In this document: positions 1 to 64,000 of the stretch, one piece after another
Layout of the letters: each line of letters begins with the position of its first letter
How positions within the stretch are numbered: the first letter of the stretch is position 1
Sequence record: PV435126.1
Direction: 5' to 3' (one strand)
DNA from: Escherichia phage EPFV3-03/2025
DNA: 64,000 nucleotides
Notes under the pieces: generated by a model
The model's database searches: none
Seen by the model: the letters and a program-made list of their open reading frames with translations, nothing else
Told to the model about the DNA's origin: nothing
Translations under genes and position numbers: made by a program

Positions 1-137
1 ATCCTATCGCTTACCGCTGCGGATTTAGCGACTACATCGACAGCTTGGATATTGAGGACGATGAAGAATATCAAGAATTGCAGGCAGAGCTGGAAGAAGT
101 GAAAGAGGAGCTTTCAGAGCTGGAAGAAAACGAGTAA
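1..137 (+). CDS. 3' end of an acidic coiled-coil-like protein (partial, start outside window)
   Basis: Open frame from window start to TAA at 135-137; translation ...EDDEEYQELQAELEEVKEELSELEENE. Confidence 0.4.
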   Translation, partial: PIAYRCGFSDYIDSLDIEDDEEYQELQAELEEVKEELSELEENE

Positions 138-200
138 AATTTATTTTTAGATGGCCTTGACTCTAGGGCCATCAATAAAGTAAACTTTACACTGTTAACA
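138..200. repeat. conserved intergenic element copy 1 (T-run + ATGGCC/GGCCAT hairpin + CAATAAAGTAAA)
   Basis: Near-identical to 3848-3910; diverged copy at 472-530; each directly follows a stop codon. Confidence 0.7.
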
Positions 201-225
201 CTGAACTGATGAGGAGTTAAAACCC

Positions 226-471
226 ATGGCAGCACTAATCACAAAATATTATGCGCCCACCAACACCAAAAGCGCCCGTATCATGGTAAAAGGCTTCGGA
301 CGTAAAAAGGTTTACGCCTGGGACTATTCCCTAGATATGGAAGACAATTATACCAACGTAATGACCGATTTTATTAATGATCTGAATAAACAGATCTTAA
401 CCGACTACAAAGTGACCGATATTGCTTACATAGGTGAAGGCGGGATCTGTTTTGTAGGCATTGTGAAATAG
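226..471 (+). CDS. hypothetical early protein (81 aa)
   Basis: ORF with GGAG RBS upstream of ATG. Confidence 0.5.
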   Translation: MAALITKYYAPTNTKSARIMVKGFGRKKVYAWDYSLDMEDNYTNVMTDFINDLNKQILTDYKVTDIAYIGEGGICFVGIVK

Positions 472-530
472 TTATTTTTTCGGTGGTCCTGGTTGCAGGG
501 CCATCTATAAAGATAATTTATTAACACCAT
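472..530. repeat. conserved intergenic element, diverged copy
   Basis: TTATTTTTT then hairpin TGGTCCTG/CAGGGCCA then TATAAAG, same layout as copies at 138 and 3848. Confidence 0.5.
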
Positions 531-547
531 GAAAGGAGAAAGTACAC

Positions 548-901
548 ATGATTAGCGGGGCTAGTTTTATTATTGGCGCTATTGCTACGGCTTTAATTGT
601 AAACAAGATCCAGGATAAAAAGGAAAGAGGAAGTACCGCCCTTGCAGAATATCCATTTTGGACATTTAACGATAACGAAGATTATATTATAAAGTATAAA
701 AATAAAGAAGGCGACCAAGTAACACCGCGACCGATCCCGGCTTACAAAATGCAGGAAACACTATACCGCTTGGAGGCGGGGGGCGCAAAAATTGTTGACT
801 TTTGGGGATACGACCACACAGATCAGGAAGTTATAAAGCGCCGTATCCGGGCTATTCAGGCCAATATTGAGGTTAACAAGGGGGGAATATATGAAAATTA
901 A
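548..901 (+). CDS. hypothetical membrane-anchored protein (117 aa)
   Basis: N-terminal hydrophobic helix SFIIGAIATALIV; RBS AAAGGAGA. Confidence 0.5.
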   Translation: MISGASFIIGAIATALIVNKIQDKKERGSTALAEYPFWTFNDNEDYIIKYKNKEGDQVTPRPIPAYKMQETLYRLEAGGAKIVDFWGYDHTDQEVIKRRIRAIQANIEVNKGGIYEN

Positions 902-1088
902 TTTCGAGAAAATTGTAAAGCGCCCTCATGATTCCGAAGAGTTGCCAGAACGCCGACAGCGCAACAATAAACTGAATAGGCCAAAAAGGTTTGGGAAGAT
1001 CTGGCGGAATCATTATGATCGTAAATTGCCCGGCCTACTTTTGGAACGTGAACGACAGGCAGAACGATACCGCCATAAAGACAAATAA
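891..1088 (+). CDS. hypothetical basic protein (66 aa)
   Basis: In-frame ATG at 891 with G-rich RBS 8 nt upstream (ORF track frame from 867); terminator follows. Confidence 0.4.
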   Translation: MKINFEKIVKRPHDSEELPERRQRNNKLNRPKRFGKIWRNHYDRKLPGLLLERERQAERYRHKDK

Positions 1089-1096
1089 CAACCAAC

Positions 1097-1124
1097 GCCC
1101 CGCCATTGTGCGGGGCTTTTTATT
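1097..1124 (+). terminator. intrinsic terminator
   Basis: GCCCCGC-cattgt-GCGGGGC stem-loop followed by TTTTT. Confidence 0.7.
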
Positions 1125-1247
1125 TCTATCCTACGAATAGCGCCCCTGGTTGGCCCTGTAAGCGCCAAAAAGGCCCCCACCTATGCAATCGCCCCCCTTT
1201 AACCTGAAAGCATCGCCTAGGGCCGTTTTATAGCGTTAAAAATATCA

Positions 1248-1275
1248 TTGACATCGTCAACAGGTTAGCTATAAT
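1248..1275 (+). promoter_or_regulatory. sigma70-like promoter
   Basis: TTGACA, 16-nt spacer, TATAAT; about 30 nt upstream of ATG 1308. Confidence 0.65.
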
Positions 1276-1307
1276 AACCACATCAAAGAGAGAAAGGAGT
1301 AAACGCC

Positions 1308-1568
1308 ATGCGTAAATTAAAAAATTTTGATAAAGTTGATGTTATCCTGAATAATTTTTACTACTGCAACAACAAGGCTATTTGGTGGCGTGATAGTTCC
1401 ACCGATAAAGTCAGGGCGCGCTTTCTCCAAGGTCACTGGCAAGGCCGCCCAGTGATTAAAATCATGGGGCAATTGGTAGCGTTTAAAAATTGCCGCCGTG
1501 TTGATGACGTTGAAGAGATTTTAAACATTTTGCGCCACAATAATTTAAAAAATAGTGTTGACAAGTAA
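1308..1568 (+). CDS. hypothetical early protein (86 aa)
   Basis: ORF with AAAGGAG RBS downstream of consensus promoter. Confidence 0.55.
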   Translation: MRKLKNFDKVDVILNNFYYCNNKAIWWRDSSTDKVRARFLQGHWQGRPVIKIMGQLVAFKNCRRVDDVEEILNILRHNNLKNSVDK

Positions 1569-1585
1569 ATCTCAATAAGTATAAT
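1558..1585 (+). promoter_or_regulatory. sigma70-like promoter
   Basis: TTGACA, 16-nt spacer, TATAAT; followed by GGCGGGA/TCCCGCC 5' hairpin and RBS. Confidence 0.6.
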
Positions 1586-1642
1586 TAAACACACAGGCGG
1601 GAAAACTTCCCGCCACTAACAAAGAAAACAGGAGAAAATATC

Positions 1643-2266
1643 ATGACCACCGTTAACATTACCACAGGTTACAATTTACCTTTCGACGTGCTGACCGACG
1701 AACAAAAAGAAAAAGCCATTGAAATGGTACGCGAAAGAGAAGAACACAGCGGGGATAATTTTTTTGCAGAAAGCGTAATTGAACACTATAAAGAATATGT
1801 CTTTCCAGAGTACGGCCTTGAAGATACCGAAGTACATTGGTCCGGCTTTTGGTGTCAAGGCGATGGCGCATCGATCAGTGCTGAAAATGTAGACTTAGAA
1901 AAATTCTTGCGTAAAGTCAAGGCCCTGACCAAGTTCAGATCAATTCGTCACTTGTTCGGCACAATGCACGATGGCGAACTATCCGCCAGTATTGAACGCG
2001 ACAAGTACAGCCATTACAGCCATGAAAACACTGTAAGCGGGTACATTGATACCACATGGCTAGATCTGACCGCTAAACAAGAAAACAAAGTGGAAGACCT
2101 GGAAGAACTGATCACCGAGACGGTACGGGAGCTATCCCGCAAGGTTTACGTAGACCTGGAGCAAGCCTATCTTGAACAATTCACTACCGAAAACCTGATC
2201 GGCCTTATCGAGGCCAATGATTGGCGGTTTGATGTGGATGAATATGGCGAGATGACTTTTTCATAA
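1643..2266 (+). CDS. hypothetical protein (207 aa)
   Basis: ORF with AGGAGA RBS; no family recognised by eye. Confidence 0.6.
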   Translation: MTTVNITTGYNLPFDVLTDEQKEKAIEMVREREEHSGDNFFAESVIEHYKEYVFPEYGLEDTEVHWSGFWCQGDGASISAENVDLEKFLRKVKALTKFRSIRHLFGTMHDGELSASIERDKYSHYSHENTVSGYIDTTWLDLTAKQENKVEDLEELITETVRELSRKVYVDLEQAYLEQFTTENLIGLIEANDWRFDVDEYGEMTFS

Positions 2267-2356
2267 ATAAAGTGTTGCAATAACCTAAAAACCTGCTATA
2301 TTAAAACTCAAGGGGGCAAGACGTTTGCCCCCACACAAAACAAAGAGGAAAACATC

Positions 2357-2737
2357 ATGAAAAACACTACTAAAGCTATTGACACCGTCATGTTTAACCT
2401 GGTTACCTTTCGCGAGGATATGAAAGATCTTCCACGTGAAACAGTGTGCGATCACATTGAAAACTATCGCAAACTAATCAAAGAGTTGCCTTTAAAACGT
2501 GATCAGTATGCGGCTAATGCCATGCTTAATGCCATGATCAAAAAGATGATCCAGTGTGATTTAACTCTGGCCTATGACTATGCGGGTGGTCGTTTTGCAG
2601 TATACAATCAGCCCGTGCCAGGTATGGGCACCACCGAAGAATTGCACGCGCTCAATCTAAAACAAGACGTGTGGGATAGTATGCCTCGCGTGGTGGTGTG
2701 GGCAGAAAGCGGAAAGATTTACGGCGATAATTTTTAA
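2357..2737 (+). CDS. hypothetical protein (126 aa)
   Basis: ORF with AAAGAGGAAAACATCATG RBS preceded by GGGGGCAA/TTGCCCCC hairpin. Confidence 0.6.
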   Translation: MKNTTKAIDTVMFNLVTFREDMKDLPRETVCDHIENYRKLIKELPLKRDQYAANAMLNAMIKKMIQCDLTLAYDYAGGRFAVYNQPVPGMGTTEELHALNLKQDVWDSMPRVVVWAESGKIYGDNF

Positions 2738-2801
2738 TCAGGTAACAGGCGGCATATTTGCCGCCTTATTGTTAAACAGAACTGCAAAAGAGGTACATAG
2801 A

Positions 2802-3173
2802 ATGGAATTTATTATTTTGGCTGTATTGGTTGCCTTGTTTAACGCCTGGATCGCTGGCAAGATGGGTAGATCCGCCTTTTTATGGTTTATTATATCTATT
2901 TTCCTGGGGGTGGTTGCAACTATTGTATTGGTTATCCTTGCAATTGTTGACAAGGGGAATAATAGAAAGGGTAAAGTATTTTCAGACCTGTACGACGCTC
3001 AAACGTTTGTCAACGCCTATTATAGTGATCTTCCGGTCTCCTTGCGTTGCAGCCTTGCACAACAAGTTTTCGATGAAGCTAAAACCAGAGATCAAGCCCA
3101 TGAGATATGTTTAACTGAGGCGGATCGCCTATTTGAGAGGAATAGAAAATATGTGGGCCAACCGTTTAAATAA
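2802..3173 (+). CDS. hypothetical membrane protein (two predicted TM helices)
   Basis: Internal ATG 2802 with AAAGAGG RBS; hydrophobic segments ILAVLVALFNAWIAG and FLWFIISIFLGVVATIVLVILAIV. Confidence 0.5.
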   Translation: MEFIILAVLVALFNAWIAGKMGRSAFLWFIISIFLGVVATIVLVILAIVDKGNNRKGKVFSDLYDAQTFVNAYYSDLPVSLRCSLAQQVFDEAKTRDQAHEICLTEADRLFERNRKYVGQPFK

Positions 3174-3396
3174 TGCCATGTTAATTAATCCCTTTAGTGA
3201 AGATTTGAAGCCAGCCGCCTGGCGTGACGGATTCAATAACGAACGCTTTATTTTCAGGCCTGATCTTGAGGAATTTTATAACAATGGATCGAACAACAGC
3301 GGAGATAATTTTTCTTGTGATGTGCGTGGTGATGGTACTCCTGGGGGCCATTGTAAACCACGTCACTACTACCAGAAGGGAAGGGGGAGACGATGA
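3151..3396 (+). CDS. hypothetical protein (81 aa)
   Basis: In-frame ATG 3151 with GAGGAA RBS; overlaps end of upstream ORF. Confidence 0.4.
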   Translation: MWANRLNNAMLINPFSEDLKPAAWRDGFNNERFIFRPDLEEFYNNGSNNSGDNFSCDVRGDGTPGGHCKPRHYYQKGRGRR

Positions 3397-3512
3397 CACC
3401 CAAGGATAAGCCCCGCACCGATAAGGTGCGCCGCGTTATGGTATGGCTTGAGATTATCGCCCTTGAAATATTGCTGGGCGTAGGGATGTACTTTATCGCT
3501 GTAAGTAACTAA
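3393..3512 (+). CDS. small membrane protein (39 aa)
   Basis: ATG overlaps upstream stop (ATGA); RBS GGGGGAG; hydrophobic core VMVWLEIIALEILLGVGMYFIAV; below ORF-track size cutoff. Confidence 0.4.
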   Translation: MTPKDKPRTDKVRRVMVWLEIIALEILLGVGMYFIAVSN

Positions 3513-3648
3513 GAACGGCCCCCGATCATGGGGGCCTATCTTTAAAAAAAATTCTTCCGGGGTGTTGCAATCCGGTCCGGAATGTGGATAATAACAATCA
3601 ACGGGGAGCTAATCCCCACCACCACAAAAACCAGAAAGGAGAAACAAA

Positions 3649-3849
3649 ATGAGCAACAATATCCGCGTTATTAACTTCAAAAAAGAAGAAAAAATTGCCG
3701 TGCTGATTGACGGTCAAGAAATCTTCAAGGGCGACTATGAAGATCATCAAACGGCGATTAGTATCACTCGCGTAATTGGTTATCATAATTTCTACCCCCA
3801 AGGCGCTGAGGCAGCAGTTAAACGAATCAAAGAGATTGTAGGCCTGTAA
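3649..3849 (+). CDS. hypothetical protein (66 aa)
   Basis: ORF with AAAGGAGAAAC RBS. Confidence 0.55.
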   Translation: MSNNIRVINFKKEEKIAVLIDGQEIFKGDYEDHQTAISITRVIGYHNFYPQGAEAAVKRIKEIVGL

Positions 3850-3910
3850 AATTTATTTTTAGATGGCCTTGACTTCAGGGCCATCAATAAAGTAAATTTA
3901 AACCCTGTTA
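3848..3910. repeat. conserved intergenic element copy 2
   Basis: AATTTATTTTTAGATGGCCTTGACTTCAGGGCCATCAATAAAGTAAA, near-identical to 138-200. Confidence 0.7.
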
Positions 3911-3940
3911 AAATAATCAGTGCAAAAAGGAGCAATGATC

Positions 3941-4240
3941 ATGTTTATACCCGCCAATAATCTTTATTTCTTTGATGGTCAGATCGTAGACGGCGTGGAA
4001 GTTGAGATCACTGGGTGCCTCGGCGGTCAGGTTATGACTTTTCGGAATAATGCCTTTGATGATTCTCGTATCGTTATGAGAATGGAAGTTACGAAGCTGG
4101 ACGACAAGAAAGTACTTATTGACTATTCTGTGAAAGATCATCCAGACTACCACATGATCTATGGTGATTTGTGCATTGTTGACCGTGACAAAGTGGGCGG
4201 CATTGTGATCGCTATTGTGAACGATGTTTTCTCTGTATAG
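3941..4240 (+). CDS. hypothetical protein (99 aa)
   Basis: ATG 3941 placed 8 nt after AGGAG; ORF track start 3920 is a GTG upstream. Confidence 0.5.
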   Translation: MFIPANNLYFFDGQIVDGVEVEITGCLGGQVMTFRNNAFDDSRIVMRMEVTKLDDKKVLIDYSVKDHPDYHMIYGDLCIVDRDKVGGIVIAIVNDVFSV

Positions 4241-4464
4241 TTCCGGCAAATGATGCAAAATAAGGCCCCTAGCAGGGCCTGCAGCGATATAATCACATAA
4301 AGGCTATGCGGTTGCATGGCCTTTATTATTTTAGCGTTACAGCGGCCCCCAAGGCGCTTAAAAATTCTTTAAAGAAGTACTTGCATCAAGCCCTACAATA
4401 TGGATAATAGGACGTGTCAGGGGGGCGGCCCCAATCATTAACCGGATAGATAGGAGTTAAAACC

Positions 4465-4749
4465 ATGGCTATTGTTACCGCTGGCGATGTAGTAGAAATG
4501 GAAGCAAAATACTTAAAAGCGGGTATGCATATCTTACGGAATGATCAAGAGTTATTATTAACGATGGTCGACTATAATCCCGGCCAGGATTATCCAAGCA
4601 TCGACTACTTTTTTGAGTATGTTGATGAAGAATTAAAAGAGGATGAGGCCTATTGCGGTGAGTTCTGCAATTTCTTTTGTCCTGATGAGGTTGTAAAGGT
4701 TATCTATCAACCTGGCGTAGCTTTCCCGCTGCACGCTATCAATAAATAA
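4465..4749 (+). CDS. hypothetical acidic protein (94 aa)
   Basis: ORF with TAGGAG RBS; promoter-like TTGCAT...GATAAT upstream. Confidence 0.55.
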   Translation: MAIVTAGDVVEMEAKYLKAGMHILRNDQELLLTMVDYNPGQDYPSIDYFFEYVDEELKEDEAYCGEFCNFFCPDEVVKVIYQPGVAFPLHAINK

Positions 4750-4814
4750 ACCTGGCGGGGCCGAAAAGGCCCCTACAGCATAAAATCATAAAAAATAAAG
4801 AGAGGCAAATCATC

Positions 4815-5048
4815 ATGATGGAACAAATTAAACGCGCTGAGGCTATTAATGGCAATGTGATCTATTTTGTCAGCAAAAACGAAAAAGGCGTACCATATGC
4901 GGCGGTAATAGTACAGCCTGACGGAGATTATTGGTTTACTGTATACGGATCTTATTCTTTTGGGCGTCCAGTGCATGATAAAATTTTGAAAGTAGCGAAC
5001 CCCACCGGGAAGAATATCACGGCAGAAAAATTTTTTGAAAAGTGTTGA
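4815..5048 (+). CDS. hypothetical protein (77 aa)
   Basis: ORF with AGAGAGG RBS. Confidence 0.5.
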   Translation: MMEQIKRAEAINGNVIYFVSKNEKGVPYAAVIVQPDGDYWFTVYGSYSFGRPVHDKILKVANPTGKNITAEKFFEKC

Positions 5049-5123
5049 CATGACCATATAAAACTGTAGTATATAAATCAAAGGGGGCAACAAGCCCCAC
5101 CAACCACAAAGAGGATAAAAATC

Positions 5124-5303
5124 ATGGCTATTATTGCAAAAACTGAGATCGTAGGCTTAGATTCTATTCTCCTCGCATATGAGGAAGCTATAGAAATGTA
5201 TGTGGTTTCCTATGGTGAGTATATCCGTGAATATAAATCTATTGATCTGGCTTTTGAATGTTATATTCGCCAGGTAAATAAAGCATATGATGATTATCGT
5301 TAA
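5124..5303 (+). CDS. hypothetical small protein (59 aa)
   Basis: ORF just under the track cutoff; TTGACA promoter-like site at about 5045, GGGGC hairpin, RBS AAAGAGGATAAAAATCATG. Confidence 0.45.
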   Translation: MAIIAKTEIVGLDSILLAYEEAIEMYVVSYGEYIREYKSIDLAFECYIRQVNKAYDDYR

Positions 5304-5394
5304 AATAGTTTGGCAACAAACAACCATCTAACAAAGCATAATACATAAGGTGGTAGAATGATCCTCCACCCGGAACAAAGAAGAGGTAAACACC

Positions 5395-5640
5395 ATGAAA
5401 AGCAATAAAGGTTATAACGGTTACAAAAACAAAACTCATTGGAATGTAAGCCTTTGGATTAATAACGATGAGTCATTGTACCGGTTGGCCCAAAGCTTTA
5501 TTAACGCTAATGCTAATCGTAATGATGCGGCGCGGGATATGATGCTTTTTCTGGAGCTAACCGGACAAGATAAGACCCCGGACGGCTTCAAGTACAGCAC
5601 TACGGCGATCCGCGCCGCTATGGTTGGAATGAAACACTAA
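5395..5640 (+). CDS. hypothetical protein (81 aa)
   Basis: ORF with AGAAGAGGTAAACACCATG RBS. Confidence 0.55.
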   Translation: MKSNKGYNGYKNKTHWNVSLWINNDESLYRLAQSFINANANRNDAARDMMLFLELTGQDKTPDGFKYSTTAIRAAMVGMKH

Positions 5641-5710
5641 TAGCCGCCTTACCCTGGGGCCGTGGCAGCGGCCCTATGAATAAGGTTACTAACAGAAGAG
5701 AATAAACACC

Positions 5711-5815
5711 ATGAAACAAAAATTAATTGATGCTGTGATCCTGGTTATTGCCCTGGGTATTGGCCTGATTGCAACCATGGCTAATGTGATCTTGTCTTCC
5801 AACGGTATCGGGTGA
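5711..5815 (+). CDS. tiny membrane protein (34 aa)
   Basis: RBS AGAAGAGAATAAACACCATG; single hydrophobic helix AVILVIALGIGLIATMANVIL. Confidence 0.35.
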   Translation: MKQKLIDAVILVIALGIGLIATMANVILSSNGIG

Positions 5816-5824
5816 GGTTGACAA

Positions 5825-6040
5825 ATGATCACTAACAAAACAGGCAAAACAGAATTTTTACGCAACTTACAGATCGGCAAGCCTGAGATCTGGTACTGCA
5901 CTAAAACACCGCGTGACGAAATGAAAGACTTCACCGCCACGCTGAAGCGGGTAAAGATATCCATTACGCAGAAAAAAGCCTTGATAGTGGTGGAAGGTGA
6001 GATCCCTCAAGCCGTTGTTATAGTTGAGCGTACAGCATAG
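5825..6040 (+). CDS. hypothetical protein (71 aa)
   Basis: ORF with GAGG RBS. Confidence 0.5.
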   Translation: MITNKTGKTEFLRNLQIGKPEIWYCTKTPRDEMKDFTATLKRVKISITQKKALIVVEGEIPQAVVIVERTA

Positions 6041-6129
6041 TTTAATCTATACCGTACGCCCCATTAACTAACAAAGCATAAACAGGCGGCGGTAACCGCC
6101 TTAAACGCAGCAGAAAGAGGATAGACAAC

Positions 6130-6414
6130 ATGAAAAAGATGATCGCAGTGGTTGCCCTGGTTATTGGACTTAATGCGCCTGTAATGGCTAAAGAGCTGGC
6201 AAAAGAGGTAGATCTAACTGATATCCATGCCGTCAATCAAATCGGTGTTACTTATCGGTTATGCCTTGCCGCAAAAACTTTCCAGGACGGCACAACAGAG
6301 TACTACGGATTCGAAGGCATCCGGTGCGGTGAGCTTGCTCGCGACCTTAAGGAAGATCCAGACCTGGAGGATCTGCCGATAACCGTAAACGGGAAAACTT
6401 ACGTGAACCGTTAA
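6130..6414 (+). CDS. hypothetical secreted/periplasmic protein (94 aa)
   Basis: Signal-peptide-like N-terminus MKKMIAVVALVIGLNAPVMA; RBS AAAGAGGATAGACAACATG. Confidence 0.55.
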   Translation: MKKMIAVVALVIGLNAPVMAKELAKEVDLTDIHAVNQIGVTYRLCLAAKTFQDGTTEYYGFEGIRCGELARDLKEDPDLEDLPITVNGKTYVNR

Positions 6415-6416
6415 CC

Positions 6417-6551
6417 ATGAGAAAGATAATTATTACCATGGGGATCGTGGCGGCAATGTTGGCGATCTTTCCCTTTATGGTTAGGTATGTGCTGATCGGT
6501 GTTGTCCTGGTAGTCAGCGATCTGGTGTTATATATTAACTCATTGTTTTAG
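6417..6551 (+). CDS. tiny membrane protein (44 aa)
   Basis: ATG 2 nt after upstream stop; hydrophobic throughout; below track cutoff. Confidence 0.35.
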   Translation: MRKIIITMGIVAAMLAIFPFMVRYVLIGVVLVVSDLVLYINSLF

Positions 6552-6559
6552 GTGCGATA

Positions 6560-6751
6560 ATGACAGCAGAAGAAGTTAAAAAAGTACTGGCGGTACTGCG
6601 TTATCATAATCATTGCAAGGTGAAGAATGATCCTGATTATCTTGATTCATCCCTTGAAGAGGATACACTACAAGCCATAAGCAACATGCAAGAATTGCTT
6701 AAGCGTATGACAGAGAAAAACCGACCGGACTATATAGGCGAAAAAGTATAA
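6560..6751 (+). CDS. hypothetical protein (63 aa)
   Basis: ORF with GGTG RBS, followed by terminator. Confidence 0.5.
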   Translation: MTAEEVKKVLAVLRYHNHCKVKNDPDYLDSSLEEDTLQAISNMQELLKRMTEKNRPDYIGEKV

Positions 6752-6761
6752 TCTTTATAAA

Positions 6762-6796
6762 CCATAAAACAGGGCTTGTAATGGTCCTGTTTTTTG
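6762..6796 (+). terminator. intrinsic terminator
   Basis: ACAGGGC...TCCTGT stem-loop followed by TTTTTTGTT. Confidence 0.6.
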
Positions 6797-6880
6797 TTAT
6801 ACTTGTTTCACGGGTGGCACCTGGCGACGGGGGGAGACAATCACCGGTGGTGCCTGTTATATAAAAAACTATAAAAACCG

Positions 6881-6909
6881 TTGACATCTGCCAGGTGGTG
6901 GGGTAACAT
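6881..6909 (+). promoter_or_regulatory. sigma70-like promoter
   Basis: TTGACA, 17-nt spacer, TAACAT. Confidence 0.5.
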
Positions 6910-6963
6910 TTATCTTGAAGGGGCAAAAGTGCCCACACAACAACCAGAAGAGAGGAAAACGCC

Positions 6964-7236
6964 GTGTCAAGCTGGATTAACCAAGAAGTCGAATCACGTT
7001 TTAATGCTATTTGGGATCTCATCGAAAAAGAGGACGGAACATCAAGCCCCTACCTTAATAATCTTGAATTCCATTTTGTGGAAGCGATGAACGCAGAACA
7101 TGATCACGAAGGCGGCGCGGATGAGTTCGCTAAAGGGTATGGCTTCACCAATGCCAACGAAATGATCGAGGCGGTTGTACTCCAGGCTGAGGAAGATTAT
7201 CAATTAAAAACACTTGAATTTTGCCGCCGTAAGTAA
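6964..7236 (+). CDS. hypothetical acidic protein (90 aa)
   Basis: GTG start with GAGAGGAAAAC RBS. Confidence 0.5.
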   Translation: MSSWINQEVESRFNAIWDLIEKEDGTSSPYLNNLEFHFVEAMNAEHDHEGGADEFAKGYGFTNANEMIEAVVLQAEEDYQLKTLEFCRRK

Positions 7237-7297
7237 TAAGATAATGACACGGGCCAAAAGGCCCACCAAACCAGAACCCCATAAAGAGGTAAACATC

Positions 7298-7561
7298 ATG
7301 AAACGTCTTGATCAGCTCAAACTAGTTCAGTACATGGCCTACAAAGTTCTTGAAGTCCAAAAAGGTAGCAAAAAAGAGGTTTGCGAGAAAGCATATAAGA
7401 TCTTTACCCGTAAAAAAGATGATTGGATGTTACGCCAGACCAAAAAGGCTGACATCTTGGGGTACCTGGAAGAAGAGATCCGGCTTGAAGAGCAAGAAGA
7501 GATCCGCCGCAGTGAGGCAGATTATCAGGCAGCTTGGGAAAGCTGGATGAGCAACAAATAA
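7298..7561 (+). CDS. hypothetical protein (87 aa)
   Basis: Internal ATG 7298 with AAAGAGGTAAACATCATG RBS. Confidence 0.5.
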   Translation: MKRLDQLKLVQYMAYKVLEVQKGSKKEVCEKAYKIFTRKKDDWMLRQTKKADILGYLEEEIRLEEQEEIRRSEADYQAAWESWMSNK

Positions 7562-7628
7562 TACAACAAGTTACGGTCAGGGGGGGCAATAAAGCCCCTT
7601 GATCACATAAAAATTATGCTATCCCTGG

Positions 7629-7657
7629 TTGACAGGGATCGGCAGTTTTGCTATATT
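7629..7657 (+). promoter_or_regulatory. sigma70-like promoter
   Basis: TTGACA, 17-nt spacer, TATATT. Confidence 0.6.
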
Positions 7658-7706
7658 CTTTTTTGAAGGGAAGTTGTAAGAAAATTAACTAAGAGGTAAA
7701 AACACC

Positions 7707-8126
7707 ATGAACATTAAATCTAATAATCCGGCATATAGCTTTGATAACGCTTTTTGTCACGGTCCGGCGGCGAAAGGATTCGAAATCGATGGTAAACTAA
7801 TTATTGTCAATGTTGACGGGGAAGAGGTTGCAGTATATCCGGTGGCAGACGTTAAAAGCCGTCTACAATGCCGCATGGATGTTACCGCCTATCAGCTTGA
7901 TCCGGTCCGCATAGTTGCCCTGGTCCTGGAAGAAGAAATTAAAGCAATGCACCACAGCAACAAGTTTATTGGTGACGCTCAAGATAATATGAAGGTATGC
8001 CGCCATAAAGTTAATGAAGTGCTTAAAGAATATGGCTTTAAAGATCTGATGATCAAACGTGAGGAAAAATTCCGCTACCGTAACGACCTGGCAAATCGGA
8101 TTTTTGAAATATACGAATCATTATAA
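7707..8126 (+). CDS. hypothetical protein (139 aa)
   Basis: ORF with TAAGAGGTAAAAACACCATG RBS; last gene of + strand block. Confidence 0.6.
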   Translation: MNIKSNNPAYSFDNAFCHGPAAKGFEIDGKLIIVNVDGEEVAVYPVADVKSRLQCRMDVTAYQLDPVRIVALVLEEEIKAMHHSNKFIGDAQDNMKVCRHKVNEVLKEYGFKDLMIKREEKFRYRNDLANRIFEIYESL

Positions 8127-8145
8127 TTTTTTAACTGAATTATCA

Positions 8146-8170
8146 AGGGGCTTAGGCCCCTTTCTTTTTG
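8146..8170 (+). terminator. intrinsic terminator
   Basis: AGGGGC-ttag-GCCCCT stem-loop followed by TTCTTTTTG. Confidence 0.7.
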
Positions 8171-8779
8171 TCTGCTCTTCCCCATACCATAAACGGCCCT
8201 ACCTGACAAGTGGAATAATTGACGAGCCATCAATCCCGCACACTGTACAAATATACATGTAAAATAGCTATTGCATAACCTTTCATTGTGTGGTAGCGGT
8301 GCTATTTTTACCCGTTTTCTCTCCCAAAATTGCACGTAATGCAGCTATTGCACAAAATTTAACCTGATGCACATCTTCAGTATACTGTCAACAATTAAAA
8401 ATCTTTATAAGTCATACACTTACACAAACCAAAAAGCGTGTCCTACGTGAAAAATCGGGTGTAACTATAGCCGACAGATCTCAGAATCCACGTACAATCA
8501 CCATTCTATAGCCTGCAAAGTATTTATTCCAACCACAGAATAACGGAATAGTCAATACTTGTATAAAATAATTATTCGTGTAAACTGCATAACATAAATC
8601 TTCTCATGTGTCAACATTTTTCGTAAACAGTCCGAAATTGTCACGATAGGTTACTATAATCAGAGAAATCTTTAGTCGTCTAATGTTTACTGTACATAAC
8701 TATACTGACTGGAATCATTAGATGACTAAGAGAAAGATAAGAAATAATTAACAATGTAATTGTTTTATCTGCAACAATA

Positions 8780-9040
8780 AGGCAACTATGCAAACGAATG
8801 GCATGGCGCGACGGAGTCGCGACATAATATAAAAGCAGTAACCATCACCCCCGTGATAGTTTGTCTGCAATCTATTAATCAGATCATAGTTGCCTTGTAT
8901 TTAGTTAATCATGACATAACAAGCAGGGCAACTATAGATCTTCTAATAGTTGCCCTGCTTTTATATTATGTCATATATTATTAACTTGTCAATTGTCACC
9001 TTGCTAATTGTTTTCATGCAAACGAATGTCATGGCTTATC
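8780..9040. repeat. cluster of inverted and direct repeats (GCAACTAT/ATAGTTGC units; GCAAACGAATGNCATGGC x2)
   Basis: 16-bp inverted repeat AAGCAGGGCAACTATA...AATAGTTGCCCTGCTT at 8921-8960; further copies at about 8782 and 8886. Confidence 0.7.
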
Positions 9041-9869
9041 ATCTCTGTGTAAACTGTCAATGTGTAAACAGTCTACGCAGGAACAATCTATACGTGAACA
9101 GTGAAACATGAAATAATAACAGTCGTTATTGTGTCGAAAGTGTCGTATTGTGTGACATTGTGTCAGACAAGTTTTTCTCCTCTTTGTCAAGTGCTGCATG
9201 GAAAATTTACAATCTGGTATGGTAGCATTTTTGCGGCCCCGTTTACATGCATGAGTGTATGTATAATCCTTGTTGTGTGGGCGTTTAGACGTCTGGACGG
9301 TCAGAAGTCCGCAGGTTAATATCTAATCTATTGGTCGCTAACTATATCCACCACAAATAATAAGAAATACAATTGTTATATTCGTAAACAGTAACCCATG
9401 TTATCAATCCCTGTATGTATCGCCAGTGGTGCGCATAATGGGTATTATGTTAAATTGCCCGTAATGATAACGATTCTCACAATGATAAGTATTCTCATTC
9501 ATCCACACAAAATAGCTTGCAAATGTTGTGCCACTGTGTGAACGGCCTCGCCTATTAATTTGCCTCACTGCCCCGATATTTGAGAATTGTTATAAGAATG
9601 AGAAGTATTCCCATTCCGTCCGCCTGGCAGCACTCCAGTCGCTACCGGCTCCTGACAGGGTAGCACTCCTGTAGGACAAGCACAAAATCTGGGCATAACT
9701 GGACCTGTTCAGATATTTCTGGCTGACTCTTCAGGTCTGTGTGGGAAAAGCCAACCTCTCCGGCGGGGCAGGGGGGGTCTGCATGGCAGATTTCACCTGG
9801 AGCGAAACCCTTAAGGGTAAGATGGGGTGGTATTACAGGAAAAATTGCAGGTCAATTAAAAAATTTACG

Positions 9870-10230
9870 TGGTGTATGAAGCCCTCTTCAGGCAGGGCGT
9901 GTATTATGGGATGAAACCCTCTTCAGGTGATGATATTTGTGGGTGTGATATTTGCTGGAAAGCCAGATATGACGGGGCTCCCGGCGGGGATGGGGTAGTA
10001 CAGGCAGGGAAAATGTGGGGATGTGGTGTGGTAAATTGATCAGGCAGGTAGGATATGGAATATGTTACAAGTATGTTAAATATGGAGGTAGGATATTTGT
10101 AAGATTTGTGTGTAAAATCAAATACTTATGTGGTGTTGTGGTATTTTCTATAAATAATTCAAGTTTAATAGGTGATATTTGTCTCCATCTACTTTGTGTG
10201 GTAAACAGATTCTAATTGAATTGGTTTACA
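9870..10230. repeat. GT-rich short direct repeat region
   Basis: Repeated GAWRCCCTCTTCAGG (x2), TGATATTTG (x3-4), GGTAGGATAT (x2); strand-asymmetric G+T composition. Confidence 0.6.
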
Positions 10231-10691
10231 AGTGTATATAAAGTATACAAATTAAAGATATAAGAAACCCCCCTCCCCCCTTCGGCTACCATTCACCTTT
10301 TCCTCTGACTGGTACTTAAACACTTATTCAGACTCTTCAGGTTATCACCCATATATCATATGGCAGTGACTGGTGTCCTCCGGCCCCTCTTTCGTCACCC
10401 GTCCGCTTCGCCATGCTAATGCCATAGCTAACTGTTCGGTTGTTCACCCTGTTCACTCAGGTGTATCTCCATACCCCTTCAAACCGAAGAGAACAGAAAA
10501 CCCGAATTACTCGGTAAAAGAAAAGAGAAGAACTTAATTTTATCAGGATAGGCAAGAATGTCAAGGCATGACTGCTCACTAAACAAGCAAACAGTCATGT
10601 GTGGGAGGTAAGTGATTGTGGTGGTAGGAAATTTAGTTGAAAGATGTGTTATAGGTGCTTCCAGCACTTTAGCCTGGCAGCTAATTGTGTG

Positions 10692-10907
10692 TCAGTCCAG
10701 CGGTTCATCCTCTACTTCACTGAAATCAATGTTCATGGTCTCTTCCCAACCATCGATCTCAGCACAAGAGTGGAGTTCTTTAGGGTTTACTCCCAAAGCC
10801 TCAGCAACAGAGTCTATATTTAACACCTCTGGCAGGTATGATTCATCGAATTCAAGGTAAATCAGGCCACGAGTGTTGTCAGCTCCACCAAATATTTCTA
10901 TCTTCAT
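10692..10907 (-). CDS. hypothetical acidic protein (71 aa)
   Basis: ORF, MKIEIF start; last gene of - strand block. Confidence 0.5.
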   Translation of the reverse strand: MKIEIFGGADNTRGLIYLEFDESYLPEVLNIDSVAEALGVNPKELHSCAEIDGWEETMNIDFSEVEDEPLD

Positions 10908-11027
10908 AAAATCTCCTCTGGGAATGAGAGTGTGAACAGGATTATACGTTCCAATGCACTGGAATTTATATACGTTTGCCTCTTCAGGCCATGCTTTAGC
11001 ATGATAAACTTGTGTGGGCTCGGTGCT

Positions 11028-11363
11028 TCATAGTCTGCCACCTCTGAACTCTTCGTTCTCAGGCATGATAGAGAACCAGATGGCTATGATGTCCTCCCAC
11101 GTCAGGTCATCAGCCTCAGGGTCCACCTGGGACGGAGATAGAGAATCCTCAGAATTGAAGTTTTTCTCTGCGGTCGCTTCTTCAGATGTCTCTTTAGGTG
11201 CATGTGTGTTGGTCATGTTCCACCCGTGAGTATTCCGGCAACAGCCGCTATGGACGTAATGATCATCAGGATCACCACCAAAACCTCGGACAATGTTTTC
11301 ATTGCGTATTCCATATTCTTCAAACGATGTGAGGATACTATCACAGGAGCTGTAATGTGTCAA
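11028..11363 (-). CDS. hypothetical acidic protein
   Basis: ORF; true start may be internal. Confidence 0.4.
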   Translation of the reverse strand: MTHYSSCDSILTSFEEYGIRNENIVRGFGGDPDDHYVHSGCCRNTHGWNMTNTHAPKETSEEATAEKNFNSEDSLSPSQVDPEADDLTWEDIIAIWFSIMPENEEFRGGRL

Positions 11364-11575
11364 CAGAAACGCCGCGAGGGTTGGTTAAAATCCGAGCGTA
11401 TGGTGATTTGGGTCAAAACGGACGTGCGTTCTCGCTACGCTCGAAATAGAGAGTTGTTTGTAAGCAGCTCTTAAACGCTCTGTAATGATATTAACTACCT
11501 AAGGTATGGAATCGTGCACCAGATAAAGAAAAGGACGCCACAGAGCGTCCTAGGTGCCTTAAATTTGATATTTTG

Positions 11576-11875
11576 CTATACCCATGAGGGCTTGTCTAGG
11601 TTGGAGTAGCTGAAGGGGGTCAAAAGGTGACTGTCAAAATCTTTCAAACTGTCCAAGTCTTTTTCCTCGTCCTGACACCATCTGTGCCTGCATTTATTGT
11701 TGTAGTGCATGGAATGCATAGCGTTCTGCAACTTAACAGGTACAAGTGATTCAGGAGTAGATAGAATTGTTGGGTATGCCAGGACTATCTCAAACAATGG
11801 AAACACATCGAAACTGAAGTCTATTTCTGCTGAGGTTGCTGGCATATAGGAGTATTTAGCTGTCGTTGTAGACAT
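11576..11875 (-). CDS. hypothetical protein (99 aa)
   Basis: ATG at 11875 with GAGGTGG RBS, 8 nt after upstream stop. Confidence 0.5.
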   Translation of the reverse strand: MSTTTAKYSYMPATSAEIDFSFDVFPLFEIVLAYPTILSTPESLVPVKLQNAMHSMHYNNKCRHRWCQDEEKDLDSLKDFDSHLLTPFSYSNLDKPSWV

Positions 11876-11883
11876 AATCCACC

Positions 11884-12210
11884 TCACACAGGCTTGATAA
11901 TACCTTCACCGAATAACTCTTCATATTTAATCTTATCAGGATCCCACTCCTGGATAATTTCGAAGACAATATCCAGCCCAGGGATAATCACTTCTCCGGT
12001 ATCAAGTCTGGCAAGAACAAAACCGGAAGGTTGAATGGTTTCCCAGTTGCGACGATTAGAATAGATAACTTCGAAAATATCGCCAACCGCAATCTGTTGA
12101 TCAAGGTGTTCAAGATTCTCTTTCATATAAACGCAGCGTATTTTCCGTGCAGGCCACAGGCCCCCTGCATCACGTTTATTTAGCTCTTTTACAGTAATCG
12201 GCATTAGCAT
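11884..12210 (-). CDS. hypothetical protein (108 aa)
   Basis: ORF in coupled array. Confidence 0.5.
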   Translation of the reverse strand: MLMPITVKELNKRDAGGLWPARKIRCVYMKENLEHLDQQIAVGDIFEVIYSNRRNWETIQPSGFVLARLDTGEVIIPGLDIVFEIIQEWDPDKIKYEELFGEGIIKPV

Positions 12211-12263
12211 TTCTGATCTTCTCCATAGATAGTAAAAAGAGGGGCCAAGACCCCTCTTCGTTG

Positions 12264-12569
12264 TTATTCTGCAGAGCGTTTGAACAGAATGTCTGCTTCA
12301 GACATGTGCTCAACCTCTTCTTCGATTTTAGCTCGACGTTTTTCAGCTTCGTAGCGGATATCGAATTCGGTAGCCACCAATGACTTGATAAACTTAGGAG
12401 AATACAGGTGATCCTGTTTCTCGACAAGAATAATATCCTTGATAGCGTCTTTCAGATCTTTAATCTGAAGCTGAAGTTCCACCAGCTCTTCAATTGTTTT
12501 ACGGAGGCGATCACGCTCTGCAGTGTCAGAAGGCAGAGAGGTGAACAGTTCAACTTTAGATTTAGCCAT
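12264..12569 (-). CDS. hypothetical coiled-coil protein (101 aa)
   Basis: ORF; heptad-like charged sequence. Confidence 0.5.
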   Translation of the reverse strand: MAKSKVELFTSLPSDTAERDRLRKTIEELVELQLQIKDLKDAIKDIILVEKQDHLYSPKFIKSLVATEFDIRYEAEKRRAKIEEEVEHMSEADILFKRSAE

Positions 12570-12597
12570 AGTAAGAGTCTCCTTATATTGTTTTAAA

Positions 12598-12915
12598 TTA
12601 ACGTTCTACAAAAATACCATTCAGTTCGATAACCAGGAATTTCTGATCTTCACTATCGTCACGTGCTAGCACCTCACAGACGTAACGGTCATCTCCGTCA
12701 TCATCACAGTCAAATACAAGGCTGAGGACTTTATCATGATAAATCTTCGACACTACTGCCTCGTAAGTATTGCCGATTGTGAATCCAAGATAATCCCCGA
12801 TGCATTTGACAACAACATGGTCGCCAGCATTTAAGTCAATCTTCGTCATTACTGTGCTCCTTGGGTGATAATATGGTATGTAAAACTTTAACCAGAGATG
12901 TGAATAACGCCCCAA
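12598..12915 (-). CDS. hypothetical protein
   Basis: ORF; probable start at internal Met (MTKIDLNAGD). Confidence 0.45.
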   Translation of the reverse strand: MGRYSHLWLKFYIPYYHPRSTVMTKIDLNAGDHVVVKCIGDYLGFTIGNTYEAVVSKIYHDKVLSLVFDCDDDGDDRYVCEVLARDDSEDQKFLVIELNGIFVER

Positions 12916-13004
12916 AACACACAGATAGCGCTAAAACGGATAAGGCCATCATTAAAGCTTCAGTAAAATCAGTCATTCCTCACCTCTTGTTAGTAACTAT
13001 ACTA

Positions 13005-13268
13005 TCATTTATCTTCGCCGTCAAGAACTTTTTTAAATATCTCAGGAATATCTCCTGTTCTTAGATAGCTCATGACCTCCCAAGGTTTCCACTTGAACTT
13101 CTTGCACAGTAAGGCAGCCGAGATCGTCTCGTTGCGAAAAGAAAGGATATTAATATCCCACTCTGAGAACCCCAATTTCCGAAGAGTGGCTATAGAAATC
13201 CTCACAGCAACCCAACAAGAGAGGCACGCAACAAACGCCACTGCCACAACCCACATCAGGATGTTCAT
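13005..13268 (-). CDS. hypothetical membrane protein (87 aa)
   Basis: N-terminal hydrophobic helix ILMWVVAVAFVACLSCWVAV. Confidence 0.5.
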   Translation of the reverse strand: MNILMWVVAVAFVACLSCWVAVRISIATLRKLGFSEWDINILSFRNETISAALLCKKFKWKPWEVMSYLRTGDIPEIFKKVLDGEDK

Positions 13269-13357
13269 ACAGCCCCCTTAATGAAATACAAGGCATAGTG
13301 TTAAGGTTGCTACCCAGCAAATAATTAACAGTGCCGTTGCAACCTTGGCAAGATTTA

Positions 13358-13645
13358 TCATAGTGTCTCTAAAATTTCATACCCTTCGGGTCGGAAAACA
13401 AGCCACTCAGGTGCTCCATTTGGTCGATACGCTTTATACAGAACAACCTGATCTCGGCACATGCACATGGCTACATAGTTTTCATCAACACCTGCCTCCT
13501 GCATTGCATCTTCTTCTCCGGCAACAGCCTTGCTTACAACTTCCTTGGTAGGCAGGTGGGCGATCAGCTCGTCACCATCGTTAATTCCAAAATGACTGAG
13601 TTCTCCATTGGTATCTTTAATCTTGATCTTAACCAAATCTTTCAT
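13358..13645 (-). CDS. small acidic protein, paralog family B (possible member)
   Basis: Stop/start coupled with next gene; C-terminal EGYEILETL tail. Confidence 0.5.
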   Translation of the reverse strand: MKDLVKIKIKDTNGELSHFGINDGDELIAHLPTKEVVSKAVAGEEDAMQEAGVDENYVAMCMCRDQVVLYKAYRPNGAPEWLVFRPEGYEILETL

Positions 13646-13974
13646 TAGTCTTCCTCCAGGTTCAAAGGTCCTAAGATTTCATATGCTAGATTAGAAGTTA
13701 CCAGAGGGTCTTCTGCATCTTTAGTATTATACCATCCGTGAATAACCAGAGTCCCACTTTGCTTCATGTCTAACTGGAACTGTTCTGCCGTTTCCTCATC
13801 CATCTCCAAGATCTCCATGAGGTATTTGATGTTAGGAAGGTATGCAGCTGTTACAGTCCCCTCTACCAGGCCTTCAGGCCAACCTACATCCGGATGACAA
13901 GTAGGGACCAGAGAGGTCAGCTTGATAGTGTATGCTTTTTCTGCACGAGCCTTCAGTAACGGATCAATTTTCAT
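13645..13974 (-). CDS. small acidic protein, paralog family B
   Basis: Coupled start/stop; C-terminal LAYEILGPL...EED. Confidence 0.55.
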   Translation of the reverse strand: MKIDPLLKARAEKAYTIKLTSLVPTCHPDVGWPEGLVEGTVTAAYLPNIKYLMEILEMDEETAEQFQLDMKQSGTLVIHGWYNTKDAEDPLVTSNLAYEILGPLNLEED

Positions 13975-14324
13975 TATTCTTCCTCCTCTTCGGTGCCTGC
14001 TTCCAGTAGTAAGTTAAGAACATCTTCAGCAGAAGGTTCGTAGAACTCTTGGCCTTCGTTGTCGATGATGCGATAGTCATCACCCCGAATAATCAGAGGA
14101 TCGTCATCAAAACCTTCAAGACCTTTAACAACGACAACACGGTCGATTGCCATCATTGTAAGAACTTTATCGACATCTTCCTCTGCTACACCATACTGCA
14201 GCAGAATGTCTTTGGTAGGAGGGACAGCATCCACCACAACACCGTTACCAAAACCTTCCGGAAGTTTAGCTAAAATATCTTCCGGAACCACATTCATATC
14301 AAAACCTGTGATCTCTACTTTCAT
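13974..14324 (-). CDS. small acidic protein, paralog family B
   Basis: LPEGFGNG motif shared with 14325-14585 and 15746-16015; poly-E C-terminus. Confidence 0.55.
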   Translation of the reverse strand: MKVEITGFDMNVVPEDILAKLPEGFGNGVVVDAVPPTKDILLQYGVAEEDVDKVLTMMAIDRVVVVKGLEGFDDDPLIIRGDDYRIIDNEGQEFYEPSAEDVLNLLLEAGTEEEEE

Positions 14325-14585
14325 TTACAGAACCTCTTCGTCAACTACTTCATAAAAATGGCTTGGGATTGCAATGGCGTTCTCGCCTTCACCTAAGAAC
14401 ACTGTCCCACTAACGATTAACATTAGAAGAACGTCTGCGATACCTTCCTCGGGGACGTTGCCAAAACCTTTAATCAGCTCGTAGGTTGGAAGATTTACCT
14501 CTAAGATGTCACCATCTTTGGAGCGGAAATCAACACCATCCTGAATCTCTGCCGTTTCAAGGTTTTTCAATTTAATCTTCATCAA
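14325..14585 (-). CDS. small acidic protein, paralog family B
   Basis: MKIKL start; KGFGNVPEEG and FYEVVDEE motifs shared with 15746-16015. Confidence 0.55.
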   Translation of the reverse strand: MMKIKLKNLETAEIQDGVDFRSKDGDILEVNLPTYELIKGFGNVPEEGIADVLLMLIVSGTVFLGEGENAIAIPSHFYEVVDEEVL

Positions 14586-14661
14586 TCAGTCTCCTGTCTT
14601 GTTAAGATGAAGGTATTATTGCACACAGGGTTGGTGTTGTCAACACCTGTGTGGAATAAAA

Positions 14662-15057
14662 TTACTGAAACAGTGCAGATAAATTACCTTCTGGTGGGAA
14701 CTTATCTGCCAAGAACGGAGTCAGAACAGTGGCCTTCTGAAGATCTGGAGTCCACTCGTTGTTCAGAACATCCCAGTAGTACGCAATGTTGCTGTGTGGG
14801 TGCCGCATTACGAACTTTTTCCCTTCGTAGTCAGTTGAAACCTCTACAGAAGAAATAACAACAGAATCTTCAAGAGTTTCTTCATAGAAAGATCCACCCT
14901 CGAATTTCCAACGAGATGCAAGAGCTCCTGCCTTAAACGCTGCAGATAACGGACTGTCGGCAAGAACATACATTTCTTGCACTCTGTCGCTACGATCTTT
15001 GCTTCTTACGTTGTATACAGTATCTGAGCTATACTCAACACGGTATAGACTTACCAT
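14662..15057 (-). CDS. hypothetical protein, paralog family C (131 aa)
   Basis: HPHSNIAYYWDVLNNEWTP resembles HPDSRVKHYWNARTKTWTP in 16860-17258. Confidence 0.55.
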   Translation of the reverse strand: MVSLYRVEYSSDTVYNVRSKDRSDRVQEMYVLADSPLSAAFKAGALASRWKFEGGSFYEETLEDSVVISSVEVSTDYEGKKFVMRHPHSNIAYYWDVLNNEWTPDLQKATVLTPFLADKFPPEGNLSALFQ

Positions 15058-15416
15058 TACCGCACCTCCTCAATAACTTCCACATCTGAACCTACCACAA
15101 ATGCAAAAGGGCAGGTTTCATGAAAGACATCCGGATCGCCGCCAAGCTTGCTAACTATTTCTCCACCACTAATAAACACAAGCTCACCGATATTCATCAG
15201 ATTGCTGAAATAGTATCCATAATGATTAAAGAATGCAGCAGGGTCAGGCAGACTAGTAGCCTCAAGCTCTACATCGGTTGAGATTACTTTCTTATCATAC
15301 CCTCTGGCCTTTTGAGATGCAAGATCTGCAGAATCCTCAGGCGACCGGAGATGCACAGGAATTGTTTCACCAATAAAGCGTACTTTCATATTCTCACCCA
15401 ACAACCATAGCTTCAA
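15057..15416 (-). CDS. small acidic protein, paralog family A
   Basis: LVFISGGEIVSKLGG and C-terminal VEVIEE resemble 17271-17742 and 21168-21401; start probably at internal MKVRF. Confidence 0.5.
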   Translation of the reverse strand: MKLWLLGENMKVRFIGETIPVHLRSPEDSADLASQKARGYDKKVISTDVELEATSLPDPAAFFNHYGYYFSNLMNIGELVFISGGEIVSKLGGDPDVFHETCPFAFVVGSDVEVIEEVR

Positions 15417-15657
15417 AAGGGGTCATAAACGAATAAACAGCATTATCATCTGCTTCAGGAAATGCCCCCAAAGACTTCATGTCTGAGCCCTTGACAAATA
15501 CAAGGTTCTGATCAAAAGCTTCTTGTGGATCAATCCGATACATATTTCGTAGGGTATCACTTACCTCATCATCAAGAGGCGAGTATGCTGTGCACGTTTT
15601 TCCAATCAAGCTTTGAGAATCAGGGTATCCACCTGAAGTTTTAAAATAAACAATCAT
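15394..15657 (-). CDS. small acidic protein, paralog family A
   Basis: LVFVKGSDMKSLGA motif. Confidence 0.5.
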   Translation of the reverse strand: MIVYFKTSGGYPDSQSLIGKTCTAYSPLDDEVSDTLRNMYRIDPQEAFDQNLVFVKGSDMKSLGAFPEADDNAVYSFMTPFEAMVVG

Positions 15658-15745
15658 ACAGTATCACCTCTGGTAAGAGATGGGGATTCCTTTCCCACAA
15701 ATAATTACAAACCTTTCTTGTCGAGGAAGTATGGCTAACCCAAGA

Positions 15746-16015
15746 TTACTCCTCTACAACCTCATACACATCCGGAGTTACAATCAACTCTTCTCCGTTG
15801 CCTGGAGCAACAAACACTACCAAACCTTCCGGTGTGTGCTTTTTAGCCATCTCGATGACATCTTCTCGCAGAGCTGGCTCCATCAAATCAAAACCTTCAC
15901 CCAGAGCATCACGAACCACCTTCATGTAGTCCACTGGTTGTGCTTCAACGATCATGCCTTCAACCAGTCCGCAGTTTTTGTCTGCCAGCTCAGTTTTGAA
16001 TAATTTAATTTTCAT
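15746..16015 (-). CDS. small acidic protein, paralog family B
   Basis: MKIKL start; GEGF motif; C-terminal DVYEVVEE. Confidence 0.55.
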   Translation of the reverse strand: MKIKLFKTELADKNCGLVEGMIVEAQPVDYMKVVRDALGEGFDLMEPALREDVIEMAKKHTPEGLVVFVAPGNGEELIVTPDVYEVVEE

Positions 16016-16152
16016 TTAGAGGTCTCCTCAATTATTTGATATTAATAGCCGTAACCTAACACATTAACTACAACTGCGATTGCAAACATAATTTCAAAGC
16101 ATGCAATCTCTACATTTGGGACTAATTTCTTAATCATACCCATTGTAGCACC

Positions 16153-16470
16153 TCAATCCCAAAAGTCAATCTTTACTTTACCTTTTCCCTTACCTTTCTT
16201 TCCACCGCATTTAGCCAACTGGCGTGCTGCAACATCCACCATACGGTCAGTTGCCTCGTAAGCATCGCTACCTTTAGCTTTGGCGATAACTTCTTTCCCA
16301 GAATTGTCAAAAATAAAAGCCATAACTTCCTGGTGATCATTTTCAACTTTTACACTCACACGTGCATAGTTGGCAGATGGGTGCAAACGCTCCAGTTTGG
16401 ACATTTTGTGGGAAATGAAAGACACCATACCTTCAGTGATCTCTACGTTGCCAGTGATTTCAATCTGCAT
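16153..16470 (-). CDS. hpf: ribosome hibernation promoting factor / RaiA-like protein
   Basis: MQIEITGNVEITEG...KLE...VKVE and ...AKGSDAYEA...ARQLAK follow my recollection of bacterial HPF/YfiA (MQLNITGNNVEITEAL...; AEGQDMYAAIDGLIDKLARQL); Lys/Gly-rich tail. Confidence 0.75.
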   Translation of the reverse strand: MQIEITGNVEITEGMVSFISHKMSKLERLHPSANYARVSVKVENDHQEVMAFIFDNSGKEVIAKAKGSDAYEATDRMVDVAARQLAKCGGKKGKGKGKVKIDFWD

Positions 16471-16551
16471 AACGTGCTCCTTTTAAAGAAGAGGGAACCA
16501 AACCCTCTTTGAAAATAATGATACTAAAGATCAAATGTTGTGTCAACAGTT

Positions 16552-16842
16552 TTACAGCTTGTCGTCGATAGTTTTTAAAATATCTACTGCAAGATCTGCC
16601 ATTTTACGAACATACTCTGCAAACTCAACAGGATCCTTGATCAATGAGTTCACAGGGTCGTACCCTAGAGCGTTCAAAATGGCTGCAGCATCTACAACCT
16701 TCTCATCATTTGCGAAGATCTCTCCGTCAAACTTGTAGGTCCATTTTGAGTCAATCTTGGCAGGGAAGGATTGGTCAACGCTTGTTACACCATCCTTTTT
16801 AAACGCTCCGGGGTTATCAGTGTCCAGAACTAAATCCATCAT
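16552..16842 (-). CDS. hypothetical protein (96 aa)
   Basis: ORF in array. Confidence 0.5.
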   Translation of the reverse strand: MMDLVLDTDNPGAFKKDGVTSVDQSFPAKIDSKWTYKFDGEIFANDEKVVDAAAILNALGYDPVNSLIKDPVEFAEYVRKMADLAVDILKTIDDKL

Positions 16843-16859
16843 GTTAGTACCTCACTGTT

Positions 16860-17258
16860 TCAGTTTAGCTTTTCTTCAACAACCCCATAACTTGGGGCAG
16901 AGTCAAGAGCTTTCTGGTTTAAAAGTGGCGTAGCAGAATCTGCAAACGGTGTCCAAGTTTTTGTTCTGGCATTCCAGTAATGCTTCACTCTAGAATCTGG
17001 ATGCACTATAACAAAAACTTTTTCACTTGTCAACACATTAATTTCTTCCACACCCTTGCTGATAATTTCTCCGTCATATCCTCCGGTCTGGTATCCTTCG
17101 TACCAGGTTCTTGCATAGGCATAGCCAGCCTGCCAGCATGCAGCCTCCTCCGAGGTGGAGACTACGTAGAAGTCTTTCTCAAATTCTGGGATACGCCCTT
17201 GCTTTACGCTCCAAGCTCCGCGAATTTTCATTGTAACTTTGAACAGTTTGTTTTTCAC
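16860..17258 (-). CDS. hypothetical protein, paralog family C (132 aa)
   Basis: Shares YW-x6-WTP region with 14662-15057. Confidence 0.55.
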   Translation of the reverse strand: MKNKLFKVTMKIRGAWSVKQGRIPEFEKDFYVVSTSEEAACWQAGYAYARTWYEGYQTGGYDGEIISKGVEEINVLTSEKVFVIVHPDSRVKHYWNARTKTWTPFADSATPLLNQKALDSAPSYGVVEEKLN

Positions 17259-17270
17259 AACGGTTACCTA

Positions 17271-17525
17271 TTACAGCTCTACAATATCTGCATCTGACCC
17301 TGCCCCAAAGGCATAATAGGACTCTTTCCCGAAATAATATTCAGGTGCACCAGCGGCGATCAGGTCTGATCCTAAGATAAACACCACGTTGTGGCCTACA
17401 TAACTATGATGTTGCCGCACAGGATCATCCCACGGTAACCCTTCAAAGTATACCGCAGGAACGACCTTTCCCTTCAGGAAGGATTGTCCCAAGTAGACGT
17501 TAGAATCAAGAATTTTAACCTTCAT
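17271..17525 (-). CDS. small acidic protein, paralog family A
   Basis: MKVKILDSNVYLGQ...GKVV...ILGSDLIAAGA closely matches 17515-17742. Confidence 0.6.
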   Translation of the reverse strand: MKVKILDSNVYLGQSFLKGKVVPAVYFEGLPWDDPVRQHHSYVGHNVVFILGSDLIAAGAPEYYFGKESYYAFGAGSDADIVEL

Positions 17526-17742
17526 GATCGTCCTCCACTATCTCTACATCCTCACCTAGGGCAAAGTTGTAGGTCCACTGACTGTCAAAGCAGTCCTGAG
17601 ATGCACCAGCGGCAATAAGATCTGCTCCTTTTATTTTTAAAAGGTCAGGGTAATCTTCGTTAGGGACAGCAGTAAACACTTTTCCTACTAAAGGCTCCTG
17701 ACCAATATAGAAGCTTGAATCTAAAACTTTAACTTTCATCAA
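17515..17742 (-). CDS. small acidic protein, paralog family A
   Basis: MKVKVLDSSFYIGQ...GKVF...IKGADLIAAGA; adjacent tandem duplicate of 17271-17525. Confidence 0.6.
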   Translation of the reverse strand: MMKVKVLDSSFYIGQEPLVGKVFTAVPNEDYPDLLKIKGADLIAAGASQDCFDSQWTYNFALGEDVEIVEDDHEG

Positions 17743-18026
17743 CGGTCTCCATCAGGTGGTTGTGGGACGTAAACACTGTTACGAATATCGTCCGCAGTAT
17801 AGTAATAAGTGTCTCCAACCCTATCTCTGGCTGCAATGTACTCTGCTATACCAATAAGTGCCATTGATTTGGTGGCGTATCTTCCCAACTCGTTAGCTCC
17901 CCAGTAGAATTTAGACCAATAGGGAATAAGACCGAACAAATATACCTTTTGACGAACTTCCCAGTAAGTGCCTTTCCCGACAAGTTTAAACTCGACTTCA
18001 CCACTGTTAATCTTTTTCATTATCAA
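17739..18026 (-). CDS. hypothetical protein (95 aa)
   Basis: Coupled ORF. Confidence 0.5.
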   Translation of the reverse strand: MIMKKINSGEVEFKLVGKGTYWEVRQKVYLFGLIPYWSKFYWGANELGRYATKSMALIGIAEYIAARDRVGDTYYYTADDIRNSVYVPQPPDGDR

Positions 18027-18319
18027 TCTCCCTCCACCGTGGTCGGATTGTCAGTAAGAAATTGAGCATTAGCTGGAGGCACACCTGACATTTTCCACAC
18101 AACCATAAGTTTGTAACCCGGAACCCTATTAAGTGCAGATCGAGTAGAGTTTGTGCACGTATACTTTCGCTTTCCAAACCCGTTCTCCATCATAATCCAG
18201 TACCCAGTATCTTTGTCACCAGGTATCGGTAGACCACCTTCATCAACCCACTGAATGGACCACGGCACGATGGCTACAGCTTTATATTTAAACTTTTTAA
18301 ACCACTCAAAAAGTTTCAT
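18023..18319 (-). CDS. hypothetical protein (98 aa)
   Basis: Coupled ORF. Confidence 0.5.
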   Translation of the reverse strand: MKLFEWFKKFKYKAVAIVPWSIQWVDEGGLPIPGDKDTGYWIMMENGFGKRKYTCTNSTRSALNRVPGYKLMVVWKMSGVPPANAQFLTDNPTTVEGD

Positions 18320-18414
18320 AATTCAGCCCCGCATAGACATAATCACTATAAACAGGCAAATAATAAATCCGAATGCCACGCCACCCATAAACGTTAATAT
18401 TGATGCAATCATAG

Positions 18415-18600
18415 TCAATCAGCCTCGCTTGGCAACTCTTCTACCTTAACATGCCGAAAAGTGTTACCGTAATGGTTGATCCATGACATCAGCTCGCTTT
18501 CTTGCTCTTCCTCTGGGATGAACTCTCGAATGCTGACAAGTTTTAAGAAAACCCAATCACAATCTGCACCCATTCTACCAGACAGGCAATAGTGCTTCAT
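18415..18600 (-). CDS. hypothetical protein (61 aa)
   Basis: ORF in array. Confidence 0.4.
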   Translation of the reverse strand: MKHYCLSGRMGADCDWVFLKLVSIREFIPEEEQESELMSWINHYGNTFRHVKVEELPSEAD

Positions 18601-18618
18601 AAAACCCTCCCGCCTGGT

Positions 18619-18813
18619 TTAGAATATTGCTTCTTCCATTGCACCTGAGAGCAACAAAGAGGTGATCTGGCTAACATTCATCTCAGACTCTACTTCCTCC
18701 CCTTTGAAAGGTTCGCGGCAGAATAGGACTGTTTCAGGACTTTTACTTCGAACAATATAATACAAATCATTCAATGTGTTGTAGTAATAAGTGTTAAAAC
18801 GTAAGTTTTTCAT
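18619..18813 (-). CDS. hypothetical protein (64 aa)
   Basis: Coupled ORF. Confidence 0.45.
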   Translation of the reverse strand: MKNLRFNTYYYNTLNDLYYIVRSKSPETVLFCREPFKGEEVESEMNVSQITSLLLSGAMEEAIF

Positions 18814-19097
18814 TTTCTAGTCCCCTTCTTAGATTTTTGTGTAGAAACGCTTTCTGCAATACGAGACAAACGTTCTTCTGAAGCCTTGCCTATTCCAGGT
18901 TTTTTGAGTGGATTATCTTTATGACCACAATCCAATTGGATATTGGATACCTCTCCAACCTTGTAAGTCAATTCTAGCAAAAGGTTGTCGTCCTTGTCAA
19001 ATGTTCTTACGATAAATTTTTTATCGTTCTCCTGAACTTCATATCTGGTACCTGCAGTATACAGCATGGTGCCATCAGCATAGGATATCCAGATCAT
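18810..19097 (-). CDS. hypothetical protein (95 aa)
   Basis: Coupled ORF. Confidence 0.5.
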   Translation of the reverse strand: MIWISYADGTMLYTAGTRYEVQENDKKFIVRTFDKDDNLLLELTYKVGEVSNIQLDCGHKDNPLKKPGIGKASEERLSRIAESVSTQKSKKGTRK

Positions 19098-19459
19098 TGA
19101 GCCTCCTTCTGCTGCAACAGCATTAACTCTTTGTTAGAGATCTTTACTGCTGTTTTTATTGTTCCGTCTTTACGGAACCACGACCAGAACTCTACAGTGT
19201 CCCCACTATCAAGCAAAGCATACCCGTGGTAGAAGTCTTTGTCCTTAGACAGTTTCTCATCTATGTCTGCATCGACACATTCGTGATCCATAGCATTTTG
19301 CCTGAATGCATCGGTTATGCCAATGCACGCCTTGCTCTCAAGACTGGTATATCCGGTATCTTTTAATTCGGTTTCCCAAACCCAGTATCCTGCAAAAGCT
19401 ACGACAGTTACCAGCCCCATAGCAGCTACCAACTTTAATACCGATTTAATCTTTGCCAT
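19094..19459 (-). CDS. hypothetical exported/membrane-anchored protein (121 aa)
   Basis: N-terminal hydrophobic segment LKLVAAMGLVTVVAFAGYWVW. Confidence 0.5.
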   Translation of the reverse strand: MAKIKSVLKLVAAMGLVTVVAFAGYWVWETELKDTGYTSLESKACIGITDAFRQNAMDHECVDADIDEKLSKDKDFYHGYALLDSGDTVEFWSWFRKDGTIKTAVKISNKELMLLQQKEAQ

Positions 19460-19519
19460 TCTCTCTACCTCTTTCTTAACTTATTTAACTATGGCACATC
19501 CTTTGTGCCTCATTGCACA

Positions 19520-19981
19520 CTACTTAAACAACAATTCAAAATAGTGAAAAATTAACAGAAGTTGAATTACGCCCAGCACAACGGCAAGTATGTTAATCTT
19601 AGAATCAAAAAACTTCTTAACTTTTACTCTAAAAGGTTCCTTAATGTCCTTTACGATCCTATCTATAGATGACCTCATATCTCTGATTACCATCCTGAAC
19701 ATTAAAGACGGATGATCCTTCTCTGTAACGGAATCGAAAACATACTCTCTTTGATCATAAGGGCCGCCAGCTCTGCGTATTAACCTCTCCACAGAGACCT
19801 CGAACGTCACACCTGTAACGTAATCATCTATGACAAGTAGTGACGGGTCTTTACCATCAAGAGGCATCAAAGTTATCTTTCCAGATTTTGTTAAAATTTC
19901 TCCTTTTTCAAGTAAGGTGTACCAATGCTCTCTGCCAAGGCTGTTGAGGCACGTTTTTACATATTTAACAAACATCGTCAC
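19520..19981 (-). CDS. hypothetical protein with C-terminal TM helix (153 aa)
   Basis: C-terminal ILAVVLGVIQLLLIF. Confidence 0.5.
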   Translation of the reverse strand: MTMFVKYVKTCLNSLGREHWYTLLEKGEILTKSGKITLMPLDGKDPSLLVIDDYVTGVTFEVSVERLIRRAGGPYDQREYVFDSVTEKDHPSLMFRMVIRDMRSSIDRIVKDIKEPFRVKVKKFFDSKINILAVVLGVIQLLLIFHYFELLFK

Positions 19982-20181
19982 CCCTCATCGCACGTCTGAT
20001 ATAACCACTCTATGAAATCTTGATACCATTCGCCCTCTGAGCGCTCCGTAGGCCAATAATCTTCACCCTCTCGTGCATTAAAATCTGAGTATTCAACTTT
20101 CCACTCCTTTACCAGCTCGTGGAGAAGGTTTTCAGCCTGCTCTAAAGATTTATTTTTTACCATTGCTGTCTCCTTTTTCAA
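19978..20181 (-). CDS. hypothetical acidic protein (67 aa)
   Basis: Coupled ORF. Confidence 0.45.
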   Translation of the reverse strand: MKKETAMVKNKSLEQAENLLHELVKEWKVEYSDFNAREGEDYWPTERSEGEWYQDFIEWLYQTCDEG

Positions 20182-20382
20182 GATAGTTATACATCAGAAC
20201 TGCACCACCTAAGATGGCTACCAGTAACAATATCCCAGATAGCATCTCAATAAACATGGCTTGAAACACTGAAAGGTCTCCCTAAATTAACGCACCATTT
20301 TAAATACATGCTCTTTTCCCATAAAGGTGCCTGGCTAAGATCTGCGTAGAACGCAATCTCTTTAAGAACAGTATAGATAGTT

Positions 20383-20610
20383 TTAGGTGCGGTCTCCATC
20401 CCTACTCTCCTTCCGGATATTCTTGTAGTAATCGACTAGGCACATTATTACGATGAAGATAACAACAGGCCAAAAAGGTGCAGCAGTGATGATGGTGATA
20501 AAATCATCAAACTTCACCCTTCGTCTGGACACGATGCATATACCTGTCAAGAATACCGCTGTTATAACGGATATTACCAAGTAACCTATTAGCACAACAT
20601 TTATACTCAT
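20383..20610 (-). CDS. hypothetical membrane protein (75 aa)
   Basis: Two hydrophobic helices. Confidence 0.5.
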   Translation of the reverse strand: MSINVVLIGYLVISVITAVFLTGICIVSRRRVKFDDFITIITAAPFWPVVIFIVIMCLVDYYKNIRKESRDGDRT

Positions 20611-20640
20611 TAGCCCTCCCTTTGTAGGTTAAATTTTATA

Positions 20641-21171
20641 CTACAGATGGTTGCTTATGGTGTCAAGAAAATTATCCCGTTCTTTCTTGGAGTTTTCACG
20701 GGTGTAGCTGAAAAACATATCTAGAATAACCTTATTGATATATTCCAGCTCCTCTGTGTTCAGGTACTTAGCAGGATCTACAATGACATCCCAAGTCTCA
20801 TACAGACCGCACTCATGATAACCCCAACGCTGCTCAATTGTCAAGCTGAGCGGCAAATCTTTACCGTCACAAACAACCTTCCATCTACAAATGCTGGTAT
20901 CTGGGCACACCTGTGTACGGTATACCTGTACAAAATCCAATCTGAATTTGAGGTACTCGTCATACAATTTAAGCACAAAGCTCTCGATTTGTGGAGACAC
21001 TTTTGCAGCAAACTGTGCGTATTTATACTTGCACTGGATGATCTTTCTGCGTTTTGCAGTTAAATTTTTTGCAGCCAGTTGTTCTTCAGTGTATCTCCAC
21101 CGATCAACAAACGCAACAGGGTCTTTGTCCCCATAAAGGTCTTCCCAGTTAATCAGAAGCATACCTGTCAC
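20641..21171 (-). CDS. hypothetical protein (176 aa)
   Basis: ORF. Confidence 0.5.
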   Translation of the reverse strand: MTGMLLINWEDLYGDKDPVAFVDRWRYTEEQLAAKNLTAKRRKIIQCKYKYAQFAAKVSPQIESFVLKLYDEYLKFRLDFVQVYRTQVCPDTSICRWKVVCDGKDLPLSLTIEQRWGYHECGLYETWDVIVDPAKYLNTEELEYINKVILDMFFSYTRENSKKERDNFLDTISNHL

Positions 21172-21401
21172 TCCTCCACAACTTCAAGACCTTTACCGCC
21201 TCGCTCTGGCAGATTACTTAAAGACAGGTAATACGTATAGTCAGGAGAGATCCTGCCAGACTCTGCACCTGCAGATAGTAAATCTTTTCCCTTAACCATG
21301 ACAACATTATCGTTTGCAGATAGTCGTTTTGCTTCCACAATTTTACCAACGCAGTCAACCAAGGAAGGGTACCCTAAATCTGTAAGAAATTTAACTTTCA
21401 T
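21168..21401 (-). CDS. small acidic protein, paralog family A
   Basis: MKVKFL...GKIV...MVKGKDLLSAGA...LEVVEE. Confidence 0.55.
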   Translation of the reverse strand: MKVKFLTDLGYPSLVDCVGKIVEAKRLSANDNVVMVKGKDLLSAGAESGRISPDYTYYLSLSNLPERGGKGLEVVEE

Positions 21402-21440
21402 GCTACCTCCTACTTCTACCGTCCCTGGTAAGATAAATTA

Positions 21441-21839
21441 TTACTGAACAAAGCGCGGAGCTGGGAAGGATAACTCTTCTAAAGAGAAGATTTCATTCCC
21501 CACAATCCATGTTGCAGGATCATCTGGGTTGACTGGATAGATAATCATCACCTCGTCAGTGTTACATACCCGCTTTTTACCTGTGGAGTCATCAGCAACC
21601 AGCATGCGCGGTTCTTCAGAAATGCACAAGTATCCTCCTCGGCCCACTGTTCCTTCCACAGGATCTTGTCCTTTGATCACGATGATTATCTTCTCTCCTG
21701 AGGCGATATTACCTTGCACACTCACCGTTTGACCAACCTTGGATGTGCCAATCTTAGTGACTTCGAACATTACATCCCGAATTACTGTTGCATAATCGCC
21801 AGACACTTTCTTACCTTCTTTAGTGATCTCAATCTTCAT
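21441..21839 (-). CDS. hypothetical protein (132 aa)
   Basis: ORF; MKIEIT start. Confidence 0.5.
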   Translation of the reverse strand: MKIEITKEGKKVSGDYATVIRDVMFEVTKIGTSKVGQTVSVQGNIASGEKIIIVIKGQDPVEGTVGRGGYLCISEEPRMLVADDSTGKKRVCNTDEVMIIYPVNPDDPATWIVGNEIFSLEELSFPAPRFVQ

Positions 21840-22075
21840 ACACTGGGCTCCTTAAATGAATCTATGTAATCAATTAAATCCCAAGCATCCCTATGACCTG
21901 TCAGAGGGTATACTTCTCCAAGAGGGATCATAGCAATAAGTCTATCAAAAACCCAGTCTGGACGCAACATTTTATGATGATATTCCCACTCACCTTCTAC
22001 AGACTTTTTCTGAGTGATCAGAATCTCTGTGTAGTGTTTTGCCTGTCTTGAGTAGATTGAAAATGACTTGTACAT
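21836..22075 (-). CDS. hypothetical protein (79 aa)
   Basis: Coupled ORF. Confidence 0.5.
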   Translation of the reverse strand: MYKSFSIYSRQAKHYTEILITQKKSVEGEWEYHHKMLRPDWVFDRLIAMIPLGEVYPLTGHRDAWDLIDYIDSFKEPSV

Positions 22076-22112
22076 AGATGACCCCCCCTCTTGTTGAAAA
22101 CAAAATACACTA

Positions 22113-22394
22113 CTACCAGGTTACTGTCAAGTAGGCAACCGTGTTATTTTTCTCCGGAGAGATGCCAACAACATCCACCTGCAGACCTCCTGCCCTCAAA
22201 TCCCCAACGATGTGTGGGAAGTAGTCTGAGAGGTGCGATGGGAGATTTATCGAAAATCCGCATCCCAGAAAGCCTGCTAACGCTTTATTTTGTATCTCCC
22301 CTACAATCGCATCATAAATGGAGTTAAGCTCGTCAGGGAGCGTTACAGGGCGTTTTAGCGCTAACTGGTGCAACTTGTCCTTAGCACTCATTTT
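22113..22394 (-). CDS. hypothetical protein
   Basis: ORF; start set at internal Met adjoining upstream stop. Confidence 0.4.
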   Translation of the reverse strand, partial: KMSAKDKLHQLALKRPVTLPDELNSIYDAIVGEIQNKALAGFLGCGFSINLPSHLSDYFPHIVGDLRAGGLQVDVVGISPEKNNTVAYLTVTW

Positions 22395-22927
22395 CATTTC
22401 AGGTCTACCTCTGGAGGTGCCAACCACATAAATGGCGGCAGGTCTAAACGGTTCTTCTTGTCCCACACAAAATATGCATATGCTTGCCCGTCAGTTCTGC
22501 CATTTGATTGGAATGATGGACGCTTAGATATTGTGATCACAGTGGTAGGTGCATTATCAAGCCACCATTCAAATCTGGCTTTGCTTTCCAGAAAATTAAG
22601 ACGCAAAAGCATAATAACTACGTCAGCATCTTTCAACGCCTTGTCTACAAACTCACGAGCCAGGCTGTACGGTGGGTTGGTGATAATACAGTCAACATGG
22701 TTGTATTCTGTATTCAGATAGTCAACACCTTCTTGGATTTCTCCCCATGCAGATCCTAACGGCATACGGGAGTAGAACACACCTGAGGCGCTATTTCTGC
22801 AAGGCTCTAGGTAGGTCCAGTCTTCTGGGAACGGAATAAGGTCATACAGCCCTTCTGCACACCACTCCGGTGTCACATACTCGTCGTAAGCGTTACGTTG
22901 TTCATCAGGTTTTCTAGCACAAGTCAT
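22394..22927 (-). CDS. putative DNA N6-adenine/N4-cytosine methyltransferase (small, NPPY type)
   Basis: Catalytic-type motif ITNPPYS. Confidence 0.5.
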   Translation of the reverse strand: MTCARKPDEQRNAYDEYVTPEWCAEGLYDLIPFPEDWTYLEPCRNSASGVFYSRMPLGSAWGEIQEGVDYLNTEYNHVDCIITNPPYSLAREFVDKALKDADVVIMLLRLNFLESKARFEWWLDNAPTTVITISKRPSFQSNGRTDGQAYAYFVWDKKNRLDLPPFMWLAPPEVDLK

Positions 22928-22978
22928 GCAAATCTCCAGATCATAAAAGCCCTCCGAAGAGGGCTTTAGAATTAATGT

Positions 22979-24028
22979 TTAAGCTTCTTCGACAATTCCT
23001 GCACCCAGGATTTTTTCATTGAGCTCTTTTGCTGTTTTAATAATATTGTCCACCAGACGCTTGCGGGTCTTATCTTTAACCTGAACTTCTTCACCTCCGT
23101 TCAGGGTGGTTTTCAATTGGGACAAAATGTCCTGAAGCTCTACCACAGAGAATCGCTGCAGATCTTCCGAGGTAATCTCACCAAGTGCAATCTTAACGGT
23201 CTCACCGCTCTCCATCTGTAGATTCAGGAACACAGTGTGAACATCACCTTTCACACCATTTGCTTTTGCAGACTCAACAGCATGAACCAGCTCGTCCAGA
23301 GATGTGCATTGGTGAATCTCTGGCAGGCCTGCTTCACCTAGCACACCTTCTTCATCACTTTTTGCCAAAAGCTTTTTCGGTTTCTGTCCATTCTGAATGC
23401 GCTGAATGTTTTCATCGTCCAGAATGATAGCACCAGTTCGAGATGCCAGCTCTTCTCCATCTAACCACACTTCGCCACCAGCTGTGATGGATGCGATTTC
23501 ATCTTCTGTTAACACCCCACCGTAGTATTTTTCAATCAGGCGTTCAAAACGTTTCTTCCAGTAGTTGATCTGGGTATTCATGTTCACACCGTTACCATAG
23601 GTGCCACCTTGATAGTAGTGGAACATAAATTCTGTGTCCGGAGCTACAGTTCGTTCTTTGCAACCCAGCCATAAGATTGTTCCTGCCGAGCAGCACATCC
23701 CTTCAGCGTGTACAACAACGCTTGCCTGAGACTCGCGGAATGCCTGCAAATACGCCATAGCAATGTGAACGCAACCACCGGGGCTGTTAATGATTACACG
23801 GATACTTTCTTCTGGCTGTGCCATACGAATTGTTTGCAAACGGGACATATGATCCTGCAAATCTTCAAGATCGTCAATATAAAGAACGTGGTCAACAACA
23901 GGTGTTGGGTAGCTGTATGTTTCCATAATACCACCCGGCATACCAAACATTTTGTTACTCATAGGTTCGAAACCGTTCTGTTTTTCTTTCATGCCGTGTA
24001 CCATGGTGCTGCGAGGTGTTAAATTCAT
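22979..24028 (-). CDS. ClpP-like serine peptidase (S14/S49 family) with C-terminal extension
   Basis: INSPGG, MCCSAG and FHYYQGG motifs parallel ClpP INSPGG / GQAASMG / HQPLGG; about 130 extra C-terminal residues. Confidence 0.65.
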   Translation of the reverse strand: MNLTPRSTMVHGMKEKQNGFEPMSNKMFGMPGGIMETYSYPTPVVDHVLYIDDLEDLQDHMSRLQTIRMAQPEESIRVIINSPGGCVHIAMAYLQAFRESQASVVVHAEGMCCSAGTILWLGCKERTVAPDTEFMFHYYQGGTYGNGVNMNTQINYWKKRFERLIEKYYGGVLTEDEIASITAGGEVWLDGEELASRTGAIILDDENIQRIQNGQKPKKLLAKSDEEGVLGEAGLPEIHQCTSLDELVHAVESAKANGVKGDVHTVFLNLQMESGETVKIALGEITSEDLQRFSVVELQDILSQLKTTLNGGEEVQVKDKTRKRLVDNIIKTAKELNEKILGAGIVEEA

Positions 24029-24088
24029 GAGAAATCCTTAATATTGGAAGTTGAAAGCTATTTATTTAAACCTGATTCACATTTACCT

Positions 24089-24448
24089 TTATTTAGCAAT
24101 CACTATAGAATACTTACGATTGTCAGAAGCATCACAGCTCAATGATTGCCAGTCTACCACATACCACGTATCATTGTCAACAATTACTTTATCGCCTGTT
24201 CTGTAGCAGGTGCTGCTTTCAATAATCCTAGACTCGATAAAGAATCTGTGTCGGCGCTCACGTAGCAACGCTAAGTTGATTATATTACCACCACTGTCCT
24301 TGGTCCACACATTCTTGGATCCTTTATTTGCCAAAATTGTCTCGCCGTTATATACAAACAGGCAGTATATTTTATTCAGTCTCTCTTGTATTGTAGCCAT
24401 ACTGTGTCCTTCTCCTTGTTTTGTCCAATAATAATATCTAAAGCTCAC
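24089..24448 (-). CDS. hypothetical protein
   Basis: ORF; start probably internal (MATIQERL). Confidence 0.45.
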   Translation of the reverse strand: MSFRYYYWTKQGEGHSMATIQERLNKIYCLFVYNGETILANKGSKNVWTKDSGGNIINLALLRERRHRFFIESRIIESSTCYRTGDKVIVDNDTWYVVDWQSLSCDASDNRKYSIVIAK

Positions 24449-24503
24449 CTGTTTGTCAACAACTGTTTTAGATATTTAAGGGTGGAATAACCACCCTTCT
24501 GTA

Positions 24504-25292
24504 TTACTCGGAAACAGGAGTCCAAATATGATTTGCACGATCCTCAATAAGATTGAGTGCAATCTGACGGCCTAACCCGGAACGAACGACATCGTCTGGA
24601 CTATCAAAGCTAATCATTCCAACCTCAGGATCTGGATGACGCGTAAAGAAATCTGTCACCCATGCAAGGCCAGATTTACCAGGGATGTCACGTTGGCTGT
24701 TATCGCCCATAATTACAAGGGTGGCCTGATCAGAGATCCTTGTGATAATTGACAACATTTCTTCAGGATTGGTTTGCTGTGCTTCATCAATAAGGACAAA
24801 GCATCGTTCATCAAAACTACGACCACGAATGCTTTCAACCTCACAAATCTCGATACGGCTGTTCTGACCGTCCCCAAGCATTGCTGCAAAAGCACCTTTG
24901 CCAACACGACGACAAATCGTGTCCATCATGCTTCTAAGATAGGGCCACAGTTTCTGCATTGCATTTCCAGGTTTAAATCCTGAAGTCTTTCCTGTCTGAA
25001 CGTAAGGGCGTGCAACAATGATCTTATCAATCTCGTTCTTGCGCAGAAGATCCCCCGCATATGCAGATGCCATGAATGTCTTACCGGATCCAAACACACC
25101 GTTTACAATGATAATCTTACGCGACCCTAGATAATCAAGATACTTTTGCTGCTTTTTATTCATTGGTCGGAGAGCTGGAGCGGTGTGCTCTCGTTCGTCA
25201 GCAAATTTTTCAGCAGCCTTACGCAGGCGATCAGATTTGCGAGCCTCTCTAGCTTCATCACGCATGCGTTTTGTTTCTTTAGCTCGACCCAT
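24504..25292 (-). CDS. phoH: PhoH-like ATPase
   Basis: Walker A GVFGSGKTF, IDEAQQ and GDNSQRD motifs. Confidence 0.85.
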   Translation of the reverse strand: MGRAKETKRMRDEAREARKSDRLRKAAEKFADEREHTAPALRPMNKKQQKYLDYLGSRKIIIVNGVFGSGKTFMASAYAGDLLRKNEIDKIIVARPYVQTGKTSGFKPGNAMQKLWPYLRSMMDTICRRVGKGAFAAMLGDGQNSRIEICEVESIRGRSFDERCFVLIDEAQQTNPEEMLSIITRISDQATLVIMGDNSQRDIPGKSGLAWVTDFFTRHPDPEVGMISFDSPDDVVRSGLGRQIALNLIEDRANHIWTPVSE

Positions 25293-25330
25293 GTTGGGAC
25301 TCCTTTCAGATTGAGATGTGCCAAGTACTT

Positions 25331-25681
25331 TTACTGCAATAGTTTTTCAATAGCCGCTTCCATGCTGCTTGCAACAGCCTGAACTCGGATATTCATCTCT
25401 TCTTGGTGGATCAGCTCCTTAAGCTCTTTAATGGTAAATTCTTTAGAGAAACCTTCCACCATAATCTTGTGTAAGGCTTCTTGCGTATCTACCTGCAAGA
25501 ACTTTTCCAGTTTGTTGGCAGAGGCTTCTAAATCAGCCCGAATACGAGGGTCATCTGTGCGATTCAGCATCAGGCGTAAGCCATCAAGATTAGTAGAAAT
25601 AGCGTCTGCATGTTGAGTAACTAACCGTGGCAAAATGAGATCTACAAACTTATTAGCCAAATCGATACGTTCTTGTGTCAC
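25331..25681 (-). CDS. hypothetical protein (116 aa)
   Basis: ORF. Confidence 0.5.
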   Translation of the reverse strand: MTQERIDLANKFVDLILPRLVTQHADAISTNLDGLRLMLNRTDDPRIRADLEASANKLEKFLQVDTQEALHKIMVEGFSKEFTIKELKELIHQEEMNIRVQAVASSMEAAIEKLLQ

Positions 25682-25853
25682 TGTTGCACCCCCTCTTCAT
25701 CCTCATGATGTTTCTTTTCACGCTTGTGTTTTTTCTTAAGCTCAAGCGCAATCTCTTTTTTGTACGCCTTCTTCAAGGCCTTTTTAGCCATTTGGCACCT
25801 CCTCTGCTTTCATTACGCTAATTATAACCAACTTAACAAGACTTTGTCAACAA

Positions 25854-26327
25854 TTAGTCAACCTGAACCCAACCGCCTGCTACCTTTTTAAACATTCTTT
25901 GGTTATCGCTGCCTCGGAATGGTTTCTTGGTTGGTAAATCTTTTACATACTTTCCATCAATGACGATATCAGCCAGTTTAAGAACATCACTAGAGATATG
26001 CTCAAATGTGAACCCAGTATACACAAGAATAGTTTTCTTGTCACCAAACTTTTCCTTAATTCTCCTCATAAGGTCAATAATACCTGGCTCATTATAAGTA
26101 GCCAAAGGCTCTCCACCAAGTAAAGAAATACCGCATACAGATTCATTGTCTAAATCCAACAAAATTTTCTGCAAATCTTCTTCGGTGAACTCTCTTCCTT
26201 TATCTTTTGACCAAAATGCTTGATTAAAGCAACCAGGACAAGCGTGTGGGCACCCAGATACCCACAAAGCTGTCCTAATACCTGGTCCCTCGGTGTAAGA
26301 TATCTCTGTATACCCGACAATATTCAT
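25854..26327 (-). CDS. nrdG: anaerobic ribonucleotide reductase activating protein (radical SAM)
   Basis: GPGIRTALWVSGCPHACPGCFN and SLLGGEPL follow the NrdG pattern; start at MNIVGY. Confidence 0.85.
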   Translation of the reverse strand: MNIVGYTEISYTEGPGIRTALWVSGCPHACPGCFNQAFWSKDKGREFTEEDLQKILLDLDNESVCGISLLGGEPLATYNEPGIIDLMRRIKEKFGDKKTILVYTGFTFEHISSDVLKLADIVIDGKYVKDLPTKKPFRGSDNQRMFKKVAGGWVQVD

Positions 26328-26440
26328 ACATACTCCGCATCGCATTTAGGACAATGCCAAATAAAATCGTCCAGTGCCTTACACCAACGAAGATTGCAAT
26401 GACAACCACACTTGCAAATTTTATAAATACCTGTAGACAT
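26324..26440 (-). CDS. small Cys-rich zinc-ribbon-like protein (38 aa)
   Basis: AGGAGG RBS; MSTGIYKICKCGCHCNLRWCKALDDFIWHCPKCDAEYV; stop overlaps nrdG ATG (ATGA); below track cutoff. Confidence 0.45.
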   Translation of the reverse strand: MSTGIYKICKCGCHCNLRWCKALDDFIWHCPKCDAEYV

Positions 26441-26503
26441 ACTGCACCTCCTAGTTTACTGTGTAACAACAATATGCCACATCCTTGTGACTTTTGTCAA
26501 GTA

Positions 26504-27496
26504 TCAGCAACCACAACTTCCGTAGTGCTTAACCCGTTCTATAACCTCCGCTTGCTTACCTTTATTGTAAGGACGAGAGTTTGGACTGGACAGATACCCG
26601 GATACGCGTCTGATCACACTGATCGTTCCTTCTTCATGGTTTCCACATTCTGGGCATACAAAGCCTTTAGCTGTTGCACTGAACTCACCAGAGAATCCAC
26701 ACTTAAGACATTTATCCACAGGCTGGTTAATACCAAAATACATAATGTGTTTATATCCGAAATCAACAAGAGCTTCCAAAGCATCTAAGTTGTTTTTCAG
26801 ATTTGGTGTCTCTATGTACCCAATGTTGCCACCAGAGGAGATCATAGCAAAACCTTCCTCATACTTCCACTTATCAAAAGGCGAGCTATTGATCCATACT
26901 GGCTGATGGAAACTGTTGGTGAGGTATTCATGCTCGTGCTTCAACACTTCTGGGTATTCACGATCCAGACAGGTTGCAGCTTTATAGCATAAACTCTCAG
27001 AAGGTGTGCCGTACAAGCTAAATGCTAGTCCACTTTCCTTCTTGTATCGCTCACAAGCATCTTTCATGTGCTGAAGGATTCCAAGAGCTAAAGCCTTGTC
27101 ACCCTCTCTGCCCAAAATCTGACAGGTTTCATACACACCAATATACCCAATACTGATGGAAGCGTACCCGTCATAGAAGAGTTTATCGATACTCTCTTCA
27201 GGATCCAGGCGAGCAAGAGCTCCTTCACACCACATGATAGGGTTCTGCCCTGCCTTTGTTCCTTTTAGACGGTTAACCCTTACAAGGTGAGCCTCATATG
27301 CCAAATCCAAATATTCGTCAAGAACTGCAAAGAAATCAACACCTTCCGTTTTAGCTTTTGCCGCAATCATTGGTAGGTTAAGGCTAACAACACCCAAGTT
27401 GAATCTGCCAAGGTATTTCTCCTCGCCTGTTACAGGGTCGCTATATTTCGATAAGAAACTTCTACACATTATGTTCAAGGTGGTTCGCAAGGCCAC
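26504..27496 (-). CDS. nrdD: anaerobic ribonucleoside-triphosphate reductase, C-terminal part
   Basis: Glycyl radical motif RVSGYL near C-terminus, Zn-ribbon CLKCG...CPECG; first codon in track is GTG, so start or splice junction is uncertain. Confidence 0.85.
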   Translation of the reverse strand: MALRTTLNIMCRSFLSKYSDPVTGEEKYLGRFNLGVVSLNLPMIAAKAKTEGVDFFAVLDEYLDLAYEAHLVRVNRLKGTKAGQNPIMWCEGALARLDPEESIDKLFYDGYASISIGYIGVYETCQILGREGDKALALGILQHMKDACERYKKESGLAFSLYGTPSESLCYKAATCLDREYPEVLKHEHEYLTNSFHQPVWINSSPFDKWKYEEGFAMISSGGNIGYIETPNLKNNLDALEALVDFGYKHIMYFGINQPVDKCLKCGFSGEFSATAKGFVCPECGNHEEGTISVIRRVSGYLSSPNSRPYNKGKQAEVIERVKHYGSCGC

Positions 27497-27616
27497 CCCC
27501 GCACCTTTACGTGCTGCTGCATGTCCCCATGCAGATCAGACTATATCTTCACACTTAGTGTGTCTACCATTTCGAGTGTCATCAGCTTACACCCTACACC
27601 GCTACATTCATCACGG

Positions 27617-28168
27617 TTAGTCGTTAGGCATTTCGTAACAGAACTCGTAATCATAGTTATTAGGTGCACCACGTTTCAGGATAGCAGATATTCTTTTTCT
27701 ATCTATTCCTAAAACATCAGCACAACATCTCAGACTCTTAAAGTGAATAACCACACCAGTTAATTTGTGGGTGGCTTTCACCCCGTGACATCTTGTGTAA
27801 AAAGCATAACAGTTGTTGTCGTATCCTTCTTGAGTATTGTCTGGGCAAGCTCCCCACTCAAGGTTGTATACGCTGTTATCTTTCCTGTTGTCACCTTTGT
27901 GCTTAACATATGGTAAATTGTCTGGATTTGGTAAAAACGCTTCAGCAACAAGTCTGTGAACCCTTAGGCAAACAGTCTTTTTGTTCTTGCGTATCCTGAC
28001 AAGACGGTAACCTGTGTTTATCTCTTCCCACGAATGAATAATTCTTTCATTTTCGTATCGGGTGCAATAAACATTGCCCATCTCGTCAATTTCATAACCT
28101 TCAAAATCACGAATTTGTTTTCTCATTTCAGGACTCCTCTTAGTCAGGAGTTCTGTTACGTTTAGCAC
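27617..28168 (-). mobile_element. HNH homing endonuclease gene inserted within nrdD
   Basis: HNH/AP2-like signature GYRLVRI...VHRLVAEAF...HKGDNRKDNSVYNLEWG; lies between the two nrdD halves. Confidence 0.8.
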
Positions 28169-28219
28169 GGGATTGTCCGTTCTGGAGTTTCCCCGTTTAG
28201 ATAGATTTTACATGAGCAG

Positions 28220-29389
28220 TTATAGTTTACCCATGCTTGTTACTTTGCCGTCTGTTGAACCTGTCACTTTACGATTCAGCGGAACAGAAACAAAGTCAGG
28301 ATAAATCCGCTCTGCAGAACATTCTAGAGCCAATCGTTTCAAATCGTAGTTAGGATCCCCAGGGTTCATGTTGACACCCTCCTCTAAGAAGAACAGCACT
28401 TTAGGGAACACAGGTGTGATCCGTTCTTCACCAAGACCCATTTTGTGAACTTTCAAGTAGTTTTTGGTAATCATTCTACCAAAGACCGAGGTATCTAGCC
28501 CTAAACTTAATGTGATGAATGGAGTTTGCCCGTTGACAGAAGTTAACGTATTGATTTGGTAGAGCAAAGTTTGCATACTATCAAACACGTCTTTATCTGT
28601 CATTTGCATTGCAACAGTCTCAGCATCTGGCAACCAATGTTCCTGACAAAATTTAAGGTTCTTCTCGTAGGTTGCTTCAGCATACTGTGCCAGATAATGA
28701 TCAATATGGCTCATGGTCTGACCACCATATTGAGCACTAGCTACTGCACTAGAGATTTGGCTAAGGATTGTTGTTGCAACCCCTATTGACTTCGGCTTAC
28801 TGACATGGGCGTTGCCAATGTTGAATCCGTTTTCCAGCATATCCGGATAATTTACCAAACAACAGTTTGTTAACGGACTGATCAGGTAGTCAAGATCATG
28901 CACATGGATGAAGCCTTTGTTGTGCTCTTCGGAGACACGGTCTGGCAGGATCTGTGTTGATGCAAGATGTTTGCTAAGGATTCCTGCAAGCAGGTCACGA
29001 TGAGTGTGTACATGATTAGTAGGCTTATTTGCGTTTTCTTTTGTAAATTCATCACAAGTACGATCCAAGAAGCCGCTAATATCTGCAAGCAGTTTTCCAC
29101 CTGCCTCTCTGTTATTATCCCTTGTCTGTCTATACTGGATGTATTCTCTGGCTGCACATTTTAAACCCATATCCATAAGAGCATCTTCAACAAGGATATG
29201 GATATTTTTTACAGAGATCGTGCACTGGTCAGTTGGCAGATTGTTGGCAACAACTTCATTAACCGCACAGGCAATCCGGTAAGCTTCTTCTTCAGTATGT
29301 CCAGACTCAAGTAAGGCGGACTCTGCCGCCTTGATCACCTTAATTCCGTTATAAAACTCTTCTCTACCGTCCCGTTTTACAACTTTCAC
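28220..29389 (-). CDS. nrdD: anaerobic ribonucleoside-triphosphate reductase, N-terminal part (ATP-cone)
   Basis: ATP-cone-like N-terminus MKVVKRDGREEFYNGIKV; halves total 719 aa, near full-length NrdD. Confidence 0.85.
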   Translation of the reverse strand: MKVVKRDGREEFYNGIKVIKAAESALLESGHTEEEAYRIACAVNEVVANNLPTDQCTISVKNIHILVEDALMDMGLKCAAREYIQYRQTRDNNREAGGKLLADISGFLDRTCDEFTKENANKPTNHVHTHRDLLAGILSKHLASTQILPDRVSEEHNKGFIHVHDLDYLISPLTNCCLVNYPDMLENGFNIGNAHVSKPKSIGVATTILSQISSAVASAQYGGQTMSHIDHYLAQYAEATYEKNLKFCQEHWLPDAETVAMQMTDKDVFDSMQTLLYQINTLTSVNGQTPFITLSLGLDTSVFGRMITKNYLKVHKMGLGEERITPVFPKVLFFLEEGVNMNPGDPNYDLKRLALECSAERIYPDFVSVPLNRKVTGSTDGKVTSMGKL

Positions 29390-29664
29390 TTTTTCTCTCC
29401 AAAACCATTCTTAACAAAAGAGATGAAATCGTCAGCACCACCTATGTGGATACTGTCAAGGTTGCTTTCCAAGAAGATCTGAGGCAACGTTCTGGGAACA
29501 AATGGGCTACACTTCTCGATAAGCTCTTCTTTTGTGTATCCTTCACCTAGCGTCTTGTATACGAAAGGTATGCCTTTACTGACTGCAAATTCTTTTGCTC
29601 TTACACAATGTGGGCAGTTATCCTTACCGTAAATGATGATGAAAAAAGATTTTTCGCAGCTCAT
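29386..29664 (-). CDS. glutaredoxin-like protein
   Basis: IIIYGKDNCPHCVRAK active-site context; coupled to nrdB. Confidence 0.7.
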   Translation of the reverse strand: MSCEKSFFIIIYGKDNCPHCVRAKEFAVSKGIPFVYKTLGEGYTKEELIEKCSPFVPRTLPQIFLESNLDSIHIGGADDFISFVKNGFGEKK

Positions 29665-29667
29665 ATA

Positions 29668-30756
29668 TTAAAACTCCCAAATTTCTTCTTCAGCGTCGTT
29701 AACAGTTGTGTTGACGCGGTAGTCAGTGTTCGACATTTCTTGGTTCGCCGTCTGTTGCAATGAAGGTTTCATCCACACCTGCATAAACGGTAGCGGGTCC
29801 TTTGTTGGCGGCACAAAGTCTTTGTCGATGTCGTAATAATCATAAATCGGTGAGCAGTTATAGTCAACCCATTCTTTAAGCAACGGTGAATTAAGACCTA
29901 TAATCGCTCTTCCTTCGCTGAAAATATAGTCACTCCAACCGTACTCCTTGGTCCGCACTTCGTCAAGAATTTCTTTTAACTCACCCTTAATCTCAAGAAA
30001 GCTTTGCTCCCATGCAGGATCATCAAGCAGGATATCGATGATAGCAAAATCACCTTTCGAATGCAGCATTTCATCAAGCATAATTTTTTGAACAAGTTGT
30101 GCCACTTGAACAAAAATACCTTGCTCAGCTACTGCGAACGTACATGCAAAACTTGCAATAAACTCAATACTTTCTAGAGCTAAAAGTGCAAAAAGTGCTC
30201 TAAGGATACATTTCCGTACAACATCTTCTTCAACACTGGAAGGATCCAGTCGGTATTTTGCACCAATAACCTCAAGCTCTTGCATATATTTGACAATAAC
30301 TCCAGATCTGCTCAGCACGTTCTGGTTTTCCTGAATCTCTTCTATAATCTCGCGAGCATTAGGAAGGCATTGTCTAACAATCTCTGAGTAAGTTAGTGCA
30401 TGAAGAACCTCAATCTCAGACTGCTTCATCAACAAGGTGAAAAGCTCACTGTTGGTGATAAATGGTGAAAACAGACAAATGATAGATCTTGCTGCAACAC
30501 TGTCTGCCTCCCATTGCCACATCAGTGTCTGCACCATCACATCGTAAGTTGACTTTGAGCATGTTACGAAATCAGAAATAGACTGTGACAAATCTACTTC
30601 GTCCTCTGCCCAATCTTGTTCTTTTTGTTTTTTGTATAGTTCAAACAGCTGTGGATACTTTTTGTTAATAGAGTCGTACATCCCCATCTGCTGTCCTAGA
30701 AACAGCGGATAATCACCAGTTTTATGAGCAGTGTTCTCAGTATTAAATACGGACAT
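29668..30756 (-). CDS. nrdB: ribonucleotide reductase class Ia beta subunit
   Basis: LESIEFIASFACTFAVAE...DEMLH resembles the NrdB di-iron/tyrosyl region. Confidence 0.9.
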   Translation of the reverse strand: MSVFNTENTAHKTGDYPLFLGQQMGMYDSINKKYPQLFELYKKQKEQDWAEDEVDLSQSISDFVTCSKSTYDVMVQTLMWQWEADSVAARSIICLFSPFITNSELFTLLMKQSEIEVLHALTYSEIVRQCLPNAREIIEEIQENQNVLSRSGVIVKYMQELEVIGAKYRLDPSSVEEDVVRKCILRALFALLALESIEFIASFACTFAVAEQGIFVQVAQLVQKIMLDEMLHSKGDFAIIDILLDDPAWEQSFLEIKGELKEILDEVRTKEYGWSDYIFSEGRAIIGLNSPLLKEWVDYNCSPIYDYYDIDKDFVPPTKDPLPFMQVWMKPSLQQTANQEMSNTDYRVNTTVNDAEEEIWEF

Positions 30757-30794
30757 TATTCTACCTCTAAAATGGGGCCGAAGCCCCTTTTAAA

Positions 30795-33110
30795 TTACAG
30801 TGCACAACTTTCGCAATACGGATCTTCAACTGAACTATCTGCAATCAAAGGATAGTTCTTTCTTGTTTCATCTTCAGCCTGTTTCTTCGCGTGAAGCTCC
30901 TCTGTCAAAGAGTCACCAGCACCAACCCTAGAGTTTAAGTAATACCATGTCTTCATCCCGAATTTAGTAGCACGGATAAGATACCCAAGCTGCTCCTTCA
31001 TTGAAATTTTACCATCTTTCAACTTGGTGTAATCAATATATAGGTCAGCACTGATTGCCTGTCCTGTGAATTTTTGAATCACAGCATACATATCAATCAT
31101 GTCGTTAGTATCAACGTCCCAAGCCGAGGTATAATACTCTTTCAGTTCATCATATTCAGGAACGATAAACAGCACCTGTCCTTGTGGCGACTTTTTAAAG
31201 ATAATGTGCTCACGGACAGGATAAACCCCGTTAGTTGTGTTTGTTGCCAACGAGGAGCTTTCATTAGGCATATATGCTTCAAGAACGCTATTACGTAGTC
31301 CACCGTTTTCAATAATTTCTTTACGTAACCCTTCCCAATCCTGCTTAAGAGAAGGATCTTTCACCACACTATCGACCTCTTTGTTATAAGTGTCGATTGG
31401 TAACCAACCCTCTGGGTATTTTGTTTTATGCATCCACTCGCAGACACCACGCTCTTTTGCCAATCGTAAACTTGCCTTATGCAAGCTGTAGCTGTGAAGC
31501 TCTGCAAGATCGTGAACAAGCTGTTTACTTTCAGGAGACCCGTAAGCAACCTTGTGGCTGGCAATAAAATGTGCAATATTGGTAAGGCCAACCCCGATGG
31601 ATCTGCGTTTTTTAACAGTGCTCTCCATATTTTCATACGGATATGTCATGATTTCCATAACATTGTCAATCATAAGCACAGTGTAGTATGCAACATCCTC
31701 ATACTCCTCTGGGGTAACCCTTCCAGCTACAAGGGATGATAGGAAGCACAATGCAACCTCACCATCATCAGCATCGTACTTGAAGATATTACGCATATCT
31801 GAATAGCCTTTTGTCGGAAGGGCTATCTCTGCACACAGATTACTTGAATAGATTACATCTTTAAAAGGTGTATGCCTATTCATCTCATCTGTCCAGTACA
31901 CATACAGCCTGCCTACCTCGGTACGCTGCGTGATCAGTTCAACAGCAAGGTCTCTAGCACGGATCCATGTTTTAGGAATGCTGTCATCTTTAGCGATACG
32001 ATCAACCTCTGCATCAAACTCCTCCATAGACATGGTGAAGATACCCTCGTGCAGTTGAGGTGCGTGCTTATAAGAAACAAGCATCCAATCTAAATTCTTA
32101 GCCACACGGTTGATAAATGATCTATTAATACCTATAGAGTAGTCCATAGTGTTGATTCTTTTTGAAGCAACAGTCATAGGGTTTCTCAAACGGATCAGTT
32201 CATCAATCTGTGGATCTAGCGCAAGGAATGATACCGTTGCCGAACCTCCACGTGATTGTTGTCTATTCTCCTTAACCCCAGCATCAATACCTCGATAATA
32301 TGGAAGCTTGCCCATATGTTTAATAGTGTTACCACGAACACCATCACCTGCAGATCTTGATGATAGATAGTAGCCAATACCTGCTTGGTTAACCGTCATT
32401 GTGTACGCAACTTCACGTGCCACACCAATAGATTTTGCTGTATCGTCAGCTTTTATTACGCAACAAGATGCATACCCTGTCTTACCTGTGCGTAGACCGT
32501 TTAAGTACGGTGTCGGGGCATTAATCTTCAAGTCCGACAGATAAGTGTATAATTTTACAACATCGTTGATACGACGTTCTTTCGGCATATTCTTCATGAC
32601 AGCCATTGCTATCCCCATAAACATCATCTGGGGAGATTCAAACAGGGTGTCTTTAAGAGTATCCTTGATCCCGTATTTGTCGCGAAACTGTTTAAGGACT
32701 GCATAGCCATAACCGAGATCTTTACTGTGATCAACAACAGCGTCTAAAGTGTTTAACTCGGTAAAGCTATAACCCATATCCTCCCAATACCCTTTATCAA
32801 CCATGGTATTGTAAAATGAGGGTAAGGAAGGGATCTTTGTAAATCCTCCAAAAGCCTCTTTATAAATCTGACCGATAAGAACACGACCAGCCATACGAGA
32901 ATGAGCTTCGTCTTTACGGCTAACACAGGAGTCTATGATAGCTTGGTTAACTTCTTTGGTTGTACACCCATCATACAGCCGTTTGTATGCATCAAGTGCA
33001 ATATGTGACCAATTGCCGTTACCGTCGTCACCGAAAATAGCTGCCTTATTTAAACGTTCTGGGTCGAATGCCACTTCACATCCGTTGCTTTTAATTACCT
33101 TGGTGATCAA
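30795..33110 (-). CDS. nrdA: ribonucleotide reductase class Ia alpha subunit
   Basis: 771 aa; NLCAEI active-site motif; C-terminal CESCAL. Confidence 0.95.
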   Translation of the reverse strand: MITKVIKSNGCEVAFDPERLNKAAIFGDDGNGNWSHIALDAYKRLYDGCTTKEVNQAIIDSCVSRKDEAHSRMAGRVLIGQIYKEAFGGFTKIPSLPSFYNTMVDKGYWEDMGYSFTELNTLDAVVDHSKDLGYGYAVLKQFRDKYGIKDTLKDTLFESPQMMFMGIAMAVMKNMPKERRINDVVKLYTYLSDLKINAPTPYLNGLRTGKTGYASCCVIKADDTAKSIGVAREVAYTMTVNQAGIGYYLSSRSAGDGVRGNTIKHMGKLPYYRGIDAGVKENRQQSRGGSATVSFLALDPQIDELIRLRNPMTVASKRINTMDYSIGINRSFINRVAKNLDWMLVSYKHAPQLHEGIFTMSMEEFDAEVDRIAKDDSIPKTWIRARDLAVELITQRTEVGRLYVYWTDEMNRHTPFKDVIYSSNLCAEIALPTKGYSDMRNIFKYDADDGEVALCFLSSLVAGRVTPEEYEDVAYYTVLMIDNVMEIMTYPYENMESTVKKRRSIGVGLTNIAHFIASHKVAYGSPESKQLVHDLAELHSYSLHKASLRLAKERGVCEWMHKTKYPEGWLPIDTYNKEVDSVVKDPSLKQDWEGLRKEIIENGGLRNSVLEAYMPNESSSLATNTTNGVYPVREHIIFKKSPQGQVLFIVPEYDELKEYYTSAWDVDTNDMIDMYAVIQKFTGQAISADLYIDYTKLKDGKISMKEQLGYLIRATKFGMKTWYYLNSRVGAGDSLTEELHAKKQAEDETRKNYPLIADSSVEDPYCESCAL

Positions 33111-33337
33111 TTTGCTTCCTCCACTTCATCAACGTATTTATCAAGGCAGGTATCAGTATCTTGTTGGATAAAGGTATCCTCTTCTACAGAGATATTTATA
33201 ATTTTACCTGTATATTCATCATAATAAACATCATCATACATTTTAATATCGTTTGTCAGACCGTTGAACCAAAGCCAACCAACATACTCTGCCCGACTTG
33301 CAAAACCAAGATCCTTCCACTTGGAGTTATGACTCAT
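33107..33337 (-). CDS. hypothetical protein
   Basis: ORF ending 4 nt into nrdA start; start at internal MSHNSKW. Confidence 0.45.
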   Translation of the reverse strand: MSHNSKWKDLGFASRAEYVGWLWFNGLTNDIKMYDDVYYDEYTGKIINISVEEDTFIQQDTDTCLDKYVDEVEEAN

Positions 33338-33347
33338 CTTCACCACC

Positions 33348-33848
33348 TTAGCTTTCAATACCGAATAATTTTTCCAGGCGATGCAGATCTTCAAAATTGA
33401 AAGGTTCATCAACAATATGAATATCTTCAGCCTTTTCAGATTGTTTTGTATACTTTCTCACATTAACACGATCTTCTACTGGGATATCATACGGAAGATC
33501 TTGAACAAGCATTGCCTCACCGGGTGCTTTATCTACATCTAAAATATCTACACCGTTATACATCTGCGGGTATCTAAAGTCTGCACGCATGACACCAGCA
33601 AATACATCTGCCTTTCGATAATGGGTTGGCTTATTTTTGCATCTAACGTTTTTTCCACGAAGAACATCAATATTTTTTAAATCAAACCCTACGGCGAAGA
33701 GTGCAGCTCGGAGACCGTTTCGTGTGCGAACGTTAAATCCGGGAACAGTAGATAGGAAATCTAAAGTAACTGAAATAAATGTCTTTTTAGGAATCATAAC
33801 ATTACTCATATCTGTCTCCATTTCTGGCTCACCAACAAAGTGAGCCAT
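33348..33848 (-). CDS. hypothetical protein (166 aa)
   Basis: ORF within nucleotide-metabolism block. Confidence 0.5.
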   Translation of the reverse strand: MAHFVGEPEMETDMSNVMIPKKTFISVTLDFLSTVPGFNVRTRNGLRAALFAVGFDLKNIDVLRGKNVRCKNKPTHYRKADVFAGVMRADFRYPQMYNGVDILDVDKAPGEAMLVQDLPYDIPVEDRVNVRKYTKQSEKAEDIHIVDEPFNFEDLHRLEKLFGIES

Positions 33849-33907
33849 TATTATAGATTATCTGATGCTATTAGTCAACACAAAAGTTACCTATCGCTGT
33901 GATAGGA

Positions 33908-34891
33908 TTAACCTTTCATGAAGTGGTTATTAAGCAGCTGTCTGTGCTGAACCCACCCACAAAAGTTGGCAGACCAGAATTTACCATCACGGTCTTGATG
34001 GGTTACACCTTCCTGCCAAACACAGCTGTCCTGTGTGATTTCACATGAAGACAGGTAGTAGTTTAAACGTTCCATTGCGTTATCGTGATCCATAGGTGTT
34101 GCCTGATGCTCGTAAGGGCTTGCATGAATACGATCCCCACCGATCAATTTTTTAGCCACACTGTCTGCCTTTTCAAACGTGCTGTCAATATTGCGATAAG
34201 ATACTTGTGCACAGCAACTAGCACTAATAGACAGAGCTTCTCCAGTGTCGAGAATACATAGCTTCCCTTCTGTGTCACGTACAGCATAGTTAAACTCACC
34301 GTCCAAATAAACGTGCTCCACATATGGGGTGTGCCATTGACCCGGTTTAAGGATTTCAGGAGTGCTATTTACAAGAGCCTCCCACATACAATTAGCCAAC
34401 ATCTGAATCGTAGGATCCGCATCGTGCCAGCAACGGAGGTGGAAAAAATTATTCCACTCGGTGCTTGTTACAACTGTTTTCATGCGTTGAAACGGCTCTA
34501 CTAGGCGGTTACATACTTGCTTATGGTAACCAGCAAGGGCGAACTTCTCTGCATGCCAAGCGGCGTTTTTTGCAGCTTCTTTCCAAAACTCTTCAGGGGT
34601 TAGCTCCATGTCAGTGTATTCTACACGGATCTTTTGATCGTGTTCCCCTCCATCTTCCATTCCTCGCTTATTTACACCGAAGCGAACTGGCATTGCCGGA
34701 TTCTCCACAATCTGCTGCAGCATCTTGCTGACAGGCACTGCACGAGAAGACATAGCGTTTCGGCTGAACATTCGATGTGTCATAAGCTCTGAGTGAATAA
34801 TTCGAGGATATTCTAGCTCAAAAGTGGTGATACGCTTACCTTTCTCTGAAATGCTGTCGGCAATAATCTTTGCAGTGCACAGTTTTAGCAT
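33908..34891 (-). CDS. thyX: flavin-dependent thymidylate synthase (ThyX-like)
   Basis: THRMFSRNAMSSRA resembles ThyX RHR-x7-S signature; 327 aa, longer than typical. Confidence 0.55.
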   Translation of the reverse strand: MLKLCTAKIIADSISEKGKRITTFELEYPRIIHSELMTHRMFSRNAMSSRAVPVSKMLQQIVENPAMPVRFGVNKRGMEDGGEHDQKIRVEYTDMELTPEEFWKEAAKNAAWHAEKFALAGYHKQVCNRLVEPFQRMKTVVTSTEWNNFFHLRCWHDADPTIQMLANCMWEALVNSTPEILKPGQWHTPYVEHVYLDGEFNYAVRDTEGKLCILDTGEALSISASCCAQVSYRNIDSTFEKADSVAKKLIGGDRIHASPYEHQATPMDHDNAMERLNYYLSSCEITQDSCVWQEGVTHQDRDGKFWSANFCGWVQHRQLLNNHFMKG

Positions 34892-35091
34892 TATTTAGCT
34901 CTCCTTGTTTTAATTTTGGAAATTTCGTCTGGGTTTATGTTGGCCTTAAATGCGAGGTATCTGTTAAACATATCGGAGCACATATCTTGGGTGATCCTAG
35001 AGGCATACACCAGCTTACCGCCCAGATCATACACCTCTAGCCAGTCACCGTATCTGACTACAGGATCGCCACCTTTAGAACATCTGCCCAT
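34891..35091 (-). CDS. hypothetical protein (66 aa)
   Basis: Coupled ORF. Confidence 0.45.
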   Translation of the reverse strand: MGRCSKGGDPVVRYGDWLEVYDLGGKLVYASRITQDMCSDMFNRYLAFKANINPDEISKIKTRRAK

Positions 35092-35092
35092 T

Positions 35093-35686
35093 TCAAATAC
35101 CTTCTAAAAACTTCCCTATTTTATACCAGCTGTTAGCGGTATAGTCAACACTAACCTTCAACTCCTCGAATTGCTCATAAGGAGTGTCTTTTAAGATTTT
35201 AATAACTTCAGGACGTGAAGCGAATTGGTTCAGGTATTCATGCCTGTCGTCAATTATAACATCTACAGCCACATTACCTTTGAAATGTGTGGCGTAGAAG
35301 CCGTGACCCTGGGTGTGATCGTCCAGATCCATAAAATCGCTGGTCCAACGCTTTAAGAACCTTGATTTAGATGCAAGGTGACCTTTCTTACATACAGAGA
35401 TAAATGCAAGCTTGTGACCACGAGCCACCAAATCTTTCATAACCTCAATAGCCCCCTCTTCAGGCTTAAGAAAGTCGTAGAGGAACGGGTCACTCCAGAA
35501 ATCAAAAGGCCCTATGATGTTTTCTTTGGGGCGATCAGGCCAATACTTTGACAGATCGTAATACATCAGTCCGTTAGAAGGTTTAGCGACTGTCTTGCTG
35601 GCTGGACCATATAAACGCTCTAGCCACTCCCACCATGCTGTTCCTGAGTCTACCAGTGTTAAATCTACATCAATTCCGATCAGCAT
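35093..35686 (-). CDS. HAD-superfamily hydrolase, putative nucleotidase
   Basis: N-terminal GIDVDLTLVD (DxDxT motif I). Confidence 0.45.
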   Translation of the reverse strand: MLIGIDVDLTLVDSGTAWWEWLERLYGPASKTVAKPSNGLMYYDLSKYWPDRPKENIIGPFDFWSDPFLYDFLKPEEGAIEVMKDLVARGHKLAFISVCKKGHLASKSRFLKRWTSDFMDLDDHTQGHGFYATHFKGNVAVDVIIDDRHEYLNQFASRPEVIKILKDTPYEQFEELKVSVDYTANSWYKIGKFLEGI

Positions 35687-35691
35687 TGTTC

Positions 35692-36294
35692 TCAGCCCTC
35701 TTTAGCATCAATATACTTGCACACAATCTCAGATGCGCACTCCCAAGGAGCTCCCTCAGGGTTAATAACATCAAACTCGATACCTTTTATCCCGTTCTTC
35801 TCTAGGCTAAGGTAAGTTCTGGAATCATTTCCCCAATCATATCCTGCACGGTGGATACGGAACAGTAGAAGATCGCCACCTGTGCTGTATGCGTACTCGC
35901 CAAGGCATGCCAGCTCCTCTTTGAAGCCACCATCGGAGTAAACAACAACCCCTTTACCTTCAGGGAAATCTTTCTTCAAGGATGCGACTGCGGCCTTACC
36001 GAAAGCATCTTCACCAAAGATAGGTTTAATCAGATTTTCACTACAATGGATCATCCATTCTCGCGGAGAAACATGCTTGCCGTCTATAATTAAGAACGGG
36101 CACGGTTCTTCTTTGTAGCGGCGATCATAAAGTGCATTCCACAACTGTGGTGAAATACCAGCTGCCTTAATTGCCACACTGAATAGCATTTCCTTTACCT
36201 CGCGGTGATGCGAGTTTGGAATGGCTTCCAACAAAAGATCTGCGATATGGTCTTTTCCAGAACTTGGTGGAGCATTAAGAACAATAATATCCAT
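35692..36294 (-). CDS. P-loop NTPase, putative (deoxy)nucleotide kinase
   Basis: N-terminal Walker A LNAPPSSGKD. Confidence 0.45.
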   Translation of the reverse strand: MDIIVLNAPPSSGKDHIADLLLEAIPNSHHREVKEMLFSVAIKAAGISPQLWNALYDRRYKEEPCPFLIIDGKHVSPREWMIHCSENLIKPIFGEDAFGKAAVASLKKDFPEGKGVVVYSDGGFKEELACLGEYAYSTGGDLLLFRIHRAGYDWGNDSRTYLSLEKNGIKGIEFDVINPEGAPWECASEIVCKYIDAKEG

Positions 36295-36497
36295 TAAAAA
36301 CCTCCGTGGTATTCTTCAACTGCATCAATAATACTTTTACACTTATCTACCAGCTCGTTAGCTACTACAGCATCGTCTTCCCAAACAGCCTCCTCAATCT
36401 GATCAAGCAATGATCGCATCTTATTCATCATTTCTGGGATAAAGCTTTCTGAAAAGCTGTCTGGAATTGTTAACTCTGGTGTCATTGCGGTCTCCAA
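36294..36497 (-). CDS. hypothetical acidic protein (67 aa)
   Basis: Coupled ORF. Confidence 0.45.
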   Translation of the reverse strand: METAMTPELTIPDSFSESFIPEMMNKMRSLLDQIEEAVWEDDAVVANELVDKCKSIIDAVEEYHGGF

Positions 36498-36512
36498 TCA
36501 TACTGTGCGTTA

Positions 36513-36971
36513 TTAGAAGTTTGTTTTTACACGTCCCTTTTCATCTACTTCGTTGTTAGCTAAAAGCGTTACAAAGTCTGTAAAACGAACATGAAGAACT
36601 CTTTTCTTATCCAGGTATCCTAAAGCCACACCTGAGAAATTTACCATCAAAGGTGCTAAAGAAGCTCTAGCACTGAAATGCTGCTGTTCCACTCTTCCAA
36701 CACCCTTAGTATAAGAAGGGTTGAGATTGTAAGTTCTGAATCCAAGTTTTGTTGGGGCTTTAGAATTAAAAACAACTTTATAACGTTTCTTACTCAACTT
36801 ATGTTCCAGAATAAGCATACCCTTTTCACCACGGATAAGCTGAAAATCTGTAAAATGCTCTTTTAAGACAAAAGGTAGTGCCAGCCCCATAGCCTGTCCC
36901 CTTTGCACGGCTGTTTCACCAAAAGCCTTTGCATCAGTAAGCTCTTTAGTCAAGTCTATACTTTTGATCAT
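36513..36971 (-). CDS. hypothetical protein (152 aa)
   Basis: ORF. Confidence 0.5.
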   Translation of the reverse strand: MIKSIDLTKELTDAKAFGETAVQRGQAMGLALPFVLKEHFTDFQLIRGEKGMLILEHKLSKKRYKVVFNSKAPTKLGFRTYNLNPSYTKGVGRVEQQHFSARASLAPLMVNFSGVALGYLDKKRVLHVRFTDFVTLLANNEVDEKGRVKTNF

Positions 36972-37752
36972 ACCTGGTCTCCAAAATGTATTGTAGTTCT
37001 TTCTTGCCTATACTCTTCATTCCAGCAGTCTTACCTGCTTCTTCTTGAAAAGAAGAATAGCATTCAGCAAACACTCTGTCAACACCCTCAACTAAAGATT
37101 TTATGAAATATGTTGATTCTTCAGATTTTGGGTCATCATCTCCCAATACTTTTCCAGCATTATACCCAACACGTCTTATGCAGAAGTCGTAGTCATCCGG
37201 TGTGCTAAAAGAAAATAGCTTATTCTCTCCAATCTCTACAGGATCCCTATTGCACACCTTTTTCTCCCAAATTTGGAAAACACATGGCACGTCATAAGGT
37301 TTGTCGTTAAGTAAAAACGAGTTCTTGGGGCACCTTTCGCTGTAGATAAGGTGCATTGACATGTCCAACTTGTTTGCAAAAAATATTTTTTCAAATGTCC
37401 GTGGCAAGATGAAGGCTATAGCCCCGCCAGGCTCTAGCAATGATGCACAGTGGTTAAAGAACTTGCAAGCTAAAGACGAATTTTTGCCGAATGGAGGATT
37501 ACCTATGAAGACATCAGCCTTAGGGTACACCTCTAAGAAGTTTGCCTTAATACACGGTGTTGGGCCTTCAAATTCAGGATCTGGTACCAAATCGTACGAC
37601 AGTATCTCTGAAAATAGTTTTGAAAAAGAACCCTTTCCAGCAGAAGGCTCAACGTATGCACAATTCCCATACCTAGCTTTTACTTTACCAACAAGATATT
37701 CTGCATACTCAGGGTCTGTGTAATATTTGTCGTTGGACTCTTTCTTGCTCAA
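36946..37752 (-). CDS. DNA methyltransferase (amino-MTase, NPPF type)
   Basis: SAM-binding-like EPSAGKGSF followed by catalytic GNPPFG. Confidence 0.65.
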   Translation of the reverse strand: MSKKESNDKYYTDPEYAEYLVGKVKARYGNCAYVEPSAGKGSFSKLFSEILSYDLVPDPEFEGPTPCIKANFLEVYPKADVFIGNPPFGKNSSLACKFFNHCASLLEPGGAIAFILPRTFEKIFFANKLDMSMHLIYSERCPKNSFLLNDKPYDVPCVFQIWEKKVCNRDPVEIGENKLFSFSTPDDYDFCIRRVGYNAGKVLGDDDPKSEESTYFIKSLVEGVDRVFAECYSSFQEEAGKTAGMKSIGKKELQYILETRYDQKYRLD

Positions 37753-37798
37753 GGTGCCTCCAAAATGAAAAGGGGAGGCGCAAGCCTCCCTCTACTTG

Positions 37799-38782
37799 TC
37801 AGATTATCTGAATCAGGGTGTTTTTCATCTCTTCTCGGGTACGGATGTTGTTACGATCACGAACAACAGATCCACAACCTTCGCAGCGGTAGGTTTTAAA
37901 TGCACTCAGTTGAGTATACGCCAAAGCCTCTTCCTCGTGAAGGTGTTCTCCACCACAACGTGGGCAACGAACTTTTGACTCCTCATCTTGGTAGTACAAC
38001 GACATGTTGGGGTGCTGCTTAGCAAACGGACGCGCCAGCAAATACAGACCTTCCAGAGACAAGATGTCCCCAACATTATACTCCCGCATCTGTTTAAACG
38101 CCTCAAGATCACCATGAACACACTTGATCCACATTTCAAATGTGTGGTCAATTAGTTTCTGTCGGGCCAGCTGGAAGTATTTACATGCATACTCTAACGT
38201 GTTTGCATTCAAACGGAATGCCTTTTTAATCATCTTGAGGGTGTCAACCTCTTTGTATGGGCTTGTTGGCGGCAAACCGTGAAATGCAAATCGTTGGTTG
38301 GCCCACCCACAGTCAAAACCAGAGTTGTGTGCTACTGCGACATCACATTTATCCAGATAATACCACAAATCTTGAATCAGCTCAAGATCGTTGTGGATAT
38401 CCTCGCCCCACATTTTGTAATCAGGAAGAGCACAGTCAACCACACTGGGGCTGTCTAACCATTTACCTGCGAAAGTTAGCATATAGGGCATAATTTCAAT
38501 ACCGCAGGTTTGAATGTTGGTCTTATAATGCCCAAAGAACCAGCCGTTTGTTGGGGATGTCTCTGTATCATACACCCAAACTTTAGCACCTTTGTGTTCT
38601 TCAAGGAAGCGCTCCGTTGCCTCTCCTACAATCTCTGACATATTCTCTTGTGCACGTTTAAGCTGTAGCCGGATCCAGCTCTCACGTGACTCACGACCTA
38701 GAAATTCACGAGCAATTTGTCTATTGGTGTATCCTTGTTGCTTTAGTGTTAAAATTTGCTCAAGAGTTAACTTTGTCATCAT
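37799..38782 (-). CDS. DEDD-type 3'-5' exonuclease with N-terminal HTH and C-terminal Zn-ribbon
   Basis: Exo I-like VYDTETS, Exo II-like AHNSGFD; C-terminal CPRCGG...CEGCG. Confidence 0.6.
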   Translation of the reverse strand: MMTKLTLEQILTLKQQGYTNRQIAREFLGRESRESWIRLQLKRAQENMSEIVGEATERFLEEHKGAKVWVYDTETSPTNGWFFGHYKTNIQTCGIEIMPYMLTFAGKWLDSPSVVDCALPDYKMWGEDIHNDLELIQDLWYYLDKCDVAVAHNSGFDCGWANQRFAFHGLPPTSPYKEVDTLKMIKKAFRLNANTLEYACKYFQLARQKLIDHTFEMWIKCVHGDLEAFKQMREYNVGDILSLEGLYLLARPFAKQHPNMSLYYQDEESKVRCPRCGGEHLHEEEALAYTQLSAFKTYRCEGCGSVVRDRNNIRTREEMKNTLIQII

Positions 38783-38794
38783 CGTTAAGATTCC

Positions 38795-39016
38795 TTAGTA
38801 AAACTGAAGAATGTCTTTTAAAGCGAAGTCACGATATTCGCCCTTGTCTACATCAAATGCATGCATCAACCACTGCTCTTCTTTATGATACTCTGTAGAT
38901 CCAAACCATAAACTAGGCTCAGTAACGCAGCGATCTGCAACAACACCTTTCCAGTTACGGTATTTCATTCTGATCAGAACTGAATCGCAAGGATTGAATA
39001 CCTTTTTCATCCCCAT
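38795..39016 (-). CDS. hypothetical protein (73 aa)
   Basis: ORF. Confidence 0.45.
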   Translation of the reverse strand: MGMKKVFNPCDSVLIRMKYRNWKGVVADRCVTEPSLWFGSTEYHKEEQWLMHAFDVDKGEYRDFALKDILQFY

Positions 39017-39560
39017 AGAAATCTCTCTCCTCAGTTTTCTTTATAAACTCCTGCATGTATGCCTCAATAGCCTCATGCTTGGTGTACTCTGAATTAATGA
39101 CAAGATCGAGATCCGATTCTGCCCGTGCAATAATCGTAGCCTTAGAGCATCTCCTCAAGAACTTTGTCATATCATCTCTGTAGTTTTTGTGGAGCGGGAA
39201 GTCGCTGTAGTCTTTCTCCAGATAGTCAGCCATCCGGCGCAACGCCTCTGATAAACTGCAATCTGTATACTCGTTACAGTATTTCATCCAGTATTTAAGC
39301 ACATACCCCTCAAAGGTATTAGTGCATTGGGACAAAACACCTCTACAACGACCAGTCAGATGATCATGATCTAAACAAGGCTTACGAAGTGGTTCGCACA
39401 AGATCGGATCAAGACCATCCTGCTCTTCTGACAATTCTTTCCGAAAGTTGGCTATGTCCTTAGAATCTTTTAGCCACCCTCTATTAACGGGGGCTTTGAC
39501 AGCTTTCTTTCTTATTTTACGCTTTGCGATAATCCCTCCAGATGCGCCCTGCCTATCCAA
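38955..39560 (-). CDS. recombination endonuclease VII-like Holliday junction resolvase
   Basis: CLDHDHLTGRCRGVLSQCTN matches Endo VII His-Cys box. Confidence 0.7.
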   Translation of the reverse strand: MDRQGASGGIIAKRKIRKKAVKAPVNRGWLKDSKDIANFRKELSEEQDGLDPILCEPLRKPCLDHDHLTGRCRGVLSQCTNTFEGYVLKYWMKYCNEYTDCSLSEALRRMADYLEKDYSDFPLHKNYRDDMTKFLRRCSKATIIARAESDLDLVINSEYTKHEAIEAYMQEFIKKTEERDFYGDEKGIQSLRFSSDQNEIP

Positions 39561-40141
39561 TAAGCATCTGCGAGATCGGCCTTACCTTGTACCAAATTGA
39601 TCCCATCTAGGAACCCAGGTTCAGATACTTCACAGGCCTTAACCATCAACTTTTTATCCATCGTAACAGGCTTCTTCACAGTATGCTCTTTACCCGTCCT
39701 TTTGTCAAGCTTTTTCTTCTCCTCAAAAGCAAGTTCTTCAGGAAGATGACTACGAGCAAACTTTTTGGCAGTTGTTGGTGTCACTGTGTGGACCTTAAAC
39801 AGGCCGTCATTTTCACAATCAGCTAAGGCATCCCAAAGCATAACTTCAAGACCGTAAAACAACCCAGCCAGTTCACGTGTGGCATCCCCGCGTGATCCAA
39901 AGGAAAGCCCTTCCATAACTACGGTGTCAACGCCGTGCGTGTGGATATAATATCTGACCTGTTTGCAGATCCAGTCAATACGCTCAGCAGCTGTTGCAAA
40001 AGAAACCGTCCCTGGTTTCTTCTCTTTTGCAGATGAGCTTTGAGTTCGTAACACAACCTTATGAACAGGCTTTCCATCGTCCCATACAACGCAAGCTGTG
40101 TGTGTCAACGACTGGTCTATGGATAATAGACGCTCTCTCAT
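39512..40141 (-). CDS. RuvC/YqgF-fold nuclease, putative junction resolvase
   Basis: LSIDQSLTHTACVV and VVMEGLSFGSRGD resemble RuvC-family acidic motifs. Confidence 0.4.
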   Translation of the reverse strand: MRERLLSIDQSLTHTACVVWDDGKPVHKVVLRTQSSSAKEKKPGTVSFATAAERIDWICKQVRYYIHTHGVDTVVMEGLSFGSRGDATRELAGLFYGLEVMLWDALADCENDGLFKVHTVTPTTAKKFARSHLPEELAFEEKKKLDKRTGKEHTVKKPVTMDKKLMVKACEVSEPGFLDGINLVQGKADLADAYWIGRAHLEGLSQSVK

Positions 40142-40473
40142 GCTTCCTCATCCTCCTCTCCTTCATCAGGAGCATAAGCCTTATCTTTGAACAAGACGAG
40201 AGAGCAAAGCTTAACATCTGTTTCCACACTGGTGAACATGCATAACCGCTCGCCCTCAATCAGCTCACAATCCTCTTTTAAAACAGCAGACCATACACGG
40301 TCATCTGCGTAATCATCAGTGTACAGGATGTATGAAATGGTGTCATCTTCATACAACCGCCACATACCTGTGGCAACAACGAATGTGTTTTTTGTTTTAA
40401 GTGTCCCTGTTGTATGATCATCCTCAAAAACAGCTTCCATAATTGCGTTATCTACAGCATTTTTAGTCATCAA
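40138..40473 (-). CDS. hypothetical acidic protein (111 aa)
   Basis: Coupled ORF. Confidence 0.5.
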   Translation of the reverse strand: MMTKNAVDNAIMEAVFEDDHTTGTLKTKNTFVVATGMWRLYEDDTISYILYTDDYADDRVWSAVLKEDCELIEGERLCMFTSVETDVKLCSLVLFKDKAYAPDEGEEDEEA

Positions 40474-41609
40474 ATTGCTCCAACATTTCTAAGAACGTTA
40501 ACAAGTTTTGTTTGATCATTGAATGTTCGCTTCATATACAAACAGTCAAAAATTATACTCATCCATTGACCTACGGAAATTCTGCGATCAATACCATTGA
40601 AGTCAGTATACTTAACAACACCTTTCGGGAACCACTTCTTGTACTGATCAATAATAGCCACCCACATCTCCTTTGGAGTGCTGCACTGAGACAGTAGGTA
40701 GAATGCTGAGGCATCCCCGAACTTACCCTTACCGATAAGTCCTTGATACGGCTTGATATTGTCAGCAGAGTCACCACACAGCATTTGGTATCCGAAGAAC
40801 AGCATCCCGTAACCACCAACCTCTCCATTAGGCTTCATGAAGATGTTCCCCATACCGTTATCGATCAGCATAGGGGTTTCCCTTACAAAATCTCCCTTAT
40901 CGTTTCGCATGGGATCGAACACAAGCCCCGGTAGTGTTCTTTGGTCCTTATCAATAGAGATAATAAACTTGTTGAACTTACCCGTTTTTTGGTAGTGGTT
41001 CCAACCTTCAAATTGCTGGATAGCTAACCAGTCGTCAGCCTCGATACCGTTGATCACTTGAGCATTATACTGCTTTTGGAGATACTGTCTTGCATCTCCA
41101 AGCAGCAGTGGTCGAAGAGTATTGTTACGGTTGGCTTTATATCTTTCCGGCATGGGAAGATCTAGTCTGAAATTACCTGTGCCTCCAAGTACCCCCACGC
41201 ACCGATCTTCCGGAATACCGAGATAATTAAGGACTGCATTAGCTTTACACTTAATTGTGTGCAAGCAGTTCTCTACAGGATCAGGGGTTTGGATATCCAA
41301 GACATCGAAATCTTCTCGTGTCCACGGAATAAACTCCTTGCCAGCCTTTTTACATGCAGCTTCACGGTTGGTATTCTCAGCTTTTAACCAACCACCAACG
41401 GTGTTCTTCTGCCGCCCCCAGAACTCTGTTCGTGTTTTAAACATCTTCTTACGTCCGGAGGCTTTGTGTGTTACCTCAATTGTCCTTTTTTCACAACTTG
41501 CTGCAGCTTGATATGCAACCTGATCGAAGTCATAATAAACTATAGCGTCAGGTTCAAGAAGATCAGCCAGACAATCTATGGACTCAATAAGTGGATATTC
41601 TCTACTCAA
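40470..41609 (-). CDS. 5'-3' exonuclease / flap endonuclease (FEN/RNase H family)
   Basis: NGIEADDWLA (EADD) and SIDKDQ motifs typical of phage 5' nucleases. Confidence 0.55.
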   Translation of the reverse strand: MSREYPLIESIDCLADLLEPDAIVYYDFDQVAYQAAASCEKRTIEVTHKASGRKKMFKTRTEFWGRQKNTVGGWLKAENTNREAACKKAGKEFIPWTREDFDVLDIQTPDPVENCLHTIKCKANAVLNYLGIPEDRCVGVLGGTGNFRLDLPMPERYKANRNNTLRPLLLGDARQYLQKQYNAQVINGIEADDWLAIQQFEGWNHYQKTGKFNKFIISIDKDQRTLPGLVFDPMRNDKGDFVRETPMLIDNGMGNIFMKPNGEVGGYGMLFFGYQMLCGDSADNIKPYQGLIGKGKFGDASAFYLLSQCSTPKEMWVAIIDQYKKWFPKGVVKYTDFNGIDRRISVGQWMSIIFDCLYMKRTFNDQTKLVNVLRNVGAI

Positions 41610-41910
41610 AGACCCTCCTGTTAGTTATTCTGCAAGATGGTTGGATGCTGTAATGGAATGCATCATCACTCTCTGCAATAAGTGACTCAACATCCCAATA
41701 CTTTTCAAAAAGGAACGGATTAGACCCCCAGTGGTGGGTTATTTTCATCAAGGAGTCTGGTATCATATAACCACAGATCTTAATTACATCGCCAGGTTGA
41801 ATTGTGTTTTCATGAAGGTTGCTTGCCTTCTTCAGAATCATACCTTTATGATTCTCGTTTGCATACAACTGGACAATATCTTTATCTTCAACAATAAAAA
41901 TTTTAAGCAT
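41602..41910 (-). CDS. hypothetical protein (102 aa)
   Basis: Coupled ORF. Confidence 0.5.
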   Translation of the reverse strand: MLKIFIVEDKDIVQLYANENHKGMILKKASNLHENTIQPGDVIKICGYMIPDSLMKITHHWGSNPFLFEKYWDVESLIAESDDAFHYSIQPSCRITNRRVFE

Positions 41911-41969
41911 ATCTAGTTCTCCTAGTTTATAGATATCTGACCGATAATATCAGATTAATAACACTTTTG

Positions 41970-42263
41970 TCAAGACTTTTTAGTCTTTCTTGGAGAGCTT
42001 TTTGTTGATCTTTTCCTTTTGTGGTAGATTCCAAGTGCAGCGTTTTCTTGGGCGCACGTTTTAACAGTTCTCAGACAAGAACTTTCAGCTTTAGGCAGGT
42101 TTAACTCCCACCAACCAAGCCAGTAAAGTTCTGATTCAGACAACTGCTCAGATTCAGCCTTACGATACAAGGCTTGCATACCTCTGATGATATCGTCCAG
42201 AGGTGTATCGAATACAAAAGCTGTCTTATCGAATTTCTCTTTTACAGGTTTCTTAGCCATCAA
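41970..42263 (-). CDS. hypothetical protein with basic C-terminus (97 aa)
   Basis: ORF. Confidence 0.45.
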   Translation of the reverse strand: MMAKKPVKEKFDKTAFVFDTPLDDIIRGMQALYRKAESEQLSESELYWLGWWELNLPKAESSCLRTVKTCAQENAALGIYHKRKRSTKSSPRKTKKS

Positions 42264-42717
42264 GGTAACCCTCTATCCACGAAAAGTCAGTCTTCCATTC
42301 TGGAACTTTACTAAGCTCGCGCCACTCTGCAAAGCAGTCTCGGTAATACGCCTCTGCCATACCTCTGGTGATCTTATTCACCTTAGCCAACTGATTAACT
42401 GCCTGAGCATACTTTCCACGGATATTTGCTAACCCAGGATGCACCGATGTGTGACAATCTGGGCACAACGCTATCAGTCCGACAAGCCGGATCACTCCCT
42501 CTTCGAAAGTGTAAAGTTCATGACACTCCACTGGGTGTTTGCTGCCTTTACCGCCGCACACCTCACAAGTGTAGTTGGCTTCTCTATAGCACTTCTTGCG
42601 GATCTTATCCCACTCACTCTTCTTCACAGCGTTTCGGAGGTTATTATACCAAGCTGTTTCTGGGATCAGTTGTACGATAAGCCTGCGTTCAGACTTCATT
42701 AAACGTCCGTCTTCCAC
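42253..42717 (-). CDS. HNH-like zinc-finger nuclease
   Basis: CEVCGG...HPVECHELY...CPDCH pattern. Confidence 0.45.
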   Translation of the reverse strand: MEDGRLMKSERRLIVQLIPETAWYNNLRNAVKKSEWDKIRKKCYREANYTCEVCGGKGSKHPVECHELYTFEEGVIRLVGLIALCPDCHTSVHPGLANIRGKYAQAVNQLAKVNKITRGMAEAYYRDCFAEWRELSKVPEWKTDFSWIEGYLDG

Positions 42718-42726
42718 GTATCCTCC

Positions 42727-42933
42727 TCATTCAAAGAAATGGGTGCGAGGGCAGGAACCTGCCTCACCTTGTTTCACAAGCTCATATAGCTCACCTTGGC
42801 TTGTCTCATAAAGGCAAATACGTTTACCATTGTCCCGATATACATCCACAAGATACGCTGTTTCACCTGCAAACACGACACCACAGACAAGGCATGCTGC
42901 CATGAACAAAATTGCCAACAGAAAATCTTTCAT
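42727..42933 (-). CDS. small membrane/lipoprotein-like protein downstream of endolysin
   Basis: N-terminal hydrophobic segment LLAILFMAACLVCGVVFA with Cys residues. Confidence 0.45.
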   Translation of the reverse strand: MKDFLLAILFMAACLVCGVVFAGETAYLVDVYRDNGKRICLYETSQGELYELVKQGEAGSCPRTHFFE

Positions 42934-42996
42934 GGTTAAACCCTCCTGAACATTCTATGAGGCAACAATACCACGTCCGTGTGGTTATGTCAATGA

Positions 42997-43467
42997 TTAA
43001 TCCAGGACAACGCCGCCTGACTTTTTGAACACCTCGATCAACTTTTCAATCTTCTGTTCGTGCTGACCGTACCCTGCACCTGGAAGGCTTGCCCATCGGG
43101 ATCGGCAAAGATGGATGGCCTGGTGAATACGACCTTCATCAATATCATCGAGCGCCTTACACTCACGGATCAGTTGCAACGCAATCTTGTCCTGACTGGT
43201 AGGGCCAAAATCTGGTAATCCTAACTGCTCCATATAGTGTTTAGCAAACTTCTCCAAAATCTGGTAACGCCCAGCAGCAGAGGAGGTAAGTTTAGCATTT
43301 AACTTAACGTAAACACCTGGATGCTTACTGTAATCGCTAAACAGCTTGCCACCGACTATGACATCATAGCCCCGATCCTTGGTAGGTTGTCTACCGTTAT
43401 CTGTACCTTCTGAATATGCGATCATATCCAAGAAAGCTTTTCGTTGAACATTTTTATCAAGTTTCAT
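42997..43467 (-). CDS. endolysin, lambda R-like lytic transglycosylase
   Basis: QRKAFLDMIAYSEGTDNGRQPTKDRGYDVIVGG...ASLPGAGYGQHE closely parallels lambda R as recalled. Confidence 0.9.
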   Translation of the reverse strand: MKLDKNVQRKAFLDMIAYSEGTDNGRQPTKDRGYDVIVGGKLFSDYSKHPGVYVKLNAKLTSSAAGRYQILEKFAKHYMEQLGLPDFGPTSQDKIALQLIRECKALDDIDEGRIHQAIHLCRSRWASLPGAGYGQHEQKIEKLIEVFKKSGGVVLD

Positions 43468-43618
43468 TTTTCATACTCTCCAGTTCACTCATAACGAGCC
43501 CGATCAGCACCACTACATAGTGTGGCTATGTTGCACAGTGCATACATCAGAGCATATGTAGGTGCCAATTGAAAACACTCATTCAATTGGCTACCGTTAT
43601 CTACTAAACATACCTACA

Positions 43619-44902
43619 CTATTCCAGAACCTCCCAAGTGTCTGGATTAACATTTCGGACGCAGATACCGACAGGGAATTGGTAGTTGTTGTCTTCTGTC
43701 CTTGCTTGATATTTAAAGGTGACAAACTTGCCGATCATTTCCTGCATCCTGCCATAGCTACGCTCCTCGTGCGTGCCTTTCATCTTCATTTTAACAACGA
43801 TGCCTTCCTTGTCAACGCAGATAAGAACACCCTCATCATTCTTATCTTTCTCAACGTCAATAACTTTCACCTCTGCGTCGTTGAACTTTTTCCATTTCAA
43901 TGCTTCAGATGTTCGCTGACCGTATTCGTATTTACCACAGAAGTTACGCATGATAGTACCTTCATACCCTTCGGACATGAATACACCAACAGATTCTTCG
44001 CAATGATCAACTGTGTACGCAATCTCTGCGTCAACAACCCTGATATGGTCAAGCATCAGAGTGGTAATGGTATCTTCTGCATCCATAAGATCCTTGCAGC
44101 GTCCAGACTCTGTTTCTGGATCCCACCACACCTTGTCACTAGGGATATCAAAAATGTGATACTCTAAGTCATAGCTACAGTACCCTCCGTAACGCAAATC
44201 ATCACGAACAGGCTCAACATCAACAGGAATATCTACCTTATTGAAGTTTTTGTATGTTGATAAGCCTGCCTTAATTGCGGCATGACGGCGTTTTTTATCT
44301 GCCTCGTAGTCTTTATCGATCTCGGCCTGAATCTCTTCCTGTGTGCGCCACCGTTTAGCAAGAGACACTATTTTCTGCAGAGGCAGACCATGAATATAGA
44401 TCTCTCCGTCGAGCTGTTTAATCCCGGTGGTGAAGTGGAAAGAACGAAGTTGCTCCAGAAGCTTTCCTTGAATAGGGTAGGACTTATTACCACGGGAAAT
44501 AAATTTAGGCTCCCCATTTTGGAAAACAACAAGTAGACGAAGGCCATCTAACTTACGCAAGATCCAGCAAGGTAATTTAAGTGCCTTTCCACGCTTCAGG
44601 TAGTCATGCACCAGCATGGGTAAAAGGTCAACGCCCTGCTCGCAATCTTCCATATTTTCAACATACCCCAGACGGACTTGTTTTTCCCACTTACTGATCG
44701 CTTCCAGCTCAGCCTGTTGCTCAGCTGTAGTTTCATTGGCACGACCCACGTTCTTAGGTGTGCAGATCGTCTCTTTGTATTGCAGTTTACCATCAAGCTT
44801 GCCAAACTCTACGATAACCTTATCACCATCCGTGAATACTTTCCACTGTTGGTAGCTGTCATCTTTGTTCAGTGCGTACAGTGTTGTTTTGATCTGATGC
44901 AT
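43619..44902 (-). CDS. ATP-dependent DNA ligase
   Basis: Motif I RKLDGLR (KxDGxR), motif IV-like EGYEGTIMR, motif V-like LKWKKF, about 90 aa OB-like tail. Confidence 0.6.
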   Translation of the reverse strand: MHQIKTTLYALNKDDSYQQWKVFTDGDKVIVEFGKLDGKLQYKETICTPKNVGRANETTAEQQAELEAISKWEKQVRLGYVENMEDCEQGVDLLPMLVHDYLKRGKALKLPCWILRKLDGLRLLVVFQNGEPKFISRGNKSYPIQGKLLEQLRSFHFTTGIKQLDGEIYIHGLPLQKIVSLAKRWRTQEEIQAEIDKDYEADKKRRHAAIKAGLSTYKNFNKVDIPVDVEPVRDDLRYGGYCSYDLEYHIFDIPSDKVWWDPETESGRCKDLMDAEDTITTLMLDHIRVVDAEIAYTVDHCEESVGVFMSEGYEGTIMRNFCGKYEYGQRTSEALKWKKFNDAEVKVIDVEKDKNDEGVLICVDKEGIVVKMKMKGTHEERSYGRMQEMIGKFVTFKYQARTEDNNYQFPVGICVRNVNPDTWEVLE

Positions 44903-45171
44903 TACTCAGCCTCTTCCTTAAAAATTTTAAACATCTCTTCTTTGCTCATTACCAACCAGTCTCCCATAAAGTCAACTAACCAATCCCCTTGGTACAAGAC
45001 CAGGTTACCAAACGGCTCGACAAGCTCACACATGCGAAGAATATCTCTGGTTCGAACAGGTGACGATGTAAACACACCTGTATCAATCCACCGTTGCAGA
45101 TCAGATACTGATGAAGAGCTTCCGTCAAACTGGTGTGCTTCTACAGGTTTAGCAAGATTAAATAACGGCAT
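44902..45171 (-). CDS. hypothetical protein (89 aa)
   Basis: Coupled ORF. Confidence 0.5.
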   Translation of the reverse strand: MPLFNLAKPVEAHQFDGSSSSVSDLQRWIDTGVFTSSPVRTRDILRMCELVEPFGNLVLYQGDWLVDFMGDWLVMSKEEMFKIFKEEAE

Positions 45172-45466
45172 TGCAGTCCTCCTTCTCTAATAGGTCTTTT
45201 ATCGGGTAAACAAGCAGGTGCGGATCGTAATAACTTATAGTCTTATTCTGCCACACTATGAACTTAATTACAACTAAATTTACCACATCTTTATCCCCAT
45301 GTAGTCCAACACACAAATTTGTCCATATTTTGTGGTTGAATACTTTGCTGTCGATGTAGATCTTAGTGTCAAACTTATCCTCTATCCTACCTATAAGTTT
45401 AACCAATTCTTTCATCTGATCACCAAACACAGCATCGTTTTCAAGATCTCTAGAGTGCTTGTACAT
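45158..45466 (-). CDS. hypothetical protein (102 aa)
   Basis: Coupled ORF. Confidence 0.5.
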   Translation of the reverse strand: MYKHSRDLENDAVFGDQMKELVKLIGRIEDKFDTKIYIDSKVFNHKIWTNLCVGLHGDKDVVNLVVIKFIVWQNKTISYYDPHLLVYPIKDLLEKEDCNAVI

Positions 45467-45530
45467 AACTTTCTACCTCACTTGCATACTTTCCGAAACA
45501 AGTAAAGCCGGGATCGCCCCGGCTATGTTA

Positions 45531-46244
45531 TTAAATATATTCTGTTACATCCTTGAAGCTCGAAGGCTTCATAATCTTACCTTTACTGTCGAGGAATATG
45601 ATAACTTTATTTCCGTTGTAGAATTCTTCTTTAGCAACAAAACCTTCATAGCGACCATCAAAGCGTCGCTCAAGATCTTTAATCTCCAACTCGATGAGTT
45701 GTTCAGCAGGCATATCTGCACTGGCACCGTGTGAATACCGCAGATGGTTGACGCGTGCAAACTTGCTGTCATTAGATTTTAGAACCTTCCGCATCATCCC
45801 GCACACATCACCGCGAAGCTGGAACAGCAAAGCTGTTGACAACTCTGCTAAGCGGTAAGCAGACGCTCTTTGCTTAGAGGTATTTTTCGCAGCGATCAGT
45901 GTATCATAAAATTCACCGATCTTAAACTTAAGACCTCGCGGATTATCAAACAGGTTTGACCACTTTTCATGGTTATCGTTAACAAGATAAGCGGCATAAC
46001 TTGTGACAACGTGAAGATCGCAGGCCTCTTTTAGGAGATGATCCCCACCATCACCTTTCTCCAACTCTTCCAAAACTTCATTGAACTCTTCCTCAATGAA
46101 ACTCAGCTGAAGTTCGAATGGTGTGTATGATTTTTTCACTTTAGCTGCTACACGGTTCCAATTTTCCACCCAGTTGGCAGACCAAAGGTAGTTTTCAGGC
46201 TGAGACAGTTTTTCCAGGTTGTCGATCAGTTTAGTATTCAGCAT
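45531..46244 (-). CDS. MazG-like nucleotide pyrophosphohydrolase (putative)
   Basis: Acidic helical motif EEEFNEVLEELEKGD...EACDL. Confidence 0.4.
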   Translation of the reverse strand: MLNTKLIDNLEKLSQPENYLWSANWVENWNRVAAKVKKSYTPFELQLSFIEEEFNEVLEELEKGDGGDHLLKEACDLHVVTSYAAYLVNDNHEKWSNLFDNPRGLKFKIGEFYDTLIAAKNTSKQRASAYRLAELSTALLFQLRGDVCGMMRKVLKSNDSKFARVNHLRYSHGASADMPAEQLIELEIKDLERRFDGRYEGFVAKEEFYNGNKVIIFLDSKGKIMKPSSFKDVTEYI

Positions 46245-46258
46245 TAAAAGGCCTCCGC

Positions 46259-47020
46259 TTACAGTTCCATAAAGTTTTCTACGATGTCAATAAATGTTTT
46301 ATCAGAGAAAGCGTCAACCGCCCCGTTAAACCAAACTGGGATGCCGCGATCCTCATACTGGTAAATGTCACTACGTGAAATGCCATTCTCCCCTAAATGC
46401 TGTGAGTCGTATTTGTTAACGATCAGTAGTTTAGTCCCCTTATTACAGGCAGGGAATAGCTCCCAGTTAAAATTGATAACTGTGTTGGAGCACCCTACAA
46501 GGATAACCATATCATTGCTCGTCAGAGAAGTCAACAGGTCATACATGTCTACATACTTTGGAGCTACTTCTCCGAAGAACACTACATTAGGCTTGACCCA
46601 AGTATACTCGCTTGCATCTACCTCAGAGTATCCAATGTCTTTAATTACGTCATTCCCTTCATCATCCTCATAAACTATTTCTGGCAAATACCCGTGGACA
46701 TGCAAAATATCTTCATGTTTTACACCAGCACGCTCCAGCAAATCATCTACATTGGTGGTCAGGTTGATCACACGACCAGACCAGCGGGAATACCACTCAG
46801 CGATCCGGAGATGTGCAAGGTTAGGCTCAACACTCCCCAAAGCTACACGCCGTGCATTGTAAAAGTCATGTACCTTATAGTAGTTCTTGGCAAAGGTGTG
46901 GATGTTACACACCTCATCGATGCTGAAATTCTCCCACATTGCAGTGCCACCAGATCGGAAAGTTGGGATACCAGATTCAGCGCTCAAACCAGCACCGGAG
47001 ATAATGATCAGTCGTCGCAT
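46259..47020 (-). CDS. Sir2-family (sirtuin-like) NAD-binding protein, apparently lacking Zn-ribbon
   Basis: GAGLSAESGIPTFR, TNVDDL, HVHG and VVFFGE motifs; no CxxC pairs. Confidence 0.7.
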   Translation of the reverse strand: MRRLIIISGAGLSAESGIPTFRSGGTAMWENFSIDEVCNIHTFAKNYYKVHDFYNARRVALGSVEPNLAHLRIAEWYSRWSGRVINLTTNVDDLLERAGVKHEDILHVHGYLPEIVYEDDEGNDVIKDIGYSEVDASEYTWVKPNVVFFGEVAPKYVDMYDLLTSLTSNDMVILVGCSNTVINFNWELFPACNKGTKLLIVNKYDSQHLGENGISRSDIYQYEDRGIPVWFNGAVDAFSDKTFIDIVENFMEL

Positions 47021-47028
47021 AAGTGTCC

Positions 47029-47379
47029 TCAGTAGATGTTTTGTTTAATCTCTATTCCAAACTTTTTAAACGAGTCAGCAGCAAGCATGAATTTACGAGC
47101 CGCTGATGGGTTAGAAGTATGCACGAAAATCTTCACGTTGTCAACTACAGGAGGCTTACCAAATACAAATTTTTCTTCCAGCATAGATAGGCAATCGTAC
47201 CCTTCAAATACCTCTCCAAGGTCGTTGTCCATGTGCCACTCAGAAACGCGCCTGTAGAGCTTTCCCTTATCGTTAATAAAATCAATAAACTCAGAGGAAT
47301 TCTTTAGCCAAAGAGCATCTGGGAGCCCATAATTTGACGGATCTCTCAAGTCATCCAGCCACACAATCAACTTCTTCAT
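47029..47379 (-). CDS. hypothetical protein (116 aa)
   Basis: Coupled between RNA ligase and Sir2-like genes. Confidence 0.5.
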   Translation of the reverse strand: MKKLIVWLDDLRDPSNYGLPDALWLKNSSEFIDFINDKGKLYRRVSEWHMDNDLGEVFEGYDCLSMLEEKFVFGKPPVVDNVKIFVHTSNPSAARKFMLAADSFKKFGIEIKQNIY

Positions 47380-48311
47380 TGCATATAGTCCTCGTTGTGG
47401 AAATAGCAGTCAAGTATCTCACGGCGTTCCTGCTCCAGGAGGCAATTCCACACATCTTCTGTGTAGTTTCTACGAATGAAGTTTACCATGCCGTAAAACT
47501 CTTCGTCAACACGTTTAAAGATATCATCATCCCAAATCTTCCAAGCTCTACCCCTCATTACGACCTTCCGTGCCAGATAGTAGGGAGACTTGATCTTTAG
47601 TTGCAGGTCATAAGGGTAGTAAGACTTACGGATCATATACCCTTCGCCCCTTGTTTCTGCAGCCAACTCTTTTGCATAGCTGAACGGAATTTCACGCACA
47701 GTGTGAGGACGTTTTGCACCAAGGTATTTGGCAATACCGTCTAAAGCTGCTTCTGGTAGCATTATTCCAGAATCATTGTATCGGCAACCGATCAAATAGG
47801 CACCATGATCTTCCTGAACAATATGCGGGTCTGAAGGGTGACAAATTTCAAACATGAATGTCATGTTTTCATGGCCCATAACCTTCTTGATAAGATCTAA
47901 ATTACCACATTGCTCCTGGATTGTTTCCTTTGCGAGGTTACAATATGGAGAATCAAGAGACCCTGTTGTTGAGAACAACAGTTCACCTTTGTGAGATGAT
48001 ACCACACCAAGGAATCCGTTCTTTTTCTCTACCGCCGTCACAAGTTTATTGTCAGGCAGGTTGGTGGAATTTTCTCCCAAGTTAAATACTTTTGTGAAGG
48101 GCCATGCCACAACATTTCCTTCATTACCGACAACAATTCCTCGGCACTCTAGTAAACGCGGAGACAAATGCCATAGATTGTTGTAAAATACTTTTCTGGC
48201 ATATTTATAGATCTTTAACCCAAGATCTGGATAATACCGACTGGTTACAAGACCTTTATCCACTAAATCATCTGCATTAAAATACTTCATCATACATTCC
48301 TCGTTTGTCAT
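47376..48311 (-). CDS. ATP-dependent RNA ligase (nucleotidyltransferase ligase without OB domain)
   Basis: Motif I EKKNG, motif IV EGYMIRK, motif V LKIKS; divergent from PNK kinase/phosphatase genes. Confidence 0.55.
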   Translation of the reverse strand: MTNEECMMKYFNADDLVDKGLVTSRYYPDLGLKIYKYARKVFYNNLWHLSPRLLECRGIVVGNEGNVVAWPFTKVFNLGENSTNLPDNKLVTAVEKKNGFLGVVSSHKGELLFSTTGSLDSPYCNLAKETIQEQCGNLDLIKKVMGHENMTFMFEICHPSDPHIVQEDHGAYLIGCRYNDSGIMLPEAALDGIAKYLGAKRPHTVREIPFSYAKELAAETRGEGYMIRKSYYPYDLQLKIKSPYYLARKVVMRGRAWKIWDDDIFKRVDEEFYGMVNFIRRNYTEDVWNCLLEQERREILDCYFHNEDYMQ

Positions 48312-48411
48312 TTTGTCACTCTATCTTGCCACACAAATAAACTAGTGTCAACACTTGAAATGAACAAAAGAGTTATGTATACTACCATTAAAATTAAAAC
48401 GGAGGATTACT

Positions 48412-48822
48412 ATGTCTAAAATGCTGTATATCGTGCGTGGTCTACCAGGTTCTGGCAAATCAACACTGGCAAATGCACTATCTTTAGAGGGGCTGTACCC
48501 ACATTTTGAGAACGACATGTTCTGGTACGACGACGATGGAAATTACAACTGGGATGCAAGTAAAGTAACACTTGCAGCAAAATGGTGCAAAGATAACGTA
48601 GAAGATATGATGCGTATGGGATACGACCGTGTCGTGGTAAGTAATACGTTTACAAAAGAAAAACATGTGCAAGAATATGTTGACATGGCAATCAGTCATG
48701 GGTATAGTTATACTGTGATCGTGGTTGAAAACCGCCACGGTAATAAGAGCATTCATGATGTTCCAGATAGGGTTGTGGACCGTATGGAGCGTGAGCTTAA
48801 AAACTGCATTAAACTAAAATGA
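48412..48822 (+). CDS. polynucleotide 5'-kinase-like P-loop kinase
   Basis: Walker A VRGLPGSGKSTLA resembles T4 Pnk kinase domain; no fused phosphatase. Confidence 0.6.
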   Translation: MSKMLYIVRGLPGSGKSTLANALSLEGLYPHFENDMFWYDDDGNYNWDASKVTLAAKWCKDNVEDMMRMGYDRVVVSNTFTKEKHVQEYVDMAISHGYSYTVIVVENRHGNKSIHDVPDRVVDRMERELKNCIKLK

Positions 48823-48829
48823 GGGATGT

Positions 48830-49384
48830 ATGAAATATTTTGTAACAAGCGATACACACTTTCTCCACCAGCGAGTCATGGAGTTTGATTCATGTCAAAA
48901 ACACAGATCTCAGTATGATCACAATCTTGACAGTATGAACGAAGGAATCATTGCAGAGTGGAACTCTGTTGTATCACCAGAAGACACTGTGTTTCACTTG
49001 GGCGATATTGCATGCACTAAGGATAAGAATATCAACAACTTATTTCCAGATATTCTAAATATGTTGAACGGACATATTATTCTTGTTCGTGGTAACCATG
49101 ACACAAGGACGACTGTCAGAATTATGAAAGAGTTCGGTCATGAGGTTGTAGATTATTACGAGCTTCGCCACAACAAGAATTTGATCTGTATGAGCCATTA
49201 CCAGTTTGCAAAGTGGAACAGAAAGCCTCACGGATCAGTCCAACTGTTCGGTCATGCTCACGGAACCACACAGCAGTTGTTTGGCAGGCAGTTTGATGTC
49301 GGTTGGGATGTGTGGGGGAGACTCTTACCATTAGAAGAGGCATACCGTATTGCAATGAGTCTTGCTATTGACAGCGGGGAGTAA
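48830..49384 (+). CDS. calcineurin-like metallophosphoesterase
   Basis: SDTHF (DxH), GDIACTKD, GNHD, GHAHG motifs. Confidence 0.7.
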   Translation: MKYFVTSDTHFLHQRVMEFDSCQKHRSQYDHNLDSMNEGIIAEWNSVVSPEDTVFHLGDIACTKDKNINNLFPDILNMLNGHIILVRGNHDTRTTVRIMKEFGHEVVDYYELRHNKNLICMSHYQFAKWNRKPHGSVQLFGHAHGTTQQLFGRQFDVGWDVWGRLLPLEEAYRIAMSLAIDSGE

Positions 49385-49431
49385 TCCCTGCTATTTTAAA
49401 GAAAATTGCCACACAAGGAGAATCAGGAGAT

Positions 49432-49782
49432 ATGAAAGAGGAGGATAAGCTGCCATACCTTAAAGTCCCATTTGGAATACTGTCTATGTCAAAAGTTTTG
49501 AATGATACAACTGGAGAGGTTGTTGTTCTTGACTTGTATGACAAGATCGTATACTGCTACCTGCACAACTGGTATAAGCTTGGAGGAAATTCACGCTTCA
49601 CACCCAGCACAAGGAAAATTGCAGCAGATGTTGGGATAAAGAAAACAAAAGCAGCAGCGTGCGTTAAAACTTTAGAATGTGCAGGCGTGGTTGAAATATC
49701 CACACAAGGGAGAGGTAAAAGATGCACATTTTCCAAAGTTTTGCCACCAGAAGAGGTTATTCGAATGTCAACAACTGGTTAG
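49432..49782 (+). CDS. putative winged-helix DNA-binding protein
   Basis: 116-aa ORF; wHTH-like segment STRKIAADVGIKKTKAAACVKTLECAGVVE; directly upstream of iterons. Confidence 0.45.
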   Translation: MKEEDKLPYLKVPFGILSMSKVLNDTTGEVVVLDLYDKIVYCYLHNWYKLGGNSRFTPSTRKIAADVGIKKTKAAACVKTLECAGVVEISTQGRGKRCTFSKVLPPEEVIRMSTTG

Positions 49783-49857
49783 ACCAGTAAAAACTTAAAT
49801 ATCTGTACTATAAGGATTCGTATGTTTTATGTCCATCCAAGAGCAGAGGGTAGTAAC

Positions 49858-49945
49858 TGTCCGTAATACGGACACTACTGCCCGTCACGCGGACACATCT
49901 GCCCGTAATACGGACACTAACTGTCCGCAATACGGACACATAAAG
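49858..49945. repeat. four tandem iterons of about 21-22 bp, each with palindrome CCGTAATACGG + ACAC
   Basis: TCCGTAATACGGACACTACTG / CCCGTCACGCGGACACATCTG / CCCGTAATACGGACACTAACTG / TCCGCAATACGGACACATAAAG. Confidence 0.8.
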
Positions 49946-50443
49946 AATATAACTAAAATAACTAAATAATAAAAAATAAAAGATCTAGTACTTATGGTAC
50001 TAAAGTACATATACTTAACTTATGTAGAATATACTAGATCCTAAGTACCATGTTTTAAATTTATTACTTACTATTGGTAGTGTCGGCCCTTCATTGGCAC
50101 TCGCCTACGAGGGGCGAGATGCCGGGCCTCCATAGTGCACACAATAACAGGAGTGCATACATGCAGGACTGTTAACATGTGTGGGAGCGAAGCGATAGCG
50201 CAGGCCAAAGGCCGAGCACTAATGTGGACCACCGACGAAAGCTTGCCAGCGCCGTAAGGAGTCGGTTGAGAGCCTCCCGCGAGAGTTTAGTTAAAGTTTA
50301 TGTGTGGAAACGGACAGGAAGGCCCCTAAATCGCCACACAGCTGCGTAAACTATACCAAGTAAGGCAATCGCACCAGTTTGATAGAAAAGCTCGTTACAA
50401 AGCGATACAGTGAGTTTTTCTATAACTTGAAGAGGAGGCAGTT

Positions 50444-51022
50444 ATGAGTTCACGCAAAGATGACCGCGAAAAGATTGCAAAACGTTATCAGAATGAAGAA
50501 CAGATGGAGAAAACTTTCAAGTGGAAGCCAGGTTTCCAGCGTAATCATTCTAACGCTCGTGATCGTAAGCATCCGGATAAGTGGCTAACACCGCCAAATG
50601 ATGGCATGCAGGTTGGTGATGAGAAGGAGCTATCGCCTGGAAAAGATGGCAACTACATTCGCACTAAGGACGCTGGTCCAAAGGATGACAGCTATCTTGT
50701 AGATAAGGTTCTTGATGGTATTGATGTAGATGTTGACACCACACGGAACTTTTTTCTTGGGTGGTATCGCACAGGTTTTTTCGACATCAAGGCCATTCGT
50801 CGTGTTTGTGATATTAAAAAGTCTGCATATGATGACGACTCGTTACATCGCACCCTGAGGCAATATTCAGAAAGATATGGTCATCCGGTTATCACTCTTG
50901 ACGATGTTGACGAAGTGATGTATCATGCAGAGGTTGTTGCAGGCAGATTTGGTGATGCATATCTTGATATCCTTTCTGCAAACGATGAGGTAATGTTGAA
51001 TAAGATTTACTACGAACGTTGA
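50444..51022 (+). CDS. hypothetical protein (192 aa)
   Basis: ORF with GAGGAGG RBS. Confidence 0.55.
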   Translation: MSSRKDDREKIAKRYQNEEQMEKTFKWKPGFQRNHSNARDRKHPDKWLTPPNDGMQVGDEKELSPGKDGNYIRTKDAGPKDDSYLVDKVLDGIDVDVDTTRNFFLGWYRTGFFDIKAIRRVCDIKKSAYDDDSLHRTLRQYSERYGHPVITLDDVDEVMYHAEVVAGRFGDAYLDILSANDEVMLNKIYYER

Positions 51023-51032
51023 GGAGAGCTTA

Positions 51033-51221
51033 ATGAACAATCCGGTAGCAAAGAACTGTAATAAGTTCAACAAGTCTGCAATTCACACTGACAGGAAAAA
51101 GAGCTGGTCACCGGACATTGACGAGGAGCTTGAGAATTACTTTGAAGATCTGGTTACCAATGCAGGTGAGGTTGCGATTAAAGAATACGCAGACAGGAGG
51201 GATAAGGCCGGAATCTGTTGA
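51033..51221 (+). CDS. hypothetical protein (62 aa)
   Basis: ORF with GAGGAG RBS. Confidence 0.45.
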   Translation: MNNPVAKNCNKFNKSAIHTDRKKSWSPDIDEELENYFEDLVTNAGEVAIKEYADRRDKAGIC

Positions 51222-51297
51222 CAAAAATAATGTTACCTGATAAGATCTGCAATATGATGTGATACAATTTTAACTTACGAGGTCTACAGGTAATGCT

Positions 51298-51540
51298 ATG
51301 TTTAAGGTTAAGCTCGTTTTCCGTTCCATGAATGAGGATTATTTAGAAGATGAAGGTGAATTTCGTGCACTAGATGATGCAATAGATTTTGCCAACGACT
51401 TAGCTTGTATGAACACGGGTTATGGGTTGTGTTGTTGGGACGGTGGTATTCAGATCGGTGATAGCAAAATCTTCTACTTCTACCCTGAGCCGGATAACAA
51501 ACAAATTAAGTATGTTTTATTTATTTGTGCTTTACAATGA
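51298..51540 (+). CDS. hypothetical protein (80 aa)
   Basis: ORF. Confidence 0.45.
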   Translation: MFKVKLVFRSMNEDYLEDEGEFRALDDAIDFANDLACMNTGYGLCCWDGGIQIGDSKIFYFYPEPDNKQIKYVLFICALQ

Positions 51541-51884
51541 GGTTGTTTTCGTGTATCATGATGAATATCCAATTTAAAGATGAATTTGATGGCTTTATCT
51601 CCGGATGCTTTGAAACAGGGTTCGGAGAATGCTGAGTTCCCCTTAGAGGGCTTGATAGTGCACCACACTTAAAATGGTAGGGGCAGCCAGCACATGACGA
51701 TGTGACCCCAGCCAACCTGTAATAAGGTCGAGCCAAAGCGCGGTAATGGGTCTCTGGTAACCCACTTGTTGGGTCTTGTGGTCCAGGACGCTGGGCAAGT
51801 CGCAGGGAATACCACCCTGCGGCGAACTTGACAATCAGTATTTGCCGTGATAAAATCCACCTATCACGTGATAATGGAGGAAAC

Positions 51885-52223
51885 ATGGCGGATACAACTA
51901 AAAAGCGTCGCCGTAGAGGCAGACCTCTGAAAGAGGAGTCCAACGCCATTCAGCTAGAGAAGAACATTCTTGATATGAAGGAATCTTTTATAGCGATGGT
52001 TCCAGAAGCTCACAAAGTTTTAAGAGAGCTGATGTTGGATCCGAAAACCAAGCAAAATATTCGTCAAAGCATTGCAGAGTATGTCCTTGATAAGGCAGAC
52101 CGAATGCAGGAAGAATATGATGAGATGTTTGGTGAAGAGGAAGAGGTAGTAGTAGAAGAGGCTGAAAAACCAGCACCTTTTATGCCATTTACCACAGAGA
52201 TACAGCCTGTTGGCAATAGTTAA
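51885..52223 (+). CDS. hypothetical DNA-binding protein with basic AT-hook-like N-terminus
   Basis: ATG 51885 with GGAGGAAAC RBS and TTGACA promoter-like site upstream; KKRRRRGRP then acidic tail; small terminase is one possibility. Confidence 0.4.
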   Translation: MADTTKKRRRRGRPLKEESNAIQLEKNILDMKESFIAMVPEAHKVLRELMLDPKTKQNIRQSIAEYVLDKADRMQEEYDEMFGEEEEVVVEEAEKPAPFMPFTTEIQPVGNS

Positions 52224-52319
52224 AATATTTTCTTGACAAACTTTGCTTAACAGTGTAATATTGTAAACATGGTCTCCCACCTTTTCTGGCGGCTCAGGTG
52301 TAAAAGAAAGCCACCCAGT

Positions 52320-52394
52320 GCCCTGTTAGCTTAGTGGATAAAGCAGCGGCCTTCTAAGCCGTTGACACTGGTTCGAGTCCAGTACGGGGTGCCA
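52320..52394 (+). tRNA. tRNA-Arg (anticodon TCT)
   Basis: Manual cloverleaf: 7-bp acceptor GCCCTGT/ACGGGGT, 4-bp D-stem, anticodon loop CTTCTAA, T-loop TTCGAGT, CCA encoded. Confidence 0.75.
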
Positions 52395-52398
52395 AATT

Positions 52399-52485
52399 GG
52401 GGAGTTATCCCGTAGAGGTAGCGGTGTAGACTGTAAATCTATTGTCATTGCGACTCGGGTGGTTCGACTCCACCACTCCCCACCA
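52399..52485 (+). tRNA. tRNA-Tyr (anticodon GTA), long variable arm
   Basis: Acceptor GGGGAGT/ACTCCCC, anticodon loop CTGTAAA, T-arm GGTGG-TTCGACT-CCACC, CCA encoded. Confidence 0.7.
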
Positions 52486-52599
52486 AATTTATATTTTTAA
52501 ATGCATAAATCATACAGATAATGACATTGATATTTATCGTCGTTTATACTAGTCACTAACTGCTCGAAAATCAGTGTCATTATCAGTGTAATTTATAAA

Positions 52600-52690
52600 G
52601 GAGGGTAGGGAGCAATGGTGCTCAAGCGGTCTTGAAAACCGTCCCGTTGAGGATGACTCGATGATGGTTCGATTCCATTACTCTCCGCCA
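52600..52690 (+). tRNA. tRNA-Ser (anticodon TGA), long variable arm
   Basis: Acceptor GGAGGGT/ACTCTCC, anticodon stem GCGGT/ACCGT with loop CTTGAAA, T-loop TTCGATT, CCA encoded. Confidence 0.7.
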
Positions 52691-52788
52691 CATTGTTGAC
52701 CTTGTAATTAAGCGAAAGCCGGAAGCAGAACCGGATTATCAAATGTTACAGTCGTCATCGCCGACTAGCCACATGGTCAACATATTGC

Positions 52789-52887
52789 GCTAGGTAAGCC
52801 CTTTGGCAAGGGCGAGGATTTTTAATCCTGAAAATAGACGAGGTAGTCGTTGAATACATAGGTGGTTCGATTCCATCACCTAGCACC
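52789..52887 (+). tRNA. atypical tRNA-like gene (possible anticodon TTT) with about 30-nt insertion before T-arm
   Basis: Perfect 7-bp acceptor GCTAGGT/ACCTAGC, D-arm GCCC-TTTGGCAA-GGGC, T-arm GGTGG-TTCGATT-CCATC, but 4-bp anticodon stem and over-long variable region; CCA not fully encoded. Confidence 0.45.
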
Positions 52888-52892
52888 TTTTT

Positions 52893-52968
52893 GCTGATGT
52901 AGCACAATTGGCAGTGCAATTGATTTGTAATCAATAGGTTGCAGGTTCGAGTCCTGCCATCAGCACCA
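52893..52968 (+). tRNA. tRNA-Thr (anticodon TGT)
   Basis: Acceptor GCTGATG/CATCAGC, D-stem GCAC/GTGC, anticodon stem ATTGA/TCAAT loop TTTGTAA, T-loop TTCGAGT, CCA. Confidence 0.8.
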
Positions 52969-52969
52969 T

Positions 52970-53044
52970 GGCCCTGTAGCTGGAAGGTTCAAGCAAGCGA
53001 CTCATAATCGCCAGACGGTGGTTCAATTCCACCCAGGGCCACCA
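52970..53044 (+). tRNA. tRNA-Met (anticodon CAT; Ile-lysidine type not excluded)
   Basis: Acceptor GGCCCTG/CAGGGCC, anticodon loop CTCATAA, T-arm GGTGG-TTCAATT-CCACC, CCA. Confidence 0.7.
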
Positions 53045-53055
53045 AATAATAAATA

Positions 53056-53132
53056 CTCCGCGTAGCTCAGCTTGGTAGAGCGCCTGATTTGGGATCAGGA
53101 GGTCGAGTGTTCGAATCACTCCGTGGAGACCA
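53056..53132 (+). tRNA. tRNA-Pro (anticodon TGG)
   Basis: C1-G72 acceptor CTCCGCG/CGTGGAG, D-arm GCTC-AGCTTGGTA-GAGC, anticodon stem CCTGA/TCAGG loop TTTGGGA, T-loop TTCGAAT, CCA. Confidence 0.8.
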
Positions 53133-53178
53133 CCTTTAGTTATACTTTAAATATATACACACAAAAGGAACCTTTAAA

Positions 53179-53448
53179 ATGTATACACTTAAAATTGTAG
53201 AGCGTGTAAATCCAACCCATACTGTAGATTTTCGTGACGATTTCAACCCTCTTGCTGTAAATCTTCGAGAGTCGTATCATGAACTAAGCTGCGATGCAGT
53301 TGTGGTCTTCTTTGAAGACAACTCTGAAGGGGCAGTGGCTTGTGTTGTTGATAGCGAGCAGAAGTTTTATATTTACAGAGATGTGGATGCTTACTTGATG
53401 AATGAGAATGCGGTTACTGTCAGAATCATCCACCGAGTGCCTCGATAA
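53179..53448 (+). CDS. hypothetical protein (89 aa)
   Basis: ORF with AAAGGAAC RBS after tRNA cluster. Confidence 0.5.
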   Translation: MYTLKIVERVNPTHTVDFRDDFNPLAVNLRESYHELSCDAVVVFFEDNSEGAVACVVDSEQKFYIYRDVDAYLMNENAVTVRIIHRVPR

Positions 53449-53501
53449 GTATTAGTCTCCTTTTAGTTAGTTTCGATCTATTTAGGTTACTCAATTTTAA
53501 C

Positions 53502-53537
53502 CCGCCCCGTTAGCTGTATAGCTGCGGGGTTTTTTCG
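53502..53537 (+). terminator. putative intrinsic terminator
   Basis: GCCCCG...CGGGG stem with long loop followed by TTTTTT. Confidence 0.45.
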
Positions 53538-53553
53538 TTTCTGGAGCCTTAAA

Positions 53554-53952
53554 ATGATTTCAGTTTTAACATTGATGAGTAAATACAGAGGGATCATAAA
53601 AGGTTTAGTTTTTGCAGCTGCTCTAGGCACAGCATACTTGGGGGCCGTGTATTGGTTTAACTCTAAGCTCAACGCTGCTTATCAGGAAGGCGTAACAGCA
53701 ACAGAGTTAAAGTGGGAACGGATCCTTGACCAGCAACAAAAGCAGGCCGACAAAATTAAAATGGGCCACGCAGAGGAGGTTAAAAACCTTGAAAAATCTC
53801 TTTCTGACCTACAGGATAAATTAAATATGGCTGAGAAGGCAGGTAAAGAAAAGCAGATTATCTACCTCCAATCACCTGAAGGTAAGAAGTCAACACTCCC
53901 TGACCAGCTTATAGATATCTATAATGAGAGCATTAATCAGGAGGGCAGATGA
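53554..53952 (+). CDS. i-spanin (Rz-like inner-membrane spanin)
   Basis: N-terminal TM LVFAAALGTAYLGAVYWF then charged coiled-coil periplasmic domain; 3' end overlaps next gene. Confidence 0.65.
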   Translation: MISVLTLMSKYRGIIKGLVFAAALGTAYLGAVYWFNSKLNAAYQEGVTATELKWERILDQQQKQADKIKMGHAEEVKNLEKSLSDLQDKLNMAEKAGKEKQIIYLQSPEGKKSTLPDQLIDIYNESINQEGR

Positions 53953-54236
53953 GAGCCACCGTATTATTAGTTGCTTGCTTGCTGCTGTGCGGGTGTGCGA
54001 CAAGTGTCGAAAAAGAATACAAGATTGACCCTCCGGATGTAGGAAGGTTGATTGTTAAACCTCCCGAGGGTGCTATGAAACCACCTGCTAAAGCTATCCC
54101 TTTGAAGAAAGGTGCGCCAGATGCGGTGAATTCTGGCATTATGAGGGATAATAACCTGTCTTGTAGTAATGATAGAGCTAAATTGATCATTTTGCAAGAC
54201 TATATAAGAACACTGTTTCCAAAGGAGAGAGGTTAA
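53949..54236 (+). CDS. o-spanin (Rz1-like outer-membrane lipoprotein)
   Basis: Signal peptide with lipobox-like LLLCGCA; Pro-rich mature part; ATG overlaps i-spanin stop. Confidence 0.65.
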   Translation: MRATVLLVACLLLCGCATSVEKEYKIDPPDVGRLIVKPPEGAMKPPAKAIPLKKGAPDAVNSGIMRDNNLSCSNDRAKLIILQDYIRTLFPKERG

Positions 54237-55783
54237 TGTCTAAGATTTACGGACCGTGTTCTGAAAAGCAGAAGATGATCCTTGAGAACGATGCAGATAT
54301 TTTGGTGATCGGAGGTGCAGCAGGTTCTGGCAAGTCGTTCCTCTTGCAGCTAATGCCACTTAAAATTATTGATGACCCACACAGCTCTGTGGTTATGTTC
54401 CGAAGAACAACTCCACAGTTGGAAGGTGAGGGTGGGCTATGGCCTAAAGCAGTAGCTATTTACAGTGATCTGCCTGAAAACATTAAACCAAAGTTCAGAG
54501 AGAAGGATCATAAGTTTATTTTTCCACGGTTTGATCCGAGCACTGGCAAGTGGGACAGGAGCAAAAAAGGGGCCGTTGTAAAATACTGCCACATGGAGTA
54601 TGTCCAAGATAAGCTTAACCATCAAGGCCTTGAGTACACCATGGTTTGCTTCGATGAAGGCACGCAATTCGAATGGGAGCAGATAGACTATTTGATGTCT
54701 CGTCTGCGATCTCAGTCAAAGTATCCATCAAGAATGGTTATCAGTTGTAACCCCGACTCAGAACACATGCTTGCCAAACTGGTTAGGTGGTGGTTGGACG
54801 ATGAAGGGTATCCAGATCCGGAGAAATGTGGTAAGAAAAGATATTTTATCCGACGCGACGGTGAGTTTATCTGGGGAGACTCTAAAGAGGAGTTAATAGA
54901 GAAATACACCACGGTTAACGGACTGGGTGTGGAGATCAAGCCAAGACCGTTGTCATTCTCGTTTATAGGTGCAACAATTTTCGATAATCCTGTCTGCTTG
55001 AGAGACAACCCAGAATACCTTGCTTTCCTTGAAGGTCTACCAGAGCTTGAAAAAGCCCAGCTTCTTCATGGCAACTGGTTTGCCAAACCTGAGGGTGCAA
55101 ACTATTTCCAAAGATCTTTCCTTCGTGATGCCGATAGAGTACCTCTTGGATCAGTATCTTGCAGGGCATGGGATAAGGCAGGAACCGAGAGAACTTCCGG
55201 TAATAAATTTCCTGACTTTACTGCCAGTGTTAAGGTAAGTAAAGATAGCGACGGTTTTTATTACCTGTCCGGGGATTATTGTCCTGAGAACGTGGATGAC
55301 GGTAGGTATTCCACAGGTCTGGAAGGTAAGTTCTGTAAAAAGGCTGGGGAACGAGATGTGATCATCAGGAAACAGGCGCAGTTTGATGGAGATGATTGCA
55401 TAATCGTATTTTCTGTGGACCCCGGTCAGGCAGGTAAGAGTGAGTTCTTAACCTCGTCCAGATCCTTGCTCGCCGAAGGGTTCAGGGTTGAAGAAGATCC
55501 GATGCCTTCCAACAAATCTAAACTGACAAGGTTCTCACCTTTTGCCAATCTTGCCCAACAAGGAATGGTGAGGATTGTAAAATCCAGTTTCCATCCTGAC
55601 ACTCTGGAAGCATTTCTGACTGAACTTGAAAAGTTCAACGGGGAAAGATCAACATTTAACAGAAAAGACGACTGGGCCGACTGTGTAGCTTCTGCGATTA
55701 ATTTCTTGGAGAAAGAGGAGGTAGCACTGCCTTGTGTGATTCCATCAATCTCATCACCTTCTATGTTCAAGCGTTTTATCTAA
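54236..55783 (+). CDS. terL: terminase large subunit
   Basis: 515 aa; Walker A ILVIGGAAGSGKSF, Walker B-like MVCFDEGTQ; directly upstream of portal-sized gene. Confidence 0.85.
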   Translation: MSKIYGPCSEKQKMILENDADILVIGGAAGSGKSFLLQLMPLKIIDDPHSSVVMFRRTTPQLEGEGGLWPKAVAIYSDLPENIKPKFREKDHKFIFPRFDPSTGKWDRSKKGAVVKYCHMEYVQDKLNHQGLEYTMVCFDEGTQFEWEQIDYLMSRLRSQSKYPSRMVISCNPDSEHMLAKLVRWWLDDEGYPDPEKCGKKRYFIRRDGEFIWGDSKEELIEKYTTVNGLGVEIKPRPLSFSFIGATIFDNPVCLRDNPEYLAFLEGLPELEKAQLLHGNWFAKPEGANYFQRSFLRDADRVPLGSVSCRAWDKAGTERTSGNKFPDFTASVKVSKDSDGFYYLSGDYCPENVDDGRYSTGLEGKFCKKAGERDVIIRKQAQFDGDDCIIVFSVDPGQAGKSEFLTSSRSLLAEGFRVEEDPMPSNKSKLTRFSPFANLAQQGMVRIVKSSFHPDTLEAFLTELEKFNGERSTFNRKDDWADCVASAINFLEKEEVALPCVIPSISSPSMFKRFI

Positions 55784-55885
55784 GTGTTGCCAATCTTAAT
55801 TAGATGTGGTAGAATAGAGTAATCGGAGATACTAGCCCTCTGACACGAGGGCTATTTTGTTATACTGTTTTGAGGGGTAAAGCTT

Positions 55886-57442
55886 GTGTCCAAAAAGAAC
55901 CGCAGGAAACACAACGCCACAGCCAAAACTGTGAATAAATCTGGGAACGCAGGCGCACCAACTCATAATGTTCGTATGAGTGAGATCGGTTCTGGCGCAC
56001 TTTCCCAAATTATGGCAGAATCACAATCTATGATGGTTGAGGAATTGCGTTGGCCTCAGCTGATTGCCACAGTGGAGACTATGAAATGTGATTCCACAGT
56101 TGCTACTGCCTTAGATACAAAATATGTTTTCATCACGAAAGCATTTAATGATTTTAAGATCCTTTATAATGTTAAAAGTGAAGACTCTAAGAAAGCTGCC
56201 GAGCTTATAGAGTATTCTTTGCGTAATTTGGCAAACCAGCAAACTCTTCGAGATATTGCAAGAAGCGCAGCTACCTTTAACGAGTATGGTTTTTCACTGT
56301 TTGAGAAAGTATACCGCAGAGAGAAAGAAGGTAAATATGCCGGGATGCTTCTTATTGATAAAATTGCATTCCGACCTCAGGCCAGTTTGTCCAGATCAGA
56401 GCCGTTTGTCTTTGACAAGAATAGTAGAACACTGACAGGTATTTATCAATCACCTAATGCATTTCTAAACACGCAGAATGCACGCTGGGCTGGCCCTCTT
56501 GCTGCAATGCCTTCAAAAGGCTTTAATGAGCCTGAAATTTTCATCCCTGCCAAGAAGCTTATGCTCATGACCTTGTCAGGAACAGAGTCTAATCCTGCAG
56601 GTGTGTCACCGATGATAGGTTGCTACAGATCTTTCCGTGAGAAAGTTCTGATTGAAAACCTTGAGGTTGTTGGCTGCTCCAAAGACCTTGGTGGTGTGCT
56701 TGAGCTGAAAATTCCTTCCAATATTCTGAACAAGGCCAGCATTGACCCGAATTCAATGGAAGGGAGAATGGTTGCAGATCTTATGCTTGACGCAGCAAAT
56801 GCCCACAGTGGGGAGCAAAGTTTCTTTATACTTCCGTCTGATAGAGATAAGTCTGGTAAAGAGCTTTACTCCATGACCCTGAAGGGGGTTGACGGCATGG
56901 GTAAGCAGTATTCCACTAAAGATTTGATTGATGCCCGTAAGAAGGCGATTCTTGACCGTTTCGGTGCTGGCTTTATTAACCTCGGTAACGATAACGTTGG
57001 ATCCTTCTCTCTGTCTGAGTCAAAACAATCTATCCATGGTCATTTTGTTCAGCGTGATATAGATATTATCACTGAGGCCTTCAATAAAGATCTTATTCCA
57101 CAGCTTCTGGCATTGAATGGTATCATCCTTGAAGATGATGATATGCCTAAACTGAAACCTGGTCTGATTGAAGAAGTGGACATGGAGAGCTTCTCCAAGT
57201 TTGTCCAGAGGATCGGTGCTGTAGGTTACTTGCCAAAAACTCCTGCAGTAATTAATAAGATTCTTGAAGTAGGCGGGTTTGATGAAAGATTTGACGAAGA
57301 CATGGATCAGGAAGAGCTGATGAAGCTCTTGGGCCAGGATATCAGCAGGGCTGGTGATGGTATGGCTGCAGGATCCACTGGCAACGGCACTTCTAAGATG
57401 TCATCAACCAGAGATAATTCCATATCTAACATGGAAAATTAA
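55886..57442 (+). CDS. portal protein (putative)
   Basis: 518-aa ORF after terL; GTG start with GAGGGG RBS; call from size and synteny. Confidence 0.6.
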   Translation: MSKKNRRKHNATAKTVNKSGNAGAPTHNVRMSEIGSGALSQIMAESQSMMVEELRWPQLIATVETMKCDSTVATALDTKYVFITKAFNDFKILYNVKSEDSKKAAELIEYSLRNLANQQTLRDIARSAATFNEYGFSLFEKVYRREKEGKYAGMLLIDKIAFRPQASLSRSEPFVFDKNSRTLTGIYQSPNAFLNTQNARWAGPLAAMPSKGFNEPEIFIPAKKLMLMTLSGTESNPAGVSPMIGCYRSFREKVLIENLEVVGCSKDLGGVLELKIPSNILNKASIDPNSMEGRMVADLMLDAANAHSGEQSFFILPSDRDKSGKELYSMTLKGVDGMGKQYSTKDLIDARKKAILDRFGAGFINLGNDNVGSFSLSESKQSIHGHFVQRDIDIITEAFNKDLIPQLLALNGIILEDDDMPKLKPGLIEEVDMESFSKFVQRIGAVGYLPKTPAVINKILEVGGFDERFDEDMDQEELMKLLGQDISRAGDGMAAGSTGNGTSKMSSTRDNSISNMEN

Positions 57443-57509
57443 AAATTATCAACACAGGGGGTTGCAAAACCTCCTTTGGCGTGATAAAATAATCCACATG
57501 GGGAATAAG

Positions 57510-57929
57510 ATGCCACAGGAAGAAATGATTTCCTACGAAATCATCTACGAACCTGACACTAAAGATGCTCACGGTGAGTGGATGAGTAAAGACACCATCA
57601 AAAAGGCTAAAGATAACTGGGACGCAGCATACGCCGCAGGCCTAGTTTCTGAAAACCTTTTTCACTTGACCTCTACAGATGCTTTCACCATTGAAAAGAC
57701 GTGGATTCAAGAAGAGTTTGATGTTGTAGTGATTGGCACTGAGCAGGTCATCAAGGCTGGCTCTTGGGTTGCTAAAGTTAAATACAATAATCCTGAATTA
57801 TGGGAAGCTAAGAAGGCTGGCATTGTTGGTGGCCTAAGCATTCAGGCAACAGGTAATGTTGATGAAGAGACTGGTGAAATTACCAACGTAAACTTCGGAA
57901 TCAGTGTTGTAGAAGAGGGCAATGAATAA
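57510..57929 (+). CDS. head morphogenesis protein (possible XkdF-like prohead protease)
   Basis: ATG 57510 with GGGGAATAAG RBS; between portal and scaffold; DAHGEW motif; assignment tentative. Confidence 0.35.
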   Translation: MPQEEMISYEIIYEPDTKDAHGEWMSKDTIKKAKDNWDAAYAAGLVSENLFHLTSTDAFTIEKTWIQEEFDVVVIGTEQVIKAGSWVAKVKYNNPELWEAKKAGIVGGLSIQATGNVDEETGEITNVNFGISVVEEGNE

Positions 57930-58906
57930 TGTCTGAAAAAACGATTACTATTAAAGAGAAGGGGATTGCCCTGTGCCATAAGGCGCAAGGCTATAGCGCT
58001 AACAACAGACCTGTATCTCTTTTGATGAAGAGTGATCTTCAGCCTGAGCAGTTAACAGAAGATATTGTTAAGGCACTTCGCCAAGTTACTGTGGAGCTTA
58101 GTTTTGAAGAATACCTGCGTCGTTTCTTCGATATGTGGTATGACGATGCCAAGGCACTTGCACACATGCTTGGTTTTGAGGTTGAAGAGGAAGCTTGGGC
58201 TAAAGAGCATCCTGATTGGGAATGGGCGCAAGCTGACGCAGAGTCTTGTATTGCATGGCTGGAAGAGCGTTGTGATAACGTGACCATTCATAAAGCTGCA
58301 AAAGAAGGCAAGCAGCTTAGTGTGGTAGATCAGTACAGCCTGTTAAAAACACAACAGATTTTTGAACAAGTAACCGCTGATCTCTTCGATAAAGAAGGGA
58401 ACCTGATCAAGGCGGTACAGGAACCTACTGAGGTAGATAAAACTACCGAGGTGGATGATGTTGCAAAATCCGCAAATACCGAGGAGAATCCGGTGGACGT
58501 AACCAAAACTAAAGAGTATCTGGATCTGCTGAAGCAAGTAGAAGAGCTGAAAGCAACCCAGAGTAAAGCTGAAGAAATCATCAAGGCCCAGGTTGAAGTT
58601 GAAAAAGCTAAAATGCTGACTAAAGCTCAAGCTTTAAGCTTTGTTGGTGAAGAAGATCATGCAACCCTGGTTGACTTCATGCTGGAAAAAGCTAACGAAC
58701 CTATTGTAGCTATGCTGGAGAAAGCTCAAGCCAAAATTGAAGAGCTGGAAGCAGAGGTGCATAAAACCAAAGAAGAGTTTGCCACCACTGAACATGGTAA
58801 TGATGGCGAACCTGTTGTGGATGATATTGCAAAATCCGCAGAAGAAATTCTTGCTGAAAACGTTGCAAAAGCACTTGCTCGTGCACGTGCAGAATCTACC
58901 AAATAA
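57929..58906 (+). CDS. scaffolding protein (putative)
   Basis: 325 aa, acidic and helical; between portal and capsid genes. Confidence 0.5.
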   Translation: MSEKTITIKEKGIALCHKAQGYSANNRPVSLLMKSDLQPEQLTEDIVKALRQVTVELSFEEYLRRFFDMWYDDAKALAHMLGFEVEEEAWAKEHPDWEWAQADAESCIAWLEERCDNVTIHKAAKEGKQLSVVDQYSLLKTQQIFEQVTADLFDKEGNLIKAVQEPTEVDKTTEVDDVAKSANTEENPVDVTKTKEYLDLLKQVEELKATQSKAEEIIKAQVEVEKAKMLTKAQALSFVGEEDHATLVDFMLEKANEPIVAMLEKAQAKIEELEAEVHKTKEEFATTEHGNDGEPVVDDIAKSAEEILAENVAKALARARAESTK

Positions 58907-58926
58907 GACATTAACGGGGGAAATAA

Positions 58927-59316
58927 ATGATTACCGCTCAATATTCTGATATCGTGCTCGGCAAAGTTGATTCTAGCGATGCTGGCTACAATTTTAAAGA
59001 GATGGAAATTACACTGACAGAGCATCACCACGCTGGCACGGTTGTGACCAAAGATGGTAGCATTGCCAATCAGGACGGTTCAGACGCTTACGGCGTTCTG
59101 GTGGATCGTGCTTTAATTCCAGACTCTGCTGGTAAAGTGCATATCGCTGAACCTCTTGGCACAAAGAAATATAAACTGGTTGTTGCCGTGCGTGGTGTTA
59201 CTTTTGCCAAGGATAAATTGCTGGCAACTGGTGGCGCTAAAGCAGCACAGGCTGTGTTAGACAAGCTTGAGGCTCTGGGTAACAAGGTTCAAGTCCAGAC
59301 CCTTGGTGATGAGTAA
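58927..59316 (+). CDS. head protein (decoration/accessory, putative)
   Basis: 129-aa ORF directly upstream of major capsid gene. Confidence 0.4.
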   Translation: MITAQYSDIVLGKVDSSDAGYNFKEMEITLTEHHHAGTVVTKDGSIANQDGSDAYGVLVDRALIPDSAGKVHIAEPLGTKKYKLVVAVRGVTFAKDKLLATGGAKAAQAVLDKLEALGNKVQVQTLGDE

Positions 59317-59364
59317 GCCCTAAATTGTTCGGGAAAATATTTAAGTTTTACTTTGGAGAAATAA

Positions 59365-60375
59365 ATGATTACTCGTAAAGATGAATTTGGCATTGTTGAT
59401 TTAGGTGCTACTCTGGACCTTGTTCCGCGTCAATTTCGCCTGATCACTGGTATGGATCTGTTCGAAACCCGTCTCGGCACCTCAACAATTGCTCAGATCG
59501 AGCGTGTTGATGAAGTTGTAACCGACATTCCGGCACGCCGTCGTGGTGGTGAGCGTAACTACGTTGGTAGTGAACGTGCTCAGGTTAAAAACCTGAACAT
59601 CCCGTTCTTCCCTCTGGACAAAGGCATCACTGCCGCAGATGTTCAGAACTTCCGTCGTTACTTCACCCCTGATGCTCCGAAAACTGTTCAGGACGTAGTA
59701 ACCCGCGTTGTTCGCCGTATCCGTGTTTCTCATGAAGCACTGCGTGAGAAAGCGCTGTTCCAGGCTATTCTGGGTAAATCCTATGCACCGGGTGACACAA
59801 CCTGTCAGTATGACTATTACACTCTGTGGGGTGTGACTCAGAAGTCTGTTGAGATTGACCCTGCAAAAGCAGATCAGGATCCTATGGAGGTTCTGGAAGA
59901 AGCTCGTCTGCACATCGCACTGCAAGCTGGTGATAACGCAGCTGGCTATCGTATTGTAGCTCTGTGCTCACCAGAGTTCTTCAGCGCTATTACCCATCAC
60001 CCGCTGGTAGAACTGGCATACACCTACTACGGCTCTGCTCAGGAACCTCTGCGTCGCCGTCTGGGTGCTGGCGGTCAAGACAGCGTATACCGTGTGTTTG
60101 AACATAAAGGTATCACCTTTATCGAAGATATCTCTGGCAATATTCCTAAGAAAGAAGCTCGCATTCTGCCGATGGGTATTGATCAGATGTTCCAGCTGCA
60201 CTTTGCTCCGGCAGATGATGTTAACGAAGCAAACACCCCAGCACAGGAACTGTACATGTGGTATAAACACTCTGCATACCTGCGTGAAGAGAAGATTGAA
60301 TCTGAAACTTCCATGCTGGCAGTTAACACCCGTCCAGAGCTGGTTGTTAAAGTAACTCTGAAAAACGGTGGCTAA
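59365..60375 (+). CDS. major capsid protein (putative)
   Basis: 336 aa; synteny; strong bias to high-expression codons (CTG, CGT, GGT, GAA); strong terminator follows. Confidence 0.6.
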   Translation: MITRKDEFGIVDLGATLDLVPRQFRLITGMDLFETRLGTSTIAQIERVDEVVTDIPARRRGGERNYVGSERAQVKNLNIPFFPLDKGITAADVQNFRRYFTPDAPKTVQDVVTRVVRRIRVSHEALREKALFQAILGKSYAPGDTTCQYDYYTLWGVTQKSVEIDPAKADQDPMEVLEEARLHIALQAGDNAAGYRIVALCSPEFFSAITHHPLVELAYTYYGSAQEPLRRRLGAGGQDSVYRVFEHKGITFIEDISGNIPKKEARILPMGIDQMFQLHFAPADDVNEANTPAQELYMWYKHSAYLREEKIESETSMLAVNTRPELVVKVTLKNGG

Positions 60376-60399
60376 TCACTAAGGTGATTCATCCCATAT

Positions 60400-60430
60400 G
60401 GGGAGGGGGTTCTCCCCCTCCCCTTTTTAT
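60400..60430 (+). terminator. intrinsic terminator
   Basis: GGGGAGGGGG-ttct-CCCCCTCCCC perfect 10-bp stem followed by TTTTT. Confidence 0.85.
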
Positions 60431-60456
60431 TTATTAGGGTTTAACAGGAGTGTCCC

Positions 60457-61272
60457 GTGAAGAGAGCCGTATATCCAGTTGAGTATGATCCTCTATTAAG
60501 AGTTTTCAACAATCAGTTAAGTTTCTATCAATTTTTAGCACAATATAACCCAGAAATCAATGTTGGTTTATCAGCCCTGCTGCCACCAACAGAATTCGTT
60601 ATTGGCAGTGTTCACTATCCGTGCAGAACTATTGTAGACTTCTTCGAGAAGATTGCAAAACATACAGGCCTGCCAATTGATACTGGTATTTCAACTATCC
60701 GTATGGGTGTTATTCTTCTGTTCTTCACAGAGAACCTTGATGAAAGCACTTTAACACTGCAAAGCGGGGATGTCAATATCACACTCACTCCGTCAGTGTT
60801 TAAAGAGGTAGATGCTGCTTTCAAAGTTTCCGTGGCAGAGGGACATCTGTGGGACCCTGTAGGGATGCCTAAAAAAGTGACCATAAACGATGAGCAATGC
60901 AGCATTGTTTATGAAGAAGATACTCAAACTTTCACTATTGAGTGGCCTAAGAAACGTTCTCAGGTTGTAAATCTTGGACTGACCTCTACAGTGGCTCCAG
61001 AGCCTGAACCTGAAGTGCCGGAACCACCTCTTGAGGGTGACAGTGAAGGTCCTGTAGCAGATCCACAAGATGTGGCTGTAGCCTCTTTCGCATCTGCAGC
61101 TGTTGAGAATAAGGATGAAATCCTTAAACAGGCCGCAGCTCTTAACAACGAAGATGACAAAAGTGGTTCAAAAGATGCACTCCAAACCTTTGCTAAAGAG
61201 TACGGTGTTACCTTAAGTAAGGCAAAAACTTTCCAAAATATGATGAAAGATTTTGAGGCTGCACTGGCATAA
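60457..61272 (+). CDS. structural protein (putative head/neck) with Pro/Glu-rich linker
   Basis: 271-aa ORF; VAPEPEPEVPEPPLEGD linker. Confidence 0.45.
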   Translation: MKRAVYPVEYDPLLRVFNNQLSFYQFLAQYNPEINVGLSALLPPTEFVIGSVHYPCRTIVDFFEKIAKHTGLPIDTGISTIRMGVILLFFTENLDESTLTLQSGDVNITLTPSVFKEVDAAFKVSVAEGHLWDPVGMPKKVTINDEQCSIVYEEDTQTFTIEWPKKRSQVVNLGLTSTVAPEPEPEVPEPPLEGDSEGPVADPQDVAVASFASAAVENKDEILKQAAALNNEDDKSGSKDALQTFAKEYGVTLSKAKTFQNMMKDFEAALA

Positions 61273-61331
61273 TTTTGTTAAGGCCCCTTCCAAATCAGGA
61301 ATGGGGCTTTATTTTTACGAGGTATTTTCAA

Positions 61332-61952
61332 ATGGCATGGTATGAAGATGAAGAGATTATCCCGTCCCCGCCTAACCAGGATGGTGTAGTCGATACCCCA
61401 GAAGAACCACCAAAAGAAGATCCTGCACCTTCTGAACCTGATCCAGACCAACCTCTTATTGATATTATGAGGTTATTGCTTGGCAATGTTGATGAGGAAA
61501 CACTTCCTGATGAGGTAATTAAAACATTCCTTGACATGGAGAAGCTGAAACTAAATTATCCGGCAGATCCTGATAAGCTACCTCTTCTTAAATACAATGT
61601 GCTTGTGCAGCTTGTGCGGTGGCTGATGATGCAGGAAGTGTCCAGCGGTAATGCAAGTATAACTTCTCGTCTGGAAAAAATAGGTGATGAGACCATAGAG
61701 ATTCGTGGCGGGTCTTCTTACGCCCAGTGGAAAGATTTCCTTGATTGGCTGCTGGCACATCCGGATTATGTAGACTCTGAGCTAGACGCTTACAGCAGAA
61801 TGATTATCATCGGTGGTGTTCGTGTAGACGAAGGTATTCGGGTTAAATTTAATGAAAACAGTAACGGCCCGTTCGATGTTCAGGGAATTACACCTATCAG
61901 TGGTCTAAATAATCAACCTCCTCGCCACCCAAGACGCAAACGCAGTTTTTAA
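61332..61952 (+). CDS. structural protein (putative head-tail joining)
   Basis: ORF starting MAWYEDEEI; acidic Pro-rich N-terminus. Confidence 0.4.
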   Translation: MAWYEDEEIIPSPPNQDGVVDTPEEPPKEDPAPSEPDPDQPLIDIMRLLLGNVDEETLPDEVIKTFLDMEKLKLNYPADPDKLPLLKYNVLVQLVRWLMMQEVSSGNASITSRLEKIGDETIEIRGGSSYAQWKDFLDWLLAHPDYVDSELDAYSRMIIIGGVRVDEGIRVKFNENSNGPFDVQGITPISGLNNQPPRHPRRKRSF

Positions 61953-62005
61953 AAATTGTTGCTTTTGATGTATCTTTGTGGTAAAATACATTAGTGAGGA
62001 ATATA

Positions 62006-62470
62006 ATGCTAAAGGTTAAATGTCAAACCAGGTTCAACCTAAAGCGTTTAGATCGCTTTTACAAAGACCTTGTGAAACTCGAAAGCAAAACAATAACCTA
62101 CGGCTTTTATGATGAACCTCACCCGTCAGGCTTAAATATGGCAACATTGGCAGCTATTCACAACTTCGGTTGGAACGGACTGCCTGTTCGCAATTTCATG
62201 GAGACGGCCTTTGCATTTCACAGCACGCAACTGCAGACCTTGACAGAAAAATTGTTGAGAGCTATGGCTAGAGGATCAAGTGCAGAGGCTGTTCTTAAGC
62301 AGATGGGAGACACAGGGGCCAAAGCTATCCAGTTTGTTATTGAGGCTGGGCAGTTTAGTAACCCTACTGTTAGTGAGCAGTGGGCACAAGAGAAGGGCTT
62401 CAACGAGGCTATGCGGCATTACGATGTGCTGCTGGAATCTGCAACCTTTAAAATTGGACAGCAAAAATAA
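62006..62470 (+). CDS. structural protein (putative head-tail adaptor/completion)
   Basis: ORF with GAGGAATATA RBS; late-module synteny. Confidence 0.4.
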   Translation: MLKVKCQTRFNLKRLDRFYKDLVKLESKTITYGFYDEPHPSGLNMATLAAIHNFGWNGLPVRNFMETAFAFHSTQLQTLTEKLLRAMARGSSAEAVLKQMGDTGAKAIQFVIEAGQFSNPTVSEQWAQEKGFNEAMRHYDVLLESATFKIGQQK

Positions 62471-62479
62471 GGGGGTTGA

Positions 62480-62905
62480 GTGGCAGCAGGTTATAAGCTG
62501 ATAGGAAAGAACAGGCTAATACCCCGTAAAACATTCAAAGGTCGCCACAGAGTGTATAACAAAACAGTTGGTGGTCCTTTTGCTAACGAGGGGTTAGAAC
62601 TTGAGTATGAAGAGTTTGATGTCTTAGAGTGTGTTGTGCAGCCGTTGACAGGAAGGGCAGCTAAAGACTACTCCTCTCAAATAAATCCTGAAGGTGACAG
62701 ACAGTACGAGGCTTTTACGGTTTACTCCTCAACCAAGTTGTATAGTCCAGATGAAGGAACATATGCAATGGCTGATCAAATTCAACTACCTGACATCCGT
62801 GGTGACTTGAAATGGTTTACCGTTTTAAAATGCGATGCATATGTCACGTCTGGTGGTGGAAGATATAGATTTTTTGTGGTAGAAGAGCCTGAAGGAGAAA
62901 ACTGA
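62480..62905 (+). CDS. structural protein (putative)
   Basis: 141-aa ORF coupled to next gene. Confidence 0.4.
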   Translation: MAAGYKLIGKNRLIPRKTFKGRHRVYNKTVGGPFANEGLELEYEEFDVLECVVQPLTGRAAKDYSSQINPEGDRQYEAFTVYSSTKLYSPDEGTYAMADQIQLPDIRGDLKWFTVLKCDAYVTSGGGRYRFFVVEEPEGEN

Positions 62906-63456
62906 TGGAAGCTTTCGAAAAAGTTTTTTCTGATCTTGAAACAACCATTGCTAAGCTTGTCAAGGTTGCCACAGGAAGAACTGTAGTTCTGGCAGAAAGC
63001 TCTACCATACCGAAGCCGGAAGGTGAGTTTGTACTTTTACAAACCTTGGCGATCAATCCCACCACTTGGGAAGATAATGAGTTTCAAGATGCGGAGGGTA
63101 ATGCTTACGTAACACACAGTTACACTGTTACCTATCTGTTAACAGCTTATCGTGGCAGGGCACATGCTGCACTTAGCAGAGTATTGCAAGCAATAAATCT
63201 TCCAATGTTTTATGACAAGTATTTCCCTCTGGGATCGTGCTTTGCTTACTCTAACAATTCAACAATCTCCCCTCAAAGGGTGCCGTTGAATAAGCAGACG
63301 TATGAAAATAGAGCCACGGTAATGCTGACATTTAACGTAAGGTTTGTTGAGACAGACATTGGGGCTTTTGAGGATCTTCAGGGAATTAAGGCTGAAATAA
63401 CCACGCACTTCCCTTCACCCAATTCTGATAAATCGGTTACAGACAGTGGTCAGTAA
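62905..63456 (+). CDS. structural protein (putative tail completion/neck)
   Basis: 183-aa ORF. Confidence 0.4.
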   Translation: MEAFEKVFSDLETTIAKLVKVATGRTVVLAESSTIPKPEGEFVLLQTLAINPTTWEDNEFQDAEGNAYVTHSYTVTYLLTAYRGRAHAALSRVLQAINLPMFYDKYFPLGSCFAYSNNSTISPQRVPLNKQTYENRATVMLTFNVRFVETDIGAFEDLQGIKAEITTHFPSPNSDKSVTDSGQ

Positions 63457-63528
63457 TCGTTATAATTGTGTAGTGTAATGATTACACTGCGTGTTTGATA
63501 TCCGTGCACAGATATTAAGAGGAAACAA

Positions 63529-64000
63529 ATGCCATATTTAGATAAAGTGGTAGATGTTACAGTTAACCTCGGAACCCAGCCTATTGACACTGTAGGTTTC
63601 GAAACCCCGCTGTTCATCGCTATCCACAACAACTTTACTGAGCGAGCTCGCGTATATGCTGAGCTGGATCAGATGGTGGAAGACGGTTTCGCACAAGGCT
63701 CTGCAGCGTATGAGTTTGCAGCAAAAGCTTTTGGTGGTGTATTCCCTCCACAATACGTTATAATCGGCAGACAGGCTAAAGAAAAAACCACTGTAGATTT
63801 TAAAGGTATTGCTGCCGCAGCTGATACCGATGTCGTAATGACTATTGCAAAAGGTAGCTACAATACTTCTCTGATAGTGCCTATCTCTGGTGGAACAGGT
63901 GCAACTCAGATTGCAGAGTCAATGAAGACTAAAATTGAAGCAGATGATAGCTTGAACGATATCACTGTAGCGGCTGAAGACGGTGTTCTCACCATCACGG
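63529..64000 (+). CDS. putative tail sheath/major tail protein, N-terminal fragment (continues past window)
   Basis: Frame open from ATG 63529 to window end (157 codons); RBS AAGAGGAAAC; high-expression codon bias. Confidence 0.4.
   Translation, partial: MPYLDKVVDVTVNLGTQPIDTVGFETPLFIAIHNNFTERARVYAELDQMVEDGFAQGSAAYEFAAKAFGGVFPPQYVIIGRQAKEKTTVDFKGIAAAADTDVVMTIAKGSYNTSLIVPISGGTGATQIAESMKTKIEADDSLNDITVAAEDGVLTIT

What the first reader, a model, noticed from the sequence alone, without database searches (positions are those of the whole stretch)
51541..51884. Second ORF-free GC-rich region upstream of the tRNA cluster
No + strand ORF spans these 344 bp. The three overlapping - strand ORFs from the track run antisense to the whole neighbourhood and look like artefacts of stop-poor GC-rich sequence. 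The region ends in a TTGACA promoter-like site feeding the 51885 gene. A small stable RNA is possible, by analogy with small RNAs in the tRNA regions of other large phages.
Basis: inference. Interest (0 to 1): 0.4.

Follow-up and report, generated by a model that had tools for sequence, protein, structure and literature searches.

The report
Conserved pseudoknotted small RNA of phages
The gene-free, GC-rich stretch encodes a folded RNA whose 31-base core is almost identical in about a thousand otherwise unrelated virulent phages, including T4, usually beside their tRNA genes; it matches no described RNA family and its job is unknown.

Summary
Window 51541-51884 has no spanning + strand ORF, is GC-rich (0.56 at 51630-51830, top 0.1% of the window) and ends in a TTGACA-17-TAAAAT promoter. 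The minus-strand ORFs are not conserved.

The window is a Vequintavirus (rV5-like). Inside the gap, 51680-51758 (+) folds as a nested double pseudoknot around a three-way junction. The junction core, CCUGUAAUAAGGUCGAGCCAAAGCGCGGUAA, is 85-100% identical in 984 phage records. These include T4/T2-like, Phapecoctavirus, N4-like Pylasvirus, and Pseudomonas and Vibrio phages.

Four helices covary: P1 and P2 by pair counts, the outer stem and the pseudoknot by own-versus-swapped-partner tests (0 of 20,000 each). A fifth shows one compensatory change. G-U pairs fix the + strand.

In every locus that has tRNAs, all of them lie on the motif's strand, often 40-600 nt away. In 60-kb Vibrio phages a lone tRNA-Tyr, the motif and a terminator lie antisense to the flanking genes.

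Rfam 15 has no match. It is absent from 5,426 E. coli genomes and essentially absent from 185,579 species genomes.

Verdict: a real, apparently undescribed phage RNA family. Its function is inferred only; my leading guess is an autonomous RNA made with the tRNAs. Expression is untested.

The parts
51531..51559 (+). Promoter-like site TTTACA-17-TATCAT overlapping the stop of the upstream 80-aa ORF. It is a possible start of the RNA's transcript; otherwise the RNA is read through from the 51218 promoter.
   Evidence: 10 of 12 positions. The related clade (L071/L080/L081) instead has a near-consensus TTGACA-17-TATACT about 12 nt upstream of the conserved 5' block.
51599..51627 (+). Clade-specific hairpin CUCCGGA...UUCGGAG (7 bp, 15-nt loop). 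The related clade has the promoter at this position.
   Evidence: Sequence; alignment A4.
51639..51682 (+). 5' block CCCCUUAGAGGGCUUGAUAGUGCACCACACUUAAAAUGGUAGG (hairpin CCC/GGG plus a single-stranded tail). It is nearly invariant (2-3 variable positions) between two Vequintavirinae clades whose neighbouring helices have diverged. It is probably part of the same RNA.
   Evidence: A near-repeat of it follows the motif in L071/L080/L081.
51680..51709 (+). Stem Pa. Outer helix GGGG 51680-83 with CCCC 51706-09. Inner hairpin CACAU 51691-95, loop GACG, AUGUG 51700-04.
   Evidence: Compensatory in relatives: GGAAC/GUUCC and CUACG-GACG-CGUAG. Across 20 lineages, own-partner duplex energy is -151.2 against -88.1 +/- 7.8 for swapped partners, 0 of 20,000.
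51686..51690 (+). Pseudoknot 5' strand GCCAG, in the internal loop of Pa.
51708..51754 (+). Core domain. P1: GCC 51711-13 with GGU 51749-51. P1a: CCU 51716-18 with AGG 51725-27, loop GUAAUA. P2: UC 51728-29 and GCC 51732-34 with G 51738 and GCGG 51740-43, bulge GA 51730-31. Junction strands: AA 51714-15 and UAAUG 51744-48.
   Evidence: Covariance model R1 scores 65.6 bits, E 7e-28. Pair counts on 48 distinct sequences. The 40-nt pattern occurs once in the window.
51754..51758 (+). Pseudoknot 3' strand CUGGU, pairing with 51686-90.
   Evidence: Covaries: L080 GUGAGGG/CCCUUAC, L008 CUCCGG/CCGGAG, L028 GGGUA/UACCC, L066 AACAAGAAC/GUUCUUGU. Over 18 lineages -151.9 against -112.8 +/- 8.2, 0 of 20,000.
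51760..51821 (+). 3' hairpins: ACCC-ACUUGUU-GGGU (51760-74), CCAG-GACG-CUGG (51783-94, strands swapped to GCUGG...CCAGC in the related clade) and CGCAGGG-AAUACCA-CCCUGCG (51801-21). No U-tract follows, so none is an intrinsic terminator. Whether they belong to the RNA is uncertain.
   Evidence: Inverted repeat 51659-67 / 51777-85.
51828..51856 (+). Sigma-70-type promoter TTGACA-17-TAAAAT for the 51885 gene. It marks the 3' limit of the RNA region.
   Evidence: annotated as P74 in rV5.
51521..51949 (-). 142-aa antisense ORF, judged not to be a gene.

Best explanation
The gap encodes, on the + strand, a member of a phage-specific family of structured RNAs.

Shown by comparison. An outer stem (Pa), a pseudoknot (PK) and a short closing helix (P1) form a nested double pseudoknot. 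It holds a small three-way junction made of P1, a 3-bp hairpin with a GUA..A loop (P1a), and a bulged hairpin (P2). The junction and loop bases are almost invariant from rV5-like to T4-like, N4-like, Pseudomonas and Vibrio phages.

Inferred. The RNA is transcribed with, or next to, the phage tRNA genes and is freed from the precursor by the host's tRNA and RNA processing nucleases. It then works as an autonomous module rather than as a switch for a neighbouring gene.

Most likely mechanism, as a guess. The invariant junction forms a pocket or surface that binds one conserved partner common to gamma-proteobacterial hosts. That partner could be a component of translation or tRNA metabolism, or a tRNA-directed defence nuclease, so the RNA would act as a modulator or decoy.

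Confidence. That it is a functional structured RNA on the + strand: about 0.9. That it acts as a trans-acting binder: about 0.35.
For: (1) Conservation. The core is 85-100% identical in 984 of 50,697 phage records, of which only 118 are Vequintavirus. In T4-likes the adjacent vs.8 protein has drifted to 37% identity.

(2) Covariation at positions the retrieval patterns left free.
- P1 pairs: CG33/GC10/AU4 and CG33/UA7/GC5/AU3.
- P2 pair: CG38/UA10 with 0 unpaired. Overall 90.5% of cells are paired, against 30-44% in the slid controls.
- Pa and PK: own-versus-swapped tests give 0 of 20,000 each.
- P1a: changes CCU/AGG to CCA/UGG in Vibrio phages.

(3) Strand. U-G at the P2 pair in 45 of 48 sequences, and G-U pairs in P1, would be mismatches on the other strand.

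(4) Context. Every tRNA found in motif-bearing loci is on the motif's strand.
- The motif lies inside tRNA arrays in PsgM04F and Phapecoctavirus.
- It starts 4-20 nt after a tRNA 3' end in L075, L039, L015 and L101.
- In Vibrio phage 1.012.O a lone tRNA-Tyr, the motif and a terminator lie antisense to all flanking CDSs, with no annotated CDS in that stretch.
- In the L005 type a long imperfect stem encloses about 140 nt.
- The sister Vequintavirinae clade has a near-consensus promoter directly in front.

(5) It is phage-only. No match in 5,426 E. coli genomes. The single plasmid-collection hit is a phage genome. Hits in the 185,579-species scan are at chance level.

(6) No Rfam family matches.
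Against: - No transcript data were consulted. RNA ends, abundance and stability are unknown.
- The minimum-free-energy z-score of the window sequence is unremarkable (-1.09). Pseudoknots are not modelled by that test.
- No intrinsic terminator follows in the window.
- P1 is only 3-4 bp.
- T4 itself shows no convincing pseudoknot partner.
- In all T4-likes but one examined (L029) the element sits directly upstream of vs.8, which would also fit a cis-acting role.
- No partner is identified, so the binding or decoy step is pure inference.
- Part of the core's apparent invariance in my alignment comes from the search patterns used to collect sequences. The blastn searches, which had no such constraint, give the same picture.
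Confidence: 0.5

Rival explanations
1. It is a self-cleaving ribozyme of a new class that cuts polycistronic tRNA or mRNA precursors. It would resemble the HDV-like theta ribozymes that sit at the 3' ends of phage tRNAs.
For: - The strand order is that of HDV-like ribozymes: Pa outer = P1, PK = P2, Pa inner = P3, and P1 plus core in the place of P4. This topology is supported by covariation.
- It is phage-only and on the tRNA strand.
- It begins 4-20 nt after a tRNA 3' end in several lineages.
- Tandem copies occur (L004, L033, L031, L089).
- Conservation is concentrated in junction bases, as in catalytic cores.
- There is a precedent in PMC10879173.
Against: - The linker where HDV-like ribozymes carry the catalytic C is 0-5 nt with no conserved C.
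- The P3 loop is variable, or a GNRA tetraloop, so no P1.1 can form.
- The most conserved part lies where HDV ribozymes are most variable.
- No HDV, twister, hammerhead, pistol or hatchet model scores at E <= 10.
- The spacing from tRNA ends is not fixed, and in the window no tRNA precedes the element.
Confidence: 0.2
2. It is a cis-acting leader element controlling what is transcribed or translated downstream. It could be a ligand-sensing riboswitch, or an RNA that acts on RNA polymerase to carry it through untranslated tRNA arrays (put- or nut-like antitermination).
For: - In all T4-likes but one examined (L029) it lies 70-110 nt upstream of the vs.8 start, followed by conserved hairpins.
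- In the window and in phage Ivi it lies just upstream of a promoter and gene.
- Conserved junction bases with variable helices are typical of aptamers.
- Untranslated tRNA operons are natural Rho targets (background knowledge).
Against: - In PsgM04F and Phapecoctavirus it is in mid-array. In L015, L039, L069 and KpCHEMY26 it follows the tRNAs.
- The Vibrio unit has no annotated CDS.
- A separate promoter lies between it and the next gene in the window.
- Downstream genes are unrelated among lineages.
- It has no host-genome counterpart, unlike almost all riboswitch classes.
Confidence: 0.15
3. It is a passive RNA-end structure: a compact knot that stops exonucleases or marks a processing site, stabilising the upstream mRNA or tRNA precursor.
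For: It often lies after a gene or a tRNA and before a promoter (window; Ivi; T4 after denV; KpCHEMY26).
Against: A barrier needs stability, not 31 near-invariant unpaired or junction bases kept across families of phages. Also, an own promoter sits directly upstream in the sister clade.
Confidence: 0.08
4. It is not an RNA at all. It could be a DNA site (a homing or recombination target, or a protein-binding site), a real minus-strand gene, or just stop-poor GC-rich spacer.
For: A 40-bp block shared at over 90% identity by unrelated phages could reflect recent transfer of a DNA target. A 142-aa minus-strand ORF exists.
Against: - Four helices with compensatory changes, and strand-specific G-U pairs.
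- The ORF is not conserved and has no family.
- The sequences flanking the core differ completely between lineages while keeping their pairing.
Confidence: 0.03

Closest known systems
HDV-like 'theta' ribozymes next to phage tRNAs (Kienbeck et al. 2024, PMC10879173)
   Same: Nearly confined to phages (theta: about 99% in Caudoviricetes). Theta ribozymes abut tRNA 3' ends; the motif here is on the tRNA strand and close to tRNA 3' ends in several lineages. Both have the nested double-pseudoknot order of strands (5' P1-P2-P3-P3'-P1'-P4-P4'-P2').
   Different: There is no catalytic C in the J4/2 position and no L3/P1.1 features. The invariant bases sit in the P4-equivalent domain. Hosts here are gamma-proteobacteria, not Bacteroidota or Bacillota. 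No HDV covariance model matches, and self-cleavage is untested.
T4 rnaC / rnaD (species 1 and 2 stable RNAs in the T4 tRNA cluster)
   Same: Small phage-encoded RNAs of unknown function associated with tRNA genes.
   Different: No sequence or structural similarity by eye, and model R1 hits T4 only at 64,859-64,898, not at rnaC/rnaD. In T4 the present element lies 6 kb away, between denV and vs.8.
ROOL and GOLLD large ornate RNAs
   Same: From my own knowledge: structured RNAs of unknown function, frequent in phages and prophages and often adjacent to tRNA genes.
   Different: They are 500-800 nt, mostly in Firmicutes and rumen or lake samples, and also occur in bacterial genomes. No Rfam match to them here.
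Lambda nut/boxB and HK022 put antitermination RNAs
   Same: Short structured phage RNAs placed early in operons. P1a has a GNRA-like loop with extruded bases, as boxB does. The next gene in the window starts with an arginine-rich KKRRRRGRP stretch.
   Different: The position relative to tRNA arrays is inconsistent. The arginine-rich protein occurs only in Vequintavirinae. There is no boxA. Nothing was tested.
Type III antitoxin RNAs (ToxI) and the pseudo-ToxI of phage phiTE
   Same: Small pseudoknotted RNAs. Phage copies can act as decoys for a host nuclease. Occasional tandem copies occur.
   Different: There is no tandem array, no adjacent toxin gene, no host-genome original and no Rfam ToxI match.

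Membership tests
HDV-like (incl. theta) self-cleaving ribozymes | Nested double pseudoknot: P1 and P2 interleaved, P3 hairpin inside, P4 between P1 3' and P2 3' | tested here: met
   Pa outer, PK, Pa inner and P1+core occupy these positions. Pa outer and PK are supported by own-versus-swapped tests, P1 by pair counts.
HDV-like (incl. theta) self-cleaving ribozymes | Catalytic cytosine as the first base of J4/2, followed by purines | tested here: not met
   The linker between P1 3' and PK 3' is 0-5 nt (CU in the window, none in L005/L008/L028, UAAUU in L105) with no conserved C.
HDV-like (incl. theta) self-cleaving ribozymes | 3-bp P3 with a conserved L3 able to form P1.1 with the bases after P1 | tested here: not met
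   The P3 loop is GACG (Vequintavirinae), GAAA/GCAA/GUAA (Vibrio and marine lineages) or 8 nt (T4). No conserved C-G pairing partner exists.
HDV-like (incl. theta) self-cleaving ribozymes | Site-specific self-cleavage | not testable with these tools
   Needs in vitro transcription and a cleavage assay.
Any Rfam 15 family (4,227 models) | Covariance-model score at the gathering threshold, or at least E <= 10 with lax filters | tested here: not met
   Only tRNAs in the window. Nothing credible over 49800-52400, 51560-51835 or L075 2150-2400. Only tRNAs in 7 other loci.
tRNA / tmRNA | Cloverleaf or tmRNA detected by ARAGORN or the Rfam tRNA model | tested here: not met
   No call in 51541-51884.
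Protein-coding gene (minus strand 51521-51949) | ORF kept open in relatives, plus family membership | tested here: not met
   Longest open stretch falls to 105-108 aa in three of four close relatives (L093 keeps 140 aa in another frame) and to 47-72 aa in the next clade. No PHROG.
Intrinsic terminator | GC-rich hairpin followed by a U-tract | tested here: not met
   No terminator-like site in 51541-51884.
Riboswitch / cis-regulatory leader | Constant position in the 5' leader of functionally related genes | tested here: inconclusive
   Met in T4-likes (upstream of vs.8 in all but one examined). Not met in tRNA arrays or in the Vibrio tRNA-Tyr unit, which has no annotated CDS.
Type III toxin-antitoxin antitoxin RNA | Tandem repeats next to an endoribonuclease toxin gene, present in bacterial genomes | tested here: not met
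   Single copy in the window. No match in E. coli genomes. Chance-level hits in 185,579 species genomes.

The most novel reading that the evidence does not exclude
The element is a new functional class of RNA, hidden in plain sight even in T4, where it is annotated as the N-terminus of vs.8. One option is a new self-cleaving ribozyme built on an HDV-like scaffold. The other is an RNA that captures a universal host factor, for example a tRNA-directed defence nuclease or a translation component. Either way, virulent phages of Enterobacterales, Pseudomonas and Vibrio have exchanged and kept it almost letter for letter.
Probability: 0.3. Interest if true: 0.85.

Novelty: new variant of a known kind. 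Interest (0 to 1): 0.7.

Why it matters
A 31-base RNA core kept nearly invariant across phage families that share almost no genes implies a strong common selective demand during lytic infection. That such a demand has gone unnoticed even in T4, the best-studied phage, is notable.

The element gives a concrete, easily testable object. It is small enough for in vitro cleavage, ligand and pull-down assays, and it can be deleted in T4 and rV5.

It bears on three questions:
- why phages carry tRNA arrays;
- how those untranslated operons are processed or protected;
- whether RNAs take part in counter-defence.

It also corrects annotation. The vs.8 start in T4 is probably wrong, and 'hypothetical proteins' are drawn across this region in many records.

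Tried and rejected
- **Rfam matches:** gathering and E <= 10 scans of the window, the 276-nt region and other lineages found nothing.
- **Single-sequence folding:** z-scores of -1.09 and -1.30 are uninformative.
- **Homology to T4 rnaC/rnaD:** none.
- **Second copy in the window:** the only other CM hit (44030-44075, 14.8 bits) lies inside a 427-aa ORF and is taken as chance.
- **Relation to the first GC-rich gap (50040-50440):** none. That gap is conserved only within Vequintavirus.
- **Host original or mimicry of a host RNA:** no E. coli, plasmid or species-genome counterpart.
- **A partner protein by synteny:** vs.8 accompanies the motif only in T4-likes. The flanking window proteins have no informative Pfam or PHROG annotation.
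- **Link to one tRNA identity** (the core's CUGUAA equals the tRNA-Tyr anticodon loop): the neighbouring tRNAs are of many kinds.
- **Resemblances recalled from memory, none testable:** 16S 530 loop CGGUAA, twister loop CCCAAGC, the 11-nt tetraloop receptor. All are treated as coincidence.
- **Alternative pairing of upstream GGCUUG with the core's CGAGCC:** proposed by RNAalifold but invariant, so unsupported.
- **Literature:** no paper contains the sequence. Keyword searches gave only the theta-ribozyme precedent.
- **More P1a variants:** a relaxed IMG/VR pattern returned nothing new.

Full report

The region around the finding is 96-99.5% identical to Escherichia phages of the genus Vequintavirus (rV5-like, about 136 kb).

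Coordinates 51541-51884 lie between an 80-aa ORF (51298-51540) and a 112-aa ORF starting at ATG 51885. Seven tRNA genes follow from 52320.

- No + strand ORF spans the gap.
- Four overlapping minus-strand ORFs do.
- GC is 0.483 over the gap, against 0.428 for the window. It is 0.557 for 51630-51830, reached by 0.1% of 200-bp windows.
- The gap ends in TTGACA-17-TAAAAT (51828-51856), annotated as promoter P74 in rV5. Nothing else is annotated there in rV5.

**The minus-strand ORFs are not genes**

- The 142-aa ORF has no PHROG match.
- Its longest open stretch drops to 105-108 aa in three of four near-identical relatives, and to 47-72 aa in the next clade.
- Differences among relatives include a 10-nt deletion and paired 1-nt indels.

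**The unexpected finding: a core shared far outside the genus**

A blastn search with the 344 bp found 984 phage records. Only 118 (Vequintavirus) match along the whole length. The other ~870 match just query positions ~168-211, at 85-95% identity.

The shared block is window 51712-51751, CCAACCTGTAATAAGGTCGAGCCAAAGCGCGGTAATGGGT. It is unique in the window.

Where it occurs:
- T4, with no mismatch to the degenerate pattern (one base differs from the window), right after denV. It lies inside the annotated 5' end of vs.8.
- T2, in an unannotated 343-bp gap.
- Dhaka-, Gelderland-, Jiaoda- and Karam-type T4-likes.
- Phapecoctavirus DE16 and Pseudomonas phage PsgM04F.
- The 45-kb phage Ivi.
- The N4-like Pylasvirus KpCHEMY26.
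- 60-kb and 130-kb Vibrio phages.
- Many IMG/VR and metagenome contigs.

In all, 78 distinct instances were collected.

**Structure**

Outside the core the lineages share no sequence, but they keep the same pairing scheme. In window coordinates:

| Element | Coordinates and sequence |
|---|---|
| Pa outer | GGGG 51680-83 / CCCC 51706-09 |
| Pa inner hairpin | CACAU-GACG-AUGUG, 51691-51704 |
| P1 | GCC 51711-13 / GGU 51749-51 |
| P1a | CCU 51716-18 / AGG 51725-27, loop GUAAUA |
| P2 | UC..GCC 51728-34 / G.GCGG 51738-43, bulge GA |
| Junction strands | AA and UAAUG |
| Pseudoknot | GCCAG 51686-90 / CUGGU 51754-58 |

Dot-bracket for 51676-51767:
....((((..[[[[[(((((....))))).)))).(((..(((......)))((..(((...).)))).....)))..]]]]].........

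**Tests of the structure**

*Pair counts on 48 distinct core+P1 sequences (A2)*
- 90.5% of cells pair, against 81.4 +/- 0.9 in shuffles (0 of 500) and 30-44% when partners are slid.
- The covariation score is 0.276 against 0.099.
- The two inner P1 pairs run CG33/GC10/AU4 and CG33/UA7/GC5/AU3.
- The P2 pair at columns 26-33 is CG in 38 sequences and UA in 10, and is never unpaired. The UA form occurs in several separate lineages.
- These positions were not fixed by the retrieval patterns: P1 lies outside them, the 5' base of the P2 pair was given only as Y, and its partner fell in an N gap.

*Own-versus-swapped partner tests*
- For Pa outer and PK the strand positions vary, so I compared each lineage's own partner with partners swapped between lineages.
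- PK: -151.9 against -112.8 +/- 8.2 kcal/mol, 0 of 20,000.
- Pa outer: -151.2 against -88.1 +/- 7.8, 0 of 20,000.

*P1a*
- It is invariant except in a group of Vibrio phages, where CCU/AGG became CCA/UGG. That is one compensatory event.

*Strand*
- U-G at a P2 pair in 45 of 48 sequences, plus G-U pairs in P1, fix the strand as +.

*Covariance model*
- A model of core+P1 (R1) scores the window site at 65.6 bits, E 7e-28.
- It finds 96 sites in 90 loci, with double copies in four contig families.

**The sister clade**

Within Vequintavirinae a sister clade (L071/L080/L081) is especially informative.
- Pa and PK have changed completely but compensatorily: GGAAC/GUUCC, CUACG/CGUAG, GUGAGGG/CCCUUAC.
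- The 44-nt block just upstream (window 51639-51682) is nearly invariant (2-3 variable positions).
- A near-consensus TTGACA-17-TATACT promoter sits about 12 nt before it.

In the window's clade that promoter is replaced by a hairpin (51599-51627). The nearest promoter-like site is TTTACA-17-TATCAT at 51531-51559. The functional RNA in this phage therefore probably runs from about 51640 to somewhere between 51760 and 51825. Its ends are not established.

**Context**

- In every motif-bearing locus where ARAGORN finds tRNAs, all of them are on the motif's strand.
- The motif is in mid-array in PsgM04F and Phapecoctavirus.
- It is 200-580 nt upstream of the array in Vequintavirus and the L005/L006 group.
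- It starts 4-20 nt after a tRNA 3' end in L075, L039, L015 and L101.
- In Vibrio phage 1.012.O, a single tRNA-Tyr, the motif 117 nt later and a terminator lie antisense to all neighbouring CDSs, with no annotated CDS in that stretch.
- The neighbouring tRNA species vary, so there is no link to one tRNA identity.
- In all T4-likes but one examined (L029) the element sits between the upstream gene's stop and vs.8. This holds even where vs.8 is only 37% identical. vs.8 is a 179-aa P-loop protein (PHROG 1488, unknown function).
- vs.8 is absent from the window and from non-T4 loci.

**Phage-only distribution**

- No match in 5,426 complete E. coli genomes.
- One hit in the plasmid collection, and it is a 137.5-kb Vequintavirus genome.
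- 13 pattern hits in 185,579 species genomes, which is about the chance expectation. Only a Pseudomonas megaplasmid site looks genuine.

**Comparison with known RNAs**

- Rfam 15 gives nothing beyond tRNAs at gathering thresholds. At E <= 10 nothing credible appears on the region or on two other lineages.
- No paper in the library contains the sequence.

The strand order (Pa outer, PK, Pa inner, P1+core) is that of HDV-like ribozymes. A subgroup of these, the theta ribozymes, was recently found abutting phage tRNA 3' ends (PMC10879173). The defining catalytic features fail here:
- The J4/2-equivalent linker is 0-5 nt with no conserved C.
- The P3 loop is variable or a GNRA tetraloop.
- The invariant bases lie in the P4-equivalent domain.

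So this is not an HDV-like ribozyme. A different catalytic RNA on a similar scaffold is not excluded.

**Interpretation**

Shown:
- A + strand RNA structure under strong purifying selection.
- It is phage-specific.
- It is associated with tRNA transcription units.

Inferred:
- It is released as a discrete RNA.
- It acts through its invariant three-way junction.

I favour an autonomous, trans-acting binder or decoy of a conserved host component (about 0.35), for three reasons:
- The element occurs in a unit with no annotated CDS.
- Its position relative to tRNA arrays is inconsistent.
- Its downstream genes are unrelated across lineages.

Rivals:
- A new self-cleaving or processing ribozyme (0.2).
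- A cis-acting leader or antitermination element (0.15). The vs.8 synteny is the best argument for this one.
- A passive RNA-end structure (0.08).
- Non-RNA readings (0.03).

**Caveats**

- No expression data were available.
- Single-sequence folding statistics are unremarkable.
- T4 itself lacks a clear pseudoknot partner.
- Pattern-based retrieval inflates the apparent invariance of the core, although not the covariation.

Noticed in passing
T4 NC_000866 64,253-64,912 (locus L003 4254-4913, minus strand): The annotated start of vs.8 reads through the RNA element. T2 and other T4-likes have stops in that frame. An ATG 120 nt downstream (MRTFLTGPY...) gives the 179-aa protein conserved in all T4-likes. 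The T4 annotation is probably 40 codons too long.
   Followed up: partly
window 49854-49939: Four direct repeats of 21-22 nt (TAACTGTCCGTAATACGGACAC-like) lie just downstream of an HTH/DUF6945 ORF (49432-49782), which is annotated as a replication initiation protein in APECc02. This is an iteron-like arrangement suggesting an origin.
   Followed up: partly
window 50040-50440: The 'first' GC-rich ORF-free stretch (GC 0.49) is conserved at 91-99% in 118 Vequintavirus records but nowhere else. It has no Rfam match and no relation to the motif. Its nature is open.
   Followed up: partly
window 52789-52887: ARAGORN calls a 99-nt tRNA with a four-base anticodon (atcc), and the Rfam tRNA model gives only 35.5 bits. 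It is present in several Vequintavirus relatives. It could be an odd or interrupted tRNA.
   Followed up: no
window 51885-52223: The gene after the gap encodes a 112-aa acidic-tailed protein. It starts with an arginine-rich, AT-hook-like KKRRRRGRP stretch (PHROG 3330, unknown function). The stretch is conserved in the sister clade. Its position right after a structured RNA recalls lambda nutL-N, but this was not tested.
   Followed up: no
T4-like loci, e.g. L013 4283-4350; T4 64,790-64,855 (minus strand): T4-likes carry an extra conserved 3' domain between the motif and vs.8. It includes the hairpin GCCA-AGGAA-UGGC (a GGA loop like CsrA sites) just before the vs.8 ribosome-binding site.
   Followed up: no
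L004 5093-5250, L033 9021-9179, L031 830-961, L089 159-203 and 2460-2505: Some phages carry two copies of the motif 85-115 nt apart (L004, L033, L031), or about 2.3 kb apart in L089. The second copy is more divergent (e.g. CCUGUAAUAAGGCCAGUCCGCGACGGUAA).
   Followed up: partly
Public records: Eighteen 'Campylobacter phage' records and the E. coli 'plasmid' CP057073.1 (137.5 kb) carry this Vequintavirus region and look like Vequintavirus genomes. In Vibrio phage 1.012.O the tRNA-Tyr is annotated on the wrong strand relative to ARAGORN.
   Followed up: no
L005 / L009 / L010 (tRNA arrays): The 5' strand of the long stem that encloses the motif (GUGYUCUUAUCGUUGUGA) recurs again downstream in the same arrays. 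This suggests repeated processing-stem modules between tRNA-array units.
   Followed up: no

What the first reader, a model, noticed from the sequence alone, without database searches (positions are those of the whole stretch)
52789..52887. Atypical 99-nt tRNA-like gene with a 30-nt insertion before the T-arm
It has a perfect 7-bp acceptor stem, a canonical D-arm and a canonical T-arm, but only a 4-bp anticodon stem around a TTTTTAA loop, then about 30 nt containing a small hairpin (ACGA-ggtag-TCGT) before the T-stem. CCA is not fully encoded, unlike its six neighbours. It could be a decaying pseudo-tRNA, a tRNA with an unusually long extra arm, or a tRNA-like structure with another role.
Basis: seen in the sequence. 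Interest (0 to 1): 0.45.

Follow-up and report, generated by a model that had tools for sequence, protein, structure and literature searches.

The report
Conserved oversized phage tRNA-like gene
This is a real, evolutionarily maintained tRNA-shaped RNA gene found only in rV5-like (and one N4-like) phages; it has a 31-40-nt insert with a swappable hairpin where normal tRNAs have 4-5 nt and, in this phage, a lysine-type anticodon arm, so it is either an unusual spare tRNA-Lys or a tRNA mimic, and nobody has described it.

Summary
The window is an rV5/FV3-like Vequintavirus, and 52789-52887(+) lies in a promoter-driven seven-gene tRNA cluster. It is not a decaying pseudogene: 25 distinct copies from five Vequintavirinae genera, an N4-like podovirus and metagenomes pair in 500/500 cells of the acceptor, D, anticodon and T stems. 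Eleven of 20 pairs show compensatory changes, including the tertiary G19:C56 to U19:A56 pair. A family covariance model separates members (91-121 bits) from all ordinary tRNAs (29 bits or less), with one copy per genome and none in 185,579 bacterial and archaeal genomes. The family hallmarks are non-canonical: an A-rich 5' linker, a hairpin that is exchanged like a cassette, an invariant AAUACAUA 3' linker, A8/U14, and an anticodon arm 1-2 nt too short. The loop triplet differs by clade (UUU here; UAU, UCC/GCC, UCA elsewhere) and changes together with the discriminator as E. coli identity rules predict (UUU+A73 = Lys; UCC+U73+G1:C72+C2:G71 = Gly). Best reading (about 0.4): a chargeable, non-canonical tRNA-Lys-like RNA acting in the conflict over host tRNA-Lys. 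Main rival (about 0.3): an anticodon-independent tRNA-scaffolded mimic. GenBank calls it tRNA-Lys, tRNA-OTHER, tRNA-TERM or nothing.

The parts
52789..52887 (+). Whole tRNA-like gene (99 nt to the encoded CC)
   Evidence: ARAGORN tRNA-???. Rfam tRNA 35.5 bits. Family model R1 104.9 bits, E=5.5e-25. Orthologues annotated tRNA-Lys / tRNA-OTHER / tRNA-TERM / nothing.
52789..52795 (+). Acceptor stem, 5' strand (GCUAGGU); pairs with 52878-52884
   Evidence: 7/7 pairs. Across 25 copies 100% paired; 5 of 7 pairs show double-sided changes. G1:C72 in 23/25, C2:G71 in 25/25.
52796..52797 (+). Positions 8-9 (A8 A9); A8 is invariant where tRNAs normally have U8
   Evidence: Alignments A3/A5: A8 and U14 invariant. 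Neighbouring Arg, Thr and Pro tRNAs have U8/A14.
52798..52813 (+). D arm: GCCC / UUUGGCAA / GGGC (G18 G19 = 52805-52806)
   Evidence: 4/4 pairs; 3 of 4 covary (GCCC, GACC, GCGG, GCAG). G19 changes to U together with T-loop C56 to A in 7 copies.
52815..52829 (+). Anticodon-like arm, 15 nt: AGGA-UUUUUAA-UCCU (4 bp + 7 nt; triplet UUU at 52821-52823) or AGGAU-UUUUA-AUCCU (5 bp + 5 nt)
   Evidence: Stem covaries (AGGAU/AUCCU, AGGUC/GACCU, GGGC/GCCC). Arm is always 15-16 nt, never the canonical 17. The stem top plus loop is 10/11 identical to E. coli tRNA-Lys(UUU).
52830..52836 (+). 5' linker G-AAAAUA (A-rich, semi-conserved, unpaired)
   Evidence: GAAAAUA in 14/25 distinct copies; the others are GAAAAAUA(C/U), GAAAA(AUG), GUAAAACA, GAAAAC.
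52837..52851 (+). Variable-region hairpin GACGA-GGUAG-UCGUU (cassette-like)
   Evidence: A hairpin in every copy, 16 distinct sequences. Compensatory A-U to G-C in Avunavirus. Identical bodies carry unrelated hairpins, and divergent bodies share one hairpin type.
52852..52860 (+). 3' linker GAAUACAUA; AAUACAUA invariant in all 25 distinct copies
   Evidence: Invariant columns in A3/A5. No intramolecular partner found; complement not enriched in the window.
52861..52877 (+). T arm GGUGG-UUCGAUU-CCAUC (C56 = 52868)
   Evidence: 5/5 pairs, 100% paired in 25 copies. 51:63 shows U-A to C-G. C56 covaries with G19.
52878..52887 (+). Acceptor 3' strand ACCUAGC, discriminator A73 (52885), encoded CC (52886-52887); the terminal A is not encoded
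   Evidence: A73 occurs only in Vequintavirus copies; U73 or C73 elsewhere. Full CCA is encoded in Seuna-, Mydo- and Henunavirus and N4-like copies.
52888..52892 (+). UUUUU spacer to tRNA-Thr(UGU), which starts at 52893
   Evidence: Flagged as terminator-like by the consensus scan.
52233..52261 (+). Context: sigma-70-type promoter TTGACA-17-TAATAT upstream of the tRNA cluster (a second, weaker one lies at 52521-52550)
   Evidence: Consensus scan, 10/12 matches. Consensus match only; not shown to be functional.
52320..53132 (+). Context: tRNA cluster Arg(UCU), Tyr(GUA), Ser(UGA), the element, Thr(UGU), Met/Ile2(CAU), Pro(UGG)
   Evidence: ARAGORN, Rfam.
47376..49384 (.). Context: RNA end-healing/sealing genes. 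Rnl1-family RNA ligase 47376-48311(-), P-loop kinase 48412-48822(+), metallophosphoesterase 48830-49384(+)
   Evidence: Pfam PF09511 56.8 bits, PF13671 43.4 bits, PF00149 27.2 bits. The ligase is present across the subfamily.

Best explanation
SHOWN: the element is a genuine, single-copy, phage-specific gene for an L-shaped tRNA-like RNA. It has a class-I-type tRNA body (7-bp acceptor, 4-bp D stem with G18G19, 5-bp T arm). Its variable region is expanded to 31-40 nt (A-rich linker, exchangeable hairpin, invariant AAUACAUA linker), and its anticodon arm is 1-2 nt short. It lies inside a promoter-proximal tRNA cluster. INFERRED: it is transcribed with the tRNAs, cut out by RNase P and 3' exonucleases, and completed to CCA by the host CCA-adding enzyme. 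MECHANISM I COMMIT TO (inferred, about 0.4): in this phage clade the RNA is a non-canonical but chargeable lysine-type tRNA. It carries both E. coli LysRS identity elements (UUU triplet and A73). The top of its anticodon arm is a near copy of host tRNA-Lys(UUU) with the A41-to-C change that blunts AriB cleavage. It therefore acts in the conflict over host tRNA-Lys, the favourite target of PrrC, PARIS/AriB and Schlafen-type nucleases. It would do so either by supplying AAA/AAG decoding when host tRNA-Lys is cut, or by competing for the nuclease. The shortened stem and bulky variable region would alter nuclease recognition. The conserved linkers and swappable hairpin point to an additional function independent of the anticodon that I cannot assign.
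For: Real and selected: 25 distinct copies, 500/500 stem cells paired against 34-47% when partners are slid; 11/20 pairs with double-sided change, including tertiary 19:56 (GC 18, UA 7). A discrete family: R1 scores 91-121 bits for members and 29 or less for ordinary tRNAs, with one copy per genome. Phage-only: 0 hits in 185,579 genomes. Found in Vequinta-, Avuna-, Seuna-, Mydo- and Henunavirus, an N4-like Schitoviridae phage and metagenomes, always inside tRNA clusters. Promoter upstream. Lys reading: loop UUUUUAA with U33, UUU and A37; 10/11 identity to the verified E. coli tRNA-Lys arm top. A73 occurs only in this clade. E. coli lysine identity = anticodon triplet + A73 (PMC9976931). The parallel Gly set (UCC/GCC, U73, G1:C72, C2:G71) in Seuna/Mydovirus copies shows that triplet and discriminator change together. 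tRNAscan-SE-based records call it tRNA-Lys-TTT. There is no other tRNA-Lys in the cluster, and Lys is 7.2% of codons in long ORFs. AriB site U36AAUC|A41; A41C 'substantially inhibits' cleavage, and the element reads UAAUC-C. tRNA-Lys(UUU) is a target of PARIS and of a bacterial Schlafen. An Rnl1 ligase, kinase and phosphoesterase lie within 5.5 kb.
Against: No clade has a canonical 5-bp + 7-nt anticodon arm. Here the stem is 4 bp, and the unmodified RNA is predicted to close to a 3-nt loop. Orthologues have 8- or 6-nt loops (Seuna/Mydo) or A33 (Henuna/N4-like), so decoding cannot be the family-wide function. Seunaviruses already carry a canonical tRNA-Gly(UCC). A8/U14 and the long linkers are unprecedented, and a clash with LysRS, EF-Tu or the ribosome is untested. 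Avunavirus copies (UAU with U73/C73, no CCA) do not fit any identity set. The phage's own tRNA-Thr(UGU) keeps the intact AriB site, so the cluster is not generally PARIS-proofed. The Rnl1 kit is subfamily-wide and does not track the Lys state. V18 and JES2013 have lost the gene. There are no expression, charging or phenotype data.
Confidence: 0.4

Rival explanations
1. Anticodon-independent tRNA mimic or scaffold. The tRNA body serves only to get the RNA processed, CCA-tailed and stabilised, and perhaps to dock on a tRNA-binding host factor. The functional parts are the invariant AAUACAUA linker and the exchangeable hairpin, which bind or titrate a host or phage partner such as a tRNA-targeting defence protein. 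The Lys-like loop here would be incidental or a secondary adaptation.
For: AAUACAUA is invariant in 25/25 distinct copies while every helix covaries. Identical bodies carry unrelated hairpins (identity 0.35-0.50, against 0.44 +/- 0.09 for shuffles). The type-2 hairpin (GAACUAACAGUAC) is 91% conserved between bodies only 89% alike, including an N4-like podovirus. The loop sequence is not conserved and is never canonical family-wide. Seunaviruses already have tRNA-Gly(UCC). mascRNA is a precedent for a non-chargeable tRNA-like RNA acting through a synthetase (PMC9976931).
Against: No partner has been identified. The linker complement is not enriched in the window. A scaffold role does not explain why the discriminator and triplet co-vary according to aaRS identity rules, nor why a 26/44-type junction and an A37-like purine are kept in all loops.
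Confidence: 0.3
2. Recoding tRNA: a suppressor or frameshifter whose odd loop (8-nt loops, or UCA with a long extra arm) reprograms decoding of particular phage or host codons. The rV5-type copy would be a derived Lys reader.
For: Henunavirus, N4-like and three metagenomic copies read Y-A-UCA-A-A, and two GenBank records call them 'tRNA-TERM / suppressor'. Seuna/Mydo loops have 8 nt around UCC/GCC, like classical +1 frameshift-suppressor tRNAs (my own knowledge, not tested here). The tRNA-Sec model is the best Rfam match for these copies.
Against: The tRNA-Sec scores (23-40 bits) are below the gathering score of 47 and no better than those of ordinary class II tRNAs. Position 33 is A, not U, in the UCA group. 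The 7/5 acceptor/T layout, 4-bp D stem and U73 are not Sec-like. No recoded genes are known in these phages, and I did not test for them. The window copy has neither UCA nor an 8-nt loop.
Confidence: 0.05
3. Cis-acting structural element of the tRNA operon: a processing platform for RNase P/E, or an attenuator or terminator, with no trans function.
For: It always lies within tRNA clusters, 2-7 nt from a neighbouring tRNA. The T arm and acceptor followed by UUUUU is flagged as terminator-like. The A/U-rich linkers resemble RNase E sites (my own knowledge).
Against: The U-run is specific to Vequintavirus; other genera have CCA plus a varied trailer. A processing element would not need G19:C56 covariation, a discriminator, CCA, or an invariant internal linker. 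Its position within the cluster differs between genera (before Thr here, after Thr/Ile/Arg elsewhere).
Confidence: 0.07
4. Decaying tRNA pseudogene that acquired a junk insertion.
For: It has an atypical length, a 4-bp anticodon stem and an incomplete CCA. Most annotators missed it or labelled it OTHER. It was lost by deletion in V18 and JES2013.
Against: 100% pairing with 11 compensated pairs across 25 distinct copies. The insertion itself is conserved in architecture and partly in sequence across genera and virus families. Family members score 91-121 bits.
Confidence: 0.02

Closest known systems
[quoted passage not shown]
   Same: Encoded in a lytic-phage tRNA cluster. Carries a UUU triplet and A73. 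Differs from host tRNA-Lys at position 41 of the AriB site, as T5 tRNA-Lys does (A41C).
   Different: The T5 tRNAs are canonical 76-nt cloverleaves with point changes. This RNA keeps U39 (the change that abolishes cleavage in T5 is U39A), has a 4-bp stem, A8/U14 and a 31-nt variable region. Its orthologues in other genera are not Lys-type at all. No functional data exist.
Class II (long-variable-arm) tRNAs: bacterial tRNA-Leu, tRNA-Ser, tRNA-Tyr
   Same: An extra hairpin lies between the anticodon and T arms. Tyr and Ser are the best non-family matches of the family model within this window, though only at 25 bits.
   Different: The body is class-I-like (4-bp D stem, 8-nt D loop). The hairpin is held by 6-9 and 8-10 unpaired conserved nucleotides instead of 1-2. 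The triplets are not Leu, Ser or Tyr. C2:G71 is an antideterminant for E. coli SerRS.
tRNA-Sec (RF01852) and allo-tRNAs (8/4, 9/3 cloverleaves; PMC5389517)
   Same: Long extra arm. UCA triplet in the Henunavirus and N4-like copies. The tRNA-Sec model is the best Rfam match for the non-rV5 copies.
   Different: 7/5 acceptor/T layout, 4-bp D stem with an 8-nt loop, U73/A73, A33, and scores below the gathering threshold. The window copy has UUU.
T4 'species 1' and 'species 2' stable RNAs (rnaC, rnaD)
   Same: Small stable RNAs of unknown function encoded at the end of a phage tRNA cluster. rnaC has a canonical T arm plus extra hairpins.
   Different: Not homologous: R1 gives 7.2 bits (E about 0.6) for rnaC and no match covering rnaD (only a 21-nt antisense stretch at 2.7 bits, E = 9.4). 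rnaC and rnaD lack a full cloverleaf with a D arm and a 7-bp acceptor.
Non-decoding tRNA mimics (mascRNA, bacterial YrlA Y-RNA tRNA-like module, tmRNA tRNA-like domain) and engineered 'tRNA scaffolds'
   Same: A tRNA-shaped fold exploited for processing and stability or for docking on tRNA-binding proteins, without a canonical anticodon loop (for mascRNA).
   Different: No Rfam match to these families at the element. It has no G3:U70 and no ORF (tmRNA). Its ends are at a true acceptor stem (unlike YrlA). The foreign hairpin sits in the variable region, not in place of the anticodon arm as in engineered scaffolds (my own knowledge).

Membership tests
Canonical elongator tRNA (Rfam RF00005) | 7-bp acceptor stem, discriminator, 3' CCA | tested here: met
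   7/7 pairs, A73, CC encoded (A not encoded). 100% paired in 25 copies.
Canonical elongator tRNA (Rfam RF00005) | D arm with G18G19 and T arm with UUCRANY, joined by the G19:C56 pair | tested here: met
   GCCC-UUUGGCAA-GGGC and GGUGG-UUCGAUU-CCAUC. 19:56 covaries GC (18) / UA (7) with no mismatch.
Canonical elongator tRNA (Rfam RF00005) | 5-bp anticodon stem plus 7-nt loop with U33 and purine 37 | tested here: not met
   The arm is 15 nt here (4 bp + 7 nt, or 5 bp + 5 nt) and 15-16 nt in all 25 copies. Rfam deletes position 27. Other clades have 6- or 8-nt loops or A33.
Canonical elongator tRNA (Rfam RF00005) | U8 / A14 tertiary pair | tested here: not met
   A8 and U14 are invariant in 25 copies. 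Neighbouring Arg, Thr and Pro tRNAs have U8/A14.
Canonical elongator tRNA (Rfam RF00005) | Variable region of 4-5 nt (class I), or a 10-24-nt arm with 1-2 unpaired bases at its foot (class II) | tested here: not met
   31 nt here and 38-40 nt elsewhere, with 6-9 and 8-10 unpaired linker nucleotides.
Canonical elongator tRNA (Rfam RF00005) | Score at or above the family gathering threshold (29 bits) | tested here: inconclusive
   The window copy scores 35.5 bits. Copies in other genera are not reported at the gathering threshold and match only the tRNA-Sec model, below its threshold.
tRNA-Lys(UUU) | UUU anticodon and A73 (E. coli LysRS identity set, PMC9976931) | tested here: met
   UUU at 52821-52823 in the 7-nt-loop register; A73 at 52885.
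tRNA-Lys(UUU) | Orthologues keep the same anticodon | tested here: not met
   Avunavirus UAU, Seuna/Mydo UCC or GCC, Henuna/N4-like UCA.
tRNA-Lys(UUU) | Charged by LysRS and active on the ribosome | not testable with these tools
   Needs in vitro charging and in vivo acylation assays.
Class II tRNA (Leu/Ser/Tyr) | Leu, Ser or Tyr anticodon, class II D arm, and an identity set (e.g. G2:C71 for Ser) | tested here: not met
   Triplet UUU. 4-bp D stem with an 8-nt loop. C2:G71 is invariant and is a SerRS antideterminant.
tRNA-Sec (RF01852) | 13-bp acceptor/T domain (8/5), 6-bp D stem with a 4-nt loop, UCA, G73, score of 47 bits or more | tested here: not met
   7/5 layout, 4-bp D stem, UUU, A73. 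The best family score against RF01852 is 40 bits, and the model does not match the window copy.
allo-tRNA (8/4 or 9/3 cloverleaf) | 12-bp acceptor branch split 8/4 or 9/3 | tested here: not met
   7-bp acceptor and 5-bp T stem in all copies.
tRNA pseudogene | Relaxed constraint: broken pairs and no compensatory change | tested here: not met
   500/500 cells paired, 11/20 pairs compensated.
T4 rnaC/rnaD stable RNAs | Sequence/structure homology | tested here: not met
   R1 with filters off gives 7.2 bits (E = 0.61) on rnaC and no match covering rnaD (only a 21-nt antisense stretch at 2.7 bits, E = 9.4).
tmRNA / YrlA / other Rfam tRNA-like families | Match to the family covariance model at the element | tested here: not met
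   No such match overlaps 52789-52887, even at E <= 10. The YrlA and permuted-tmRNA hits (25 and 17.4 bits) lie over other tRNAs, 52997-53109 and 53017-53096.

The most novel reading that the evidence does not exclude
A natural 'armoured' or scaffolded tRNA. Phages would use a tRNA body with an expanded variable region as a platform that is processed like a tRNA. The platform would display an exchangeable hairpin cassette and a clade-specific anticodon-arm mimic of whichever host tRNA is under attack (Lys in E. coli phages, Gly-like in Salmonella/Klebsiella/Cronobacter phages). It would serve as a decoy for, or a nuclease-resistant substitute against, tRNA-targeting immune effectors. This would be a new class of RNA-based anti-defence factor spread by recombination between phage tRNA clusters.
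Probability: 0.25. Interest if true: 0.85.

Novelty: new variant of a known kind. Interest (0 to 1): 0.62.

Why it matters
Phage tRNAs have recently been recognised as counter-measures to tRNA-cleaving immunity (PARIS, PrrC, retron Eco7, Schlafens). All examples so far are canonical tRNAs with point changes. This family would be the first whose architecture itself is remodelled: an expanded variable region, a shortened anticodon arm, A8/U14, a modular hairpin, and an anticodon arm that switches identity between host ranges. It is present in more than 150 sequenced therapeutic-candidate phages (rV5, FV3, PVP-SE1, the BASEL Vequintavirinae). Yet it is unannotated in the type genomes and labelled inconsistently elsewhere (tRNA-Lys, tRNA-OTHER, tRNA-TERM 'suppressor', or spurious CDS). 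That affects tRNA counts, codon-usage arguments and safety annotation. For tRNA biology it is a natural test of how much the variable region and the 8:14 pair can change while the L-shape stays under selection.

Tried and rejected
1. ARAGORN's fold (AUUUU/AAAAU stem, 8-nt loop, 4-base anticodon 'atcc'). Rejected: that stem does not exist in other genera, whereas AGG...CCU covaries.

2. Pseudogene. Rejected by covariation.

3. tRNA-Sec or suppressor membership. Scores are sub-threshold (23-40 bits against 47) and no better than the window's ordinary tRNA-Ser and tRNA-Tyr. The structural hallmarks are absent.

4. Serylation via the long arm. Unlikely: C2:G71 is an E. coli SerRS antideterminant and G73 is absent.

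5. Antisense 'seed' role for AAUACAUA. Its complement occurs 4 times in 64 kb against 2.7 expected, and one of the four is the element itself.

6. Pairing between the two linkers. Only an AUGU/ACAU pairing in a few Henuna-type copies; not conserved.

7. Homology to T4 rnaC/rnaD. None.

8. Ancestry of the core. It is 70-77% identical to many isotypes (Thr, Tyr, Gly, Leu, Ser), so no signal.

9. A PARIS-specific story. Weakened, because the phage's tRNA-Thr(UGU) keeps the intact AriB site.

10. Co-variation of the Rnl1 repair kit with the Lys-type state. None; the ligase is subfamily-wide.

11. Host or prophage origin. 0 hits in genome contigs.

12. Literature. The rV5 genome paper lists six tRNAs and omits the element. 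The BASEL label comes from automated tRNAscan-SE annotation. The tRNA-evasion, structured-RNA and identity papers do not mention it, and I found no transcriptome data.

13. One pattern hit (L029) was a chance match.
Full report

The window is from an rV5/FV3-like Escherichia coli myophage (Vequintavirus, Vequintavirinae). A 1-kb query around the finding is 98-99.7% identical to more than 100 such genomes.

ARAGORN finds seven genes at 52320-53132: Arg(UCU), Tyr(GUA), Ser(UGA), 'tRNA-???' at exactly 52789-52887, Thr(UGU), Met(CAU) and Pro(UGG).

- a perfect 7-bp acceptor stem;
- a GCCC-UUUGGCAA-GGGC D arm;
- AGGA-UUUUUAA-UCCU;
- 31 nt containing a GACGA-GGUAG-UCGUU hairpin;
- a GGUGG-UUCGAUU-CCAUC T arm;
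- A73, then CC followed by UUUUU. All six neighbours encode CCA.

Rfam's general tRNA model matches in the same register at 35.5 bits (gathering score 29), with a 26-nt insertion and one anticodon-stem pair deleted. The thermodynamic fold gives the same five helices (z = -3.66). A near-consensus sigma-70 promoter (TTGACA-17-TAATAT, 52233-52261) precedes the cluster.

2. IT IS A CONSERVED GENE, NOT A DECAYING ONE

Searches of GenBank phages, IMG/VR and metagenomes recovered 25 distinct intact copies. They come from:
- Vequintavirus, Avunavirus, Seunavirus, Mydovirus and Henunavirus;
- an N4-like Salmonella podovirus (Schitoviridae);
- uncultured contigs.

The copies always lie inside tRNA clusters. 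A scan of 185,579 bacterial and archaeal genomes found none.

On the 25-sequence alignment the acceptor, D, outer anticodon and T helices plus the G19:C56 tertiary pair are paired in 500 of 500 cells. Sliding the partners gives 34-47%. Eleven of 20 pairs carry double-sided changes. The inner anticodon-stem pairs covary as well.

The 19:56 pair is GC in 18 copies and UA in 7, and is never mismatched. This is probably a single event, but a compensated one. It shows that the L-shaped elbow is under selection.

A covariance model of the family scores members at 91-121 bits. Every ordinary tRNA in 254 kb of phage tRNA clusters scores 29 bits or less. There is exactly one copy per genome. The pseudogene reading is therefore refuted.

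Two Vequintaviruses (V18, JES2013) have lost the gene through a deletion that fuses the 5' half of tRNA-Tyr to its 3' part. So it is accessory, as phage tRNAs are.

3. ANATOMY OF THE FAMILY

(a) The body is class-I-like: a 4-bp D stem and an 8-nt D loop.

(b) Positions 8 and 14 are invariantly A and U, the reverse of the near-universal U8/A14. Positions 15 and 48 are U and A.

(c) The anticodon-like arm is always 15 or 16 nt, never 17:
- 4 bp + 7 nt (or 5 bp + 5 nt) in Vequinta-, Avuna- and Henunavirus;
- 5 bp + 6 nt (or 4 bp + 8 nt) in Seuna- and Mydovirus.

(d) The variable region is 31-40 nt. It has an A-rich 5' linker (usually GAAAAUA), a hairpin, and a 3' linker whose core AAUACAUA is invariant in all 25 copies.

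(e) The hairpin is structurally conserved: 16 distinct sequences, all hairpins. It behaves as a cassette:
- BIS47, GAP31 and FENT2 have 100% identical bodies, yet their hairpins are no more alike than shuffled sequence (0.35-0.50 against 0.44 +/- 0.09).
- Erwinia phage 55 and the N4-like phage differ by 11% in the body but share 91% of a hairpin with the conserved loop GAACUAACAGUAC.

HNH homing-endonuclease genes sit in these clusters. One is an unannotated ORF about 400 nt downstream of the element in PVP-SE1, and another is an insertion in phage WM. T4 likewise has segB inside its tRNA cluster. Endonuclease-driven gene conversion is a plausible, but untested, source of the mosaicism.

4. 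THE LOOP AND THE DISCRIMINATOR

Written as Y-N33-(N34-36)-A37-R38, the loop triplets by clade are:
- UUU in Vequintavirus (this window);
- UAU in Avunavirus;
- UCC or GCC in Seuna/Mydovirus (with one extra 5' nucleotide);
- UCA with A33 in Henunavirus, the N4-like phage and three metagenomic copies.

The loop is therefore not conserved as an anticodon, which argues against a single family-wide decoding role.

The changes are not random, though. According to the tRNA identity review (PMC9976931):
- E. coli lysine identity is the UUU triplet plus A73;
- glycine identity is U73, G1-C72, C2-G71, C35 and C36.

The Vequintavirus copies have UUU and are the only ones with A73. The Seuna/Mydovirus copies have UCC or GCC with U73, G1:C72 and C2:G71. 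Triplet and discriminator thus change together in the direction expected if the RNA is aminoacylated.

C2:G71 is invariant and is an antideterminant for E. coli SerRS. Serylation through the long arm is therefore unlikely.

Avunavirus copies (UAU with U73 or C73, no CCA) and the UCA/A33 group do not fit any identity set.

5. THE WINDOW'S COPY AND HOST tRNA-Lys

From G30 to C40 the host reads GA-CUUUUAA-UC and the element reads GA-UUUUUAA-UC, which is 10 of 11 identical.

Host tRNA-Lys(UUU) is a prime target of several defence nucleases:
- PrrC;
- PARIS/AriB, which cuts U36AAUC|A41;
- a bacterial Schlafen.

T5 escapes PARIS with a tRNA-Lys carrying U39A and A41C. A41C alone 'substantially inhibits' cleavage. 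The element reads UAAUC-C, so it has the A41C-type change but keeps U39 and U16.

The phage has no other tRNA-Lys. Lys makes up 7.2% of codons in its long ORFs.

Within 5.5 kb upstream it encodes an Rnl1-family RNA ligase, a P-loop kinase and a metallophosphoesterase. This is an end-healing and sealing kit of the kind T4 uses to repair PrrC-cut tRNA-Lys.

Two cautions apply:
- The ligase is subfamily-wide and does not track the Lys-type state.
- The phage's own tRNA-Thr(UGU) retains the intact AriB site.

So the evidence points to tRNA damage as a general selective pressure on these phages, not to PARIS specifically.

6. MOST LIKELY MECHANISM AND ITS RIVALS

Shown:
- It is a real, selected, phage-specific, L-shaped tRNA-like RNA gene with a remodelled variable region, sitting in a tRNA operon.

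Inferred:
- It is processed by RNase P and 3' exonucleases and completed by the CCA-adding enzyme.

My best explanation (about 0.4): in this clade it is a chargeable, non-canonical lysine-type tRNA. It either substitutes for nuclease-depleted host tRNA-Lys or competes for the nuclease.

The main rival (about 0.3): the anticodon arm is secondary, and the molecule is a tRNA-scaffolded mimic. Its invariant linker and exchangeable hairpin would engage an unknown partner.

The two readings are not mutually exclusive. The linker and hairpin conservation demands some function independent of the anticodon in either case.

Minor rivals:
- a recoding tRNA (0.05);
- a cis-acting operon element (0.07);
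- a pseudogene (0.02).

7. COMPARISON WITH KNOWN FAMILIES

As a family member, it fails defining features of each of these:
- Canonical tRNA: anticodon arm length, U8/A14 and variable-region form.
- Class II tRNAs: D arm, identity set and the foot of the extra arm.
- tRNA-Sec and allo-tRNAs: 7/5 layout, D stem, discriminator and sub-threshold scores.
- tmRNA and YrlA: no model match at the element.
- T4 rnaC/rnaD: the family model gives 7.2 bits on rnaC and no match covering rnaD.

Functionally, it most resembles either the T5-type nuclease-insensitive phage tRNAs or non-decoding tRNA mimics.

I found no description of it in the literature:
- The rV5 genome paper lists six tRNAs and omits it.
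- The BASEL 'tRNA-Lys' label is automated tRNAscan-SE output.
- Other records call it tRNA-OTHER, tRNA-???(atcc) or tRNA-TERM/suppressor, lay a spurious CDS over it, or leave it unannotated.

I therefore rate it a new variant of a known kind: a non-canonical tRNA or tRNA-like RNA.

8. VERDICT

- Observation: confirmed.
The long-arm tRNA and tRNA-like readings stand; the pseudogene reading is refuted.
- Interest: 0.62. The architecture, the cassette-like hairpin and the identity-coherent switching of the anticodon arm would surprise a tRNA specialist, and they connect to the current question of how phages counter tRNA-targeting immunity.
- Limitation: the function is untested, and the decisive experiments (mature ends, charging, deletion phenotypes on nuclease-bearing hosts) are straightforward.

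Noticed in passing
window 47376-49384 (also 46259-47020 and 43619-44902): An RNA repair gene set lies 3.4-5.4 kb upstream of the element: an Rnl1-family RNA ligase (47376-48311, -), a P-loop kinase (48412-48822, +) and a calcineurin-like phosphoesterase (48830-49384, +). A SIR2-family protein (46259-47020, -) and an ATP-dependent DNA ligase (43619-44902, -) lie further upstream. Many records annotate the ligase and its neighbours as 'hypothetical protein'.
   Followed up: partly
window 52600-52690: The phage tRNA-Ser(UGA) is itself atypical. It has A8, it is missed by the Rfam tRNA model, and it matches only the tRNA-Sec model at 41.5 bits (below the 47-bit threshold). The rV5 paper found it only with ARAGORN.
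   Followed up: no
window 52970-53044: The CAU-anticodon tRNA is called Met by ARAGORN and many records. tRNAscan-SE-based records label it Ile2 (lysidine type, codon AUA).
   Followed up: no
window 52486-52599 and 52691-52788: Two spacers of about 100 nt lie inside an otherwise tightly packed tRNA cluster. The first contains a promoter-like site (ATGACA-18-TATACT, 52521-52550), and one GenBank record annotates a repeat there. Neither Rfam nor the family model matches them.
   Followed up: no
L009 1644-2138 (PVP-SE1) and L061 991-1332 (phage VB-EcoM-WM): PVP-SE1 has an unannotated 164-aa HNH_3 homing-endonuclease ORF about 400 nt downstream of the element. In phage WM (and apparently YP-6) an HNH endonuclease insertion lies in the position of tRNA-Pro. 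T4 has segB in the equivalent cluster.
   Followed up: partly
L007 ~1177-1243 (V18), L011 ~1137-1228 (JES2013): Deletion variants join the 5' half of tRNA-Tyr to the 3' part of the element, removing Tyr, Ser and the element. The chimera cannot form an acceptor stem.
   Followed up: partly
GenBank MG0656xx records (e.g. H35-H38, H62-H64): Eighteen unannotated records named 'Campylobacter phage' carry sequence 99-100% identical to E. coli Vequintavirus across the tRNA cluster and the RNA ligase. This is probably mislabelling or contamination.
   Followed up: no
L004 1279-1398, L030 484-603, L035 484-579; Proteus phage Mydo record: Short 'hypothetical protein' CDS are annotated over the 3' half of the element in several Seuna/Mydovirus records. 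They are not conserved and are almost certainly spurious.
   Followed up: no
L039 412-511 (UNVERIFIED Salmonella phage 21): A degenerate remnant keeps the hairpin, the 3' linker and half of the T arm, but has lost the 5' body and the T-stem 3' strand (R1 14 bits).
   Followed up: no
window 52893-52966(-), 52970-53042(-), and loci L030-L053: Rfam 'Plastid-ycf2 5'UTR' matches (22-41 bits, below threshold) fall on the antisense strand of ordinary tRNAs. This is an artefact of that model containing a tRNA-complement-like fold.
   Followed up: no
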